In this document: positions 1 to 33,761 of the stretch, piece after piece
Layout of the letters: each line of letters opens with the position of its first letter
Position numbering within the stretch: the first letter of the stretch is position 1
Assembly (NCBI GenBank): GCA_965648905.1
Contig: CBFGIT010000028.1
Location: 1 to 33,761 of the forward strand
From: a candidate division WOR-3 bacterium
Lineage (GTDB): Bacteria; Hydrothermota; Tepidihabitantia; Tepidihabitantales; Tepidihabitantaceae
Length of the DNA: 33,761 nucleotides
Reading direction: 5' to 3'
Translations under genes and position numbers: made by a program
The notes under the pieces: generated by a model
Seen by the model: the letters and a program-made list of their open reading frames with translations, nothing else
What the model was told of the DNA's origin: nothing
Databases searched by the model: none

Positions 1-152
1 CACGCGTTCACTCGGTGCTATTCTCTTCACGGCGTAAGTATCCTTTCTGCCGGCCACTGCCGGCGGTTAACGGACATTGACCATGGAGCTTACGCCCTCT
101 TTCTTTCCAGTCAAAACCACCCGCGAACTTACAGGAAGTATAGGACATCACC
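1..152 (-). mobile_element. Left end of a probable IS256-family element, truncated by the window edge (terminal repeat 129-152; transposase start GTG at 30)
   Basis: Minus strand begins GGTGATGTCCTATACTTCCTGTAA, which resembles IS256-type ends as I recall them. An internal promoter TTGACT-16-TAAGCT lies at 114-87. An AAAGGA RBS-like run precedes the ORF MKRIAPSERV..., which runs off the edge. Only 10 codons are visible. Confidence 0.5.
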
Positions 153-337
153 GCGCCCGGCGGACCGGGGCTCCTGGTTCCGCTCCGGGCAGAAAACCGG
201 TAGCAGAAGAGCAGACGCAGAGGACGGGCAAGCAGGCAAGTCAAAGCGCAGACATCAAAATGCAGACCGGCAGACTGGACCGGGTGCCGGCAACGGATTG
301 TGGCGCAGCCACGAGGTGCAGCGGACCAGAAGCAGGG

Positions 338-973
338 TCAGCGCCAGCGTGCGAGTGCCGTTCGCAGGCCAAGCTGCACAAAGTACGCGCCGGCAATCAC
401 CGCAGCAACGCGGGCCGCGAACCGGACCGAGGAGAAACGGCTGGCCAGACTCGTAAACAGCAGCGGCAGGAAATACACGCTCGTCGCCATGAAGAAGACC
501 AGGAAGAACAGCGCACCTCTCAGTCCCCCGCCTGTGTCCAGGACCGCAGTGAGTGCCAAGAGAAACGGCGGGCACAGGTTGACGCCGGCCAGGAATCCAA
601 GCACAGCGAGATACCAGCCTGAACTGGCGCGCGGCAGGACCAGCCGGCACAGTCCGAACTGCGGGAATGACTGCACCAGCCCAAAGACGATGGCAAGCAT
701 GCCAAGCAGGCAGTAGACCACAGCCAGGAACAGAGCCCGGTTCGGCAGGACCTGACTCAGCCGAGCACCAAGCGCACCGAACACAATCCCGAACACCAAA
801 TAGGCTGCCAGTCGGCCGGCCAAGAACAGCCCGATGCGCGAGGCCGAACGCGTGATTCCAGCCTTCTCATCTGCGAGCAGGAGCGGCCCGACCAGCGGCA
901 GGCAGAACCCGATGCAGAACACACCGGCCGAAAGTCCGAGCAGAAAAGCCTTAAGGACGAGACCGGGTATCAT
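338..973 (-). CDS. Sulfite exporter TauE/SafE / DsbD_2-type multi-pass membrane protein
   Basis: About 6 hydrophobic helices; motifs GLSAGVFCIGFCLPLVGP, GRLAAY and GFLAGVNLCPP. Confidence 0.75.
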   Translation of the reverse strand: MIPGLVLKAFLLGLSAGVFCIGFCLPLVGPLLLADEKAGITRSASRIGLFLAGRLAAYLVFGIVFGALGARLSQVLPNRALFLAVVYCLLGMLAIVFGLVQSFPQFGLCRLVLPRASSGWYLAVLGFLAGVNLCPPFLLALTAVLDTGGGLRGALFFLVFFMATSVYFLPLLFTSLASRFSSVRFAARVAAVIAGAYFVQLGLRTALARWR

Positions 974-1451
974 TGCCGAACGCCTGCCTGAATCGCCTCT
1001 TTGCCTCGTCGGTCATCTGCTCAGGCCGCCACTCGACGCTCGCGTCAAGTCTTACCTCGATGCGCCTGATTCCCGGCACGGTCTTCAGCTCCTCAACCGC
1101 CTGCCGCGCCAGCAGAGGCCCGAACGGGCACTCGGGTGTCGTCAGTATCATGACAACCCGGGTGTCGCCCACAGTGTCAACTGCCAGACTCTCAACCAGA
1201 CCGAGTTCGACAATGGTCAAGTCCAGCTCCGGGTCGATGACCCGTGCCAGTGCTGATAGGAGCGCTGCAGAATCAGGCGCAGCGACTCCGGGCCGGGCCA
1301 GCATTGAGTCGGTAAACGTAGTGAGTTGTTGCAGGGTCAGCACCGGACGCTGACGCCGAAGCAGCGCAGGCAGGCTCATAACCAGCAGCCCAAGTGCCGC
1401 CAGTACCACAGCAGCGATAACGCGCGCCGCAATCCGAGAACCTATGCTCAT
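951..1451 (-). CDS. DUF59/SufT-like metal-sulfur cluster assembly factor with N-terminal membrane anchor
   Basis: VIDPELDLTIVELGLV and LTTPECPF motifs; hydrophobic N-terminus; TGATG overlap with the rimO stop. Confidence 0.85.
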   Translation of the reverse strand: MSIGSRIAARVIAAVVLAALGLLVMSLPALLRRQRPVLTLQQLTTFTDSMLARPGVAAPDSAALLSALARVIDPELDLTIVELGLVESLAVDTVGDTRVVMILTTPECPFGPLLARQAVEELKTVPGIRRIEVRLDASVEWRPEQMTDEAKRRFRQAFGNDTRSRP

Positions 1452-2758
1452 CAGGACACCCGGCCAACAACCTGACCGCGCAGGTCGTGGGTACTCGAAC
1501 TGGTCACCAGTGCCCGCACCAGCTCACCGGGCCCGGTGTCGGCATCTCTGAGCCGAAAGACCCCGTCGACTTCTGGCGCGTCCCACTCGGTCCGACCGAT
1601 GCCCGGCTGGTCTACGAGCACGTCCAGTTTGCGGCCGACCAGTTGCTTCAAGTTGCCGCGCGAGACCCGGGCCTGGACGTGCATCAACCGCCGCAGCCGC
1701 GACCGCTGAACCCGCACCGGCACGCGCGGCCTGAGCCGGTATGCCGGCGTGCCCGGCTCGGCCGAGTAGGTGTAGGCCGACAGCCGGTCAAACCGCACCT
1801 GCTCGATGAACTGGAGCAGTTCTCTGAACCGGCCTGGCGTTTCGCCCGGAAAACCGACCATCATGGTCGTCCGGATGTGCAGGTCAGGTATTGCCCGCAG
1901 GTGCTGAATCAGCAGTTCAATGTCGGCCCGGGAACCGGGCCGGTTCATCCGGCGCAGCACCGGGTCCGAGATGTGCTGGATGGGCAGGTCCAGGTAGCGG
2001 CATAGCTTCGGGTTAGCCTGGAACTGGTCAAGGACGTCCTCGGTCAGATGCGCCGGATGGGCATACATGAGACGAAGCCACAAGACACCATCGATCCGGC
2101 TCAGCCGGTCGAGCAGTCGGCCAAGACCCGGCCGCCGGTAGATGTCGGCACCGTACCGGGTCGTGTCCTGAGCAACCAGCACCAGCTCCTTTGCGCCCTG
2201 GTCTATCAGCCTGCGTGCCTCCTCAAGGATATCGGCCATGGGACGGGAGCGAAAGCCGCCCCGGATTCCGGGAATCGCGCAGTAGCTGCAACGGTTGTCA
2301 CACCCGTCTGCGATTCTGAGATAGACGTAGTGTCTCGGGGTGGAGACAAGACGCACTGCCGTTTCGGTCTTTCTCGACGCTCGACGATCGAGGCCGGACA
2401 CAAGCTGCGGGATACGCGGCATGTCAGCGATGCCTGCCAGGAGACTAATCTCCGGGAACTCCTGTTCGAGTTCGTCTCGGTAACGCTCGACCAGACACCC
2501 GGCCACGACTACCTTCAGGCCCGGCTTCCGGCGTTTGCACTTGAGCACTCTCTTGATGGTGGCTTCGCACTCACGCCGGGCCGATTGCAGGAACCCGCAC
2601 GTCGTAATCACGACCAGGTCCGCAACCGACAACTCCGAGACGACCTCGTACCCAGCCCGAACCAGACTGCCGAGCACGAACTCGGTATCGACCTGATTCT
2701 TGGGACAGCCGTGGAATACAACGCAGGCCGAACCGGGCCGGCCCGGGACGCTAGTCAC
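1451..2758 (-). CDS. rimO: Ribosomal protein S12 methylthiotransferase RimO (start GTG 2758 or TTG 2779)
   Basis: GCPKNQVD, TCGF and AGCL (UPF0004 domain); radical SAM motif IADGCDNRCSYCAIP; C-terminal GRTEWDAPEVDG TRAM signature. Confidence 0.92.
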   Translation of the reverse strand: MTSVPGRPGSACVVFHGCPKNQVDTEFVLGSLVRAGYEVVSELSVADLVVITTCGFLQSARRECEATIKRVLKCKRRKPGLKVVVAGCLVERYRDELEQEFPEISLLAGIADMPRIPQLVSGLDRRASRKTETAVRLVSTPRHYVYLRIADGCDNRCSYCAIPGIRGGFRSRPMADILEEARRLIDQGAKELVLVAQDTTRYGADIYRRPGLGRLLDRLSRIDGVLWLRLMYAHPAHLTEDVLDQFQANPKLCRYLDLPIQHISDPVLRRMNRPGSRADIELLIQHLRAIPDLHIRTTMMVGFPGETPGRFRELLQFIEQVRFDRLSAYTYSAEPGTPAYRLRPRVPVRVQRSRLRRLMHVQARVSRGNLKQLVGRKLDVLVDQPGIGRTEWDAPEVDGVFRLRDADTGPGELVRALVTSSSTHDLRGQVVGRVS

Positions 2759-3161
2759 CGCGGACGACCTGGGCCTCAACCTTCATCATCTTGGCCCGGG
2801 CATCGGCCAGCACTGCTCCCTGTTCGTCAACCAGTCGGCTCTCTGCCAGGAGCAGCCTGCCCCGCTCCTCGACCACCCGGCCGAACCCGCGCAGCCTCTG
2901 CCCGGTCGAGACCGGACGCCGGAACCGCACCGAAAGCTCAGCCGTGACCGCGTTGCTGCCCGCCTCAGTACAGGCCCAGGCCGCCAGTTCATCGAGCATC
3001 GTGGCAATGATGCCGCCGTGAACCACGCCTTTCCAGCCGCAGAACTTGTCAGGTACAACGTAGTCCAGCTCAACGCCACCGTCGATTCGGCGGATGTCGA
3101 GCCCGAGCCCGTCCGGGTTGGCCCGGCCGCAGGCAAAGCAGATTCCTGAGTCTTTGAGCAA
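2751..3161 (-). CDS. PaaI-family hotdog-fold thioesterase
   Basis: CFACGRANPDGL, GVVHGGIIATMLDE and TAELSVRFRRPV. Confidence 0.88.
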   Translation of the reverse strand: MLKDSGICFACGRANPDGLGLDIRRIDGGVELDYVVPDKFCGWKGVVHGGIIATMLDELAAWACTEAGSNAVTAELSVRFRRPVSTGQRLRGFGRVVEERGRLLLAESRLVDEQGAVLADARAKMMKVEAQVVRGD

Positions 3162-3170
3162 GGAGCTGAA

Positions 3171-3776
3171 CTACTCCTCGACCTTGACGCCCTTTGGTGG
3201 CGCGAAGGTGAACGTACTGGCCGCGAGTTTCGGGTTCCAGCGCTGGTTGCGCAGACGGAACGAGTACTTGCTGCCCCAGGCGTCGGCGAACGTGAACCCT
3301 TTGATCCGGGTTGCGCTCGAGTCAAGCTGCAGTCTCAGGTCACCGAGCGCACTCAGGTCGCTGTCCATGACTACCTCAACCTCGTACTCGCCGAACGAAT
3401 CGCGCCGCACCACGCCGGTCGCAGTCGAGTCAAGGACCGGGCCGAGAAAGGCGAGCATCGGGGCGAAACCGCCGCCTGGCTGCCGCACCGCCCGTTTCTC
3501 TTCCGGCAGGTAGAACCACAGATTCGCGCTGTCCGACACGATAACCTGTCGCTGGGGCTCGGTCACTTCCAGCCGATATCGACTCGGCACTCTGATGCTG
3601 AACCGGCCCTCAAAACTCCGGCACGTGCCCTCGACCTCGGAGCAGATACTCTCTTCGAACTCGCCGGTCAACGTCCGCAGAGAAAGGTACCGCTTCCTGA
3701 GCCGCAACCACAACGAATCGCTTGCTGCCGACGCCAGGCAGATGATGGCGACAGTCATGACAATCACGCTTCGCAT
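3171..3776 (-). CDS. lolA: Outer-membrane lipoprotein carrier protein LolA
   Basis: Signal peptide; YRLEVTEPQRQVIVSDSANLWFYLPE; C-terminal FTFAPPKGVKV. Confidence 0.85.
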   Translation of the reverse strand: MRSVIVMTVAIICLASAASDSLWLRLRKRYLSLRTLTGEFEESICSEVEGTCRSFEGRFSIRVPSRYRLEVTEPQRQVIVSDSANLWFYLPEEKRAVRQPGGGFAPMLAFLGPVLDSTATGVVRRDSFGEYEVEVVMDSDLSALGDLRLQLDSSATRIKGFTFADAWGSKYSFRLRNQRWNPKLAASTFTFAPPKGVKVEE

Positions 3777-3781
3777 GAACT

Positions 3782-3809
3782 AATCTATTCTGACAAGAAC
3801 AGAAGTCAA
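3782..3809 (-). promoter_or_regulatory. sigma70-type promoter for the lolA operon (probably leaderless)
   Basis: TTGACT-16 bp-TAGATT, 5 nt before the ATG; no SD. Confidence 0.6.
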
Positions 3810-3841
3810 ACGGTTGCGGAAAGCCGGCGCGCCGGTTCCGA

Positions 3842-3869
3842 TTGACTTTGTCGTCGCGCGGGCTACCAT
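3842..3869 (+). promoter_or_regulatory. sigma70-type promoter for the TPR gene
   Basis: TTGACT-16 bp-TACCAT; overlaps the ORF-track start, so the true start is probably downstream. Confidence 0.55.
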
Positions 3870-3961
3870 TCTCGGTTGACGGCCACGGCCGACCGCGGCT
3901 CGGGTGGCTGTCGGCACAGAAGAACAGACTCGACTTGCGTACTCCGACCAGCCCGGTGCGA

Positions 3962-5632
3962 ATGGGCCTGGCGGTTCGCCAGGTTGATGCCGACTTGGCC
4001 CGGGTACGAGATAACCTTCCCCGTTTCCTGCCTGCCACCCATGCTGCGGTACTTGCCGGCTGGACCTGTGACTTGAAAACGGTCAACGGCGTCACCTGCC
4101 GATTCACGCCCGATGAGTTCTTTGCCCTGCCGCCGCTGCTCAGGGCCCTCGAAATCACGCGCTGTCATGCCGAAGCCCTGCTCGCCCTTGCCCGGGCCGG
4201 CGTCCATCCCCTCCCTGAACTTGAGAAAGACGAACAGACCCGGCGTGCGCTCGGGATTCTGCCGACCGACGAAGGAAGCCGTTTCCTCGAAATCGCCTCC
4301 TGCCCGGAGTTCCGACCCCATTACCTGACCAGCGCCCCTGACCGGTTCGTTGCTGGCATGCTCGAACTGCAGCAGCACGTCGGTCTGGCAACCACGCTCG
4401 GCTACGGCTTCCTGCTCATGGCCGGGGTCCGTTCCAGCGAAGACCTGTACAAGTACGGCACCCGGCTCGAAACCATCTTCGAGTCGGTTACCGCGGCCCC
4501 TGTGGTTCAGACCGAACTTGACCAGCTCGGCGACGATGGCATCGAAGGCCTCTCGTCAACCGCACGCACCCGTCTGCTCCGCGCGGCCCACGGGCAGCTC
4601 TGGGCTCAGAATCCGGTCCGGCCCGGCCGCCCTTTCCTGCTCACCCAGGTGATTGACGGCTATCTGAACGCACGCAAAGGGGGTGTCGGCGATGACCTGG
4701 GTCTTGCCGTGCTTGATGCAATCGTTGCGGCCAAGCTCCTGTTCCCGGTCGAGTTCCTCAGCCGGTCCGGCCGGGTCTATCTGGCGGTGACGGTCTCACC
4801 CCGGGTTCACGAATACTGGGACCCGCTGCGCGAGCAGGGCGAGGTTCAGCACAGTCACATGATTCGCCTCGGTTTCATCGATATCTTTGTCCAGGGCTAC
4901 CTGCGGATGGCGCACGGCTACGCCAATGCCGGCTCATGGGCCCACGGCATCCGCACCGCCCAATGGGTCCTGGGTATGAAACCAGAGTGCGCGGTCGCCT
5001 ATCAGGTCCTTGGTCAATGCTACCTGGGCCAGCAGGAACCAAGGCGGGCAGTTGAGATGTGCGACGCGGCGCTCGAGATTGACTTAAGACTCGCCGATGC
5101 CTACCTTGTGCGCGGCAATGCCCACAGCGCCCTCTCGGCCTGGCCCGCGGCAATCAAGGACTACCGGCTCGCCATCCGCCATCGCATCGGCTTTGCCGAG
5201 GCATACAACAACCTCGGTCTTGCTCTGCAGCGCAACCACGAGACCGAGCGGGCAATCGGCGCGTACCGAGAAGCAGCCCGAATTCGGCCCGACTATGCCG
5301 AGGCCTTGTACAATCTCGGCAACCTGTTCCTCGAACGCGCCCAGCAGTCGGGCTCGGCCGAAGACCTGACCCAGGCAATTGAAGCCTACAAAGAAGCGGT
5401 CCAGCAGGCCCCGGGCTTTGCCGCGGCGTTCTACAACCTCGGTCAGGCATACTATACCGGCAAGGACCTGCCCGCCGCACTGACTGCGTACCAGTCTGCG
5501 GTCAAGGCCAACCCCAAGCACGCCGGTGCCTGGCACAACCTCGGTATCGTCTATCGAGACATGGGCCAGCAGCAGCTCGCGGTCGAGGCAATCGAGAAGG
5601 CGGTTCAGCTCAACCCGATGCTGCTGCGCTGA
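3962..5632 (+). CDS. TPR protein with a SirB1/transglutaminase-like core region (start uncertain, 3956 or 3962)
   Basis: Multiple TPRs (AEAYNNLG, AEALYNLG, AAFYNLG, AGAWHNLG); FLLTQVID...GDDLGLAVL...AAKL resembles Transglut_core2. Confidence 0.8.
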   Translation: MGLAVRQVDADLARVRDNLPRFLPATHAAVLAGWTCDLKTVNGVTCRFTPDEFFALPPLLRALEITRCHAEALLALARAGVHPLPELEKDEQTRRALGILPTDEGSRFLEIASCPEFRPHYLTSAPDRFVAGMLELQQHVGLATTLGYGFLLMAGVRSSEDLYKYGTRLETIFESVTAAPVVQTELDQLGDDGIEGLSSTARTRLLRAAHGQLWAQNPVRPGRPFLLTQVIDGYLNARKGGVGDDLGLAVLDAIVAAKLLFPVEFLSRSGRVYLAVTVSPRVHEYWDPLREQGEVQHSHMIRLGFIDIFVQGYLRMAHGYANAGSWAHGIRTAQWVLGMKPECAVAYQVLGQCYLGQQEPRRAVEMCDAALEIDLRLADAYLVRGNAHSALSAWPAAIKDYRLAIRHRIGFAEAYNNLGLALQRNHETERAIGAYREAARIRPDYAEALYNLGNLFLERAQQSGSAEDLTQAIEAYKEAVQQAPGFAAAFYNLGQAYYTGKDLPAALTAYQSAVKANPKHAGAWHNLGIVYRDMGQQQLAVEAIEKAVQLNPMLLR

Positions 5633-5660
5633 CCGACCGGTTGGTCGGTTCGGCCGGTGC

Positions 5661-5688
5661 TTGACCGATTCGGGTTTTTGGCTATCCT
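5661..5688 (+). promoter_or_regulatory. sigma70-type promoter for the etf-hdr operon
   Basis: TTGACC-16 bp-TATCCT, downstream of a GACCGACC/GGTCGGTT hairpin at the TPR stop. Confidence 0.55.
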
Positions 5689-5780
5689 GTCCCTCCCTTC
5701 TTCATGCCAGAACCAGACGCACCCAATCAAGCGGCGGCCGGACCGGGTGCGATTCCTTTTGTCCAACTGAGGAGGTCTGA

Positions 5781-6539
5781 GTGGAGATCGCTGTCTGTCT
5801 GAAGCGCGTGCCGGATACGGCCGAGGCCGAGGTCAAGGTTGACCCGACCGGCAGAGACATCGTCAAAGACAAGCTGGCTTTCACTATCAACGAAACCGAC
5901 AACTATGCCCTTGAAGAGGCGCTGCTGGCCAGGGAAAAGCACAGCGCCAACGTAACCCTGGTTTCGGTCGGGCCCAAGGCCAGCGAGGAAGTGCTGCGCA
6001 TGGGCATGGCCAAAGGCGCAGGCGCAGCAGTGCGTATTGATGACACCGGCCTGGGTGACGCCGAACCGCTCACTCTGGCCGGGGTGTTGGCTGAGTGGTT
6101 CAAGGGAAAGAACTTTGACCTGATTCTGACCGGCGCGATTGCAACCGACGCGGGCAACTCCTCGGTCGGGCCGGCGCTGGCCGAACTTCTGGGCCTGCCC
6201 CATGCTGCCTACGTCACCAAACTCGACATCCAGGCCGACAAGCTGGTGGTGAAACGCGAGCTTGAAGGCGGGCTTCTTGAGGTCAAGGAACTGAGCCGAC
6301 CCGCGGTAGTGACGATTCAGACCGGCGGCAACAGCCCGCGCTATGCGTCAATCATGGGCATCAAGCGGGCCGGAGCCAAACCGATTGAGCAGTCCGGTGC
6401 AGCCGCGGCTGCGGCCCGAACCAGCCTCATCAGGGTCTATGTGCCTCAGTTGACCGGCGCAGCGCAGATGCTGGAAGGCACGACCGACGAGAAGACGCTC
6501 AAACTGGCCCAGCTCCTCAAAGAGAAAGGAGCGTTCTGA
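5781..6539 (+). CDS. etfB: Electron transfer flavoprotein beta subunit
   Basis: IAVCLKRVPDT, INETDNYALEEAL, VKRELEGG and PRYASIMGI; AGGAGG RBS. Confidence 0.93.
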   Translation: MEIAVCLKRVPDTAEAEVKVDPTGRDIVKDKLAFTINETDNYALEEALLAREKHSANVTLVSVGPKASEEVLRMGMAKGAGAAVRIDDTGLGDAEPLTLAGVLAEWFKGKNFDLILTGAIATDAGNSSVGPALAELLGLPHAAYVTKLDIQADKLVVKRELEGGLLEVKELSRPAVVTIQTGGNSPRYASIMGIKRAGAKPIEQSGAAAAAARTSLIRVYVPQLTGAAQMLEGTTDEKTLKLAQLLKEKGAF

Positions 6540-6631
6540 TGTCGGCCGAAGTCAGATATCAGAAGGCAGAATGCAGAGTCCAGAGCTTCAGGGCGGACAG
6601 CAGACCGCGGGTGGCCGGAGGTGCGCGGTGA
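6539..6631 (+). CDS. Putative 30-aa bridging mini-ORF (MSAEVRYQKAECRVQSFRADSRPRVAGGAR)
   Basis: Starts at a TGATG overlap with etfB and ends at a GTGA overlap with etfA; own AGGAG RBS. Confidence 0.45.
   Translation: MSAEVRYQKAECRVQSFRADSRPRVAGGAR
6550..6584 (+). repeat. Five tandem degenerate heptamers NNNCAGA
   Basis: AGTCAGA TATCAGA AGGCAGA ATGCAGA GTCCAGA. Confidence 0.8.
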
Positions 6632-7587
6632 GCGGCGTCATGGTGTTGGCCGAGCACCGGCAGGGAGCGCTGCGCGACGTAACCCTGGAGATGCTGACCG
6701 CGGCCCGCGCGCTGAACCAGCCGGTCGAGGCCGTGCTCCTGGGAGATCGCGTTGACCCGATGGTGGACCAGCTCAAGACTCAGGCAGACCGGATTATCTA
6801 CGCATCAGGCCCAGCATTCAAGGAGTTCAACTACGAGCCGTACCAGCAGGCACTGGTCAAACTCGTGACCGAACGCAAACCGGACGTTCTGCTCGTGGCC
6901 CATTCGGCGTTCGGCACTGACCTTGGCCCGAGTCTGGCCGTAGCGCTGGGCGCTCCGCTCGTATCGGACGCAACCGCACTAGCACGGACCGACAACGGCC
7001 TTGTGGTCAGTCGGGGCATGTATTCGGGCAAGCTGGTAGCCGACTGGCTGATACCGTCCACCCCGGCTGTCGTCATGGTGCGCCAGTCGAACTTCAAGCC
7101 TGAGCCGGCCGGAAAGACAGCCGAGGTGATAAGGTGGGAACCGGGCGACATCACTGCCGGCGCGAAGACGAAGTTCATCACCCTCGAAGAAGTGCCGACC
7201 ACGGGCATCGACATCACCAAGGCCTCAATCATCATCGGCGTGGGCCGGGGTATCAAAGAGGACAAGAACCTGCCCTTGGTCAAGGAGCTGGCCCAAGACT
7301 TGGGCGCGGTGCTCGCTGCCTCGCGGCCGGTGGTTGATGCCGGCTGGCTGCCCAAAGAGGTCCAGGTCGGGTCTTCAGGCAAGACCGTGAAACCAAAGCT
7401 CTACATTGCTCTGGGTATCTCTGGTGCGTTCCAGCACGTTGCTGGGATGAAAGGCGCAGAGACGATTATCGCCGTAAACAAAGACCCGAAAGCGCCCATT
7501 TTCGCCGTGGCGCACTATGGCATCGTTGACGACCTCTTGAAGGTCGTGCCGGCACTGCGCCAGAAAGTAAAGGAGATGAAGTCGTGA
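6628..7587 (+). CDS. etfA: Electron transfer flavoprotein alpha subunit
   Basis: GVGRG, AASRPVVDAGW, QVGSSGKTVKPKLYIALGISGAFQH and IAVNKDPKAPIF; GGAGG RBS before GTG 6628. Confidence 0.93.
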   Translation: MSGVMVLAEHRQGALRDVTLEMLTAARALNQPVEAVLLGDRVDPMVDQLKTQADRIIYASGPAFKEFNYEPYQQALVKLVTERKPDVLLVAHSAFGTDLGPSLAVALGAPLVSDATALARTDNGLVVSRGMYSGKLVADWLIPSTPAVVMVRQSNFKPEPAGKTAEVIRWEPGDITAGAKTKFITLEEVPTTGIDITKASIIIGVGRGIKEDKNLPLVKELAQDLGAVLAASRPVVDAGWLPKEVQVGSSGKTVKPKLYIALGISGAFQHVAGMKGAETIIAVNKDPKAPIFAVAHYGIVDDLLKVVPALRQKVKEMKS

Positions 7588-9608
7588 CCAAGACCCGGGC
7601 TCCCAAAATCGGCGTCTATGTCTGCCACTGCGGCCTGAACATCGCCCAGACCGTAGACGTGAAGGCAGTGGCCGAGTACGCCGCCACCCTGCCCGATGTC
7701 GCGGTCAGCCGGGACTATGTGTACATGTGCTCAGACCCGGGCCAGGACCTGATCAAGAAGGACGTTAAGGAACTGGGCCTGACGCGTGTAGTCGTGGCCG
7801 CCTGCTCCCCGCGGATGCACGAACCGACCTTCCGCGGTGCGGTCTTTGGCGTGGGCATGAACCCGTATCTGTTCGACATGTGCAACATTCGCGAGCAGTG
7901 CTCATGGGTACACCCGGACAAGGCCGAAGGCACAGAGAAAGCCAAAGACCTGGTTCGCAGTGCTGTGGCCCGGGCCGCCCTGCTCGAAGCGCTGGAGGAG
8001 CGATACGCCGACGTAACCAAGACGGTCATGGTTGTGGGCGGCGGCATTGCCGGGATTCAGGCCGCGCTCGACATCGCTGAGGCCGGACATAAGGTCGTGC
8101 TGGTCGAGAAAGAACCGTCAATTGGCGGCCACATGGCCCAACTCGACAAGACCTTCCCGACCCTTGATTGCTCAGCCTGCATCCTTACCCCGAAAATGGT
8201 CGAGGCAGCGCGCCATCCCAATATCGAGCTCATGACCCTGGCCACGGTCAAGAAGGTCGCGGGCTTTGTCGGCAACTTCAAGGTCACGGTGCACCAGGAG
8301 CCGCGCTTTGTCGACCTTTCCCAGTGCACCGCGTGCGGCGACTGTGCCAAGGTCTGTCCCCAAAGGTTCCCGGACGAGTTCAACATCGGACTCTCGACCC
8401 GGACTGCCATTTACCAGTCGTTCGCCCAGGCCGTGCCCGCGGCGTTCTGCCGCAACGAGAAGCAATGCCTTGGCACTCTGCCCCTGGCGTGCGGCAAGTG
8501 CATCCAGGCCTGCGAAAAGAGGTGCATCAACTTCGACCAGCAGCCCGTGGACCGGGAACTGGACATCGGCGCGATTGTGCTCACCACCGGCATGGACGTG
8601 TTCGATGCCACGACTCTGCCCGAGTTCGGCTACGGTAAGTACCCGGATGTGCTCACTTCCCTTGAGTTTGAGCGGCTGTCGTCCGCAGGCGGGCCAACCG
8701 GCGGCCGGATAGTCAAGATGAGCGACGGCGAGCCGCCCAAGGATGTGGTCTTCATCCACTGCGTCGGCTCACGCGACAAAGCCGCGGGCAACGAGTACTG
8801 CTCGCGCGTCTGCTGCATGTTCATCATCAAACAGGCTCACCTCCTGAAGGACAAGAACCCGGACTGCAAGGTGACCAGTTACTACATGGACATCCGCGCC
8901 TATGGCAAGGGATTCGAGGAGTTCTATGACCGGGTGCGTGAAGAAGGAGTCATGTTCAAGCGAGGCAAGCCGTCCGAGATATTCAGGCGCAAGGGCAGAC
9001 TGGTGGTGAGGGTGGACGATACCCTGCTGGGCAAGGTCGTTGAACACGAGACCGACATGGTCGTGCTCGGCGTGGGCCTTGTGCCGAGCGAAGGACACAA
9101 GGAACTGGCCCAGACCCTCAAGCTCTCCTTGTCCAGCGACCGGTTTTTCCTCGAAGCCCACCCCAAGCTCAGGCCGGTCGACACCAATATCGAAGGCGTC
9201 TATCTTGCCGGCTGCTGCCAGGGACCGAAAGACATTCCCGACACCGTGGCCCAGGCCAAAGGTGCGGCCGCCTCAGCCATTGCTCTGCTCAACAAGGGCA
9301 AGGTCAAAGTCGAGCCGGTCGTGGCCGAAATAGACGAAGACGCCTGCTCGTTGTGCCACATCTGCGAGGCGCTTTGCCCGTACTCGGCCCTGGTCTACGA
9401 CGCGCAGAAAGACGTGATGACGGTCAACCAGATACTCTGCAAAGGCTGTGGGGTCTGCCCGTCAGCCTGTCCGTCCGGCGCAATCACGATGCGCCACTTC
9501 ACCTCGAAACAGATTGAGGCGCAGCTCGATGCCCTGCTCGCCGGAGCCGGGGACAAGGGGACTGCCAGAATGTCGACTGTACCCGAACATCAGAAGGCGG
9601 AGGCCTAG
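7584..9608 (+). CDS. hdrA: Heterodisulfide reductase subunit A-family FAD/Fe-S protein
   Basis: GVYVCHCG, MCS, AACSP, REQCSW, GGGIAG, KTFPTLDCSAC, CVGSRD..YCSRVCC and GCCQGPKDI; inserted and C-terminal ferredoxin CxxCxxC motifs. Confidence 0.93.
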   Translation: MTKTRAPKIGVYVCHCGLNIAQTVDVKAVAEYAATLPDVAVSRDYVYMCSDPGQDLIKKDVKELGLTRVVVAACSPRMHEPTFRGAVFGVGMNPYLFDMCNIREQCSWVHPDKAEGTEKAKDLVRSAVARAALLEALEERYADVTKTVMVVGGGIAGIQAALDIAEAGHKVVLVEKEPSIGGHMAQLDKTFPTLDCSACILTPKMVEAARHPNIELMTLATVKKVAGFVGNFKVTVHQEPRFVDLSQCTACGDCAKVCPQRFPDEFNIGLSTRTAIYQSFAQAVPAAFCRNEKQCLGTLPLACGKCIQACEKRCINFDQQPVDRELDIGAIVLTTGMDVFDATTLPEFGYGKYPDVLTSLEFERLSSAGGPTGGRIVKMSDGEPPKDVVFIHCVGSRDKAAGNEYCSRVCCMFIIKQAHLLKDKNPDCKVTSYYMDIRAYGKGFEEFYDRVREEGVMFKRGKPSEIFRRKGRLVVRVDDTLLGKVVEHETDMVVLGVGLVPSEGHKELAQTLKLSLSSDRFFLEAHPKLRPVDTNIEGVYLAGCCQGPKDIPDTVAQAKGAAASAIALLNKGKVKVEPVVAEIDEDACSLCHICEALCPYSALVYDAQKDVMTVNQILCKGCGVCPSACPSGAITMRHFTSKQIEAQLDALLAGAGDKGTARMSTVPEHQKAEA

Positions 9609-10037
9609 GTGCCCGACTTCAACCCGCGAATCGTCGGCTTTGCCTGCAACTGGTGCTGCTATGCCGGGGCTGACCTTGCCGGCACCTCACGTCTCAAGTA
9701 CCCGGCCAACCTGCGCATCATCCGGGTCATGTGCTCGGGCCGGATCGACCCGCAGTTCATCCTGAGGGCGTTCAAGGAAGGCGCGGACGGCGTGTTCATC
9801 GGCGGCTGTCACCCCGGTGACTGCCACTACGTCTCCGGCAACTACAAGACCCAGAAGCGTGTTGCGCTACTGCAGAACCTGCTCGAAGGACTAGGGATAG
9901 AGAAAGAGCGGCTGGCACTCGAATGGGTCTCAGCTTCTGAAGGTCAGCGCTTTGCCGATGCGGTTACCGCCTTCACCGAACGCATCCGGGCACTCGGGCC
10001 TCTGGACCCGACCGAGTCGGCACCGGCCCACGGTTGA
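9609..10037 (+). CDS. mvhD: MvhD/FlpD-type [2Fe-2S] protein
   Basis: FACNWCCYAGAD, RVMCSGR, GCHPGDCHY and WVSASEG. Confidence 0.92.
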   Translation: MPDFNPRIVGFACNWCCYAGADLAGTSRLKYPANLRIIRVMCSGRIDPQFILRAFKEGADGVFIGGCHPGDCHYVSGNYKTQKRVALLQNLLEGLGIEKERLALEWVSASEGQRFADAVTAFTERIRALGPLDPTESAPAHG

Positions 10038-10171
10038 GGCAGAGCGTCTTAAATCCGCCGCTTGCCGTACGCGATTCGTGCTTCCGAAACTGGCTGGGTG
10101 CCCCGCTCTCTCTGGCTCGCTCCTGATGGCCTCAGAGACCCAAACGCGCGATTCCAGTCCCTGAACCGGTA

Positions 10172-10678
10172 TCACGCCGGCGGCGGGGCTTCGGCAGGTT
10201 CGGTCTGCGGCGGCTGCGGCTCGGCCCTGGGTCGGAACAGGAGCTCACGAACGAGCAACATCACGATACCGACCACCAAACAGGCATCGGCCACGTTGTA
10301 GGTATACCAGCGGACGTTGCCCACGCCCATGTCAATGAAGTCAAGCACCTGACCGCCGAGCACCAGCCGGTCGACCAGATTCCCCAGTGCACCGCCCAGT
10401 ACGAGTCCGAGTGCTGTCGCCGACCACCGGTCTTTCGCCCTGAGCCCGAGCCAGACCACGGCCATACTGCCGACAACCGGCAGAACAAGATAGAGCAGCC
10501 GCGGCCCGTACCTGAGCCCGAACACACCGTGTTGGTTGCCGGTGCGGACCAGCCTCAGGCAGGTGCCGAGCAGCTCGACCGGGCCGCCCGTGCGCAGCCG
10601 CGTCCGGACAAGATACTTTGAGACCTGGTCGAGCAGCAGTGCCACTCCGGCCCAGATGAAGAACAGCCGTCGTGTCAC
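10172..10678 (-). CDS. lspA: Signal peptidase II
   Basis: DQVSK, NQHGVFG, GGALGNLVDR, VLDFID and YNVADA. Confidence 0.92.
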   Translation of the reverse strand: MTRRLFFIWAGVALLLDQVSKYLVRTRLRTGGPVELLGTCLRLVRTGNQHGVFGLRYGPRLLYLVLPVVGSMAVVWLGLRAKDRWSATALGLVLGGALGNLVDRLVLGGQVLDFIDMGVGNVRWYTYNVADACLVVGIVMLLVRELLFRPRAEPQPPQTEPAEAPPPA

Positions 10679-10734
10679 TGCTCTAGCTTGTCCTCGGAAC
10701 AGGCCGTCGTCAAGACCACAACCGACAGTCCATA

Positions 10735-11412
10735 TCAGGGCCCGGTCTCGGCCGGAGCTGACTTGTCCGGTACAGGCAGGCGCTTGATGTCCTTGTACCG
10801 GAACTGGAACGGAAGCGGAAACCAGACTCTGACCGGCGCGTCGTAGTGCTGAGCCGGAGTGAAACTGCCCTTGAGCGCTGCCTCGCAGGCAGCGGAGTCG
10901 GCTTCTGGATAGCCACAGGATTTCGTCACTCGTGCGGCCAGAACCGAGCCGTCAAAGTCCACCAGCGCCTCAACCCGGCACTCACCGCTGAAGTTGTACT
11001 TCATCAGCTCAACAGGGTAGTCAGCCTGCACGACCTTGACCGGCTTGGGCGGCACCTGAACCTTGAAGAATCCAACGGTATTGTCGAAGTCCCCGAGCAG
11101 AGGAATCACGGCCGGGTTCCAATAGCGGAGCACGGACGGGCTCTCGAACCACACCAGCACTGAGTCGCCGGTGCCGAGAGTCGCGCCCGAGTCCGGCTTC
11201 TGACTGACGACGTAGAAGTCGGTCGAACCGGCTGTGTCTGTGTTCACTCTCACAAAAGCGGCACGCAGACCAAGTCGACGCAGGGTCCGATGCGCCTGAT
11301 AGACGCTCAGGCCGGAAAGCCTCGGCACAAGCATGCCTGCCTCAGGCAGTCCCTCAGCGCCGGCCAGCACAAACGAGGCGACGAGCGCGTACACGAAAAG
11401 ACGATACCTCAC
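10735..11412 (-). CDS. Exported PASTA domain + TonB C-terminal domain protein
   Basis: Signal peptide; VPRLSGLS...LRRLGL...VVSQKPDSG (PASTA); YP...GECRVEALVDFDGSV...SCGYPEADSAA...FTPA (TonB_C). Confidence 0.8.
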   Translation of the reverse strand: MRYRLFVYALVASFVLAGAEGLPEAGMLVPRLSGLSVYQAHRTLRRLGLRAAFVRVNTDTAGSTDFYVVSQKPDSGATLGTGDSVLVWFESPSVLRYWNPAVIPLLGDFDNTVGFFKVQVPPKPVKVVQADYPVELMKYNFSGECRVEALVDFDGSVLAARVTKSCGYPEADSAACEAALKGSFTPAQHYDAPVRVWFPLPFQFRYKDIKRLPVPDKSAPAETGP

Positions 11413-11417
11413 ATATC

Positions 11418-11446
11418 AGACTAACCCCGCACCGAAGCTCTGTCAA
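11418..11446 (-). promoter_or_regulatory. sigma70-type promoter, probably leaderless, for PASTA-TonB/lspA
   Basis: TTGACA-17 bp-TAGTCT, 5 nt before GTG 11412. Confidence 0.55.
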
Positions 11447-11451
11447 CCAGA

Positions 11452-11481
11452 GCAGGGCGCTCAGGAATCCGAGCGCCCTGC
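11452..11481 (-). terminator. GC-rich hairpin, probable terminator downstream of 11504-13276
   Basis: Perfect 11-bp stem GCAGGGCGCTC/GAGCGCCCTGC; weak U tract. Confidence 0.55.
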
Positions 11482-11503
11482 AAGACCAAAGTCCGTCGTC
11501 GCG

Positions 11504-13276
11504 CTAGCGGGTCAGAGTCAGCTTGCCGGTGACGCGCTTGGTGTCGAGCGTGTACCGGTACAGGTAGACCCCGGCCGGGACTTCCCTGCCGTTGTCTGCC
11601 CTGCCGTCCCAGACCGCGGTGTAGCGGCCCGGCTCGCACCGGCGGCTGACCAAAGTCTTCACCGGCCGACCGGTGGCATCAAACACAACCAACTCAGCAT
11701 GTCCGGACCACGGCACAGCGTAGCTCAGGTGCGCAGCGCGGTTGAACGGATTCGGAGTCGCGTTCACCGAGACCTTGCGCGGCACGACCTGCCTTGATGC
11801 GACACCGCCGGATACGTACGGGTTCTGCCACTTTCGGACGAGAATCGGGTTGGGCGTGGCCGGCCCTTCGTTGTATAGGAAGAAACCGGTCGCAAAGTCG
11901 CACAGATACGACACCATCACCGTGTCGGTGATAACGTCGAGCATGCACGGGAACCGATAGGTGTTGGTATCGGTATCGGTTATCTTCTCCGCCGGGGCCC
12001 AAGTCTGGCCATTGTCCGAGGAGTGCGAATACCATATCTCCGCCCGCAGCCTCGCAACCGGGACCGGCGTGTGATTCACGCAGTCAAACTCCTCCCAGGC
12101 CACGAACAGGTTGCCCATCGTGTCCTGACCAAGCGAAGGCCGGCATGCTTGAATCGCGTTGTATCCGATTGGAGCAGCAATCGTCTCCGGGTCTGGAGTA
12201 CGATGGATCAGGTCCCAGGTGTGGGGGTTCGCCTCGCACCAGTGCCACAGCTCAACCGGCAGCCAATGGTTTGTATCGTTGACCACCGGCTCGACCGCAG
12301 CCGCGATGTGCAACTGGTTGTCCATGTCATACATCGGGTACAGCGAGGTAATGTGGAAGGAAGGCACGGTCTCCGACCCCGGAGTGTAGGTCGAAGGCAG
12401 GGGCAGCTCGGTTGACAGACCCCAGTTGTCACCGCCATCGGTCGAGATCCGATAGTAACCCGGCTTGACACCATAGCCGTCCGGCGAATTGACCCAGGTG
12501 ATGCAGACATCGGCCCGACCCGACACCTGGGAAACCGCGATATTGTGGTCCGGGAACATCGGCTCCGGCGCCTGACCCGGCACGCTGACCTCAGGGTCCC
12601 AGTTGCACCACGAAGTGGCGCGGCTGTAGAAAAGGTTGTCCTGGCTCGTGTAGTCAATCATCCCCATCTGGTAGTAGCCGTTGGAACCAACCCGAACTGC
12701 GGGCCACGCGTTGTCGTCAATTGTCGGTTCACCCGGGCAGTATTCGAAAATGCCAGCACCAGATGCAACATCGCGGGCGACAACCGGTGCGAGTGAGCCG
12801 GTCGAGTGGTGAGCCGAGACTACCGCCACACCGGTATTCGGGTCGGCTTCGAGATTGCCAAACCCGGTCCGGTCCGAGAAAACACCGACTCCAGACTGCA
12901 TGTAGTCCGGGTCAATCCAGTTCCATGCCCGGGTGCTGTAGTCGTAGAAGTTGTAACGCATGTTCCGGTCCGGGAAAGACGTTCCCTGAGTCTCGACCGA
13001 GTGCATCCACACGACGTGCACACCCGCGCCCGGCGTGTTACTGATGAGCTTCAGGGCCGGGCCGTTGGCCTGCCAGTCATAGGTCGTACCACCGACCGTG
13101 TCAACCAGGCCCAGGGCAAACCGGCCAGCCTGACCCGGACCGGACTGCCCGATCGCCGGTCGAGTCGGAGGCCCGGCCTGAACTGGCCCTTCTGCCGGAA
13201 CTACGGTTGTTGGCTCCAGGCTTACTGCCAGCAGTAGTGCCGGTATCAGCAGCCCAAGGCACACGAGAGTACGCAT
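11504..13276 (-). CDS. Secreted Asp-box (BNR) repeat protein with FlgD-Ig/T9SS-like C-terminal domain
   Basis: Signal peptide; STDGGDNW and SSDNGQTW; C-terminal PNPFN...VFDATGRPV...WDGRADNG...GVYLYR...KLTLTR. Confidence 0.8.
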   Translation of the reverse strand: MRTLVCLGLLIPALLLAVSLEPTTVVPAEGPVQAGPPTRPAIGQSGPGQAGRFALGLVDTVGGTTYDWQANGPALKLISNTPGAGVHVVWMHSVETQGTSFPDRNMRYNFYDYSTRAWNWIDPDYMQSGVGVFSDRTGFGNLEADPNTGVAVVSAHHSTGSLAPVVARDVASGAGIFEYCPGEPTIDDNAWPAVRVGSNGYYQMGMIDYTSQDNLFYSRATSWCNWDPEVSVPGQAPEPMFPDHNIAVSQVSGRADVCITWVNSPDGYGVKPGYYRISTDGGDNWGLSTELPLPSTYTPGSETVPSFHITSLYPMYDMDNQLHIAAAVEPVVNDTNHWLPVELWHWCEANPHTWDLIHRTPDPETIAAPIGYNAIQACRPSLGQDTMGNLFVAWEEFDCVNHTPVPVARLRAEIWYSHSSDNGQTWAPAEKITDTDTNTYRFPCMLDVITDTVMVSYLCDFATGFFLYNEGPATPNPILVRKWQNPYVSGGVASRQVVPRKVSVNATPNPFNRAAHLSYAVPWSGHAELVVFDATGRPVKTLVSRRCEPGRYTAVWDGRADNGREVPAGVYLYRYTLDTKRVTGKLTLTR

Positions 13277-13338
13277 CTGCTTCCTCCTGGGTTTAGCTTA
13301 GAGTACCTTACCGGACAGACACAAGCCTGCCCGGTAAT

Positions 13339-13366
13339 ATAGTAGCCTGTTTGCGTGCCGGGTCAA
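13339..13366 (-). promoter_or_regulatory. sigma70-type promoter
   Basis: TTGACC-16 bp-TACTAT. Confidence 0.55.
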
Positions 13367-13376
13367 TCCCGAATCT

Positions 13377-16300
13377 TCAGCGAGTGCACACGAGCTTTGC
13401 ACCCACAACGCTGCCCTCGGCCTCCAGCCGAACTAGATAGACGCCTGCGCCGACCCGGTGACCGCAGTCCGAAAGCCCGTCCCAGCTCAAGTTGTACGAC
13501 CCGGGGCCGACCAGCCGGTCACCCGAATCAAAGATGCGACGTACCAGGCGCCCGGACGCATCGAACACCAGGACCCGCGCCGACCCGGCCTGCGCGAGCC
13601 GGAAAGAGAAAGCGGCGCGGCCGGTGCACCATGGATTGGGGCTGACCGAAAGCGGCGCGGCCCGAACTGAGCTCACACCCGCCTCAGCGACACCTCGGTA
13701 GACGTCGGTCGTGAACTTGATTGCCCGGCCCGGCACAATCGGGGCCGCGGCACGGTGGTAAGCGCTGTTGTACAGCACCTGAATGCCGATTTGGCAGGTC
13801 GGGTCCTGTGCACCCACAGTCGACGAAGTCATCGCCTGCGCGGTCTTGTACTGAAGGATAAACACATTGTTGCCTGTACCTGAGGCCATGGTCGTGTCGT
13901 AGATGATGACCTGGTTCTTCTCAAAGACCGTACGCGGGTTGTAGTATGGAACCGAATCCCACTCAACGATGAAGCGATGATTGGCTGCGTCGTGGTAGTA
14001 CCAGACGCCGCCGCCGGTCGGCGGGTACAGGTCGTCCCAGTTCACCGCTATGAGCATCGGCGCAGTAGGATCAGGCAGCCCGGTGTTGTTGTAGGACGAA
14101 TTCGTGGTCGAGCCGGGCGCGACCCAGCCGTTACCGCAAATTGACACTTGGGTAAAACGTTGGTCGTAAAAGATGAACGGTCCGAACGCTGGGGGCAGGT
14201 CGATGACCACGGTCTGGTCGTCGCTCAAGGAGAGACGCGTACCCAGGCCCCGGATTTCGACCCAGTCGTACTGTGGGTGCTGCTCGTACATCGAATCGAC
14301 GTCGTCGTAGGCCCAGTAGAGCTCGGGTCGGCGCGGACCATCCGGAATTGGGTCGGTCGCGGTGAGCTCACCCACGGTGACGGTAAATTCGCAACTGTCC
14401 GCATATCCGGTCCCGACCAGCCGGAGTTTCATTCGTGCCGTGTACTCGCGCGGGCAGTTCAGCCGTGCCCTGACCCGGAACTTGTCGGTCCAGCAGTAAC
14501 GGACCGAGTCCGGCTCAAGCGTGCCGAACGCGCCGGTAGAATCAACGACCTGAACCATTGTGTCCGGTGTCTGCAGTCGGGCCTCAAGATCGGCAACCGG
14601 GAGGCGGCCGATGTTGCGCAGAGCCACGACCAGCCCTGCGGTTTCGCCCGGGTCGAGCTTGCCGTCGCCATTACCACCAGGTGGCGAGTCCTGTACGATC
14701 TTCCCATGGAACACGACCGCAGCCGCATTGGCAGTCACCGCTTCAATTGCATCCAGGTCAAAGCCCGCGGTCGCACCCGAGGTCGCGCCTGAGTCATCCA
14801 CTACTTTGACGTACCGGCAGGTCGGCACTCCGCCCTGGCCCAGGTCGAAGCTTGCGCTGCCCGTGTCCCAGCCGAGCGAGGTCCACGGCCCGGCCCAGTC
14901 GTTGGCGACCTCGATGCGATACCCTTCCGGGTCTGCATCGTCTTCGTAAACCGTGAAGTCATTGCCCGGCAGGTTGAAAATCTGACGACCGAAGTCAAAT
15001 ATCGCCATACCACCCCGGCCCAGAGAGAAACGCCGGCCATCACGGAGACCAAGCGCCAGGTCCGGAGTTGAGGAAATCGCGATGTCACTCACGCCCCGGC
15101 CGGCAATGAACTGATGCAACGAGACCGGCCGGGTCGTGTCCGGCGCAAGCCGCACGTTGACATAGGAGACGGTGTCCGCAGTCACAACGATGTTCGGCAC
15201 GGTCTTGGCAGCGTAACCGTTGGCCTCAACGACAAGGCTGTAGGTTCCGGGCCGTAAGTAGCGGTGGAAATCGCCGATCGAGTCGCAGTAGCTCGGGAAA
15301 TCAATCGGCATGGGCTTGACTCGGGCCCGAATCGGCACCCCGGTCAAAGAATCGGTCACGATGCCCCGGATTCCCCGGTCAATGTTGGCCAAAAGCATCT
15401 TCATCGCGGTGTGCTCGCGGGCCGTAATCTGCGCCAAAGATTCGACCGGCGGTGTCTTGTAGATGCACGTCTCGATCGTCCAACTGATAGCACCGAGCGC
15501 GCCGTAGGCCCAGTCCTTGGACGCACCGTTTATCTGATACATACCACGGTAGCCCGGTGCATTAGGGTAGCCGGTGATGTTATGGTACTGACCGCCCAGG
15601 TACCAGAACTCCATCGAGTCACGCGTGCCATATGGCGTATAACTCCACGGCGTGGAGATGAAGTAAGTGCCGCCGTGGCCCGATGACCAGTAGTTGAACG
15701 CATTGCGCTGAGCCAGACGGGCATGGGCCCTGGTTTCAGGTTGGGTGAACGGCTCGCGGGCTGAGGTTTCGTAGTACCACATGAAACCGTAGTCGCGGTT
15801 GCAATCGTAGCCGTTGCGGTTTGACCTCGTGCCGACGATGTGGCCGTACGGGTTGGTCGGGCACTGGACCCAGATTTCGCGCGTGTTCACCCAGTAGGTC
15901 ACGTCCGGGTCAACGCCGTAATTGCGAATCAGCCAGGCCGCCCATTCGAATATCGGCTCGGTCGCGCACTTCTCGTCGCCGTGGATTGCCGCCTCGAACA
16001 TCAGCTCCGGCTCGTCTTCCTCGATGTCCGGGTTATCGGTTATCTTCAAAGCAAAGAGCAGACTGTCGTTGGAAGCATAACCCAGGGTTTCGAACTTGAC
16101 GAACCCCGGGTTGTTCGCAGCCATCAGCATGAACGTATCGCGTATCTCGGTGTAGGTATGGAAACGGTAATCCCGGGCATTCTCCTCGTAGAACGTGTAA
16201 ATGTCGGGTTTGACCATCTCCACCCGGAAGCCAGACGCAGCCAGCTCGTCGACGCGTGGTGCCGGCACTTCGACCAGGAACCAGCCGTCCTGGTCCGGGC

Positions 16301-16445
16301 CGTTGACAACACAGCCGGCCTGCTCAAGATACTCGATGTCGTCGCGCGTCCGGACATCAACCTTCACCAGGTCATAGCGCCCCGCAGCCGGCACCGAGGT
16401 GGCCGATAGCAGAAGCACAACGATAACGCAACAGCGGGCTTTCAT
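13377..16445 (-). CDS. Secreted M14 zinc carboxypeptidase, multidomain, with FlgD-Ig/T9SS-like C-terminal domain
   Basis: Signal peptide; HGDE (HxxE), RSNRNGYDCNRDY, SGHGG and catalytic Glu in TIET; GIRGIVTD carboxypeptidase-regulatory-like domain; C-terminal PNP...FDASGRLV...WDG...GVYLVRL...KLVCTR. Confidence 0.88.
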   Translation of the reverse strand: MKARCCVIVVLLLSATSVPAAGRYDLVKVDVRTRDDIEYLEQAGCVVNGPDQDGWFLVEVPAPRVDELAASGFRVEMVKPDIYTFYEENARDYRFHTYTEIRDTFMLMAANNPGFVKFETLGYASNDSLLFALKITDNPDIEEDEPELMFEAAIHGDEKCATEPIFEWAAWLIRNYGVDPDVTYWVNTREIWVQCPTNPYGHIVGTRSNRNGYDCNRDYGFMWYYETSAREPFTQPETRAHARLAQRNAFNYWSSGHGGTYFISTPWSYTPYGTRDSMEFWYLGGQYHNITGYPNAPGYRGMYQINGASKDWAYGALGAISWTIETCIYKTPPVESLAQITAREHTAMKMLLANIDRGIRGIVTDSLTGVPIRARVKPMPIDFPSYCDSIGDFHRYLRPGTYSLVVEANGYAAKTVPNIVVTADTVSYVNVRLAPDTTRPVSLHQFIAGRGVSDIAISSTPDLALGLRDGRRFSLGRGGMAIFDFGRQIFNLPGNDFTVYEDDADPEGYRIEVANDWAGPWTSLGWDTGSASFDLGQGGVPTCRYVKVVDDSGATSGATAGFDLDAIEAVTANAAAVVFHGKIVQDSPPGGNGDGKLDPGETAGLVVALRNIGRLPVADLEARLQTPDTMVQVVDSTGAFGTLEPDSVRYCWTDKFRVRARLNCPREYTARMKLRLVGTGYADSCEFTVTVGELTATDPIPDGPRRPELYWAYDDVDSMYEQHPQYDWVEIRGLGTRLSLSDDQTVVIDLPPAFGPFIFYDQRFTQVSICGNGWVAPGSTTNSSYNNTGLPDPTAPMLIAVNWDDLYPPTGGGVWYYHDAANHRFIVEWDSVPYYNPRTVFEKNQVIIYDTTMASGTGNNVFILQYKTAQAMTSSTVGAQDPTCQIGIQVLYNSAYHRAAAPIVPGRAIKFTTDVYRGVAEAGVSSVRAAPLSVSPNPWCTGRAAFSFRLAQAGSARVLVFDASGRLVRRIFDSGDRLVGPGSYNLSWDGLSDCGHRVGAGVYLVRLEAEGSVVGAKLVCTR

Positions 16446-16480
16446 AGTTCTCCTTTGGGTGACAGCGATTCCAGTGACCG

Positions 16481-16508
16481 ATTATAGCCCCGGCCCGGTC
16501 AAGATCAA
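16481..16508 (-). promoter_or_regulatory. sigma70-type promoter for the M14 peptidase
   Basis: TTGATC-16 bp-TATAAT. Confidence 0.6.
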
Positions 16509-16584
16509 ACAGCCGGCAGACTGCATGGAGCCAACCACATGGACCAAAGAGAGGGAACTGAGAACAGTAGATAGAGGAGCACGA

Positions 16585-16668
16585 AGACTGAACGGAGTTA
16601 ACCTGCTGAAGGGATACCCGGAGATCAGCATCAGAACCCCTGAGGAGGTTATTCGTCATGAGGATTGA
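16585..16668 (+). pseudogene. C-terminal remnant of a PIN-domain (VapC-like) toxin
   Basis: RLNGVNLLKGYPEISIRTPEEVIRHED resembles the C-terminus of PIN-family proteins; no matching N-terminal part upstream. Confidence 0.55.
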
Positions 16669-16861
16669 TGGCCTGGATTGGATGGACTGGCTGCACAAGC
16701 TGCGTGAGCGACGCGAGAAGGAACGTCAAGAGCAAGGCATCAACGAAGACGAATGGCTGGGCCAGTCCTCTGCGCGCGCCGAAGAGTTCAAGCGAAGCTT
16801 CCACCAGAGGGAGCTACCCGCCCTCGCCCGCGACCGCAAGGCGGACACGGACCAGGAGTAG
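16658..16861 (+). CDS. Small charged protein, putative antitoxin partner
   Basis: GAGGAGG RBS; overlaps the end of the PIN remnant; 67 aa, helical and charged. Confidence 0.6.
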   Translation: MRIDGLDWMDWLHKLRERREKERQEQGINEDEWLGQSSARAEEFKRSFHQRELPALARDRKADTDQE

Positions 16862-16936
16862 GAAAGGAACTACCAGCCCAGTTCCGGCGAGGAAATGGGT
16901 GGCTGTCCCGCGCCCTCCGGGGATCCGCGTGAACTT

Positions 16937-17458
16937 CTAGTCCTCCCTGACGATCTCGATCTCTCTCACATAGACGGTCTTCGATCCGGGCCATATGACG
17001 AACTGAATCCCAAAAGGGTCACCTGCAGAGAACAGCGGCATCCAGATCGGCATATCCACACTGTAGCTGCCAGCGGCCTCAGGTGATACGGTCACATGCT
17101 GTACGTGTCCCGCTCTGACGGCTGGACCGAGTTTGAGATTGAAGTGACTGTTGTTCATCAATGCGGTCTGGAGGCTGAATCTCACGTAGATGCGGTCGCC
17201 GAACTGCAGATCGCAGGGCAACGGTCTCCAGAAGTCGAGTTCCCCCCCTGCACCGGAAACGCTGAGCTTGGCAGAACCGCCAAACTTGTCCGACCACAAC
17301 GCCGAACCACTTCCGGCATCTGCGTCCATCACATCGTGCCACTTGCGGCTGGTCCTCCAGCCCACCATGTCTTCGGCGCTGCCAAAGGTGTACGTGGCTA
17401 TCACTTTAGCTTGAACTCCTCCCACAACAAGCAGGAGCACTGCTAAGACTCGCTGCAC
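16937..17458 (-). CDS. Hypothetical secreted protein (about 173 aa)
   Basis: GGAGG RBS then GTG 17458; signal peptide VQRVLAVLLLVVGGVQA; beta-rich mature part. Confidence 0.65.
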   Translation of the reverse strand: MQRVLAVLLLVVGGVQAKVIATYTFGSAEDMVGWRTSRKWHDVMDADAGSGSALWSDKFGGSAKLSVSGAGGELDFWRPLPCDLQFGDRIYVRFSLQTALMNNSHFNLKLGPAVRAGHVQHVTVSPEAAGSYSVDMPIWMPLFSAGDPFGIQFVIWPGSKTVYVREIEIVRED

Positions 17459-17642
17459 GGGACCTCCCCGGTTGTCGCCGCCTTGCATCCGAAGACAGCC
17501 GATGTTACCTTCGACGCGGATGCCGCCGTTTGCAGGGACTTGGTTTGGCCGTCGTTCGCTGCCCTGCCGGGCGAATGGCGGATGACAGGCGCCCCGCGTA
17601 CACGGGCAGCGCCGGTCGAATCGTAGGTTGTTAGATTTGGAT

Positions 17643-17691
<49 letters not shown>

Positions 17692-17941
17692 ACAATCGGC
17701 GTGCCGGTGGCACGCGCTACGCTTGAGGCGACACTCATCATGCAGAAGGGCAGACAGCGGGTTGGTTGTGAACCGGGACTGGCAGGACTGCAACCAATCG
17801 ACTCAGACTCAACCAACATAGACTGACTTGATGTACCAGAACGCGGCGAAAAGTCAAGAACGGCTTGCGGCCGCAACCCGAAATCCGAATGACGATTCAG
17901 GCCCGAAGCACGAGAGGACGTGCTCGACGTCACGTAATGCA

Positions 17942-18832
17942 TCAAGCGTGTTCCTGGTCGAACTCTCCCCTGCCGACAACGACCACCTTGCCGCCGACGC
18001 GCACGAGAATCTGCCCGGCCGTCTCCTTAGCTTCCAGTTCCAACCGCGACGGCCGCTTCAGCTCAATCCCCTGCTCAGTGCTGATGCAGAAGTCCGAGCC
18101 GCCCAGGTAGCGATGGCGCGACAGCCACGCGCAGAGACAGCCGTTGGCACTGCCTGTGGCCGGGTCTTCAGGCACGTCGTAGAAGTCGCAGAAGACCCGC
18201 ACGTGCAGACGGCACTGCGGGTCAACCGTCTCCGGGCAGAAAGCCAGCACCGCCTTGGCATCGATGCTGTCCGTGAGTCGATCGTACTCGGTGCGGTTGA
18301 CCTTGATTCCCTGCACCGCGCCGAGCTTCTTCACCGGCACGATAAGAAAGCAGAGCCCAGTCGAGACTTCCTGAACCGGGTACCGGTTGTCGATGTCGTC
18401 GGCCGCGAGCCCGAGCACTGCTGCCGCATCGCCCGGCGCGACTGTCCTGCCGAAGACCGGCGGCACCTGGGTCATCATCAGCCGTTCGCCGTCCTGTTCG
18501 ACCGCGACCGGGACCACGCCGACCTTGAGGTCGAGCTTGACCTCGTCCGACTTGCGAAGCAGGAACCGGTCCCAGATGACGTAGGCCGTGCCGAGCGTCG
18601 GGTGACCGGCAAACGGTACCTCGCGCGCGGGCGTGAAGATCCGCACCGGCCAGCCGCGCTCGTTCGGTCGGTCTGAGAGGATGAGCGTTGTTTCACTGAA
18701 GTGAATCTCGCGTGCAAGGGTCTGCATTGCCTCGTCGCTCAACCCGGCCGCATCGGGAAAGACGGCAAGCTGGTTGCCTTCGAACTGCCGCCGGGCAAAC
18801 ACGTCGAGGATGATGAACCGGTGTGTCGTCAC
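17942..18832 (-). CDS. PhzF-family isomerase/epimerase
   Basis: DVF...GNQLAV, FSET, RIFTPAREVPFAGHPTLG, STG, EDPATGSANG and EQG...RPS. Confidence 0.92.
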   Translation of the reverse strand: MTTHRFIILDVFARRQFEGNQLAVFPDAAGLSDEAMQTLAREIHFSETTLILSDRPNERGWPVRIFTPAREVPFAGHPTLGTAYVIWDRFLLRKSDEVKLDLKVGVVPVAVEQDGERLMMTQVPPVFGRTVAPGDAAAVLGLAADDIDNRYPVQEVSTGLCFLIVPVKKLGAVQGIKVNRTEYDRLTDSIDAKAVLAFCPETVDPQCRLHVRVFCDFYDVPEDPATGSANGCLCAWLSRHRYLGGSDFCISTEQGIELKRPSRLELEAKETAGQILVRVGGKVVVVGRGEFDQEHA

Positions 18833-18880
18833 GCTCAATCGTAGACCGCGCACGCGGTCTGGTCAAACGCGGCCCGATCT

Positions 18881-20092
18881 TCAGGACGACCGCAGGTGCA
18901 GTACGTCTGGCGGCCGCCTAGGCTCTCGATAGAACGTCCCGTACCCGAGTCCCAGACGCCATTCTGCGCCGCGCGCTCCCAGAAAGAGCCCGGCAATATC
19001 ACTGGCGCCGAACGACACGCTGAGCCGGCCCACCAACAGTCCGGCGTCAAACCCAGCAATCGTCCCTGACTCCGAGTCAAACCCCAACCTGGTTGCCAGT
19101 GGCAGCCACGTCTTAGGCCATAGTTCGTACATCCCGACCACCGCCCAGCCGTCGTTGTCGGTTGCACCGGCCAGCCGCGTGAGTGCCACGATACCGACAT
19201 TCATCCGATCCGTGAACCGATGCCCGGCCACAAGGTTCAGCCGGACCGGCAGACGGGTGGTGAAGTAGCCGGAGCCGTTCGGACTGTATCCATACCAGGC
19301 CCGACCGCCCGAACCGAGCTCATAGACAGTGCAGGTGTCAAGGTCGAGCGAGTAGATGCCTTGCCGAATGCCTTCGGTCCAGACTATCCCGTCGGAAAGG
19401 TCAAGTACTGAAAGAGCCAGGTGGTAGCTTCCGACTCGACATGCAGCGCCAAGGTCTGCGGCCCAACCCGCACCACCCCGAGCCTCGCGGAAGGCCATGG
19501 TTCCGGCACCGACCAGCGCCGCCGGCGTTGTCAGAAGCGAGACCCGGGCGTCGGAAACCTCGCGGAAGTAGATTCCCTGAAGCCGGTGCGCCGCGACACC
19601 GAGCATCAGGTGCCGACCCAGCCCGGTCCCTACCCCGACTCCGCCCCGCCAGTAAACCTCGTCGCTTGCCCAGGCATTGTCGGCAACGTAGGTGCGGCCC
19701 AGCACGTTACCCTGAAGGGCCAGGTCAATCAAGTCCTTGGGCAGTCTCAGCCCGACCCGCCGCACGGTACGGACCGAAGCAGCAAGGTTGCCGTATCCGA
19801 ACTCAGCCGCTCCGGCCTGCAGGTAGCCGTTGAAGCCGAACCCTTCACTCGGAACCGTGTGCAGGATATCGGCCTTGGCTGCCGAGTCGAGATATGCGCC
19901 CGTATATCGGTTGTACTGACTGAAGCTCAGGCAGTTGTTCTCGACCCCGGCTCCGAGGTTGAGAATCCGGCACGCGAACCCGGGACGCTCGGGCGCGGCA
20001 AGCTGGGCCGGATTGACAACCAGCGCATCAGGGCCGGTCAGGAATGCAGGATTGAACACTGCGCCGAGCAGACAGGTGACCAGCACGATCAT
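18881..20092 (-). CDS. Putative outer-membrane beta-barrel protein (DUF5723-like)
   Basis: Short signal peptide; VVNPAQL motif; alternating amphipathic strands (GWAADLGA, LSVLDL, LPVRLNL). Confidence 0.65.
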   Translation of the reverse strand: MIVLVTCLLGAVFNPAFLTGPDALVVNPAQLAAPERPGFACRILNLGAGVENNCLSFSQYNRYTGAYLDSAAKADILHTVPSEGFGFNGYLQAGAAEFGYGNLAASVRTVRRVGLRLPKDLIDLALQGNVLGRTYVADNAWASDEVYWRGGVGVGTGLGRHLMLGVAAHRLQGIYFREVSDARVSLLTTPAALVGAGTMAFREARGGAGWAADLGAACRVGSYHLALSVLDLSDGIVWTEGIRQGIYSLDLDTCTVYELGSGGRAWYGYSPNGSGYFTTRLPVRLNLVAGHRFTDRMNVGIVALTRLAGATDNDGWAVVGMYELWPKTWLPLATRLGFDSESGTIAGFDAGLLVGRLSVSFGASDIAGLFLGARGAEWRLGLGYGTFYREPRRPPDVLHLRSS

Positions 20093-22017
20093 CGTCCACC
20101 TCCGGTCCGGACTCGAAGCGTCAAGAGCGCCCCCAGCCCAAGCCCGTCCGAGGCGAGGACGGTCACCGTATCCGACGCCGGCAGCTCGAAACGAAGCCGG
20201 GCCGAAAGCGGCCAGACCTGGAGCAGCGACAGCGCAACCGAGTCCAGCTCACACGCGACCGTCGTATCGCGGCTCCCCACGCAGTAGCCGTATCGGTCGA
20301 GCCTGCCGCGGCTCACACCAAAAGGTACGACCAGCGAATCGACCAGCGCCATACCTTTGCTGGCACTGTCCCGACTCAGCACCAGCCGACCGGTCATGCC
20401 CACCGGCAGATGGCTTGACGCCTCAATCCGGACGTTGGCGCCGACCAGATGCTTTGCCAGAAGCTTCCGCTGTTTCTCCGGCACCTCAACCGTCCGGACC
20501 GGCGTCTCGACAGTATCCGGCACAAATGCGAGGCGCAGCGGCGTGCTTACCACGGCCCGCGCCGAGGCCCAGGCTCCCTGTTGGCAACTGCCCGAGCCCA
20601 GGATTCGACAACTATACTCAGCGCAGATTGAGTCCGGCCCGACATTGAGCAGCTCGGTCACCGGGAACACGAACTCGGTGACAACCGGCTGTTCCAGTCG
20701 CCCGGCACTGGCAGTCAGCGTCTTTCCCAGCGTCGCGGCCCGCTCACCGTTGCGCAGTGAGTGAATTCGCAGACAGATTGCCAGCGGGAATCCGACGCTG
20801 TTGGCAACATCAAGTGCGAGCTCGGCATTGGCCACCCGCGCGCCCTTGAGCCGGTAAGGAAACACTTCCGGAAGAATCCGCCGGCACGAACCGATGTACA
20901 CCGGCGACTTGAACTCACCGGCAACAAGCGTGGTTCTGAGTGTCGTGGTTTGGTAGGACACGGTCACCCCGTCGTTCTTACCCAGTTCAACCAGGTCATC
21001 GGTCCCCAAAGGCCGGGCCCAGACCAGGTAGTCGAACAACGAGTTGACCCGACTTCGACTGTCAAGCTTCAGCCCGTCGAGCGGCAGATTGATACTCACC
21101 CTGCCTCGGGCTTCGAGCTGGTACTCGCCTGCGAATCCAAGCTTCGGCACACTCAGCCGCACCAGCGCCGGCACGTCGAAGTCGTTCGTCAACTCAAGCG
21201 ACCATGTGCCGGTGGCCAGTTCCAAGCTGTCGACACGAAAAGGCTTTGAGGCGGCGATTGAGACGTGACAACGCCGCTGCCCTTCGCAGTCCGGAATCCT
21301 CATCCGAGCGCTCCCTACGCGCAGCGACTCAAGTGCATAGCTGAACACGACTGAGTCCCGGCGACTCAGCATCACGGTGTCCGAGCCTGACGAACCGGCA
21401 ATGAACGTTGCCGGGAAAGACGAACCAAGGCACGCCCCTCCGCATCTTATTCCTGCTTCAACCGTCGCCCCTCCGGCGACCGACCCGAAGTCCAACCGCC
21501 CGAGCGGCGAGACCATGGTAAGCGAATCGAACGCCACGCTTGAGTAGTTCTGCGCCGTGACCCGAACCACCGCCTCGATCACCTCGGCCCGCTCCAGGCC
21601 ATCAATTCGGCAGTCCCGGCTGAACCGATTCTCAAACGGCGGCACCAGGCTCTTGCTGCCGGAATCAGGCAACGGCAGGCCGGTCATCTCTGCCAATGTC
21701 AACCTGACCCTTCCGGCTCCAGCATCGGCGATAACGAACTGCTCCAGCTCGACCCGATTGGTGCTGTCAGCCGCGAACACTTCCAGCGCTTCGTCCGGCC
21801 GCACGGTATCGAGCGGCAAAGCCAGACTGAACGATACCAGCGACTCGTCGTCGACCGCAAAGAGCGCCGTGTCGAGGAAATCAACCAGCCGTAGACTCCC
21901 GTTGTACAAAGGGATGTTCGCTTCGATGTCCCACTCCGGCGCTTCCGGCGCCCTCAGGCAGTAGGCGCCAATCAGTGCGCAGACAATTCCAACAACTGCT
22001 ACTTGATACCCCTTCAC
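20089..22017 (-). CDS. Large hypothetical exported/lipoprotein, coupled to the beta-barrel gene
   Basis: AGGAG RBS and GTG at 22017; hydrophobic leader ending in ...LIGAYC; ATGA overlap with the next gene. Confidence 0.7.
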   Translation of the reverse strand: MKGYQVAVVGIVCALIGAYCLRAPEAPEWDIEANIPLYNGSLRLVDFLDTALFAVDDESLVSFSLALPLDTVRPDEALEVFAADSTNRVELEQFVIADAGAGRVRLTLAEMTGLPLPDSGSKSLVPPFENRFSRDCRIDGLERAEVIEAVVRVTAQNYSSVAFDSLTMVSPLGRLDFGSVAGGATVEAGIRCGGACLGSSFPATFIAGSSGSDTVMLSRRDSVVFSYALESLRVGSARMRIPDCEGQRRCHVSIAASKPFRVDSLELATGTWSLELTNDFDVPALVRLSVPKLGFAGEYQLEARGRVSINLPLDGLKLDSRSRVNSLFDYLVWARPLGTDDLVELGKNDGVTVSYQTTTLRTTLVAGEFKSPVYIGSCRRILPEVFPYRLKGARVANAELALDVANSVGFPLAICLRIHSLRNGERAATLGKTLTASAGRLEQPVVTEFVFPVTELLNVGPDSICAEYSCRILGSGSCQQGAWASARAVVSTPLRLAFVPDTVETPVRTVEVPEKQRKLLAKHLVGANVRIEASSHLPVGMTGRLVLSRDSASKGMALVDSLVVPFGVSRGRLDRYGYCVGSRDTTVACELDSVALSLLQVWPLSARLRFELPASDTVTVLASDGLGLGALLTLRVRTGGGR

Positions 22018-22092
22018 CCTCAACTCCTGTTCAACCCCTGTCCGGAACCACCCCTGGTCCGGAACTGCTAACCGACCCCCCGTTCCTGCCGT

Positions 22093-22126
22093 AGAAAAAG
22101 GAGCCGCACAGACCCTGTGAGCGTCC
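22093..22126 (-). terminator. Candidate intrinsic terminator closing the structured RNA
   Basis: Minus strand GGACGCTCACAG-GGT-CTGTGCGGCTCC-TTTTTCT (bulged stem plus U tract). Confidence 0.5.
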
Positions 22127-22826
22127 AAGAGTGCCAATTTCTTAGAGAGGCGGCATTCTCTTTTTTTGCGAACAACCCTTCAGGCGTAAGGCAGCCCCGA
22201 AACACCGTATGTGGTCTGCCGAGCGGCCAAAGGATGGGGGCCGTTTGTGAGAGGACTTGGGCGTGGGCAGAATCCCAAGAAGGAGGCTAAGATGCCGGCC
22301 CCCGATGAAAGAAAGGCGGACGCTACGCCAAGTGACCATATCGCTTGGTGCCCGGCCCGGTGCCTGGTAACCGACCATTCCCCCGTCAAACTACTCTCCT
22401 CCTGAGTCAGACACCGGCCGAGACGCACCCGGCGGTAGGTCCGCGACCCTGTTTCCCCGTCAAAAGAAGAGCGGGCTCCTCCTTCCCAACACAGGGAAAC
22501 CGAATTGATGACGAGTAGAGCAGAAAGGCTCAAGCGGTTTGAGGCTGAGACAACGGCGAGAGGCTAAGATGGCAGAGAGACCCTTTTGTGATGCGCCCTT
22601 GATGAGAGCTGTCATCCCTTCTGCCCTACTCGTCCCGCGATGCGGCAAGCGAATTCTATGCCGCCCGGCAGACCACACTCCGAATTGTCAAAGAACCAGA
22701 CCTAGCGACTAGAAAAGGGGGTGCCCAGACCGAACCTTACAGAGACGCCAAACGGAGGAACCAATAGCTGACAAGGCACCCCCCCTCTGGAATTGTCTAG
22801 TCCAGGTAGTCTCATGCAACATTCGG
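22095..22826 (-). ncRNA. Candidate large multi-domain structured RNA (core 22209-22678)
   Basis: Nested helices 22209-22227/22660-22678, 22510-22528/22616-22634, 22451-22460/22491-22500, 22351-22366/22408-22422, 22316-22329/22431-22444 and 22236-22243/22296-22303; mismatches are A-C on plus and G-U on minus; no recognisable protein. Confidence 0.7.
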
Positions 22827-22836
22827 CACAGTGAAT

Positions 22837-22852
22837 AGCACCGGTCGTGCCA
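22837..22852 (-). promoter_or_regulatory. sigma54 (RpoN) -24/-12 promoter
   Basis: TGGCAC-GACCG-GTGCT with exact GG-N10-GC spacing; predicted +1 near 22826. Confidence 0.65.
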
Positions 22853-23050
22853 GCACTGACTCCGGCCATCGAATGCAGCAAGACGTTGGCAGTTCATGAG
22901 TTAGACCACGGACCACGAACCGTCAGGGTATGCGACACAGGCATCCACCGTGCGCGACCGGATATCATAACCATCGGATTTTCGGAACATTAGGCAATTG
23001 CGACACACGCCCCTTACCAGCCGCAGAAATGTACCGGTCGAGCACTCGGC

Positions 23051-23078
23051 TTGACTCGCTCCAGTCAGGAGTTATAAT
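23051..23078 (+). promoter_or_regulatory. sigma70 promoter of the rimP operon (probably leaderless)
   Basis: TTGACT-16 bp-TATAAT, 6 nt before ATG 23085. Confidence 0.7.
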
Positions 23079-23084
23079 CGAGCA

Positions 23085-23627
23085 ATGACCAGTCAGTTAC
23101 CGCCCGCAGTGTCAGAGCTCTGCCGCAAGGTGAGCGAGGAACAGCACGCCGAAGTCTACCACGCGGAGCTGAACGGCCGCGTGCTCAGTGTGCAGATTGA
23201 GGTGACCGGTGGCACGTCACTTGATGCCTGCGCACGTTTCTCGCGTGCCCTCTCGGCCGAACTTGACGCTGCCGACGCACTGCCGGGCCGATACGTCCTT
23301 GAGGTCTCATCCCCCGGGGTTGAACGCCGGCTTTACTGTCCGGCCGACTTCGCACGGGTCGTGGGTGCAGTGGTTCGGATAAGAACTTCGCAACGGACCT
23401 GGGAGAGCAGATTGCTTGCGGCAGACGATTCCTCCATCAAGCTGGTCGGCACCGAAGACAACCGGCCCAGGGCTGTCTCAATAATGTACGGTGAAATCAC
23501 CGAGGCGCGGGTGGTTGTCCGGGATGATGAGTTGTTCCGGTCACGACCAGGTCCCGCAACGCGTAGTCCGGTCGGTCCTGAGGTGGCCGCGACCGAGTCT
23601 GCGGACTGGCAGAAAGGGAATCAGTGA
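23085..23627 (+). CDS. rimP: Ribosome maturation factor RimP
   Basis: SLDACARFSRALSAELD and YVLEVSSPGVERRL; directly upstream of nusA. Confidence 0.9.
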   Translation: MTSQLPPAVSELCRKVSEEQHAEVYHAELNGRVLSVQIEVTGGTSLDACARFSRALSAELDAADALPGRYVLEVSSPGVERRLYCPADFARVVGAVVRIRTSQRTWESRLLAADDSSIKLVGTEDNRPRAVSIMYGEITEARVVVRDDELFRSRPGPATRSPVGPEVAATESADWQKGNQ

Positions 23628-25015
23628 ACAAAGACATCGCCAATCTAATAATCCAGATTGCCCGCATCCGCAACGTCGACGTCACTTACGTCTGCGAGAC
23701 CCTGCGCTCGAGCATCGTCGCCGGCTTGCGGCGTCGGTTCGGCTCCGACACTGAAGCTGATGCCGAGGTCAACGCCGATACCGGAGACATCCGGGTGTTT
23801 CTCGCTAAGAAGGTCGTGAATCAGGTCAGCCAGCCCGGACGTGAGATTTCAGTTGACGATGCTCAGGCCGTCAGCCCCGGGGCCCAGGCGGGCGACATGG
23901 TCCGGGTAGAACTGCCGCTCGATGAACTCGGACGGATTGCCATTCGTAAGGCTTCAGACGAGCTCATGCTCAAACTGCGCGAGGCCGAGCGAACCAAGCT
24001 GTTCGACGAATTCTCCAAGAAGAAGGGTGAGATCGTCACCGGCACTATCCAGAAAATCGGCCGGGAAGAAATCATCGTCAACCTCGGCCTGATTGAAGCG
24101 GTCCTACACACCCGGGAGCAACTCAAGGCGGACCACTATCGACAGGGATTGCCGCTCAAGGCCTATGTCCACCGCGTAGAAAAGACCGCGCTCGGCCCGC
24201 GCGTCTTTCTCTCCCGCACTCATCCGGAGTTCTTGAAGAAACTGCTCATCCGCGAAGTGCCAGAAATCCGTGAAGGCGTAGTTGAGATTAAGGGCATCGC
24301 CCGTTCGCCCGGGTTTCGCTCCAAAGTCGCCGTCACCTCACTCGACGAGAAAGTCGACCCGGTCGGTGCGTGCGTCGGCTACCGCAAGTCACGCATCGAG
24401 AACATCATCAAAGAACTATCGGGCGAAAAGATCGACATCGTCCAATGGAGCAAAGACCCGCAGGTTTTTATCGCTCGCGCTCTCGGGCCGGCCAAGGCCA
24501 CCGAAGTCCTCAAGGAAGGCGACTCATACATCGTCGTTGTCCCGGATGTCGAGTTCTCAATCGCGATCGGCAAGAAAGGCCAGAACGTGTGGCTTGCCAG
24601 CCTGCTTGCCGACGCGAAGATCGAAGTGCTCAAGGAAAGCGACTTTCGCAACCGGCAGGTAATGGCCCGCGCCTCGGCGGTCACCCTCGACAGAATCGGG
24701 TTCGAGCAGCCGCTGCTCGGTCGATTCAACGCGGCGGGCATCAACTCCGCGTTCGAGCTGCTCAATGCCCCGGTCGAGACACTCGTTGCCGTGACCGAAC
24801 TGCCGGCGGACGCAATCGAGCCGCTGCGCCAGGAAGTTCGCGATGCGGTCTGGCGCGGCGGTGACACCCGGATTGAGCTCCGGCCGACCCGGCCCGAACC
24901 AGCGGCCGCGGCCGCCGAGCCGGTGCCGAGCCCGCCAGCCCCGCCGCCGGACGAGCCCGGACCCTCAGTCGATAGCGCACCGCCTCCACCCGCCATCGAG
25001 GAGCCGGCAGACTAG
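23624..25015 (+). CDS. nusA: Transcription termination factor NusA
   Basis: LSRTHPEF, EVPEI, ARSPGFRSKVAV, DPVGACVG and AIGKKGQNV; Pro-rich tail. Confidence 0.95.
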   Translation: MNKDIANLIIQIARIRNVDVTYVCETLRSSIVAGLRRRFGSDTEADAEVNADTGDIRVFLAKKVVNQVSQPGREISVDDAQAVSPGAQAGDMVRVELPLDELGRIAIRKASDELMLKLREAERTKLFDEFSKKKGEIVTGTIQKIGREEIIVNLGLIEAVLHTREQLKADHYRQGLPLKAYVHRVEKTALGPRVFLSRTHPEFLKKLLIREVPEIREGVVEIKGIARSPGFRSKVAVTSLDEKVDPVGACVGYRKSRIENIIKELSGEKIDIVQWSKDPQVFIARALGPAKATEVLKEGDSYIVVVPDVEFSIAIGKKGQNVWLASLLADAKIEVLKESDFRNRQVMARASAVTLDRIGFEQPLLGRFNAAGINSAFELLNAPVETLVAVTELPADAIEPLRQEVRDAVWRGGDTRIELRPTRPEPAAAAAEPVPSPPAPPPDEPGPSVDSAPPPPAIEEPAD

Positions 25016-25021
25016 CACAGT

Positions 25022-27103
25022 ATGGCGCAGAAACGCAAGGTCTTTGAGGCCGCGAGCCTGCTCGGGCTGTCAAGCGAAGGGCTGATCGCCATCCTCAAAG
25101 AGCTCAACTACCCGGCGCGAGGCTACACCTCCTACATCACCGATGAGGAGTTCGACGCGGCGCGCCAGCGGCTGCGCAAAGAGAAACACCAGTTCAAAGA
25201 GACCATCCGCCGCCGCCGGACGCCGCCCCAGCCGACTCGCCCCGCCCCGCCGGTTGACAACCGGCTCATCGACAAGACCGTCCGACAGACACTCGTCAAG
25301 GTCCAGGGTCGCGCGATCAAACACCGACGGCCCGTGCGTGAGACCCGGACCACGGTCGAGCCCGAGGGCCGGTCGCTCGTCAAGGTCAACCCCTACATGA
25401 CCGTTGCCGAATTGGCCCATGCCTTCGGCACCACCGCCTCCGAGATCATCAAGAAATGTCTGGGAATCGGTATGCTCGCCACCGTCAACCAGCGCCTCGA
25501 CCTAGACACGATTCTCCTTATCGCCGACGCCTGCGGCGTCGAGGTCGAGCCGGCGGCCGAAACCGAGGCTGAAGTCGAACGCGGTGAGCCGCGCCCCCGC
25601 CCGCCGGTCGTGGTTTTCATGGGACATGTCGACCACGGCAAGACCGCTCAGATTGACTACATCCGCAAGACCCGCGTTGCCGAGCAGGAAGTCGGCCGCA
25701 TCACCCAGCATGTTGGTGCCTATGTCGCCTACTACGGCGGCAATCCGATCGTCATCCTCGACACACCGGGCCACGAGGCATTCACCGCGATGCGGGCACG
25801 CGGCGCCCAGGTCACCGACATCGCGGTACTGGTCGTCGCGGCTGACGAAGGCGTCATGCCCCAGACACTGGAGGCACTCGACCACGCTCGGGCCGCAGGC
25901 GTCCCCTTCATCGTCAATATCACCAAGCGCGACCTGCCGACTGCCAACCCCGACCGGGTCAAGGCCCAGCTCGCCCAGCACGGCGTGAAAGTCGAGGGCT
26001 ACGGCGGCGACACACTCTGCGTCGAGACCTCCTCGGTTACCGGCGCCGGCGTTGAAGAACTCCTCGACGGCATCTCGGTACTCGCGCTGGAACTGGACCT
26101 GAAGGCTCCCTACGACGGTCCGGCCACCGGTGTCGTCATTGACTCGCGTGTCGACCGGGGCCGGGGTAACATCGCGACTATTCTCATCGAACAGGGTACG
26201 CTGCGCAAAGGCGACCCGTTTGTTGCCGCCGAGCATCATGGCCGGGTGCGCGAGCTGCTTTCCGAGTCTTTCACTCCGCTCGACGAGGCAACGCCGTCGA
26301 TCCCGGTCCAGGTGCTGGGTTTCTCCGGACTGCCCCAGGCCGGCGACCGGTTCGATGTCGTCGCGGACGAACGGACTGCCCGCGACACGGCCCAGCGCCG
26401 ACTCCTGGCCAAGCGCGACCGCATCCTCTCGGCCACCAAGCCCAAAGTCAGCCTTGAGGCAATTCAGGAGCGGATCGCCGACGGTCAGATTCGGGAACTG
26501 AAGATCGTGCTCAAAGCCGACGTATCCGGGTCAGCCGAAGCGCTGAAGGATTCGCTTGAAGGACTGTCGCTCGATGAGGTGCGGGTCCGCGTCATCCACT
26601 CGGGTGTCGGGGCCATCAACCAGAGTGACGTGCTGCTCGCCCAGGCCTCAGAGGCAATCATCGTCGGCTTCCACGTCAAGCCGCTGGCCGATGCCCGACA
26701 GCAGGCCGAAAAGGAAGGCATCGAAATCCGCACCTACCGCATCATCTACGCCGCGATTGACGACATCCGGGCCGCCATGCTCGGTCTGCTCGAACCGGAG
26801 AAGAAAGAAGTTACGCTCGGTCGGGCCGAAGTGCGGCAACTATTCCGACTGCCGCGTGGGCCAGCGATCGCCGGCTGCTATGTCATCGAGGGTAAGGTCG
26901 TGCGTGACGCCTTGGTGCGCATCATCCGTCAGGGCAAGGTCGTACTGAGCAGCCGGGTCGGCTCGCTGCGCCGGTTCAAGGACGACGTCAAGGAAGTTGA
27001 CACCGGCTACGAATGCGGCATCGCGGTCGAGGACACCGACGACATCCAGACCGGTGACATCATCGAAGCCTACGCCATCGAAGAAGTCAGGCGCAACGCA
27101 TGA
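25022..27103 (+). CDS. infB: Translation initiation factor IF-2
   Basis: [40 protein letters not shown] and [15 protein letters not shown]. Confidence 0.96.
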
Positions 27104-27122
27104 TGCCTGACCAGACGCGCCG

Positions 27123-27407
27123 GTGACCGTCGGTCTGCTCGTTCTTGACTGCTTCATCGCTGAAAGCCTGTCGCTCAAGGACAAACGCCGTATCCTCGCC
27201 AGCTTCACCGACCGCGTCCGCCGCTCGTTCAACGTCGCGCTCTGTGAAGTCGAGTTCCAAGACCAGTGGCAGCGCGCCCGGATTGCCGCGGTCATGGTCA
27301 ACACCGACAGCCGCATGCTCCAGAGCTCAATGTCGAAACTGGTCGAGTTCGTCGACCGCGACCGGCGCCTTGAGGTACTCAATGCCGAAACGCGCCGACT
27401 GGTTTAG
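27123..27407 (+). CDS. DUF503 (YlxP-like) protein
   Basis: SLKDKRR, FNVALCEV and QDQWQRA; usual position after infB. Confidence 0.85.
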   Translation: MTVGLLVLDCFIAESLSLKDKRRILASFTDRVRRSFNVALCEVEFQDQWQRARIAAVMVNTDSRMLQSSMSKLVEFVDRDRRLEVLNAETRRLV

Positions 27408-28190
27408 CTAGCGCACGAAAGCCAGGGCCGCCAGACCCACGGCCCACAGATAGAACCCAAACCGGTACAACCTGCCTCGGGTGACGGCACGCCGCAGCAG
27501 AAACAACGCCGCGGCGCCGGAGACAAAGGCAACCAGCGTCCCAAGAGCAAGTGCCGCAAGCCCGACCGAGCCGGCATCGAACCTGCGCAGCTCGAGCATG
27601 CTTCCGCCCAGCACCGCCGGAATCGAGAGCAGGAAAGAAAACTCGAACGCCTGCTCCGGGTCAAGGCCGGAGTAGATACCGGCACAGATGGTCGCGCCCG
27701 AACGCGAAATCCCAGGCAGCACTGCCACCGTCTGGGCGATGCCGATGAGCGCAGCTCTGCCCCATCCCAGACCACGCTGCGGTCGCGGCACGAACCGCGT
27801 GCCGAAAAGCCCTATCCCGGAAACAAGCAGCATCAGCGCCACAAAGACCGGTGACGAGAATGCCGCCTTGACTTGCTTCTCGAACACCAACCCGACGACC
27901 GCGGCCGGTATCGAAGCAGCTACAATGAACCCGACCAGTCGCCACCCGGCACGCCGTCGGTCTGGCGCGCGGGCAATGCAGTCCGCACCAATCCGGCCTA
28001 GACGCCGGGCAAAGAAGACCAGGACCGCGGCCGCCGTTCCCAGGTGGAGCATCGTCGTAAGAGGCAGACGCTGTGCCTCAGGGACGTGCCAGATGTGCTG
28101 GAGCAACGCCAGGTGTCCGGAGCTCGACACCGGCAGGAATTCGGTTGCACCCTGAAGCAGTCCCAGCCCCGCGGCCTCAATCAGGCTCAT
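27408..28190 (-). CDS. uppP: Undecaprenyl-diphosphate phosphatase
   Basis: QGATEFLPVSSSGHL, PGISRSGATI and FSFLLSIP. Confidence 0.95.
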   Translation of the reverse strand: MSLIEAAGLGLLQGATEFLPVSSSGHLALLQHIWHVPEAQRLPLTTMLHLGTAAAVLVFFARRLGRIGADCIARAPDRRRAGWRLVGFIVAASIPAAVVGLVFEKQVKAAFSSPVFVALMLLVSGIGLFGTRFVPRPQRGLGWGRAALIGIAQTVAVLPGISRSGATICAGIYSGLDPEQAFEFSFLLSIPAVLGGSMLELRRFDAGSVGLAALALGTLVAFVSGAAALFLLRRAVTRGRLYRFGFYLWAVGLAALAFVR

Positions 28191-28251
28191 GCCCGTCTCC
28201 TCTCAATATGCACTTTGTCTTCTCCGCTGCTTCGCCTGACCGGGCTTGCAC

Positions 28252-29889
28252 CTAAAAACTCACCTCATACAGGAAGTGAACCTTACCTCGCAGCGGGCTT
28301 TCCGACAGTGGGATTCCGTAATCCACGCCCAGTACCCCGGCTCGAGTCGCTGCCCGCACTCCCAAACCCCAGCCGGACACAAGTCGCCACCGGCCCCGGT
28401 CGTCACGGAACACGCCGCAATCAACGAAAGGGTAGACACGCGACTGCCGGTCCGGCAGGTAACGCAGCTCCGCCTTCGTGGTTCCGGTCCAGTTCGAGCT
28501 GAATTCACCATCCCGGTAGCCGCGCAGACTCCCCACGCCGCCAAGCTCGTACCGCTCATGGCGGCTCAATCGGGCTGAGGAGTAGACCATCCGCCCGACC
28601 AGGTCGCCGTACAGCACCAGCCGATTGCGCATCTGCACGACCCCAGCCAGTCCGGTCTCAGTCCGGCTGACCAGCCTGGCTCCGGTCGAATCCACGGCTC
28701 TGGTGCCGGCCCGCGTGCCGACCGAAAGCATCAGCCCGCCTGCCGGGTTGGCCGGATAGTCGCGTGTGTCGAAACGCAGCCCGGTCCCGACCCAGGTCGT
28801 CCGGGCGTCCAGTCGCTCGGTCGCATCGGTCACAAAGTCAAGTCCGGTCTCAACCGAAACCACCGGGCCGGGTCTGGTTGTCGCGGCCGCGACGAAAGCA
28901 AGCCCGGTCTTCGCAACCGTCGTGTCTTCGGTCTCGTGTCTGATACTGCCGGTGAGGTCGATGCCGGTGCCGAACACCCATGGTTCGGTGTAGCTCAGAT
29001 TGTAACCGGTTCGGGAATAGACCGAATGCCAACCTACCTCCAGCCGGCGACCGGTGTCAAACAGATTCGCGGCGCGAACCTGGGCCGAGCCCAGAAGCCG
29101 CCGCGCTGCCGGGTCGTAACCAACGCCGGCACTCGCTCGGTTGCTGCGCTCGGCCGTAACCCAGAATCTGAGACCGTAGGTTGAATCGCGCCGCACCACC
29201 GCCGCACTCTCCACCCGTACCAGACCGGAACGCTGAAGGCTCTGCTGACTGGCTGTGACCTCGGCCCGACTGAACCAGTCGGGTACGAACCGGGCGTGCT
29301 TCGCGAGCAGCGCCGGTCGTGTGCCCGGACTGCCGGTAAACTCCATGAAACTGAGCCAGACTCTGGGCCCGGACGCAATGTCGAGAGTCGGAAACACAAA
29401 AGGGATGCTCTCGCGCAGTGCCGTGCAGCGAACCTGAACAAAAGGATACCCTTGCGACTCGTACCAGCGCTCGCAGCGCCCGATGACCTGCTCGACGACC
29501 TGCGGCCCGAACCGAACCTGCCGACCGGGTAACTGGCGCCGAAGACCGGTCACGCTGTCGTCAGTCTCAAGAACCCAGCCGCCGCACCGCGCCTCAGGCC
29601 CACGGTCAATTCGGAAACGGACTTGCAGCCCCTCTTCGGCGAGAGACGTGTCAACCGTAACCGCGGACCAGAGATATCCCTGCTCGGCAAGCTGCCTCCT
29701 CAGCCGCACGTTGGCGTCAGCCAGCTCCTCGATGTCAACCGTATCGCCGACCCTGAGGCCGGGGTCAAGCACGGACCCGCGGCTGCGCGGTCGAGCGTCA
29801 ATCTCGACAGAACGCGCAACTCGGCCGCCGGTCGCCCAGACCAGATTCAGCAGGAGAATACCCAGCCCGGCCCAGCCCGGTCTCGGCAA
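28252..29889 (-). CDS. Omp85 (BamA/TamA) family outer-membrane protein
   Basis: POTRA-like GY motifs; NLFDTG, YTEPW, DTRD, LGGVGSLRGY and a terminal Phe. Confidence 0.85.
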   Translation of the reverse strand: MPRPGWAGLGILLLNLVWATGGRVARSVEIDARPRSRGSVLDPGLRVGDTVDIEELADANVRLRRQLAEQGYLWSAVTVDTSLAEEGLQVRFRIDRGPEARCGGWVLETDDSVTGLRRQLPGRQVRFGPQVVEQVIGRCERWYESQGYPFVQVRCTALRESIPFVFPTLDIASGPRVWLSFMEFTGSPGTRPALLAKHARFVPDWFSRAEVTASQQSLQRSGLVRVESAAVVRRDSTYGLRFWVTAERSNRASAGVGYDPAARRLLGSAQVRAANLFDTGRRLEVGWHSVYSRTGYNLSYTEPWVFGTGIDLTGSIRHETEDTTVAKTGLAFVAAATTRPGPVVSVETGLDFVTDATERLDARTTWVGTGLRFDTRDYPANPAGGLMLSVGTRAGTRAVDSTGARLVSRTETGLAGVVQMRNRLVLYGDLVGRMVYSSARLSRHERYELGGVGSLRGYRDGEFSSNWTGTTKAELRYLPDRQSRVYPFVDCGVFRDDRGRWRLVSGWGLGVRAATRAGVLGVDYGIPLSESPLRGKVHFLYEVSF

Positions 29890-29894
29890 CGATG

Positions 29895-30398
29895 CTAGCT
29901 CAGGAAAAGATACTGACGCCAGGCCTCAGGCACGGTACCGAGCGCGCTGACAGCAAAGGTGAAGTAATGCGGTTTGCGCGGCCGGCGGCGCAGGCTCATC
30001 ATCGCCTGGGCCGGAGTCCGATTACCCTTCTTGGCGTTGCAGTCCGGGCACGCACAGACCAGATTCTCCCACGTATCCCCGCCGTTCAGCGACTTGGGGA
30101 TGACGTGGTCGGTCGTCATTGCGCCCTGCCGCGTTCCGCAGTACTGGCATACCCCGCCGTCACGCCGCAGCACGTTACGCTTGGTCAGCGGCACGTCTCG
30201 ACGCTTGACCCGCACGTAGTAGTTGAGCCGGAGCACGCTCGGCAGCCGCAGCGCGGTTCGCACCGAGCGTGCCGTCATCCCCGAGCACTCAAGCATCTCG
30301 GCCTTTCGCGCGAGCACCAGCACCAGTGCCCGGCGCGCCTTGCACACCGACAGCGGCTCGAAATTCTGGTTCAGCAACAGAACCTGCTGGTCAAGCAT
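29895..30398 (-). CDS. HNH endonuclease (McrA-like, HNH_5)
   Basis: VLLLNQNFEPL, RDGGVCQYCG, DHVIPKS.GG..WENLVCAC..CNAKKGNRTP. Confidence 0.9.
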   Translation of the reverse strand: MLDQQVLLLNQNFEPLSVCKARRALVLVLARKAEMLECSGMTARSVRTALRLPSVLRLNYYVRVKRRDVPLTKRNVLRRDGGVCQYCGTRQGAMTTDHVIPKSLNGGDTWENLVCACPDCNAKKGNRTPAQAMMSLRRRPRKPHYFTFAVSALGTVPEAWRQYLFLS

Positions 30399-30404
30399 CG
30401 CCGG

Positions 30405-31589
30405 CTAGTTGTCCCGGACGAACAACTCCTTGTCAATCGCCTCGACGGTCTTATCAATATAGTCGTTCTGTGCCCGGGCGTATGACGAGTACGCCGGGTC
30501 CTGAGCACCCCGGGCGTAGTAGGACTTGGCTTCCTGATACAGTGCCTTGGCCGCCTTGAGCCTGGACACCGGCGTTGCCGCCAGATTCGTCCCGCGCTGC
30601 TTGTCTGCCGCCTGACGCCGGATGTCACCCAAGTCCATCCAGGCTTGCACCAGATCCGGGTTCAAAGCCAGGGCGCGGCGCAGACGAATCTCGGCTGCGC
30701 TGGTATTGCCCTGTTGGAGCAGCGCTTCACCCCAATACAAGTGATACTCGGCCTTGGTCGAGTCGCGCCTCACCAGGTCCTCAAACACGACCAGCGCCTG
30801 CTTGGTCTTCTGCTGCAGCATCAACACCGCCCCTTTGCGCAGCAGCGCGTCGCGGTTGTCCGGGTCACTTAGCAGCACGGTATCAAGCTGTGCCGCCGCC
30901 GCCGCGTAGTCCTTCAGTTCCAGCAGTACGTCCACCAGCCGCTGACGAAGCATCACGACGGTCGGAAACCGGGCAATGACCGGCCCAAGCGCGTCCGCAG
31001 CCTCACGAAAGCGCTTCTGCTTGTAGAGGAAATCAGCCCAGAGCCGCTGCACGTTCTGGTCGTCCGGGAAAAGACGCATCGCGGCCTTGAACATCGCCTC
31101 GGCATTGGCCCATTCGTTCTTGCGCACATAGACCTCGGCGGCCCCGTTATACAGGTCAACCAGAGTCGAGTCCTGCTTCAACCCGGAAAGATAGACGGCA
31201 AGGGCCGAATCCACCTGCCCCATGGAAAAATACAGGTCGCCCAGTCCTTCGTATGCCTTGGGCCGCTTCGGGTCCACCTTCAGCGCCTTACGGAACCAGA
31301 CTTCGGCCTCGCCTGCCTCCCGCTGTCGGCGATAGGTTGCCCCGACCGCGACGTAGGCCTCATAGAAAGTCGAGTCATGAACCAGGGCTTCCTTGAAGTT
31401 CTTCAACGCAGCCTCCAGGTCTCCCTGGGCAAAATACTGCTGGCCGATACTGTAACTCGCCTGGGCCTGCTCGCGGTGCGCCTTCAACTCCTCTTCCGAG
31501 GTCGGTTTCACGCTTTGAGAAGGTGCACAGGACAACGCGGCCAGCACGGCCGCGGCCCAGCCGAACGAAACGATTCTCGATGATTTCAA
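30405..31589 (-). CDS. TPR lipoprotein
   Basis: AGGAG RBS and TTG at 31589; lipobox-like LAALSC; multiple TPRs. The ORF-track start at 31703 lies inside the tRNA. Confidence 0.85.
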   Translation of the reverse strand: MKSSRIVSFGWAAAVLAALSCAPSQSVKPTSEEELKAHREQAQASYSIGQQYFAQGDLEAALKNFKEALVHDSTFYEAYVAVGATYRRQREAGEAEVWFRKALKVDPKRPKAYEGLGDLYFSMGQVDSALAVYLSGLKQDSTLVDLYNGAAEVYVRKNEWANAEAMFKAAMRLFPDDQNVQRLWADFLYKQKRFREAADALGPVIARFPTVVMLRQRLVDVLLELKDYAAAAAQLDTVLLSDPDNRDALLRKGAVLMLQQKTKQALVVFEDLVRRDSTKAEYHLYWGEALLQQGNTSAAEIRLRRALALNPDLVQAWMDLGDIRRQAADKQRGTNLAATPVSRLKAAKALYQEAKSYYARGAQDPAYSSYARAQNDYIDKTVEAIDKELFVRDN

Positions 31590-31636
31590 ACTACTACTCC
31601 TGACGGTATATGCTTGCGCCGTTGTCGACGGCAAGA

Positions 31637-31709
31637 TGGAGCCGACGGGAGTCGAACCCGTGACCTCTTGACTGCCAGTCAAGCGCGCTCCCAGCTGCGC
31701 CACGGCCCC
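31637..31709 (-). tRNA. tRNA-Ala(GGC), CCA not encoded
   Basis: GGGGCCG/CGGCTCC acceptor stem with G3-U70; anticodon arm CTTGA-CTGGCAG-TCAAG; T loop GTTCGAC. Confidence 0.97.
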
Positions 31710-32013
31710 GTTTGAACGTGCTAAGTGTCCCTGAAATCCGGCCGCAAGTCAAGCCCTGAACCTCCTCGCGTCCCTGCGCTGCGGGCGGCCCACACCGCGT
31801 ACCGACAACCCCGACCCACCGACACTCAGGCGCTGTCGCCGTACAATCCTCTGAACATGGTGCTCAACTATGGGCTGTCAATACAAGACTGGACGGCCAG
31901 GACCTGCCCGCTGGCAACGGCGTCTACTTCTGCAGACTGCAGGCTGGCGGCGGGTAGATGACGAGGAAGCCGGTGCTGCAGCAGTAGGGCAGGGAGTGAG
32001 GCAACGCGCGAGG

Positions 32014-32041
32014 TTGACGTGGTTCTGCCTGGCGGTAGACT
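32014..32041 (+). promoter_or_regulatory. sigma70-type promoter
   Basis: TTGACG-16 bp-TAGACT; overlaps the ORF-track start at 32019. Confidence 0.55.
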
Positions 32042-32060
32042 ATCGCGTGTAGAGACGACC

Positions 32061-33362
32061 GTGGAGACTTCCAGATTCCGGTTGATGCTCCTGGCCTGCT
32101 TCCTGCTGGCCGGCGGAGTGAGCTATGGCCAGTGGATTGAGGATTCGATTTGGGTGCCGGGCGCGTGCATGGACATACTCTACAACCCCCTGTCCAACAA
32201 GGTCTACGTCAGCCTGACAACAGACCAAGTCGTCGTGATTGACGCGGCGACGAACCAGGTCATCAACACCATCTCTGTTCCCGAACCCCAGGACTTGGCC
32301 CTGAACACCAACCTCAACAAGGTGTACTGCACCTCGGGTGAATGGGACCGGCTGACAGTGGTCGACGGTGTCGCGGATACGGTGGTCAAGGTCGTGAGCA
32401 CCCCGGGCTGGCCGTACCGGATGGTGTTCAACGCGGCGCTGAACAAGCTGTATGTCGCCTGCACCGATGCCGGGGCGGTGCGCGTCGTGGACGGGGCGCG
32501 GGATTCGTTGGTCAAAGCGGTCCGCGTCGGGTCGGAAGGACCGGAGTACATGCTGTGGCACCCGAATTCCAATAGGCTCTTCTGCTCGCTCCGCTATCAA
32601 GCCTCGGTCGTGGTCGTAGACTGCCTTCGCGACGAAATCGTCAGCTCGCGGCAGGCTCAGCTACCTCAGGCTTCGTGCTGGAATCGGGTCAACGACTTCG
32701 CCTACCTGTTGACCAAGGACACGATTTTCGCATTTACCCCGGCGGGCGACTCGGTCGTTGCCAGGATACCCGCGAACATTCACAACAACGGCATGGGCGC
32801 GTGCTTTGTCCCGTACCCAAACAAGATGTATGCTTTTGGAGGTGACCCGTACCGCAAGATTTTCGTGGTCGACTGCGGGTCTCAGACGGTAGTTGAGACC
32901 CTGACCAGCGGAGGTTCTTCTGGCAGCCTTCTTCTCGACAGCATTGCCGGCAAGGTCTATGCATCGGGAGCTGGAGTGCGCATCTTCGATGCCTGGGCAG
33001 ATACTTTGGTCGCGAGGTTCAGCCCCGGTCGCTACCCTTTTGGAATGACATGGAACTGGCGGAACCGGAGGGTCTACGTCGCGCATGCGATGGAAAGTTT
33101 CGTCTGCACGATCAGGGACACAGCGACCGCCGTCGCCGAGCCGTCCGCACCGACGGCGCGGCCGTCCGTGCCCATCGCGACGGTCATTCGTCGGGCTATC
33201 GTCTTGCGGGCCGGCGGACAGGCAGACCTGTTCGACCTCTCAGGACGGGCCGTCGCACGCTTGCGACCAGGCGCGAACGATGCACGCGGTCTGGCACTTG
33301 GCGTCTACTTCGTGCGTCTAGGGGATGATGCTCACACGGCCAAGGTTGTGATTAGCAGATAG
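32061..33362 (+). CDS. Secreted YncE/YVTN beta-propeller protein with T9SS-like C-terminal domain (start 32061 or 32085)
   Basis: Signal peptide; repeats NKVYV..VVVIDAATNQVI and NKLYVA..VRVVDG; C-terminal FDLSGR...GVYFVR...KVVISR. Confidence 0.85.
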   Translation: METSRFRLMLLACFLLAGGVSYGQWIEDSIWVPGACMDILYNPLSNKVYVSLTTDQVVVIDAATNQVINTISVPEPQDLALNTNLNKVYCTSGEWDRLTVVDGVADTVVKVVSTPGWPYRMVFNAALNKLYVACTDAGAVRVVDGARDSLVKAVRVGSEGPEYMLWHPNSNRLFCSLRYQASVVVVDCLRDEIVSSRQAQLPQASCWNRVNDFAYLLTKDTIFAFTPAGDSVVARIPANIHNNGMGACFVPYPNKMYAFGGDPYRKIFVVDCGSQTVVETLTSGGSSGSLLLDSIAGKVYASGAGVRIFDAWADTLVARFSPGRYPFGMTWNWRNRRVYVAHAMESFVCTIRDTATAVAEPSAPTARPSVPIATVIRRAIVLRAGGQADLFDLSGRAVARLRPGANDARGLALGVYFVRLGDDAHTAKVVISR

Positions 33363-33494
33363 CCTGCCTCTCCGGTTCGTGGTCTTGCTGCCGGAGGCGG
33401 CGGGCAGATGACGAATGACCATTGAGCGAGACCTGACGTAGCAGACGCTCACGTCTGCTCAACCGAGGCCCGGCAGGGCCTCAAGGAGGAGAAG

Positions 33495-33558
33495 ATGCTG
33501 AGAGCGAACCACGCAAGTTGGCTCGTAACGACAGCATTACTCGTTGCGGCAGCACTGC
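33495..33558 (+). pseudogene. 5' fragment of a secreted-protein gene interrupted by an IS
   Basis: AAGGAGG RBS, then MLRANHASWLVTTALLVAAAL (signal-peptide-like), which runs directly into the IS terminal repeat. Confidence 0.6.
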
Positions 33559-33761
33559 TGAAATGTTCCACAGAAAGTGAGACAGAATTGGCTTCTGATT
33601 TGGGGAGGGTTATGATAGCGTAGAAAGGCGATAGTGGACCAAGAACCAAGAGCTGCAAGACGGGCGTTCAGTCCGCAGGAGAAGCTGGAAATACTGCTGG
33701 AGGGCGCGACGACCGGCAACGTTGCCGAGGTCTGCCGCCGCCGTGGGTTGAGGGTCAGTAT
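33559..33761 (+). mobile_element. Left end of an IS3-family element; transposase OrfA from GTG 33634, truncated
   Basis: TG-start terminal repeat TGAAATGTTCCACAGAAAGTGAGACA; TATGAT -10; AAAGG RBS; RRAFSPQEKLEILLEG...NVAEVCRRRGL HTH motif. Confidence 0.72.

Follow-up and report, generated by a model that had tools for sequence, protein, structure and literature searches.

What occupies the gap between rimP and the lipoprotein-like gene that runs away from it on the opposite strand? In the window, the 33,761-nucleotide stretch of DNA from a candidate division WOR-3 bacterium (genome G000) that was analysed here, a first-pass annotation had placed in this gap an undescribed structured RNA of ~730 nt on the minus strand, with a sigma-54 promoter and a terminator of its own. 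The features that frame the gap, and the element itself, are as follows.

18881..20092, minus strand: DUF5723 gene, overlapping the end of the lipoprotein-like gene
20089..22020, minus strand: lipoprotein-like gene, 643 aa from a GTG start (22020), with no family in Pfam or NCBIfam
22095..22826, minus strand: putative structured RNA gene, ~730 nt, its start placed from the promoter and its end from the terminal helix and U5
23051-23078: sigma-70-like promoter of the rimP side
23085..23627, plus strand: rimP, which opens the divergent rimP-nusA-infB operon

Fold, covariation and coding tests

All stems named in the first-pass annotation are present in the sequence. Folding of the minus strand with RNAfold formed the closing stem, the upstream arm and each of the four arms it had listed (22510-22634, 22451-22500, 22316-22444 and 22236-22303). 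The folding energy was -303 kcal/mol (z -3.34), which was equalled by 0 of 20 shuffles, compared with -263.2 kcal/mol (z -2.15) for the plus strand. From 5′ to 3′, the RNA has a hairpin, then a long-range closing stem around three arms, and then a separate 3′ domain that ends in the terminal helix, with these parts.

22714..22786, minus strand: 5′ hairpin GGGGGUGCC/GGCACCCCC, listed as AGGGGGGGUGCC / GGCACCCCCUUU, apical GGUUCCUCCGUUUGGCG (RNAfold and covariation)
22685..22696, minus strand: best-conserved 5′ motif GUUCUUUGACAA, near-invariant in 30/30 homologs
22660..22678, minus strand: 5′ strand of the 19-bp closing stem, consensus 22664-22674 (RNAfold, covariation)
22511..22633, minus strand: arm P3, a 16-pair consensus stem (RNAfold, as the 19-bp arm 22510-22634, and covariation)
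22316..22487, minus strand: middle region, of variable length among homologs (covariation, alignment)
22237..22302, minus strand: domain GGGGCC...GGCCCC around the hairpin UUGGG/CCCAA (covariation, helices 5 and 6)
22209..22227, minus strand: 3′ strand of the 19-bp closing stem, consensus 22213-22223 (RNAfold, covariation)
22100..22198, minus strand: 3′ terminal domain (covariation)
22095..22099, minus strand: U5 run after the terminal helix, present in G000

Covariation was scored over 23 sequences and 87 pairs, and alignments with the pairing partners slid, as well as 500 shuffles, served as controls. The results show that 90.0% of the cells were paired, compared with 39.0-49.6% when the partners were slid, and that 49 of the 87 pairs had compensatory changes, compared with 12-30; none of the 500 shuffles matched any of the measures. 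Compensatory changes were found at 10 of 12 pairs of the 5′ hairpin (helix 1, 75.9% of cells paired), which is missing in the f3 and f4 forms of the RNA, at 9 of 11 pairs of the closing stem (helix 2, 94.4% paired) and at 14 of 16 pairs of the P3 stem (helix 3), whose interior is conserved and pyrimidine-rich (22541-22583, GGGUCUCUCUGCCAUCUUAGCCUCUCGCC...). The middle region contains GGGAAGGAGG at 22476-22487 and the stem GCGGACCUAC/GUAGCGUCCGC (22435-22444 with 22316-22326; helix 4, 6 of 10 pairs compensatory, 82.2% paired), and the GGGGCC...GGCCCC domain carries the near-invariant loop GGCAUCUUAGCCUCCUUCUU at 22277-22296. In the 3′ domain, the terminal helix (22175-22198 with 22100-22122) encloses the hairpin AGAGAAUGCC/GGCACUCU (22128-22161) and has compensatory changes at 10 of 17 pairs in the alignment across all families. 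For this domain as a whole, 93.3% of cells were paired in that alignment, which is model-fitted and includes one spurious 31st row, compared with 35.6-59.9% in the controls, and 21 of 41 pairs were compensatory, compared with 1-7. A blind search for further covarying helices returned many short G-rich/pyrimidine-rich pairings, none of them convincing, and no partner for the 5′ GUUCUUUGA motif.

The first-pass annotation had also counted about ten stem mismatches that become G-U pairs on the minus strand, and had read them as selection on a minus-strand RNA. Of the 87 consensus pairs, 9 are G-U in G000, close to that count. Across the 23 homologs, where 193 cells are G-U, 90.0% of cells pair on the minus strand compared with 82.2% on the complement, in agreement with that reading.

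The region has long inverted repeats and three minus-strand open reading frames of 72-117 aa, as would be expected of a DNA-level element (nested palindromes, a MITE or IS remnant, or a protein-binding array) or of small protein genes. However, each of the 193 G-U cells forms a pair on just one of the two strands, and the compensatory changes preserve pairing rather than sequence. The three open frames have no Pfam match, in line with the earlier statement that the gap holds no recognisable protein; among the 23 homologs, no ORF was conserved, the longest open frames (63-185 aa) differing in strand, frame and length, and no 3-base period was found in the variation. In addition, the conserved motif has no match in the viral contigs scanned, and the element is single-copy in every genome that carries it and syntenic. 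As far as sequence analysis goes, these readings are refuted, and we give them practically no chance. A mobile repeat of the MITE or IS kind was itself rejected on one copy in G000, one confident match per carrier genome and conserved synteny. With compensatory pairs above the controls and no conserved reading frame, the element has the sequence signature of a structured non-coding RNA.

Distribution and known RNA families

Homologs, ~400-840 nt long compared with ~730 nt in G000, were found as single copies within one order, where 30 of 66 genomes carry them; all 30 come from that order and are not independent of each other. The class contributed 66 further genomes and a phylum sample 125 genomes outside the order, and none was found in either set. 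For two RNA-less genomes, G010 (genus g10) and G028 (f5), a search of the region upstream of rimP with the filters switched off still gave no RNA (top score 2.9 bits), and in G012, G051 and G013 rimP itself was not found with the query used. A motif scan of a genome-contig collection returned one true locus, identical in sequence to that of G024, and one chance match in a Vicinamibacterales MAG. Metagenome contigs gave only one chance match (1.1 bits) and viral contigs none, in collections that may leave out near relatives.

The gap had no match at gathering score among 4227 Rfam families. With permissive filters, cmscan of 21900-23200 (1.3 kb) gave a single chance-level match, MIMT1_1 (13.9 bits, E 9.4). 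We take the Rfam 15 model set to cover OLE, GOLLD, ROOL, raiA, HEARO and group I/II introns. The first-pass annotation had seen no hallmarks of RNase P, tmRNA, SRP RNA or 6S RNA, and all four were located elsewhere in G000.

C2:151104-151472: RNase P RNA, above its cut-off
C27:15279-15632: tmRNA, above its cut-off
C25:25086-25184: SRP RNA, above its cut-off
C3:11348-11523: 6S RNA, above its cut-off

A diverged copy of a known RNA (one of these four, OLE, GOLLD, ROOL, raiA, a group I/II intron or an IscB/TnpB guide RNA) or an rRNA fragment would account for a size class akin to that of OLE and ROOL and for short identities with the 16S 3′ tail (CCUCCUU, and AUCACCUCCUU in f2). Against it stand the Rfam result, with its sole permissive match at chance level, the four housekeeping RNAs placed elsewhere, and neighbours that include no reverse transcriptase, IscB/TnpB or phage gene; this explanation is largely refuted and, in our judgement, very unlikely.

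GOLLD and ROOL occur within prophages or close to tRNAs, with a patchy spread over the phyla. Like the element, they are very large ornate bacterial RNAs of unsolved function that were recognised only by covariation; unlike them, it is chromosomal, single-copy and syntenic beside rimP, and has neither an Rfam match nor a match of its motif in viral contigs. GOLLD and ROOL form homo-oligomers, according to one report (PMC12286853). Full-text searching found no description of an RNA like ours in the parts of the literature that it returned. Since no described family matches and the element occurs in one order only, it appears to represent a new class among the large bacterial RNAs. To our knowledge, only about a dozen bacterial RNA classes above 400 nt with a conserved covarying fold have been described, and each that we know of is a ribozyme, a ribonucleoprotein machine or an unsolved puzzle such as OLE, GOLLD and ROOL. 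A new member would suggest that annotation by known families overlooks large RNAs in uncultured phyla, and this one offers an architecture that can be placed (promoter, probable activator site, domains and 3′ end) as well as a natural minimal form, the ~400 nt version in AT-rich relatives.

The promoter and its upstream sites

The -24/-12 promoter that the first-pass annotation had put upstream of the RNA is present, and two enhancer-like sites lie further upstream.

22837..22852, minus strand: sigma-54-type promoter TGGCACGACCGGTGCT, with -24 GG and -12 GC, conserved in homologs
22931..22937, minus strand: enhancer-like TGTCGCA, proximal copy, 85 nt before the -24 element
22999..23005, minus strand: enhancer-like TGTCGCA, distal copy, 153 nt before the -24 element

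The strict pattern TGGCA[CT]-N5-xTGC was found at 17 of 23 f1 and f2 loci, with variants at the rest, and the f3 and f4 loci have the form TGGCAT-N5-TTGA/TTGT, in which the -12 element is not TGC. The promoter and its TGTCGCA sites are conserved at 29 of 30 loci, with at least one sense-strand site at each of the 29, and most loci have TGTC[GA]CA between about -142 and -168. Sites of this type number 45 in 9,348 nt of upstream sequence compared with 12 in 132,084 nt of flanks, and among 57 sigma-54-like sites in G000 only the promoter of the RNA has the motif at -78 to -110. G000 has one Sigma54_DBD gene (rpoN) and 17 Sigma54_activat matches, with at least 12 strong activator genes.

Thus a conserved -24/-12 element at canonical spacing is found together with rpoN, activators and an upstream site, and the minus strand of the gap is probably transcribed by sigma-54 RNA polymerase. 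In a search of sequencing runs, none catalogued as RNA contained the stretch, the only matches being small-share rows of DNA contigs. Control of the RNA probably runs through the two TGTCGCA sites, by way of an enhancer-binding activator dedicated to it, and this apparent activator site, unique in its genome, would give a handle on the regulation. The non-coding RNA genes GlmY/GlmZ, Qrr and NrsZ are likewise driven from -24/-12 promoters that have an activator site upstream. These are base-pairing or decoy sRNAs of 100-230 nt in Proteobacteria, whereas the RNA studied here has 400-840 nt and a multi-domain covarying fold.

The downstream operon and the 16S-like loops

The first-pass annotation had left two functional readings side by side, a new class of non-coding RNA or a very long leader, and both survive. 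In G000, the lipoprotein-like gene starts 79 nt past the end of the RNA-model match at 22099, and in 23 of the 30 genomes such a gene follows the RNA on the same strand, its start codon and a strong Shine-Dalgarno (SD) sequence lying 5-113 nt after the terminal helix (5-27 nt for the aligned start in f4). No lipoprotein-like ortholog without the RNA was found in the genomes searched, and the genomes that have no RNA have no ortholog either. More distant paralogs of the gene (about 22-26% identity) are present, and at 4 of the 6 paralog loci fetched the paralog is preceded by one and the same gene, which encodes a protein with C-x-x-C pairs; neither the RNA nor the promoter was found at any of the 6.

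These data could be explained if the element acted purely in cis, as an exceptionally long 5′ leader to the lipoprotein-like/DUF5723 operon with no role of its own, whose fold would control read-through at the terminal helix or hide the SD sequence. The tight linkage fits such a leader equally well, the position directly before the gene in 23 genomes favours it, and the asymmetry, RNA without gene but no gene without RNA, would be expected of a promoter plus leader. In addition, CACCUCCUU in f2 and f4 is perfectly complementary to the downstream AAGGAGGUG; this SD/anti-SD-type complementarity is limited to these two forms, and no covarying alternative helix was found.

The 3′ end bears on this reading in both directions. 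In G000 it has the form of an intrinsic terminator, a G+C-rich stem and then a U-run, with the terminal hairpin and U5 spanning 22115-22096 on the minus strand, and the earlier claim of a terminator holds for this genome. Across the homologs, a U-run 3′ of the terminal helix (at least 5 U in the first 8 nt) was found in only 10 of 30. In those 10 the arrangement resembles an attenuator; however, two thirds of the homologs have no U-run, the helix is a long-range one that encloses ~100 nt rather than a simple terminator hairpin, and the blind covariation search found no alternative antiterminator pairing. Moreover, a length of 400-840 nt with long invariant loops is far beyond any leader known to us, which we count against this reading.

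The genomes in which the RNA stands without the gene also bear on the choice. An element that was only a leader would always lie directly upstream of the gene and co-oriented with it, which is true in 23 of the 30 genomes and false in 7. In these 7 (genera g9, g7, g5 and g10) a tRNA-Ala gene or a convergent gene comes next, and 90.6% of cells are still paired, so that a well-folded RNA is kept without such a gene in four genera. Within g9, the closing stem differs on both strands between G024 and G009 (CCGCGG/CCGCGG compared with CUGCGG/CCGCAG). In g10, the RNA is missing from most genomes, and the two copies found score lower and have unpaired changes at 12 of 18 variable pairs; these copies could be decaying after gene loss, as the leader reading would have it.

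Weighing this evidence, we regard a leader without a role of its own as the main rival and as possible, though rather unlikely. We favour, with modest confidence and from sequence comparison, the reading that the element is the gene for a previously undescribed large structured RNA that is autonomous and has its transcription unit in common with a cell-envelope operon. The RNA would act in its own right within one transcription unit with the lipoprotein-like/DUF5723 operon, an arrangement like that of OLE, and given the common unit a single signal would switch on both the RNA and the operon. This ties the RNA to an envelope operon that is itself uncharacterised.

The OLE RNA of Bacillota offers a close parallel in layout: both RNAs are large (about 600 nt), intricate and lineage-restricted, with long invariant stretches, and both lie in one transcription unit with envelope or membrane protein genes. 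They differ in that the RNA studied here has no Rfam-model match, belongs to a WOR-3-like phylum, has a sigma-54 promoter and enhancer-like sites, and has neighbour proteins for which Pfam and NCBIfam show no relation to the Oap proteins. The raiA motif RNA is likewise structured and usually lies just upstream of one particular gene, and for both RNAs this place makes a cis role the first reading. It differs in lineage and gene context and is unrelated in fold and sequence, the RNA studied here being two to four times larger. The raiA RNA is now regarded as a non-coding RNA in its own right, a view supported by one report (PMC10861870).

A possible activity is suggested by the near-invariant unpaired loops, which contain CCUCC(UU), a sequence that forms the core of the 3′ tail in this organism's 16S rRNA. 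The 16S 3′ end is GGAUCACCUCCUUU in all 5 genomes read, and CCUCC is enriched about 3-fold (62 observed compared with 20 expected). Our best guess is that the loops may bind SD-like purine tracts or a protein that recognises the 16S-tail core; the strong SD of the downstream lipoprotein-like gene would be the first target to consider. In f2 and f4, the 16S-like CACCUCCUU lies in the closing helix, paired to GGAGG, and therefore the 16S-like sequence may be purely structural.

The protein bS21 lies near the 16S 3′ tail. The OLE RNA has been linked to this ribosomal protein, according to a published report (PMC12054373). One might go further and propose a new WOR-3-like class of ornate RNAs that imitate the 16S 3′ tail, are switched on by one dedicated sigma-54 activator, and capture SD sequences or a CCUCC-reading 30S assembly or initiation factor, so retuning translation or small-subunit maturation; in some lineages the RNA would then mimic the SD/anti-SD duplex itself. 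This would fit the fixed place beside rimP-nusA-infB, and we consider it improbable. The motifs that resemble the 16S tail are open to direct experiments. A candidate pseudoknot, GAAGGAGG:CCUCCUUC, was rejected because its purine strand varies without compensation (GAAGGUGG in G006, GAAGGAAG in G022 and GAAAGAGG in G063), while CCUCCUU is invariant throughout.

Fold and surroundings of the RNA

The 0.95-kb gap is flanked by the gene of a 643-aa lipoprotein-like protein on the minus strand and by the rimP-nusA-infB operon on the plus strand, and it holds no match to any protein family. The first-pass annotation had proposed a structured RNA of about 730 nt on the minus strand of this gap and a comparison of its fold with shuffled sequences on both strands. 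When 22095-22826 was folded, the minus strand reached -303 kcal/mol (z -3.34), which none of 20 shuffles equalled, and the plus strand reached -263.2 kcal/mol (z -2.15). The minimum-energy fold of the minus strand includes the 19-bp closing stem and every arm listed at first pass. The proposed -24/-12 promoter and hairpin plus U5 were also found, the former as the element TGGCACGACCGGTGCT at 22852-22837 on the minus strand and the latter as a hairpin with CTTTTT at 22115-22096. A near-consensus sigma-70-type promoter (TTGACT-16-TATAAT, 11 of 12 matches) also lies just before rimP at 23051-23078 on the plus strand, and thus the gap has divergent promoters of two sigma classes.

Features of the RNA and its flanks (window coordinates; f1 to f5 are families of one order)
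22852-22837, minus: promoter
22786-22714, minus: 5′ hairpin, missing from f3 and f4
22696-22685, minus: near-invariant GUUCUUUGACAA
22678-22660 with 22227-22209, minus: closing stem
22633-22511, minus: arm P3, with a conserved pyrimidine-rich interior
22487-22316, minus: middle of variable length, with the GCGGAC stem
22302-22237, minus: GGGGCC/GGCCCC domain, its loop GGCAUCUUAGCCUCCUUCUU near-invariant in f1 and f2
22198-22100, minus: separate 3′ domain closed by a long terminal helix, then U5
22020, minus: GTG start of the 643-aa gene
23085, plus: start of rimP

Nothing in the gap reached the gathering score in the suggested search of Rfam 15 (4227 models), and permissive filters over 1.3 kb gave a single match at chance level (E 9.4). 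Hallmarks of RNase P, tmRNA, SRP and 6S RNA had been reported missing at first pass; these identities were rejected, since all four RNAs were found above their cut-offs elsewhere in G000, the genome carrying the window. A repeat was rejected because the stretch is present once in this 3.0-Mb genome, and a coding region because the longest open frames (63-185 aa) switch strand and frame among 23 homologs, in which column variability has no three-base period. The sole Rfam match of the whole window is a tRNA gene (31637-31709, minus strand, 66 bits).

Homologs and covariation

A BLASTN search recovered the stretch from 17 of 40 related genomes and, within the order, from 23 of 66 genomes (G000 included). 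R1, a covariance model built on the 3′ domain (209 positions, 41 pairs), gave one confident match per genome in 30 of these 66, again counting G000; with G000 left aside, matches were obtained in 20 of 43 genomes of f1, both of f2, all six of f4, one of four of f3 and none of ten of f5. R1 had no match in 66 genomes from other orders of the class or in the 125 out-of-order genomes within a 151-genome sample of the phylum. The f4 and f3 matches, which are weak (25-47 bits), are real; each directly precedes a 643-aa gene homolog, and those of f4, six in number, are also divergent from rimP/nusA. Collecting homologs upstream of rimP had been suggested at first pass, and rimP and/or nusA does lie divergently on the upstream side at 28 of the 30 loci, all but G029, where the contig ends, and G030. 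Upstream of rimP in G010 and G028, two genomes without a match, nothing was found, also with filters off. The RNA is between about 400 nt (f4, whose loci have about 28% G+C) and about 840 nt (genus g10) long. In the 3′ domain of L053 and L054 (G063 and G059, g10) and of L051 and L052 (f2), insertions of 70-120 nt separate the terminal helix from the closing-stem strand, and the f2 insertion is the source of the strand pairing with AUCACCUCCU.

For 23 f1 and f2 sequences aligned by MAFFT (A3), RNAalifold predicted 68 pairs, 33 of them with compensatory change. With the 5′ hairpin and the GCGGAC stem included, 87 pairs were compared with controls in which the 3′ partners were slid by 1-3 columns, and also with 500 shuffles. 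Standard pairs filled 90.0% of cells (39.0-49.6% when slid), 49 pairs (12-30) and 161 cells (24-63) were changed on both sides, and the covariation score was 0.298 (0.086-0.109); no shuffle attained any of the observed values, and these counts come from genomes that are kin and not independent samples. Compensatory change was found in 9 of 11 pairs of the closing stem, in 14 of 16 of arm P3 and in 10 of 12 of the 5′ hairpin, yet just 75.9% of the cells of this hairpin are paired. In A4, a model-fitted alignment of the 3′ domain from all families that is biased towards its own model (31 rows, including one spurious weak opposite-strand match in L040), 93.3% of cells were paired compared to 35.6-59.9% in the control, with compensatory change in 21 of 41 pairs (1-7 in the control) and in 10 of 17 pairs of the terminal helix. 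In a further alignment, A2, the 5′ half misaligns the f4 sequences. The earlier view that selection acts on a minus-strand RNA is borne out by the 23 homologs, in which 90.0% of cells pair on the sense strand and 82.2% on its complement, with 193 G-U cells. We conclude that the RNA is real and that, on present evidence, it constitutes a new family; the portion of the literature covered by our search held no description of such an RNA.

Promoter and transcription unit

Of 23 f1 and f2 loci, 17 carry the strict pattern TGGCA[CT]-N5-xTGC upstream and the remainder have variants; the form in f3 and f4 is TGGCAT-N5-TTGA/TTGT. At fixed distances upstream of the promoter (about -85 to -114 and -132 to -168) lies TGTC[GA]CA, which occurs 45 times on the sense strand within 9,348 nt, compared to 12 times in 132,084 nt of flanks (both strands). 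At least one site is present in 29 of 30 loci and two in 16; the sole locus without one has just 68 nt of upstream sequence. G000 carries rpoN and 17 Sigma54_activat matches, and among its 57 sigma-54-like sites the motif stands at -78 to -110 only at the RNA promoter. From these patterns we infer that the promoter probably has a dedicated activator.

In 23 of the 30 genomes the RNA is succeeded on its own strand by a 643-aa gene homolog, which starts 5-113 nt past the RNA and has a strong SD before its start (e.g., AAGGAGGUG in f2 and f4). Among the gene-less genomes, a convergent gene lies downstream in G007, and no homolog of the 643-aa gene was found downstream in G063 and G059. In G024, G005, G009 and G017 (L014, L015, L017 and L018), the gene that comes about 110-140 nt after the RNA, and shares its strand, is tRNA-Ala(UGC), and co-transcription with 3′ processing via tRNA maturation is possible there. 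A search with the 643-aa product detected it in 40 of the 66 genomes. Every ortholog (29-75% identity) sits immediately downstream of the RNA, apart from one further fragment at a contig edge in G061, and none is present in those f1 genomes that have no RNA. A more distant relative, a paralog with about 22-26% identity, is present elsewhere and in all of f5, and both RNA and promoter are missing at the six paralog loci examined. As a lead to the taxon, NCBI assigns a protein with 93% identity to part of the 643-aa product to a candidate division WOR-3 bacterium, a phylum whose present name is Caldifarciminota. Since orthologs stand only beside the RNA and seven RNA loci are gene-less, no case of the gene without the RNA was seen, while the converse was.

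The constant placement of the orthologs would suit a purely cis-acting leader, and the gene-less loci speak against one; we consider such a leader rather unlikely. We lean modestly towards an autonomous RNA, which would belong to the same sigma-54 transcription unit as the envelope operon formed by the 643-aa gene and its neighbour, the DUF5723 gene, and other readings take up the small remainder. Pairing extends to 90.6% of cells in the seven gene-less genomes versus 94.9% in eleven gene-linked f1 genomes; members of genus g9 differ from one another in the closing stem by a compensatory pair, and the two g10 copies have lower scores, with mostly unpaired changes as differences. The RNA had been credited with its own terminator, which holds for G000 (hairpin and CTTTTT) but not across the homologs, as the terminal helix is followed by a U-run (5 or more U within 8 nt) in 10 of 30, including G000, G007, both f2 and five of six f4. 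For homologs without a U-run, the simplest expectation is that transcription would read through into the gene.

In four of six paralog loci fetched (L071, L073, L074 and L075, from G040, G007, G024 and G032), the paralog comes directly after one shared gene encoding a protein with C-x-x-C pairs, a context unlike that of the RNA-linked ortholog.

Likeness to the 16S rRNA tail and other observations

The 16S rRNA 3′ end is ...GGAUCACCUCCUUU in five genomes of the order. CCUCCUU lies within a near-invariant 3′ loop of the RNA in f1 and f2, and f4 has CCUCCCUU there; the 5′ half contains AUCACCUCCUU in f2 and CACCUCCUU in f3 and f4, and the 5′ hairpin has UUCCUCC. Across the 30 RNAs, CCUCC occurs 62 times versus 20 expected from shuffles, and GGAGG 46 times versus 24. 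In f2 and f4 the 16S-like segment and a GGAGG-rich strand form the closing helix, and at least in these two families the segment is structural. Purely as speculation, the CCUCC loops could bind SD sequences or a protein.

Elsewhere in the window, Pfam gave no match for three ORFs of 197-447 aa (16937-17713, minus strand, also without an NCBIfam match; 29892-30485 and 32019-33362, plus strand). A FlgD_ig-like domain forms the end of two large proteins (11504-13276 and 13377-16445, both minus strand), one of them an M14 carboxypeptidase of 1022 aa; these ends look like the C-terminal sorting domain that is widespread in the FCB group.

Follow-up and report, generated by a model that had tools for sequence, protein, structure and literature searches.

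A conserved structured RNA of about 600 nt with a boxA-like leader and pyrimidine-rich loops in a candidate division WOR-3 bacterium

The locus

The stretch of DNA analysed here, hereafter the window, comprises 33,761 nt from a candidate division WOR-3 bacterium. Between the divergent rimP-nusA-infB operon and the gene of a secreted-type protein, its minus strand encodes a conserved structured RNA.

22097..22697, minus strand: the whole conserved structured RNA, about 600 nt, with boundaries from BLAST and nhmmer in relatives
20089..22014, minus strand: downstream open reading frame (ORF) of 641 aa, secreted-type, hydrophobic at the N-terminus, then Cys and PxxPxWD
23085..27103, plus strand: divergent rimP-nusA-infB operon, assigned by Pfam

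The RNA is real and lies on the minus strand. Its consensus pairs, read in minus sense, include 129 G-U against 17 A-C, and its MFE z-score is -3.27, with none of 100 shuffles as stable. Together with the covariation described below, these figures bear out the first-pass annotation, which had proposed that a two-armed structured RNA is encoded on the minus strand. Transcription probably begins upstream of 22697. Metatranscriptome contigs from relatives, found in two studies, align on 22100-22764, and one of them, of 627 nt, spans almost exactly the RNA. No such contig covers the flanks 21800-22100 or 22790-23200, these relatives having been found using the RNA itself.

The RNA is single copy in the genome and was found by BLAST in 17 of 41 relatives and by a covariance model in 24 of 66 genomes of the order. 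A pattern scan of genome contigs returned 48 loci, among which only L045 holds the RNA and the remainder are chance matches, while the same type of scan in metagenomes recovered it in 24 of 27 loci (absent from L087, L088 and L095). Searched against Rfam 15 at the gathering threshold, the window matched only a tRNA. At E-values up to 10, the interval 21900-23200 matched only MIMT1_1 (13.9 bits against a gathering score of 45), and four homologs (L175, L010, L173 and L008) searched at E up to 1 gave only matches to miRNA models far under gathering. The RNase P and tmRNA genes sit elsewhere in the genome, and a literature search found no description of this RNA. A dedicated search for OLE gave no match, yet the control genomes gave none either. 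A diverged piece of 16S or 23S rRNA was considered and rejected, as no rRNA model matched and the 10-mer ACGCCUGAAG common to the RNA and 16S is at chance level by estimate. Taken as a whole, the structured RNA is a more interesting find than the short repeat that first drew attention to it.

In 29 of 34 non-redundant loci, including those of shorter RNAs in two further families, the RNA is immediately followed on its own strand by a homolog of the 641-aa ORF, and rimP and/or nusA lie divergently upstream in 23 of the 34. Three loci (L014, L016 and L017) depart from this arrangement: what comes after the RNA there is a terminator-like hairpin and a tRNA, and an ORF of the 641-aa type is missing. 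The 641-aa protein matched no Pfam family and resembles hypothetical proteins of Fidelibacterota and Bacteroidota; judged by its N-terminus, it looks exported and is unlikely to be a cytoplasmic partner of the RNA.

boxA and the long-range closing helix

The 5' edge of the RNA carries a boxA-like element, followed closely by one strand of a long-range helix, P1.

22685..22696, minus strand: boxA-like element GUUCUUUGACAA, then UUCGGAGU (22677-22684), recognised by motif match to the genome's own rRNA leaders
22660..22676, minus strand: P1 5' strand GUGGUCUGCCGGGCGGC, the leader side of the closing helix, pairing with 22211-22227
22211..22227, minus strand: P1 3' strand GCCGCUCGGCAGACCAC, pairing with 22660-22676

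In the same genome the extended boxA motif also occurs about 28 nt before the 23S model start and about 60 nt before 16S, and it precedes one ORF and CRISPR-like repeats. The element of the RNA (GUUCUUUGACAAUUCGGAG) matches these rRNA boxAs of its lineage (GCUCUUUGACAAUUUGGAG before 23S, GCUCUUUGAUAAUUCGGAU before 16S) and is kept at the RNA 5' edge in relatives. It fits the published boxA consensus GYTCTTTAANA (PMC5725501) save for a G at position 8, which the genome's own rRNA copies carry too; the survey behind that consensus left non-coding RNAs out of consideration (PMC5725501).

P1 comprises 17 bp in this genome. Of 29 homologs, 24 form duplexes of -26 kcal/mol or stronger, and compensatory variants are numerous, among them UGCC/GGCA, CACC/GGUG, CGUC/GACG and CGCG/CGCG, and one G-U pair of this genome is replaced by G-C in a relative of the same genus. 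A long helix that begins just after boxA and reaches a distal strand is thus kept by covariation. Pre-16S rRNA is laid out in this way, with boxA leading into the 5' strand of a leader-trailer helix (PMC10250234). In a second family of the RNA (L010), a 16S-tail-like 5' sequence, AUCACCUCCU, pairs with AGGAGGUGAU inside the closing helix.

The arms, the repeated motif and the 3' domain

P1 encloses a folded core with a 5' arm and a 3' arm, each bearing one copy of a 12-mer, and is followed by a separate 3' domain.

22513..22631, minus strand: 5' arm, with basal stem 22617-22631 paired to 22513-22528, enclosing hairpin 22601-22616, copy 1 and the third copy; based on covariation
22560..22571, minus strand: copy 1 of the 12-mer, in RNA sense CAUCUUAGCCUC; exact match
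22541..22551, minus strand: third copy, incomplete, GUCUCAGCCUC; in several relatives it forms a hairpin loop closed by GUUGUC/GACAAC (pairing read by eye)
22476..22489, minus strand: purine run UUGGGAAGGAGGAG, SD-like (SD, Shine-Dalgarno), conserved in many relatives, candidate cis partner of the copy-2 strand
22236..22303, minus strand: 3' arm, with outer stem 22296-22303 paired to 22236-22243, inner stem 22274-22279 paired to 22256-22261, and hairpin loop 22262-22273
22280..22295, minus strand: copy-2 loop strand GCAUCUUAGCCUCCUU, with the 12-mer at 22283-22294; conservation in 22 genomes
22244..22255, minus strand: opposite strand of the copy-2 internal loop, UCCUCUCACAAA, with UCCU conserved and the remainder variable and A-rich
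22100..22199, minus strand: 3' domain, with closing helix GGGGCUGCC...GCGGCUCC and inner helix AGAG-UGCC/GGCA-CUCU; alifold consensus and alignment

The first-pass annotation centred on the 12-mer, GAGGCTAAGATG on the plus strand, and placed it correctly at 22283-22294 and 22560-22571; the window holds no further exact copy. No exact direct repeat in the 601-nt RNA is longer, and a repeat of at least 12 nt was reached by 20 of 1000 dinucleotide shuffles. A partial third copy, GAGGCTGAGAC, was likewise reproduced at 22541-22551. What recurs in the RNA may be described as (Y)AGCCUC in 3-4 copies, and GCCUC occurs four times against 1.33 expected, the fourth occurrence lying in a loop of the 3' domain (22141-22156). 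The accompanying TTTGTGA does stand at 22244-22250 and 22585-22591, but its frequency is not above chance: the window has four sites against 2.55 expected, and 28 of 100 shuffles contained four or more.

Covariation supports both arms. In the 5' arm, 10 of 11 basal-stem pairs show compensatory changes among 22 sequences. Copy 1 belongs to a larger region, with GGCG (22594-22597) and CGCC (22555-22558) as its closing strands, in which the inner pairing varies: GAGGG/CCCUC is seen in the second family, and CUUAG/CUAAG or CUGAG/CUCAG in single sequences. In the 3' arm, 97.7% of cells are paired, four pairs have changed on both sides, and none of 500 shuffles scored as high; one genome has CUCGGG/CCCGAG in place of the inner stem CUUGGG/CCCAAG. 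The proposal that both arms present one and the same internal loop in permuted orientation was not confirmed: the copy-2 strand sits between the two covariation-supported stems of the 3' arm, the inner pairing of the 5' arm differs among relatives, and the UCACAAA side of that loop is not conserved, with an exact match in just 2 of 22 genomes. Two alternative foldings were set aside. A mini-hairpin GGC-AUCUUA-GCC, suggested by RNAalifold as a shared module, loses its pairing with no compensating change in 3 of 27 sequences and cannot form in copy 1. An alternative inner pairing of the 3' arm, UUGGG/GCCCA, was not counted; L085 is without GCCCACG yet keeps CUUGGG/CCCAAG.

Conservation is concentrated in copy 2. 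Of 22 genomes, 21 retain its core AGCCUCCUU and 14 the exact 12-mer, and homologous sequences (UUAGCCUCCC / UUAACCUCCC) are present in the shorter RNAs of the third family. Copy 1 is more variable, CAUCUNAGCCUC being present in 13 of 22 aligned sequences, with C as the sixth base in most relatives. The motif had been described as the exact complement of a ribosome-binding site (RBS), start codon included. Its CCUCC part is indeed anti-SD-like, and the copy-2 strand and the 3' tail of this genome's 16S rRNA (GGAUCACCUCCUUUCUA) have CCUCCUU in common; the 'anti-AUG' CAU, on the other hand, is a lineage-level feature, found at copy 2 in 18 of 22 genomes (CGU or CAC in the other four, with CGU in two) and absent from the shorter relatives of the RNA. 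The 3' domain is recognisable in these shorter relatives. A weak terminator-like site lies at 22115-22101, and a U-run follows the 3' domain in this genome and in the second and third families.

In all of 13 homologs both 12-mers are predicted to be mostly unpaired, with probabilities of 0.47-0.89 for copy 1 and 0.52-0.83 for copy 2, compared with 0.37 over the full RNA. When the copy-2 strand was matched against the remainder of the RNA, its pairing scored no better than that of shuffled loops. The purine run at 22476-22489 is nevertheless the best duplex partner of the copy-2 loop in 13 of 31 sequences; the candidate cis pairing joins CCUCCUUCUU with GGGAAGGAGG. Read from the sequences by eye, it is not kept in L014, L016 and L017, and the loop strand, being invariant, shows no covariation.

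Function of the loops

We favour, at about even odds (roughly 0.5), a reading in which the 12-mers are conserved, largely single-stranded, pyrimidine-rich strands of a novel RNA that serve as fixed recognition surfaces and not as programmable guides. The RNA is organised like pre-rRNA, with boxA first and P1 then enclosing a folded core. boxA would recruit NusB/NusE and shield the polymerase against Rho-dependent termination while it makes a long untranslated transcript. The deeply conserved element is the anti-SD-like AGCCUCC(U/C)UU of the 3' arm, whereas the copy of the 5' arm and the CAU are features at the level of lineages. The loops may bind a protein or else, within their own transcript, purine-rich strands of the GGAGG type. 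Intramolecular pairing of this kind is directly apparent in relatives, which join AUCACCUCCU to AGGAGGUGAU in the closing helix. Protein-binding sites had been offered earlier as the alternative to guide loops, on the understanding that invariant loops would speak for a protein and loops varying with their targets for a guide; comparison across homologs gave a near-invariant copy 2, which favours the protein, alongside the more variable copy 1 and the unconserved UCACAAA side.

The guide reading itself, in which the loops pair with the SD and AUG of particular mRNAs, or sponge SD-led mRNAs as a decoy of the 16S tail, we regard as distinctly unlikely. The strands are both predicted unpaired and conserved, as the seed of a trans-acting anti-SD RNA should be, they have CCUCCUU in common with the 16S tail, and CAU or CAC, the complements of AUG and GUG, is present in 20 of 22 genomes, although two genomes have CGU and the shorter relatives are without CAU. 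The target proposed at the outset, the start region GGAGGCCTAGGTGCC (9599-9613) of an ORF for a FlpD/MvhD family protein (9609-10037), would, read by eye, pair with the copy-2 loop over 13 of 15 positions, one of them a G-U. Enrichment of targets was not found, however. Sites complementary to the 12-mer with at most one mismatch number nine in this genome outside the RNA gene, against about 13 expected by a hand calculation that assumes uniform composition. The exact 13-mer GGAGGCTAAGATG occurs nine times outside RNA genes in 41 genomes, not significantly more than the 4.9 expected from 5006 GGAGG-N5-ATG sites, and duplex energies between loop and start regions are close to those of shuffled loops (median -16.1 versus -15.75). 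One exact 12-mer target in this genome marks the beginning of a protein with 1000 aa or more, and all nine 13-mer sites are starts of ORFs with hydrophobic N-termini, against a background of about 55% among GGAGG-N5-ATG ORFs of this genome; one of the nine lies in G026, a genome in which the RNA arm was not found. The hydrophobic N-termini may leave a small opening for a role in trans. A more elaborate variant, which we consider highly unlikely, makes the RNA a miniature rRNA-style unit: boxA and the leader-trailer helix would drive Nus-chaperoned folding of an RNA of about 450-600 nt that mimics the 16S 3' tail, with free CCUCCUU and built-in SD:anti-SD duplexes, and acts as a decoy that competes with the 30S subunit for SD-led mRNAs or as a titrant of a factor that binds the 16S tail. 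If this were true, it would imply a global tuning of SD-dependent translation, and the rimP-nusA-infB neighbourhood would tie the RNA to 30S biogenesis and initiation. In that decoy reading the SD-led mRNAs of this lineage are taken to encode mostly secreted proteins. A triple-helix clamp, with two pyrimidine strands around one purine strand, is only a thought.

The position of the RNA upstream of the 641-aa gene raises a different explanation, that it is a giant cis-regulatory leader: it would form the 5' UTR of the gene, its anti-SD-like strands would sequester the RBS, and a boxA-modified polymerase would pass the U-run that follows the 3' domain. Beside the recurrent neighbourhood, this is favoured by a start region (GGAGUUGAGGGUGAAGGGGUAUCA) that is nucleotide-identical in relatives whose proteins are only 30-40% identical, and by the extended SD AAGGAGGUG of the ORF that follows the shorter RNAs, which is complementary to their 5' CACCUCCUU. 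Yet a strong SD is by construction always complementary to an anti-SD-like sequence, and the 5' CACCUCC element is already paired inside the closing helix. Moreover, the RNA persists without the gene in L014, L016 and L017, and in pairing to the four GCCUC strands the start region of the 641-aa ORF ranks only 0.10-0.43 among 5376 crude start regions. On this evidence we judge a leader unlikely. Hardly credible is a reading on the plus strand, where the motif would be a real SD and AUG of small ORFs or part of a rimP-nusA-infB leader. Both copies do read GAGG-CTAAG-ATG there, opening ORFs of about 37-50 codons, and synteny with rimP-nusA is seen at 23 of 34 loci, but the excess of G-U over A-C pairs favours the minus strand, on which boxA also reads, and rimP has a strong promoter-like site of its own at 23051-23078. 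The peptides that follow ATG are unconserved past MPAP, which corresponds to the outer stem, and measure 5-37 aa in relatives, and the indels are not multiples of three.

Relation to known RNAs and significance

The resemblance to pre-rRNA leaders is the closest: boxA equals the genome's own rRNA boxAs and stands at the 5' edge, the P1 5' strand follows within about 8 nt, and its partner lies about 450 nt downstream, with a folded core enclosed. In contrast to pre-rRNA, what P1 encloses is none of 16S, 23S and 5S (the rRNA models of Rfam gave no match even at E up to 10), an additional 3' domain of 100 nt lies outside the helix, and a protein gene usually follows. Like the large ornate RNAs OLE, GOLLD, ROOL and HEARO, it measures 500-700 nt and combines many conserved helices and invariant loops with a narrow phylogenetic range. 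OLE is tightly linked to oapA, and the RNA described here is similarly linked to one neighbour gene; it differs from all four in having no sequence or structure match to them, a boxA leader and a linked protein that looks exported. Small RNAs of the RsaE/RoxS type use C-rich seeds that pair with Shine-Dalgarno regions, to which the unpaired, conserved CCUC(C) motifs, present in several loop copies, bear some likeness. The RNA is, however, six times larger, has no target enrichment and no Rfam match, is led by boxA, and is partly co-linear with a downstream gene. In sponge RNAs such as CsrB and RsmZ many copies of a GGA motif are displayed in loops, whereas the 3-4 copies of the repeat found here contain no GGA motif.

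boxA and Nus factors are known from rRNA, a few mRNA leaders and CRISPR arrays, with CRISPR array leaders and the suhB leader as examples of boxA sites outside rRNA. As in these cases, boxA here stands apart from rRNA operons, on a transcript that is translated weakly or not at all, but instead of an mRNA leader or an array it heads a large structured RNA. The locus further illustrates that a striking 'anti-RBS' repeat can be both genuine and conserved and yet fail target tests. The anti-SD-like loops, together with the built-in SD:anti-SD helix of relatives, raise a testable idea of ribosome-tail mimicry, and boxA, P1 and the invariant loops offer concrete experimental handles. Adoption of the entire pre-rRNA design by a large ornate RNA would represent a new use of the boxA/Nus machinery.

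A conserved structured RNA on the minus strand

The 12-mer flagged in the first-pass annotation, GAGGCTAAGATG, occurs exactly twice in the window, on the plus strand at 22283-22294 and 22560-22571. TTTGTGA is located, as had been claimed, at 22244-22250 and 22585-22591, and a partial third copy, GAGGCTGAGAC, at 22541-22551. By itself the repeat is only mildly unusual, since 12 nt is the longest exact direct repeat in the 601-nt RNA region and 20 of 1000 dinucleotide shuffles reach that length. GCCUC is found four times in this region (1.33 expected), and TTTGTGA shows no excess in the window, as at least four copies are present in 28 of 100 shuffles.

No credible ORF occupies the 950-nt gap around the repeat. 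Read as minus-strand RNA, 22138-22720 has a folding energy of -243.7 kcal/mol versus -220.6 ± 7.1 in shuffles (z -3.27; none of 100 as stable). This stretch, single copy in the source genome, is conserved at the DNA level in 17 of 41 related genomes, and the similarity ends sharply at about 22697 and 22097. A set of 34 non-redundant homologs was drawn from genomes and one metagenome scan. In the RNAalifold consensus of 29 sequences, predicted pairs in the minus sense include 129 G-U versus 17 A-C, and the plus-sense fold is weaker. Neither the RNA nor four homologs had a match in Rfam; RNase P RNA and tmRNA are both located elsewhere in the genome. Together, the data show that the minus strand encodes a conserved RNA with covarying pairs, which carries a boxA and a helix of leader-trailer type. 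The source lineage is uncultured. Contigs from three metatranscriptome runs in two studies cover 22100-22764 at about 86-96% identity, one of 627 nt spanning 22151-22764; because they come from relatives and show neither strand nor ends, they hint only weakly at expression. The features of the locus are as follows.

20089-22137, minus strand: ORF flanking the gap, as listed; true start probably near 22014
Other flank of the gap, plus strand: rimP-nusA-infB
22696-22677, minus strand: conserved boxA block GUUCUUUGACAA-UUCGGAGU at the 5' end of the RNA
22676-22660 and 22227-22211, minus strand: 5' and 3' strands of the long-range closing helix P1, which starts about 8 nt past boxA
Inside P1, minus strand: 5' arm; basal stem with compensatory changes at 10 of 11 pairs
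22489-22476, minus strand: conserved purine run in the variable centre inside P1
Inside P1, minus strand: 3' arm of two stems; 97.7% of cells paired, double changes at 4 pairs, none of 500 shuffles as high
22199-22100, minus strand: 3' domain of 100 nt outside P1, with the fourth GCCUC in a loop, then a U-run

BoxA and the closing helix

The extended boxA motif, G[CU]UCUUUGACAAUNUGGAG, has five occurrences in the source genome: the RNA locus itself, a site about 28 nt upstream of the 23S rRNA model start, one before an ORF and CRISPR-like repeats, and two paralogous loci. The 16S gene is preceded, at about 60 nt, by a near match, GCTCTTTGATAATTCGGATG. The two rRNA genes are on separate contigs, C13 (L108) and C20 (L105, L110), each with its own boxA ahead, and a group I intron model adjoins the 23S match (43.2 bits, below the gathering score of 50). 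At the ORF site (L106, C1:111350, plus strand) the boxA-like sequence is GCTCTTTGACAATTTGGAG, and eight repeats about 1.45 kb beyond match Rfam CRISPR-DR32 at 33.7 bits, under its gathering score of 48. The paralogous loci (L107, C6:123904, minus strand; L109, C29:3466, plus strand) are near-identical, share the extended motif and about 150 conserved nt upstream, and have no Rfam matches downstream. A boxA survey gives GYTCTTTAANA as the consensus for γ-proteobacteria and leaves non-coding RNAs out of consideration (PMC5725501).

Strong duplexes equivalent to P1, with many compensatory variants, were found in 24 of 29 homologs, five sequences having been left out for want of anchors; all five weak duplexes belong to the second-family type, for which the stretch searched for the partner strand may have been unsuitable. 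In pre-16S rRNA, according to one account, boxC comes after boxA and supplies the 5' strand of the leader-trailer helix, with the nascent RNA believed to be looped out between the two (PMC10250234). The RNA described here is similarly arranged, boxA preceding the 5' strand of P1.

The two loop modules

Copy 2 lies in the 3' arm, where an internal loop separates the two covarying stems, and makes up the 5' strand of that loop, GCAUCUUAGCCUCCUU. It was followed in 22 genomes found by a covariance model of the arm rather than via the exact motif (a further genome, L141, was excluded by a size limit, and G054 has a partial hairpin only). Conservation of the loops holds for AGCCUCCUU of copy 2, kept in 21 of the 22 genomes; CAU is kept in 18 (CGU in two, CAC in two) and the exact 12-mer in 14. 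It does not extend to the opposite strand, in which UCCU is constant and the remainder variable and A-rich, with UCACAAA exact in 2/22, nor fully to copy 1 in the 5' arm, which is less constant (CAUCUNAGCCUC in 13 of 22 aligned sequences). Most relatives have C in place of the U of the source genome, so only within this genus are the two copies perfectly identical. Copy 1 lies within a 34-nt region closed by GGCG/CGCC and not in an equivalent internal loop, and the earlier description of the same internal loop in both arms is thus not borne out. The third copy, read by eye, provides the loop of a short hairpin in several relatives, and in the second family the CCCUC of copy 1 is paired with an upstream GAGGG. 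Thermodynamic ensembles predict both 12-mers to be mostly unpaired (0.47-0.89 versus about 0.37 overall) in all 13 homologs tested. The loops are conserved and predicted unpaired, with a CCUCC core deeply conserved in the 3' arm only.

Proposed pairing with translation-initiation regions

It had been proposed that the loops act as guides pairing with translation-initiation regions. The mvhD start region, GGAGGCCTAGGTGCC at 9599-9613, would indeed pair at 13 of 15 positions (read by eye), and its ORF encodes an FlpD/MvhD protein. Outside the RNA gene, the source genome holds one exact complement of the 12-mer (C4:54353, where an ORF of 1000 aa or more begins), and nine complements with at most one mismatch versus about 13 expected from a hand calculation assuming uniform composition. 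There are 21 occurrences of GGAGGCTAAGATG across 41 genomes, of which RNA genes account for 12 and other sites for nine, and its reversed-pattern control has one; the same genomes contain 5006 GGAGG-N5-ATG sites, or 4.9 per spacer. When the four GCCUC strands were compared with 5376 crude start regions, duplex energies differed from those obtained with shuffled loops by no more than about 1 kcal/mol, and the start region of the downstream ORF ranked 0.10-0.43. Targets are not enriched by any of these measures, which argues against the guide proposal. Nor did the copy-2 strand pair better with the remainder of the RNA than shuffled loops did. All nine outside GGAGGCTAAGATG sites (L111, L113, L114, L116, L118, L119, L120, L126, L131) start ORFs with hydrophobic, signal-peptide-like or membrane-like N-termini; the background for hydrophobic N-termini is about 55% of strong-SD ORFs in the source genome.

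Gene context

rimP and/or nusA lie divergently upstream of the RNA in 23 of the 34 non-redundant loci, the others being one genus-level group with more than 1 kb of flank (L008, L009, L011, L078, L098) and short contigs. A strong sigma-70-type promoter-like site at 23051-23078 (plus strand; TTGACT, 16 nt, TATAAT; 11/12 matches) ends 7 nt ahead of the rimP ATG (23085), and rimP may thus be nearly leaderless. Directly downstream, 29/34 loci have a homolog of the 641-aa ORF; in L014, L016 and L017 a terminator-like hairpin and a tRNA, tRNA-Ala by reading of the anticodon loop, follow instead. The ORF has no Pfam family, and its N-terminus (a hydrophobic stretch, Cys, PxxPxWD) resembles, by eye, a lipoprotein or export signal. 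Its downstream neighbours include a DUF5723 protein (18881-20092, minus strand) and an M14 carboxypeptidase with an FlgD_ig-type C-terminal domain (13377-16445, minus strand). These domains, together with the similarity of the ORF to hypothetical proteins of Fidelibacterota and Bacteroidota, point to an affinity with the Fibrobacteres-Chlorobi-Bacteroidetes (FCB) group.

The ORF start region GGAGUUGAGGGUGAAGGGGUAUCA (about 22003-22031, minus strand) is nucleotide-identical in L003, L004, L006, L012, L081 and L091, although the proteins are just 30-40% identical, which suggests an RNA-level constraint. Nearly all loci conserve 5-7 consecutive G (about 22056-22066, minus strand) between the 3' domain and the ORF; in some relatives these are spaced from the start codon as an SD would be.

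Distribution and shorter relatives

With the arm model, 66 genomes of the order were scanned and 24 gave the RNA, including 21/43 in its own family besides the source genome and 2/2 in a second family; none was detected in three other families of the order, nor in 125 genomes sampled from the phylum outside it. The downstream protein family is broader (40/66 genomes). In two further families, all six loci examined carry, upstream of ORF homologs, an RNA of only about 400 nt. It comprises a boxA of sequence GUUCUUUGAAAA; an element, (U)CACCUCCUUACC or, in L173 as the sixth locus, UACCUCCUUACC, with a match to the 16S tail of the lineage, GGAUCACCUCCUUUCUA; a homolog of the 3' arm with UUAGCCUCCC or UUAACCUCCC and without CAU; a purine run, GGGGAGGAGGAG; and the 3' domain, the ORF having an extended SD, AAGGAGGUG. 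At the site equivalent to this 5' anti-SD-like element, the source's own family has a degenerate UCCUUGCC. In the second family (L010), the inner portion of the closing helix is formed by pairing between AUCACCUCCU and AGGAGGUGAU, so CCUCC/GGAGG pairs serve as helices in this RNA family. Transcription and folding of the RNA would be Nus-dependent, and its loops may act as invariant recognition surfaces that bind either a protein or purine-rich strands within the transcript itself.
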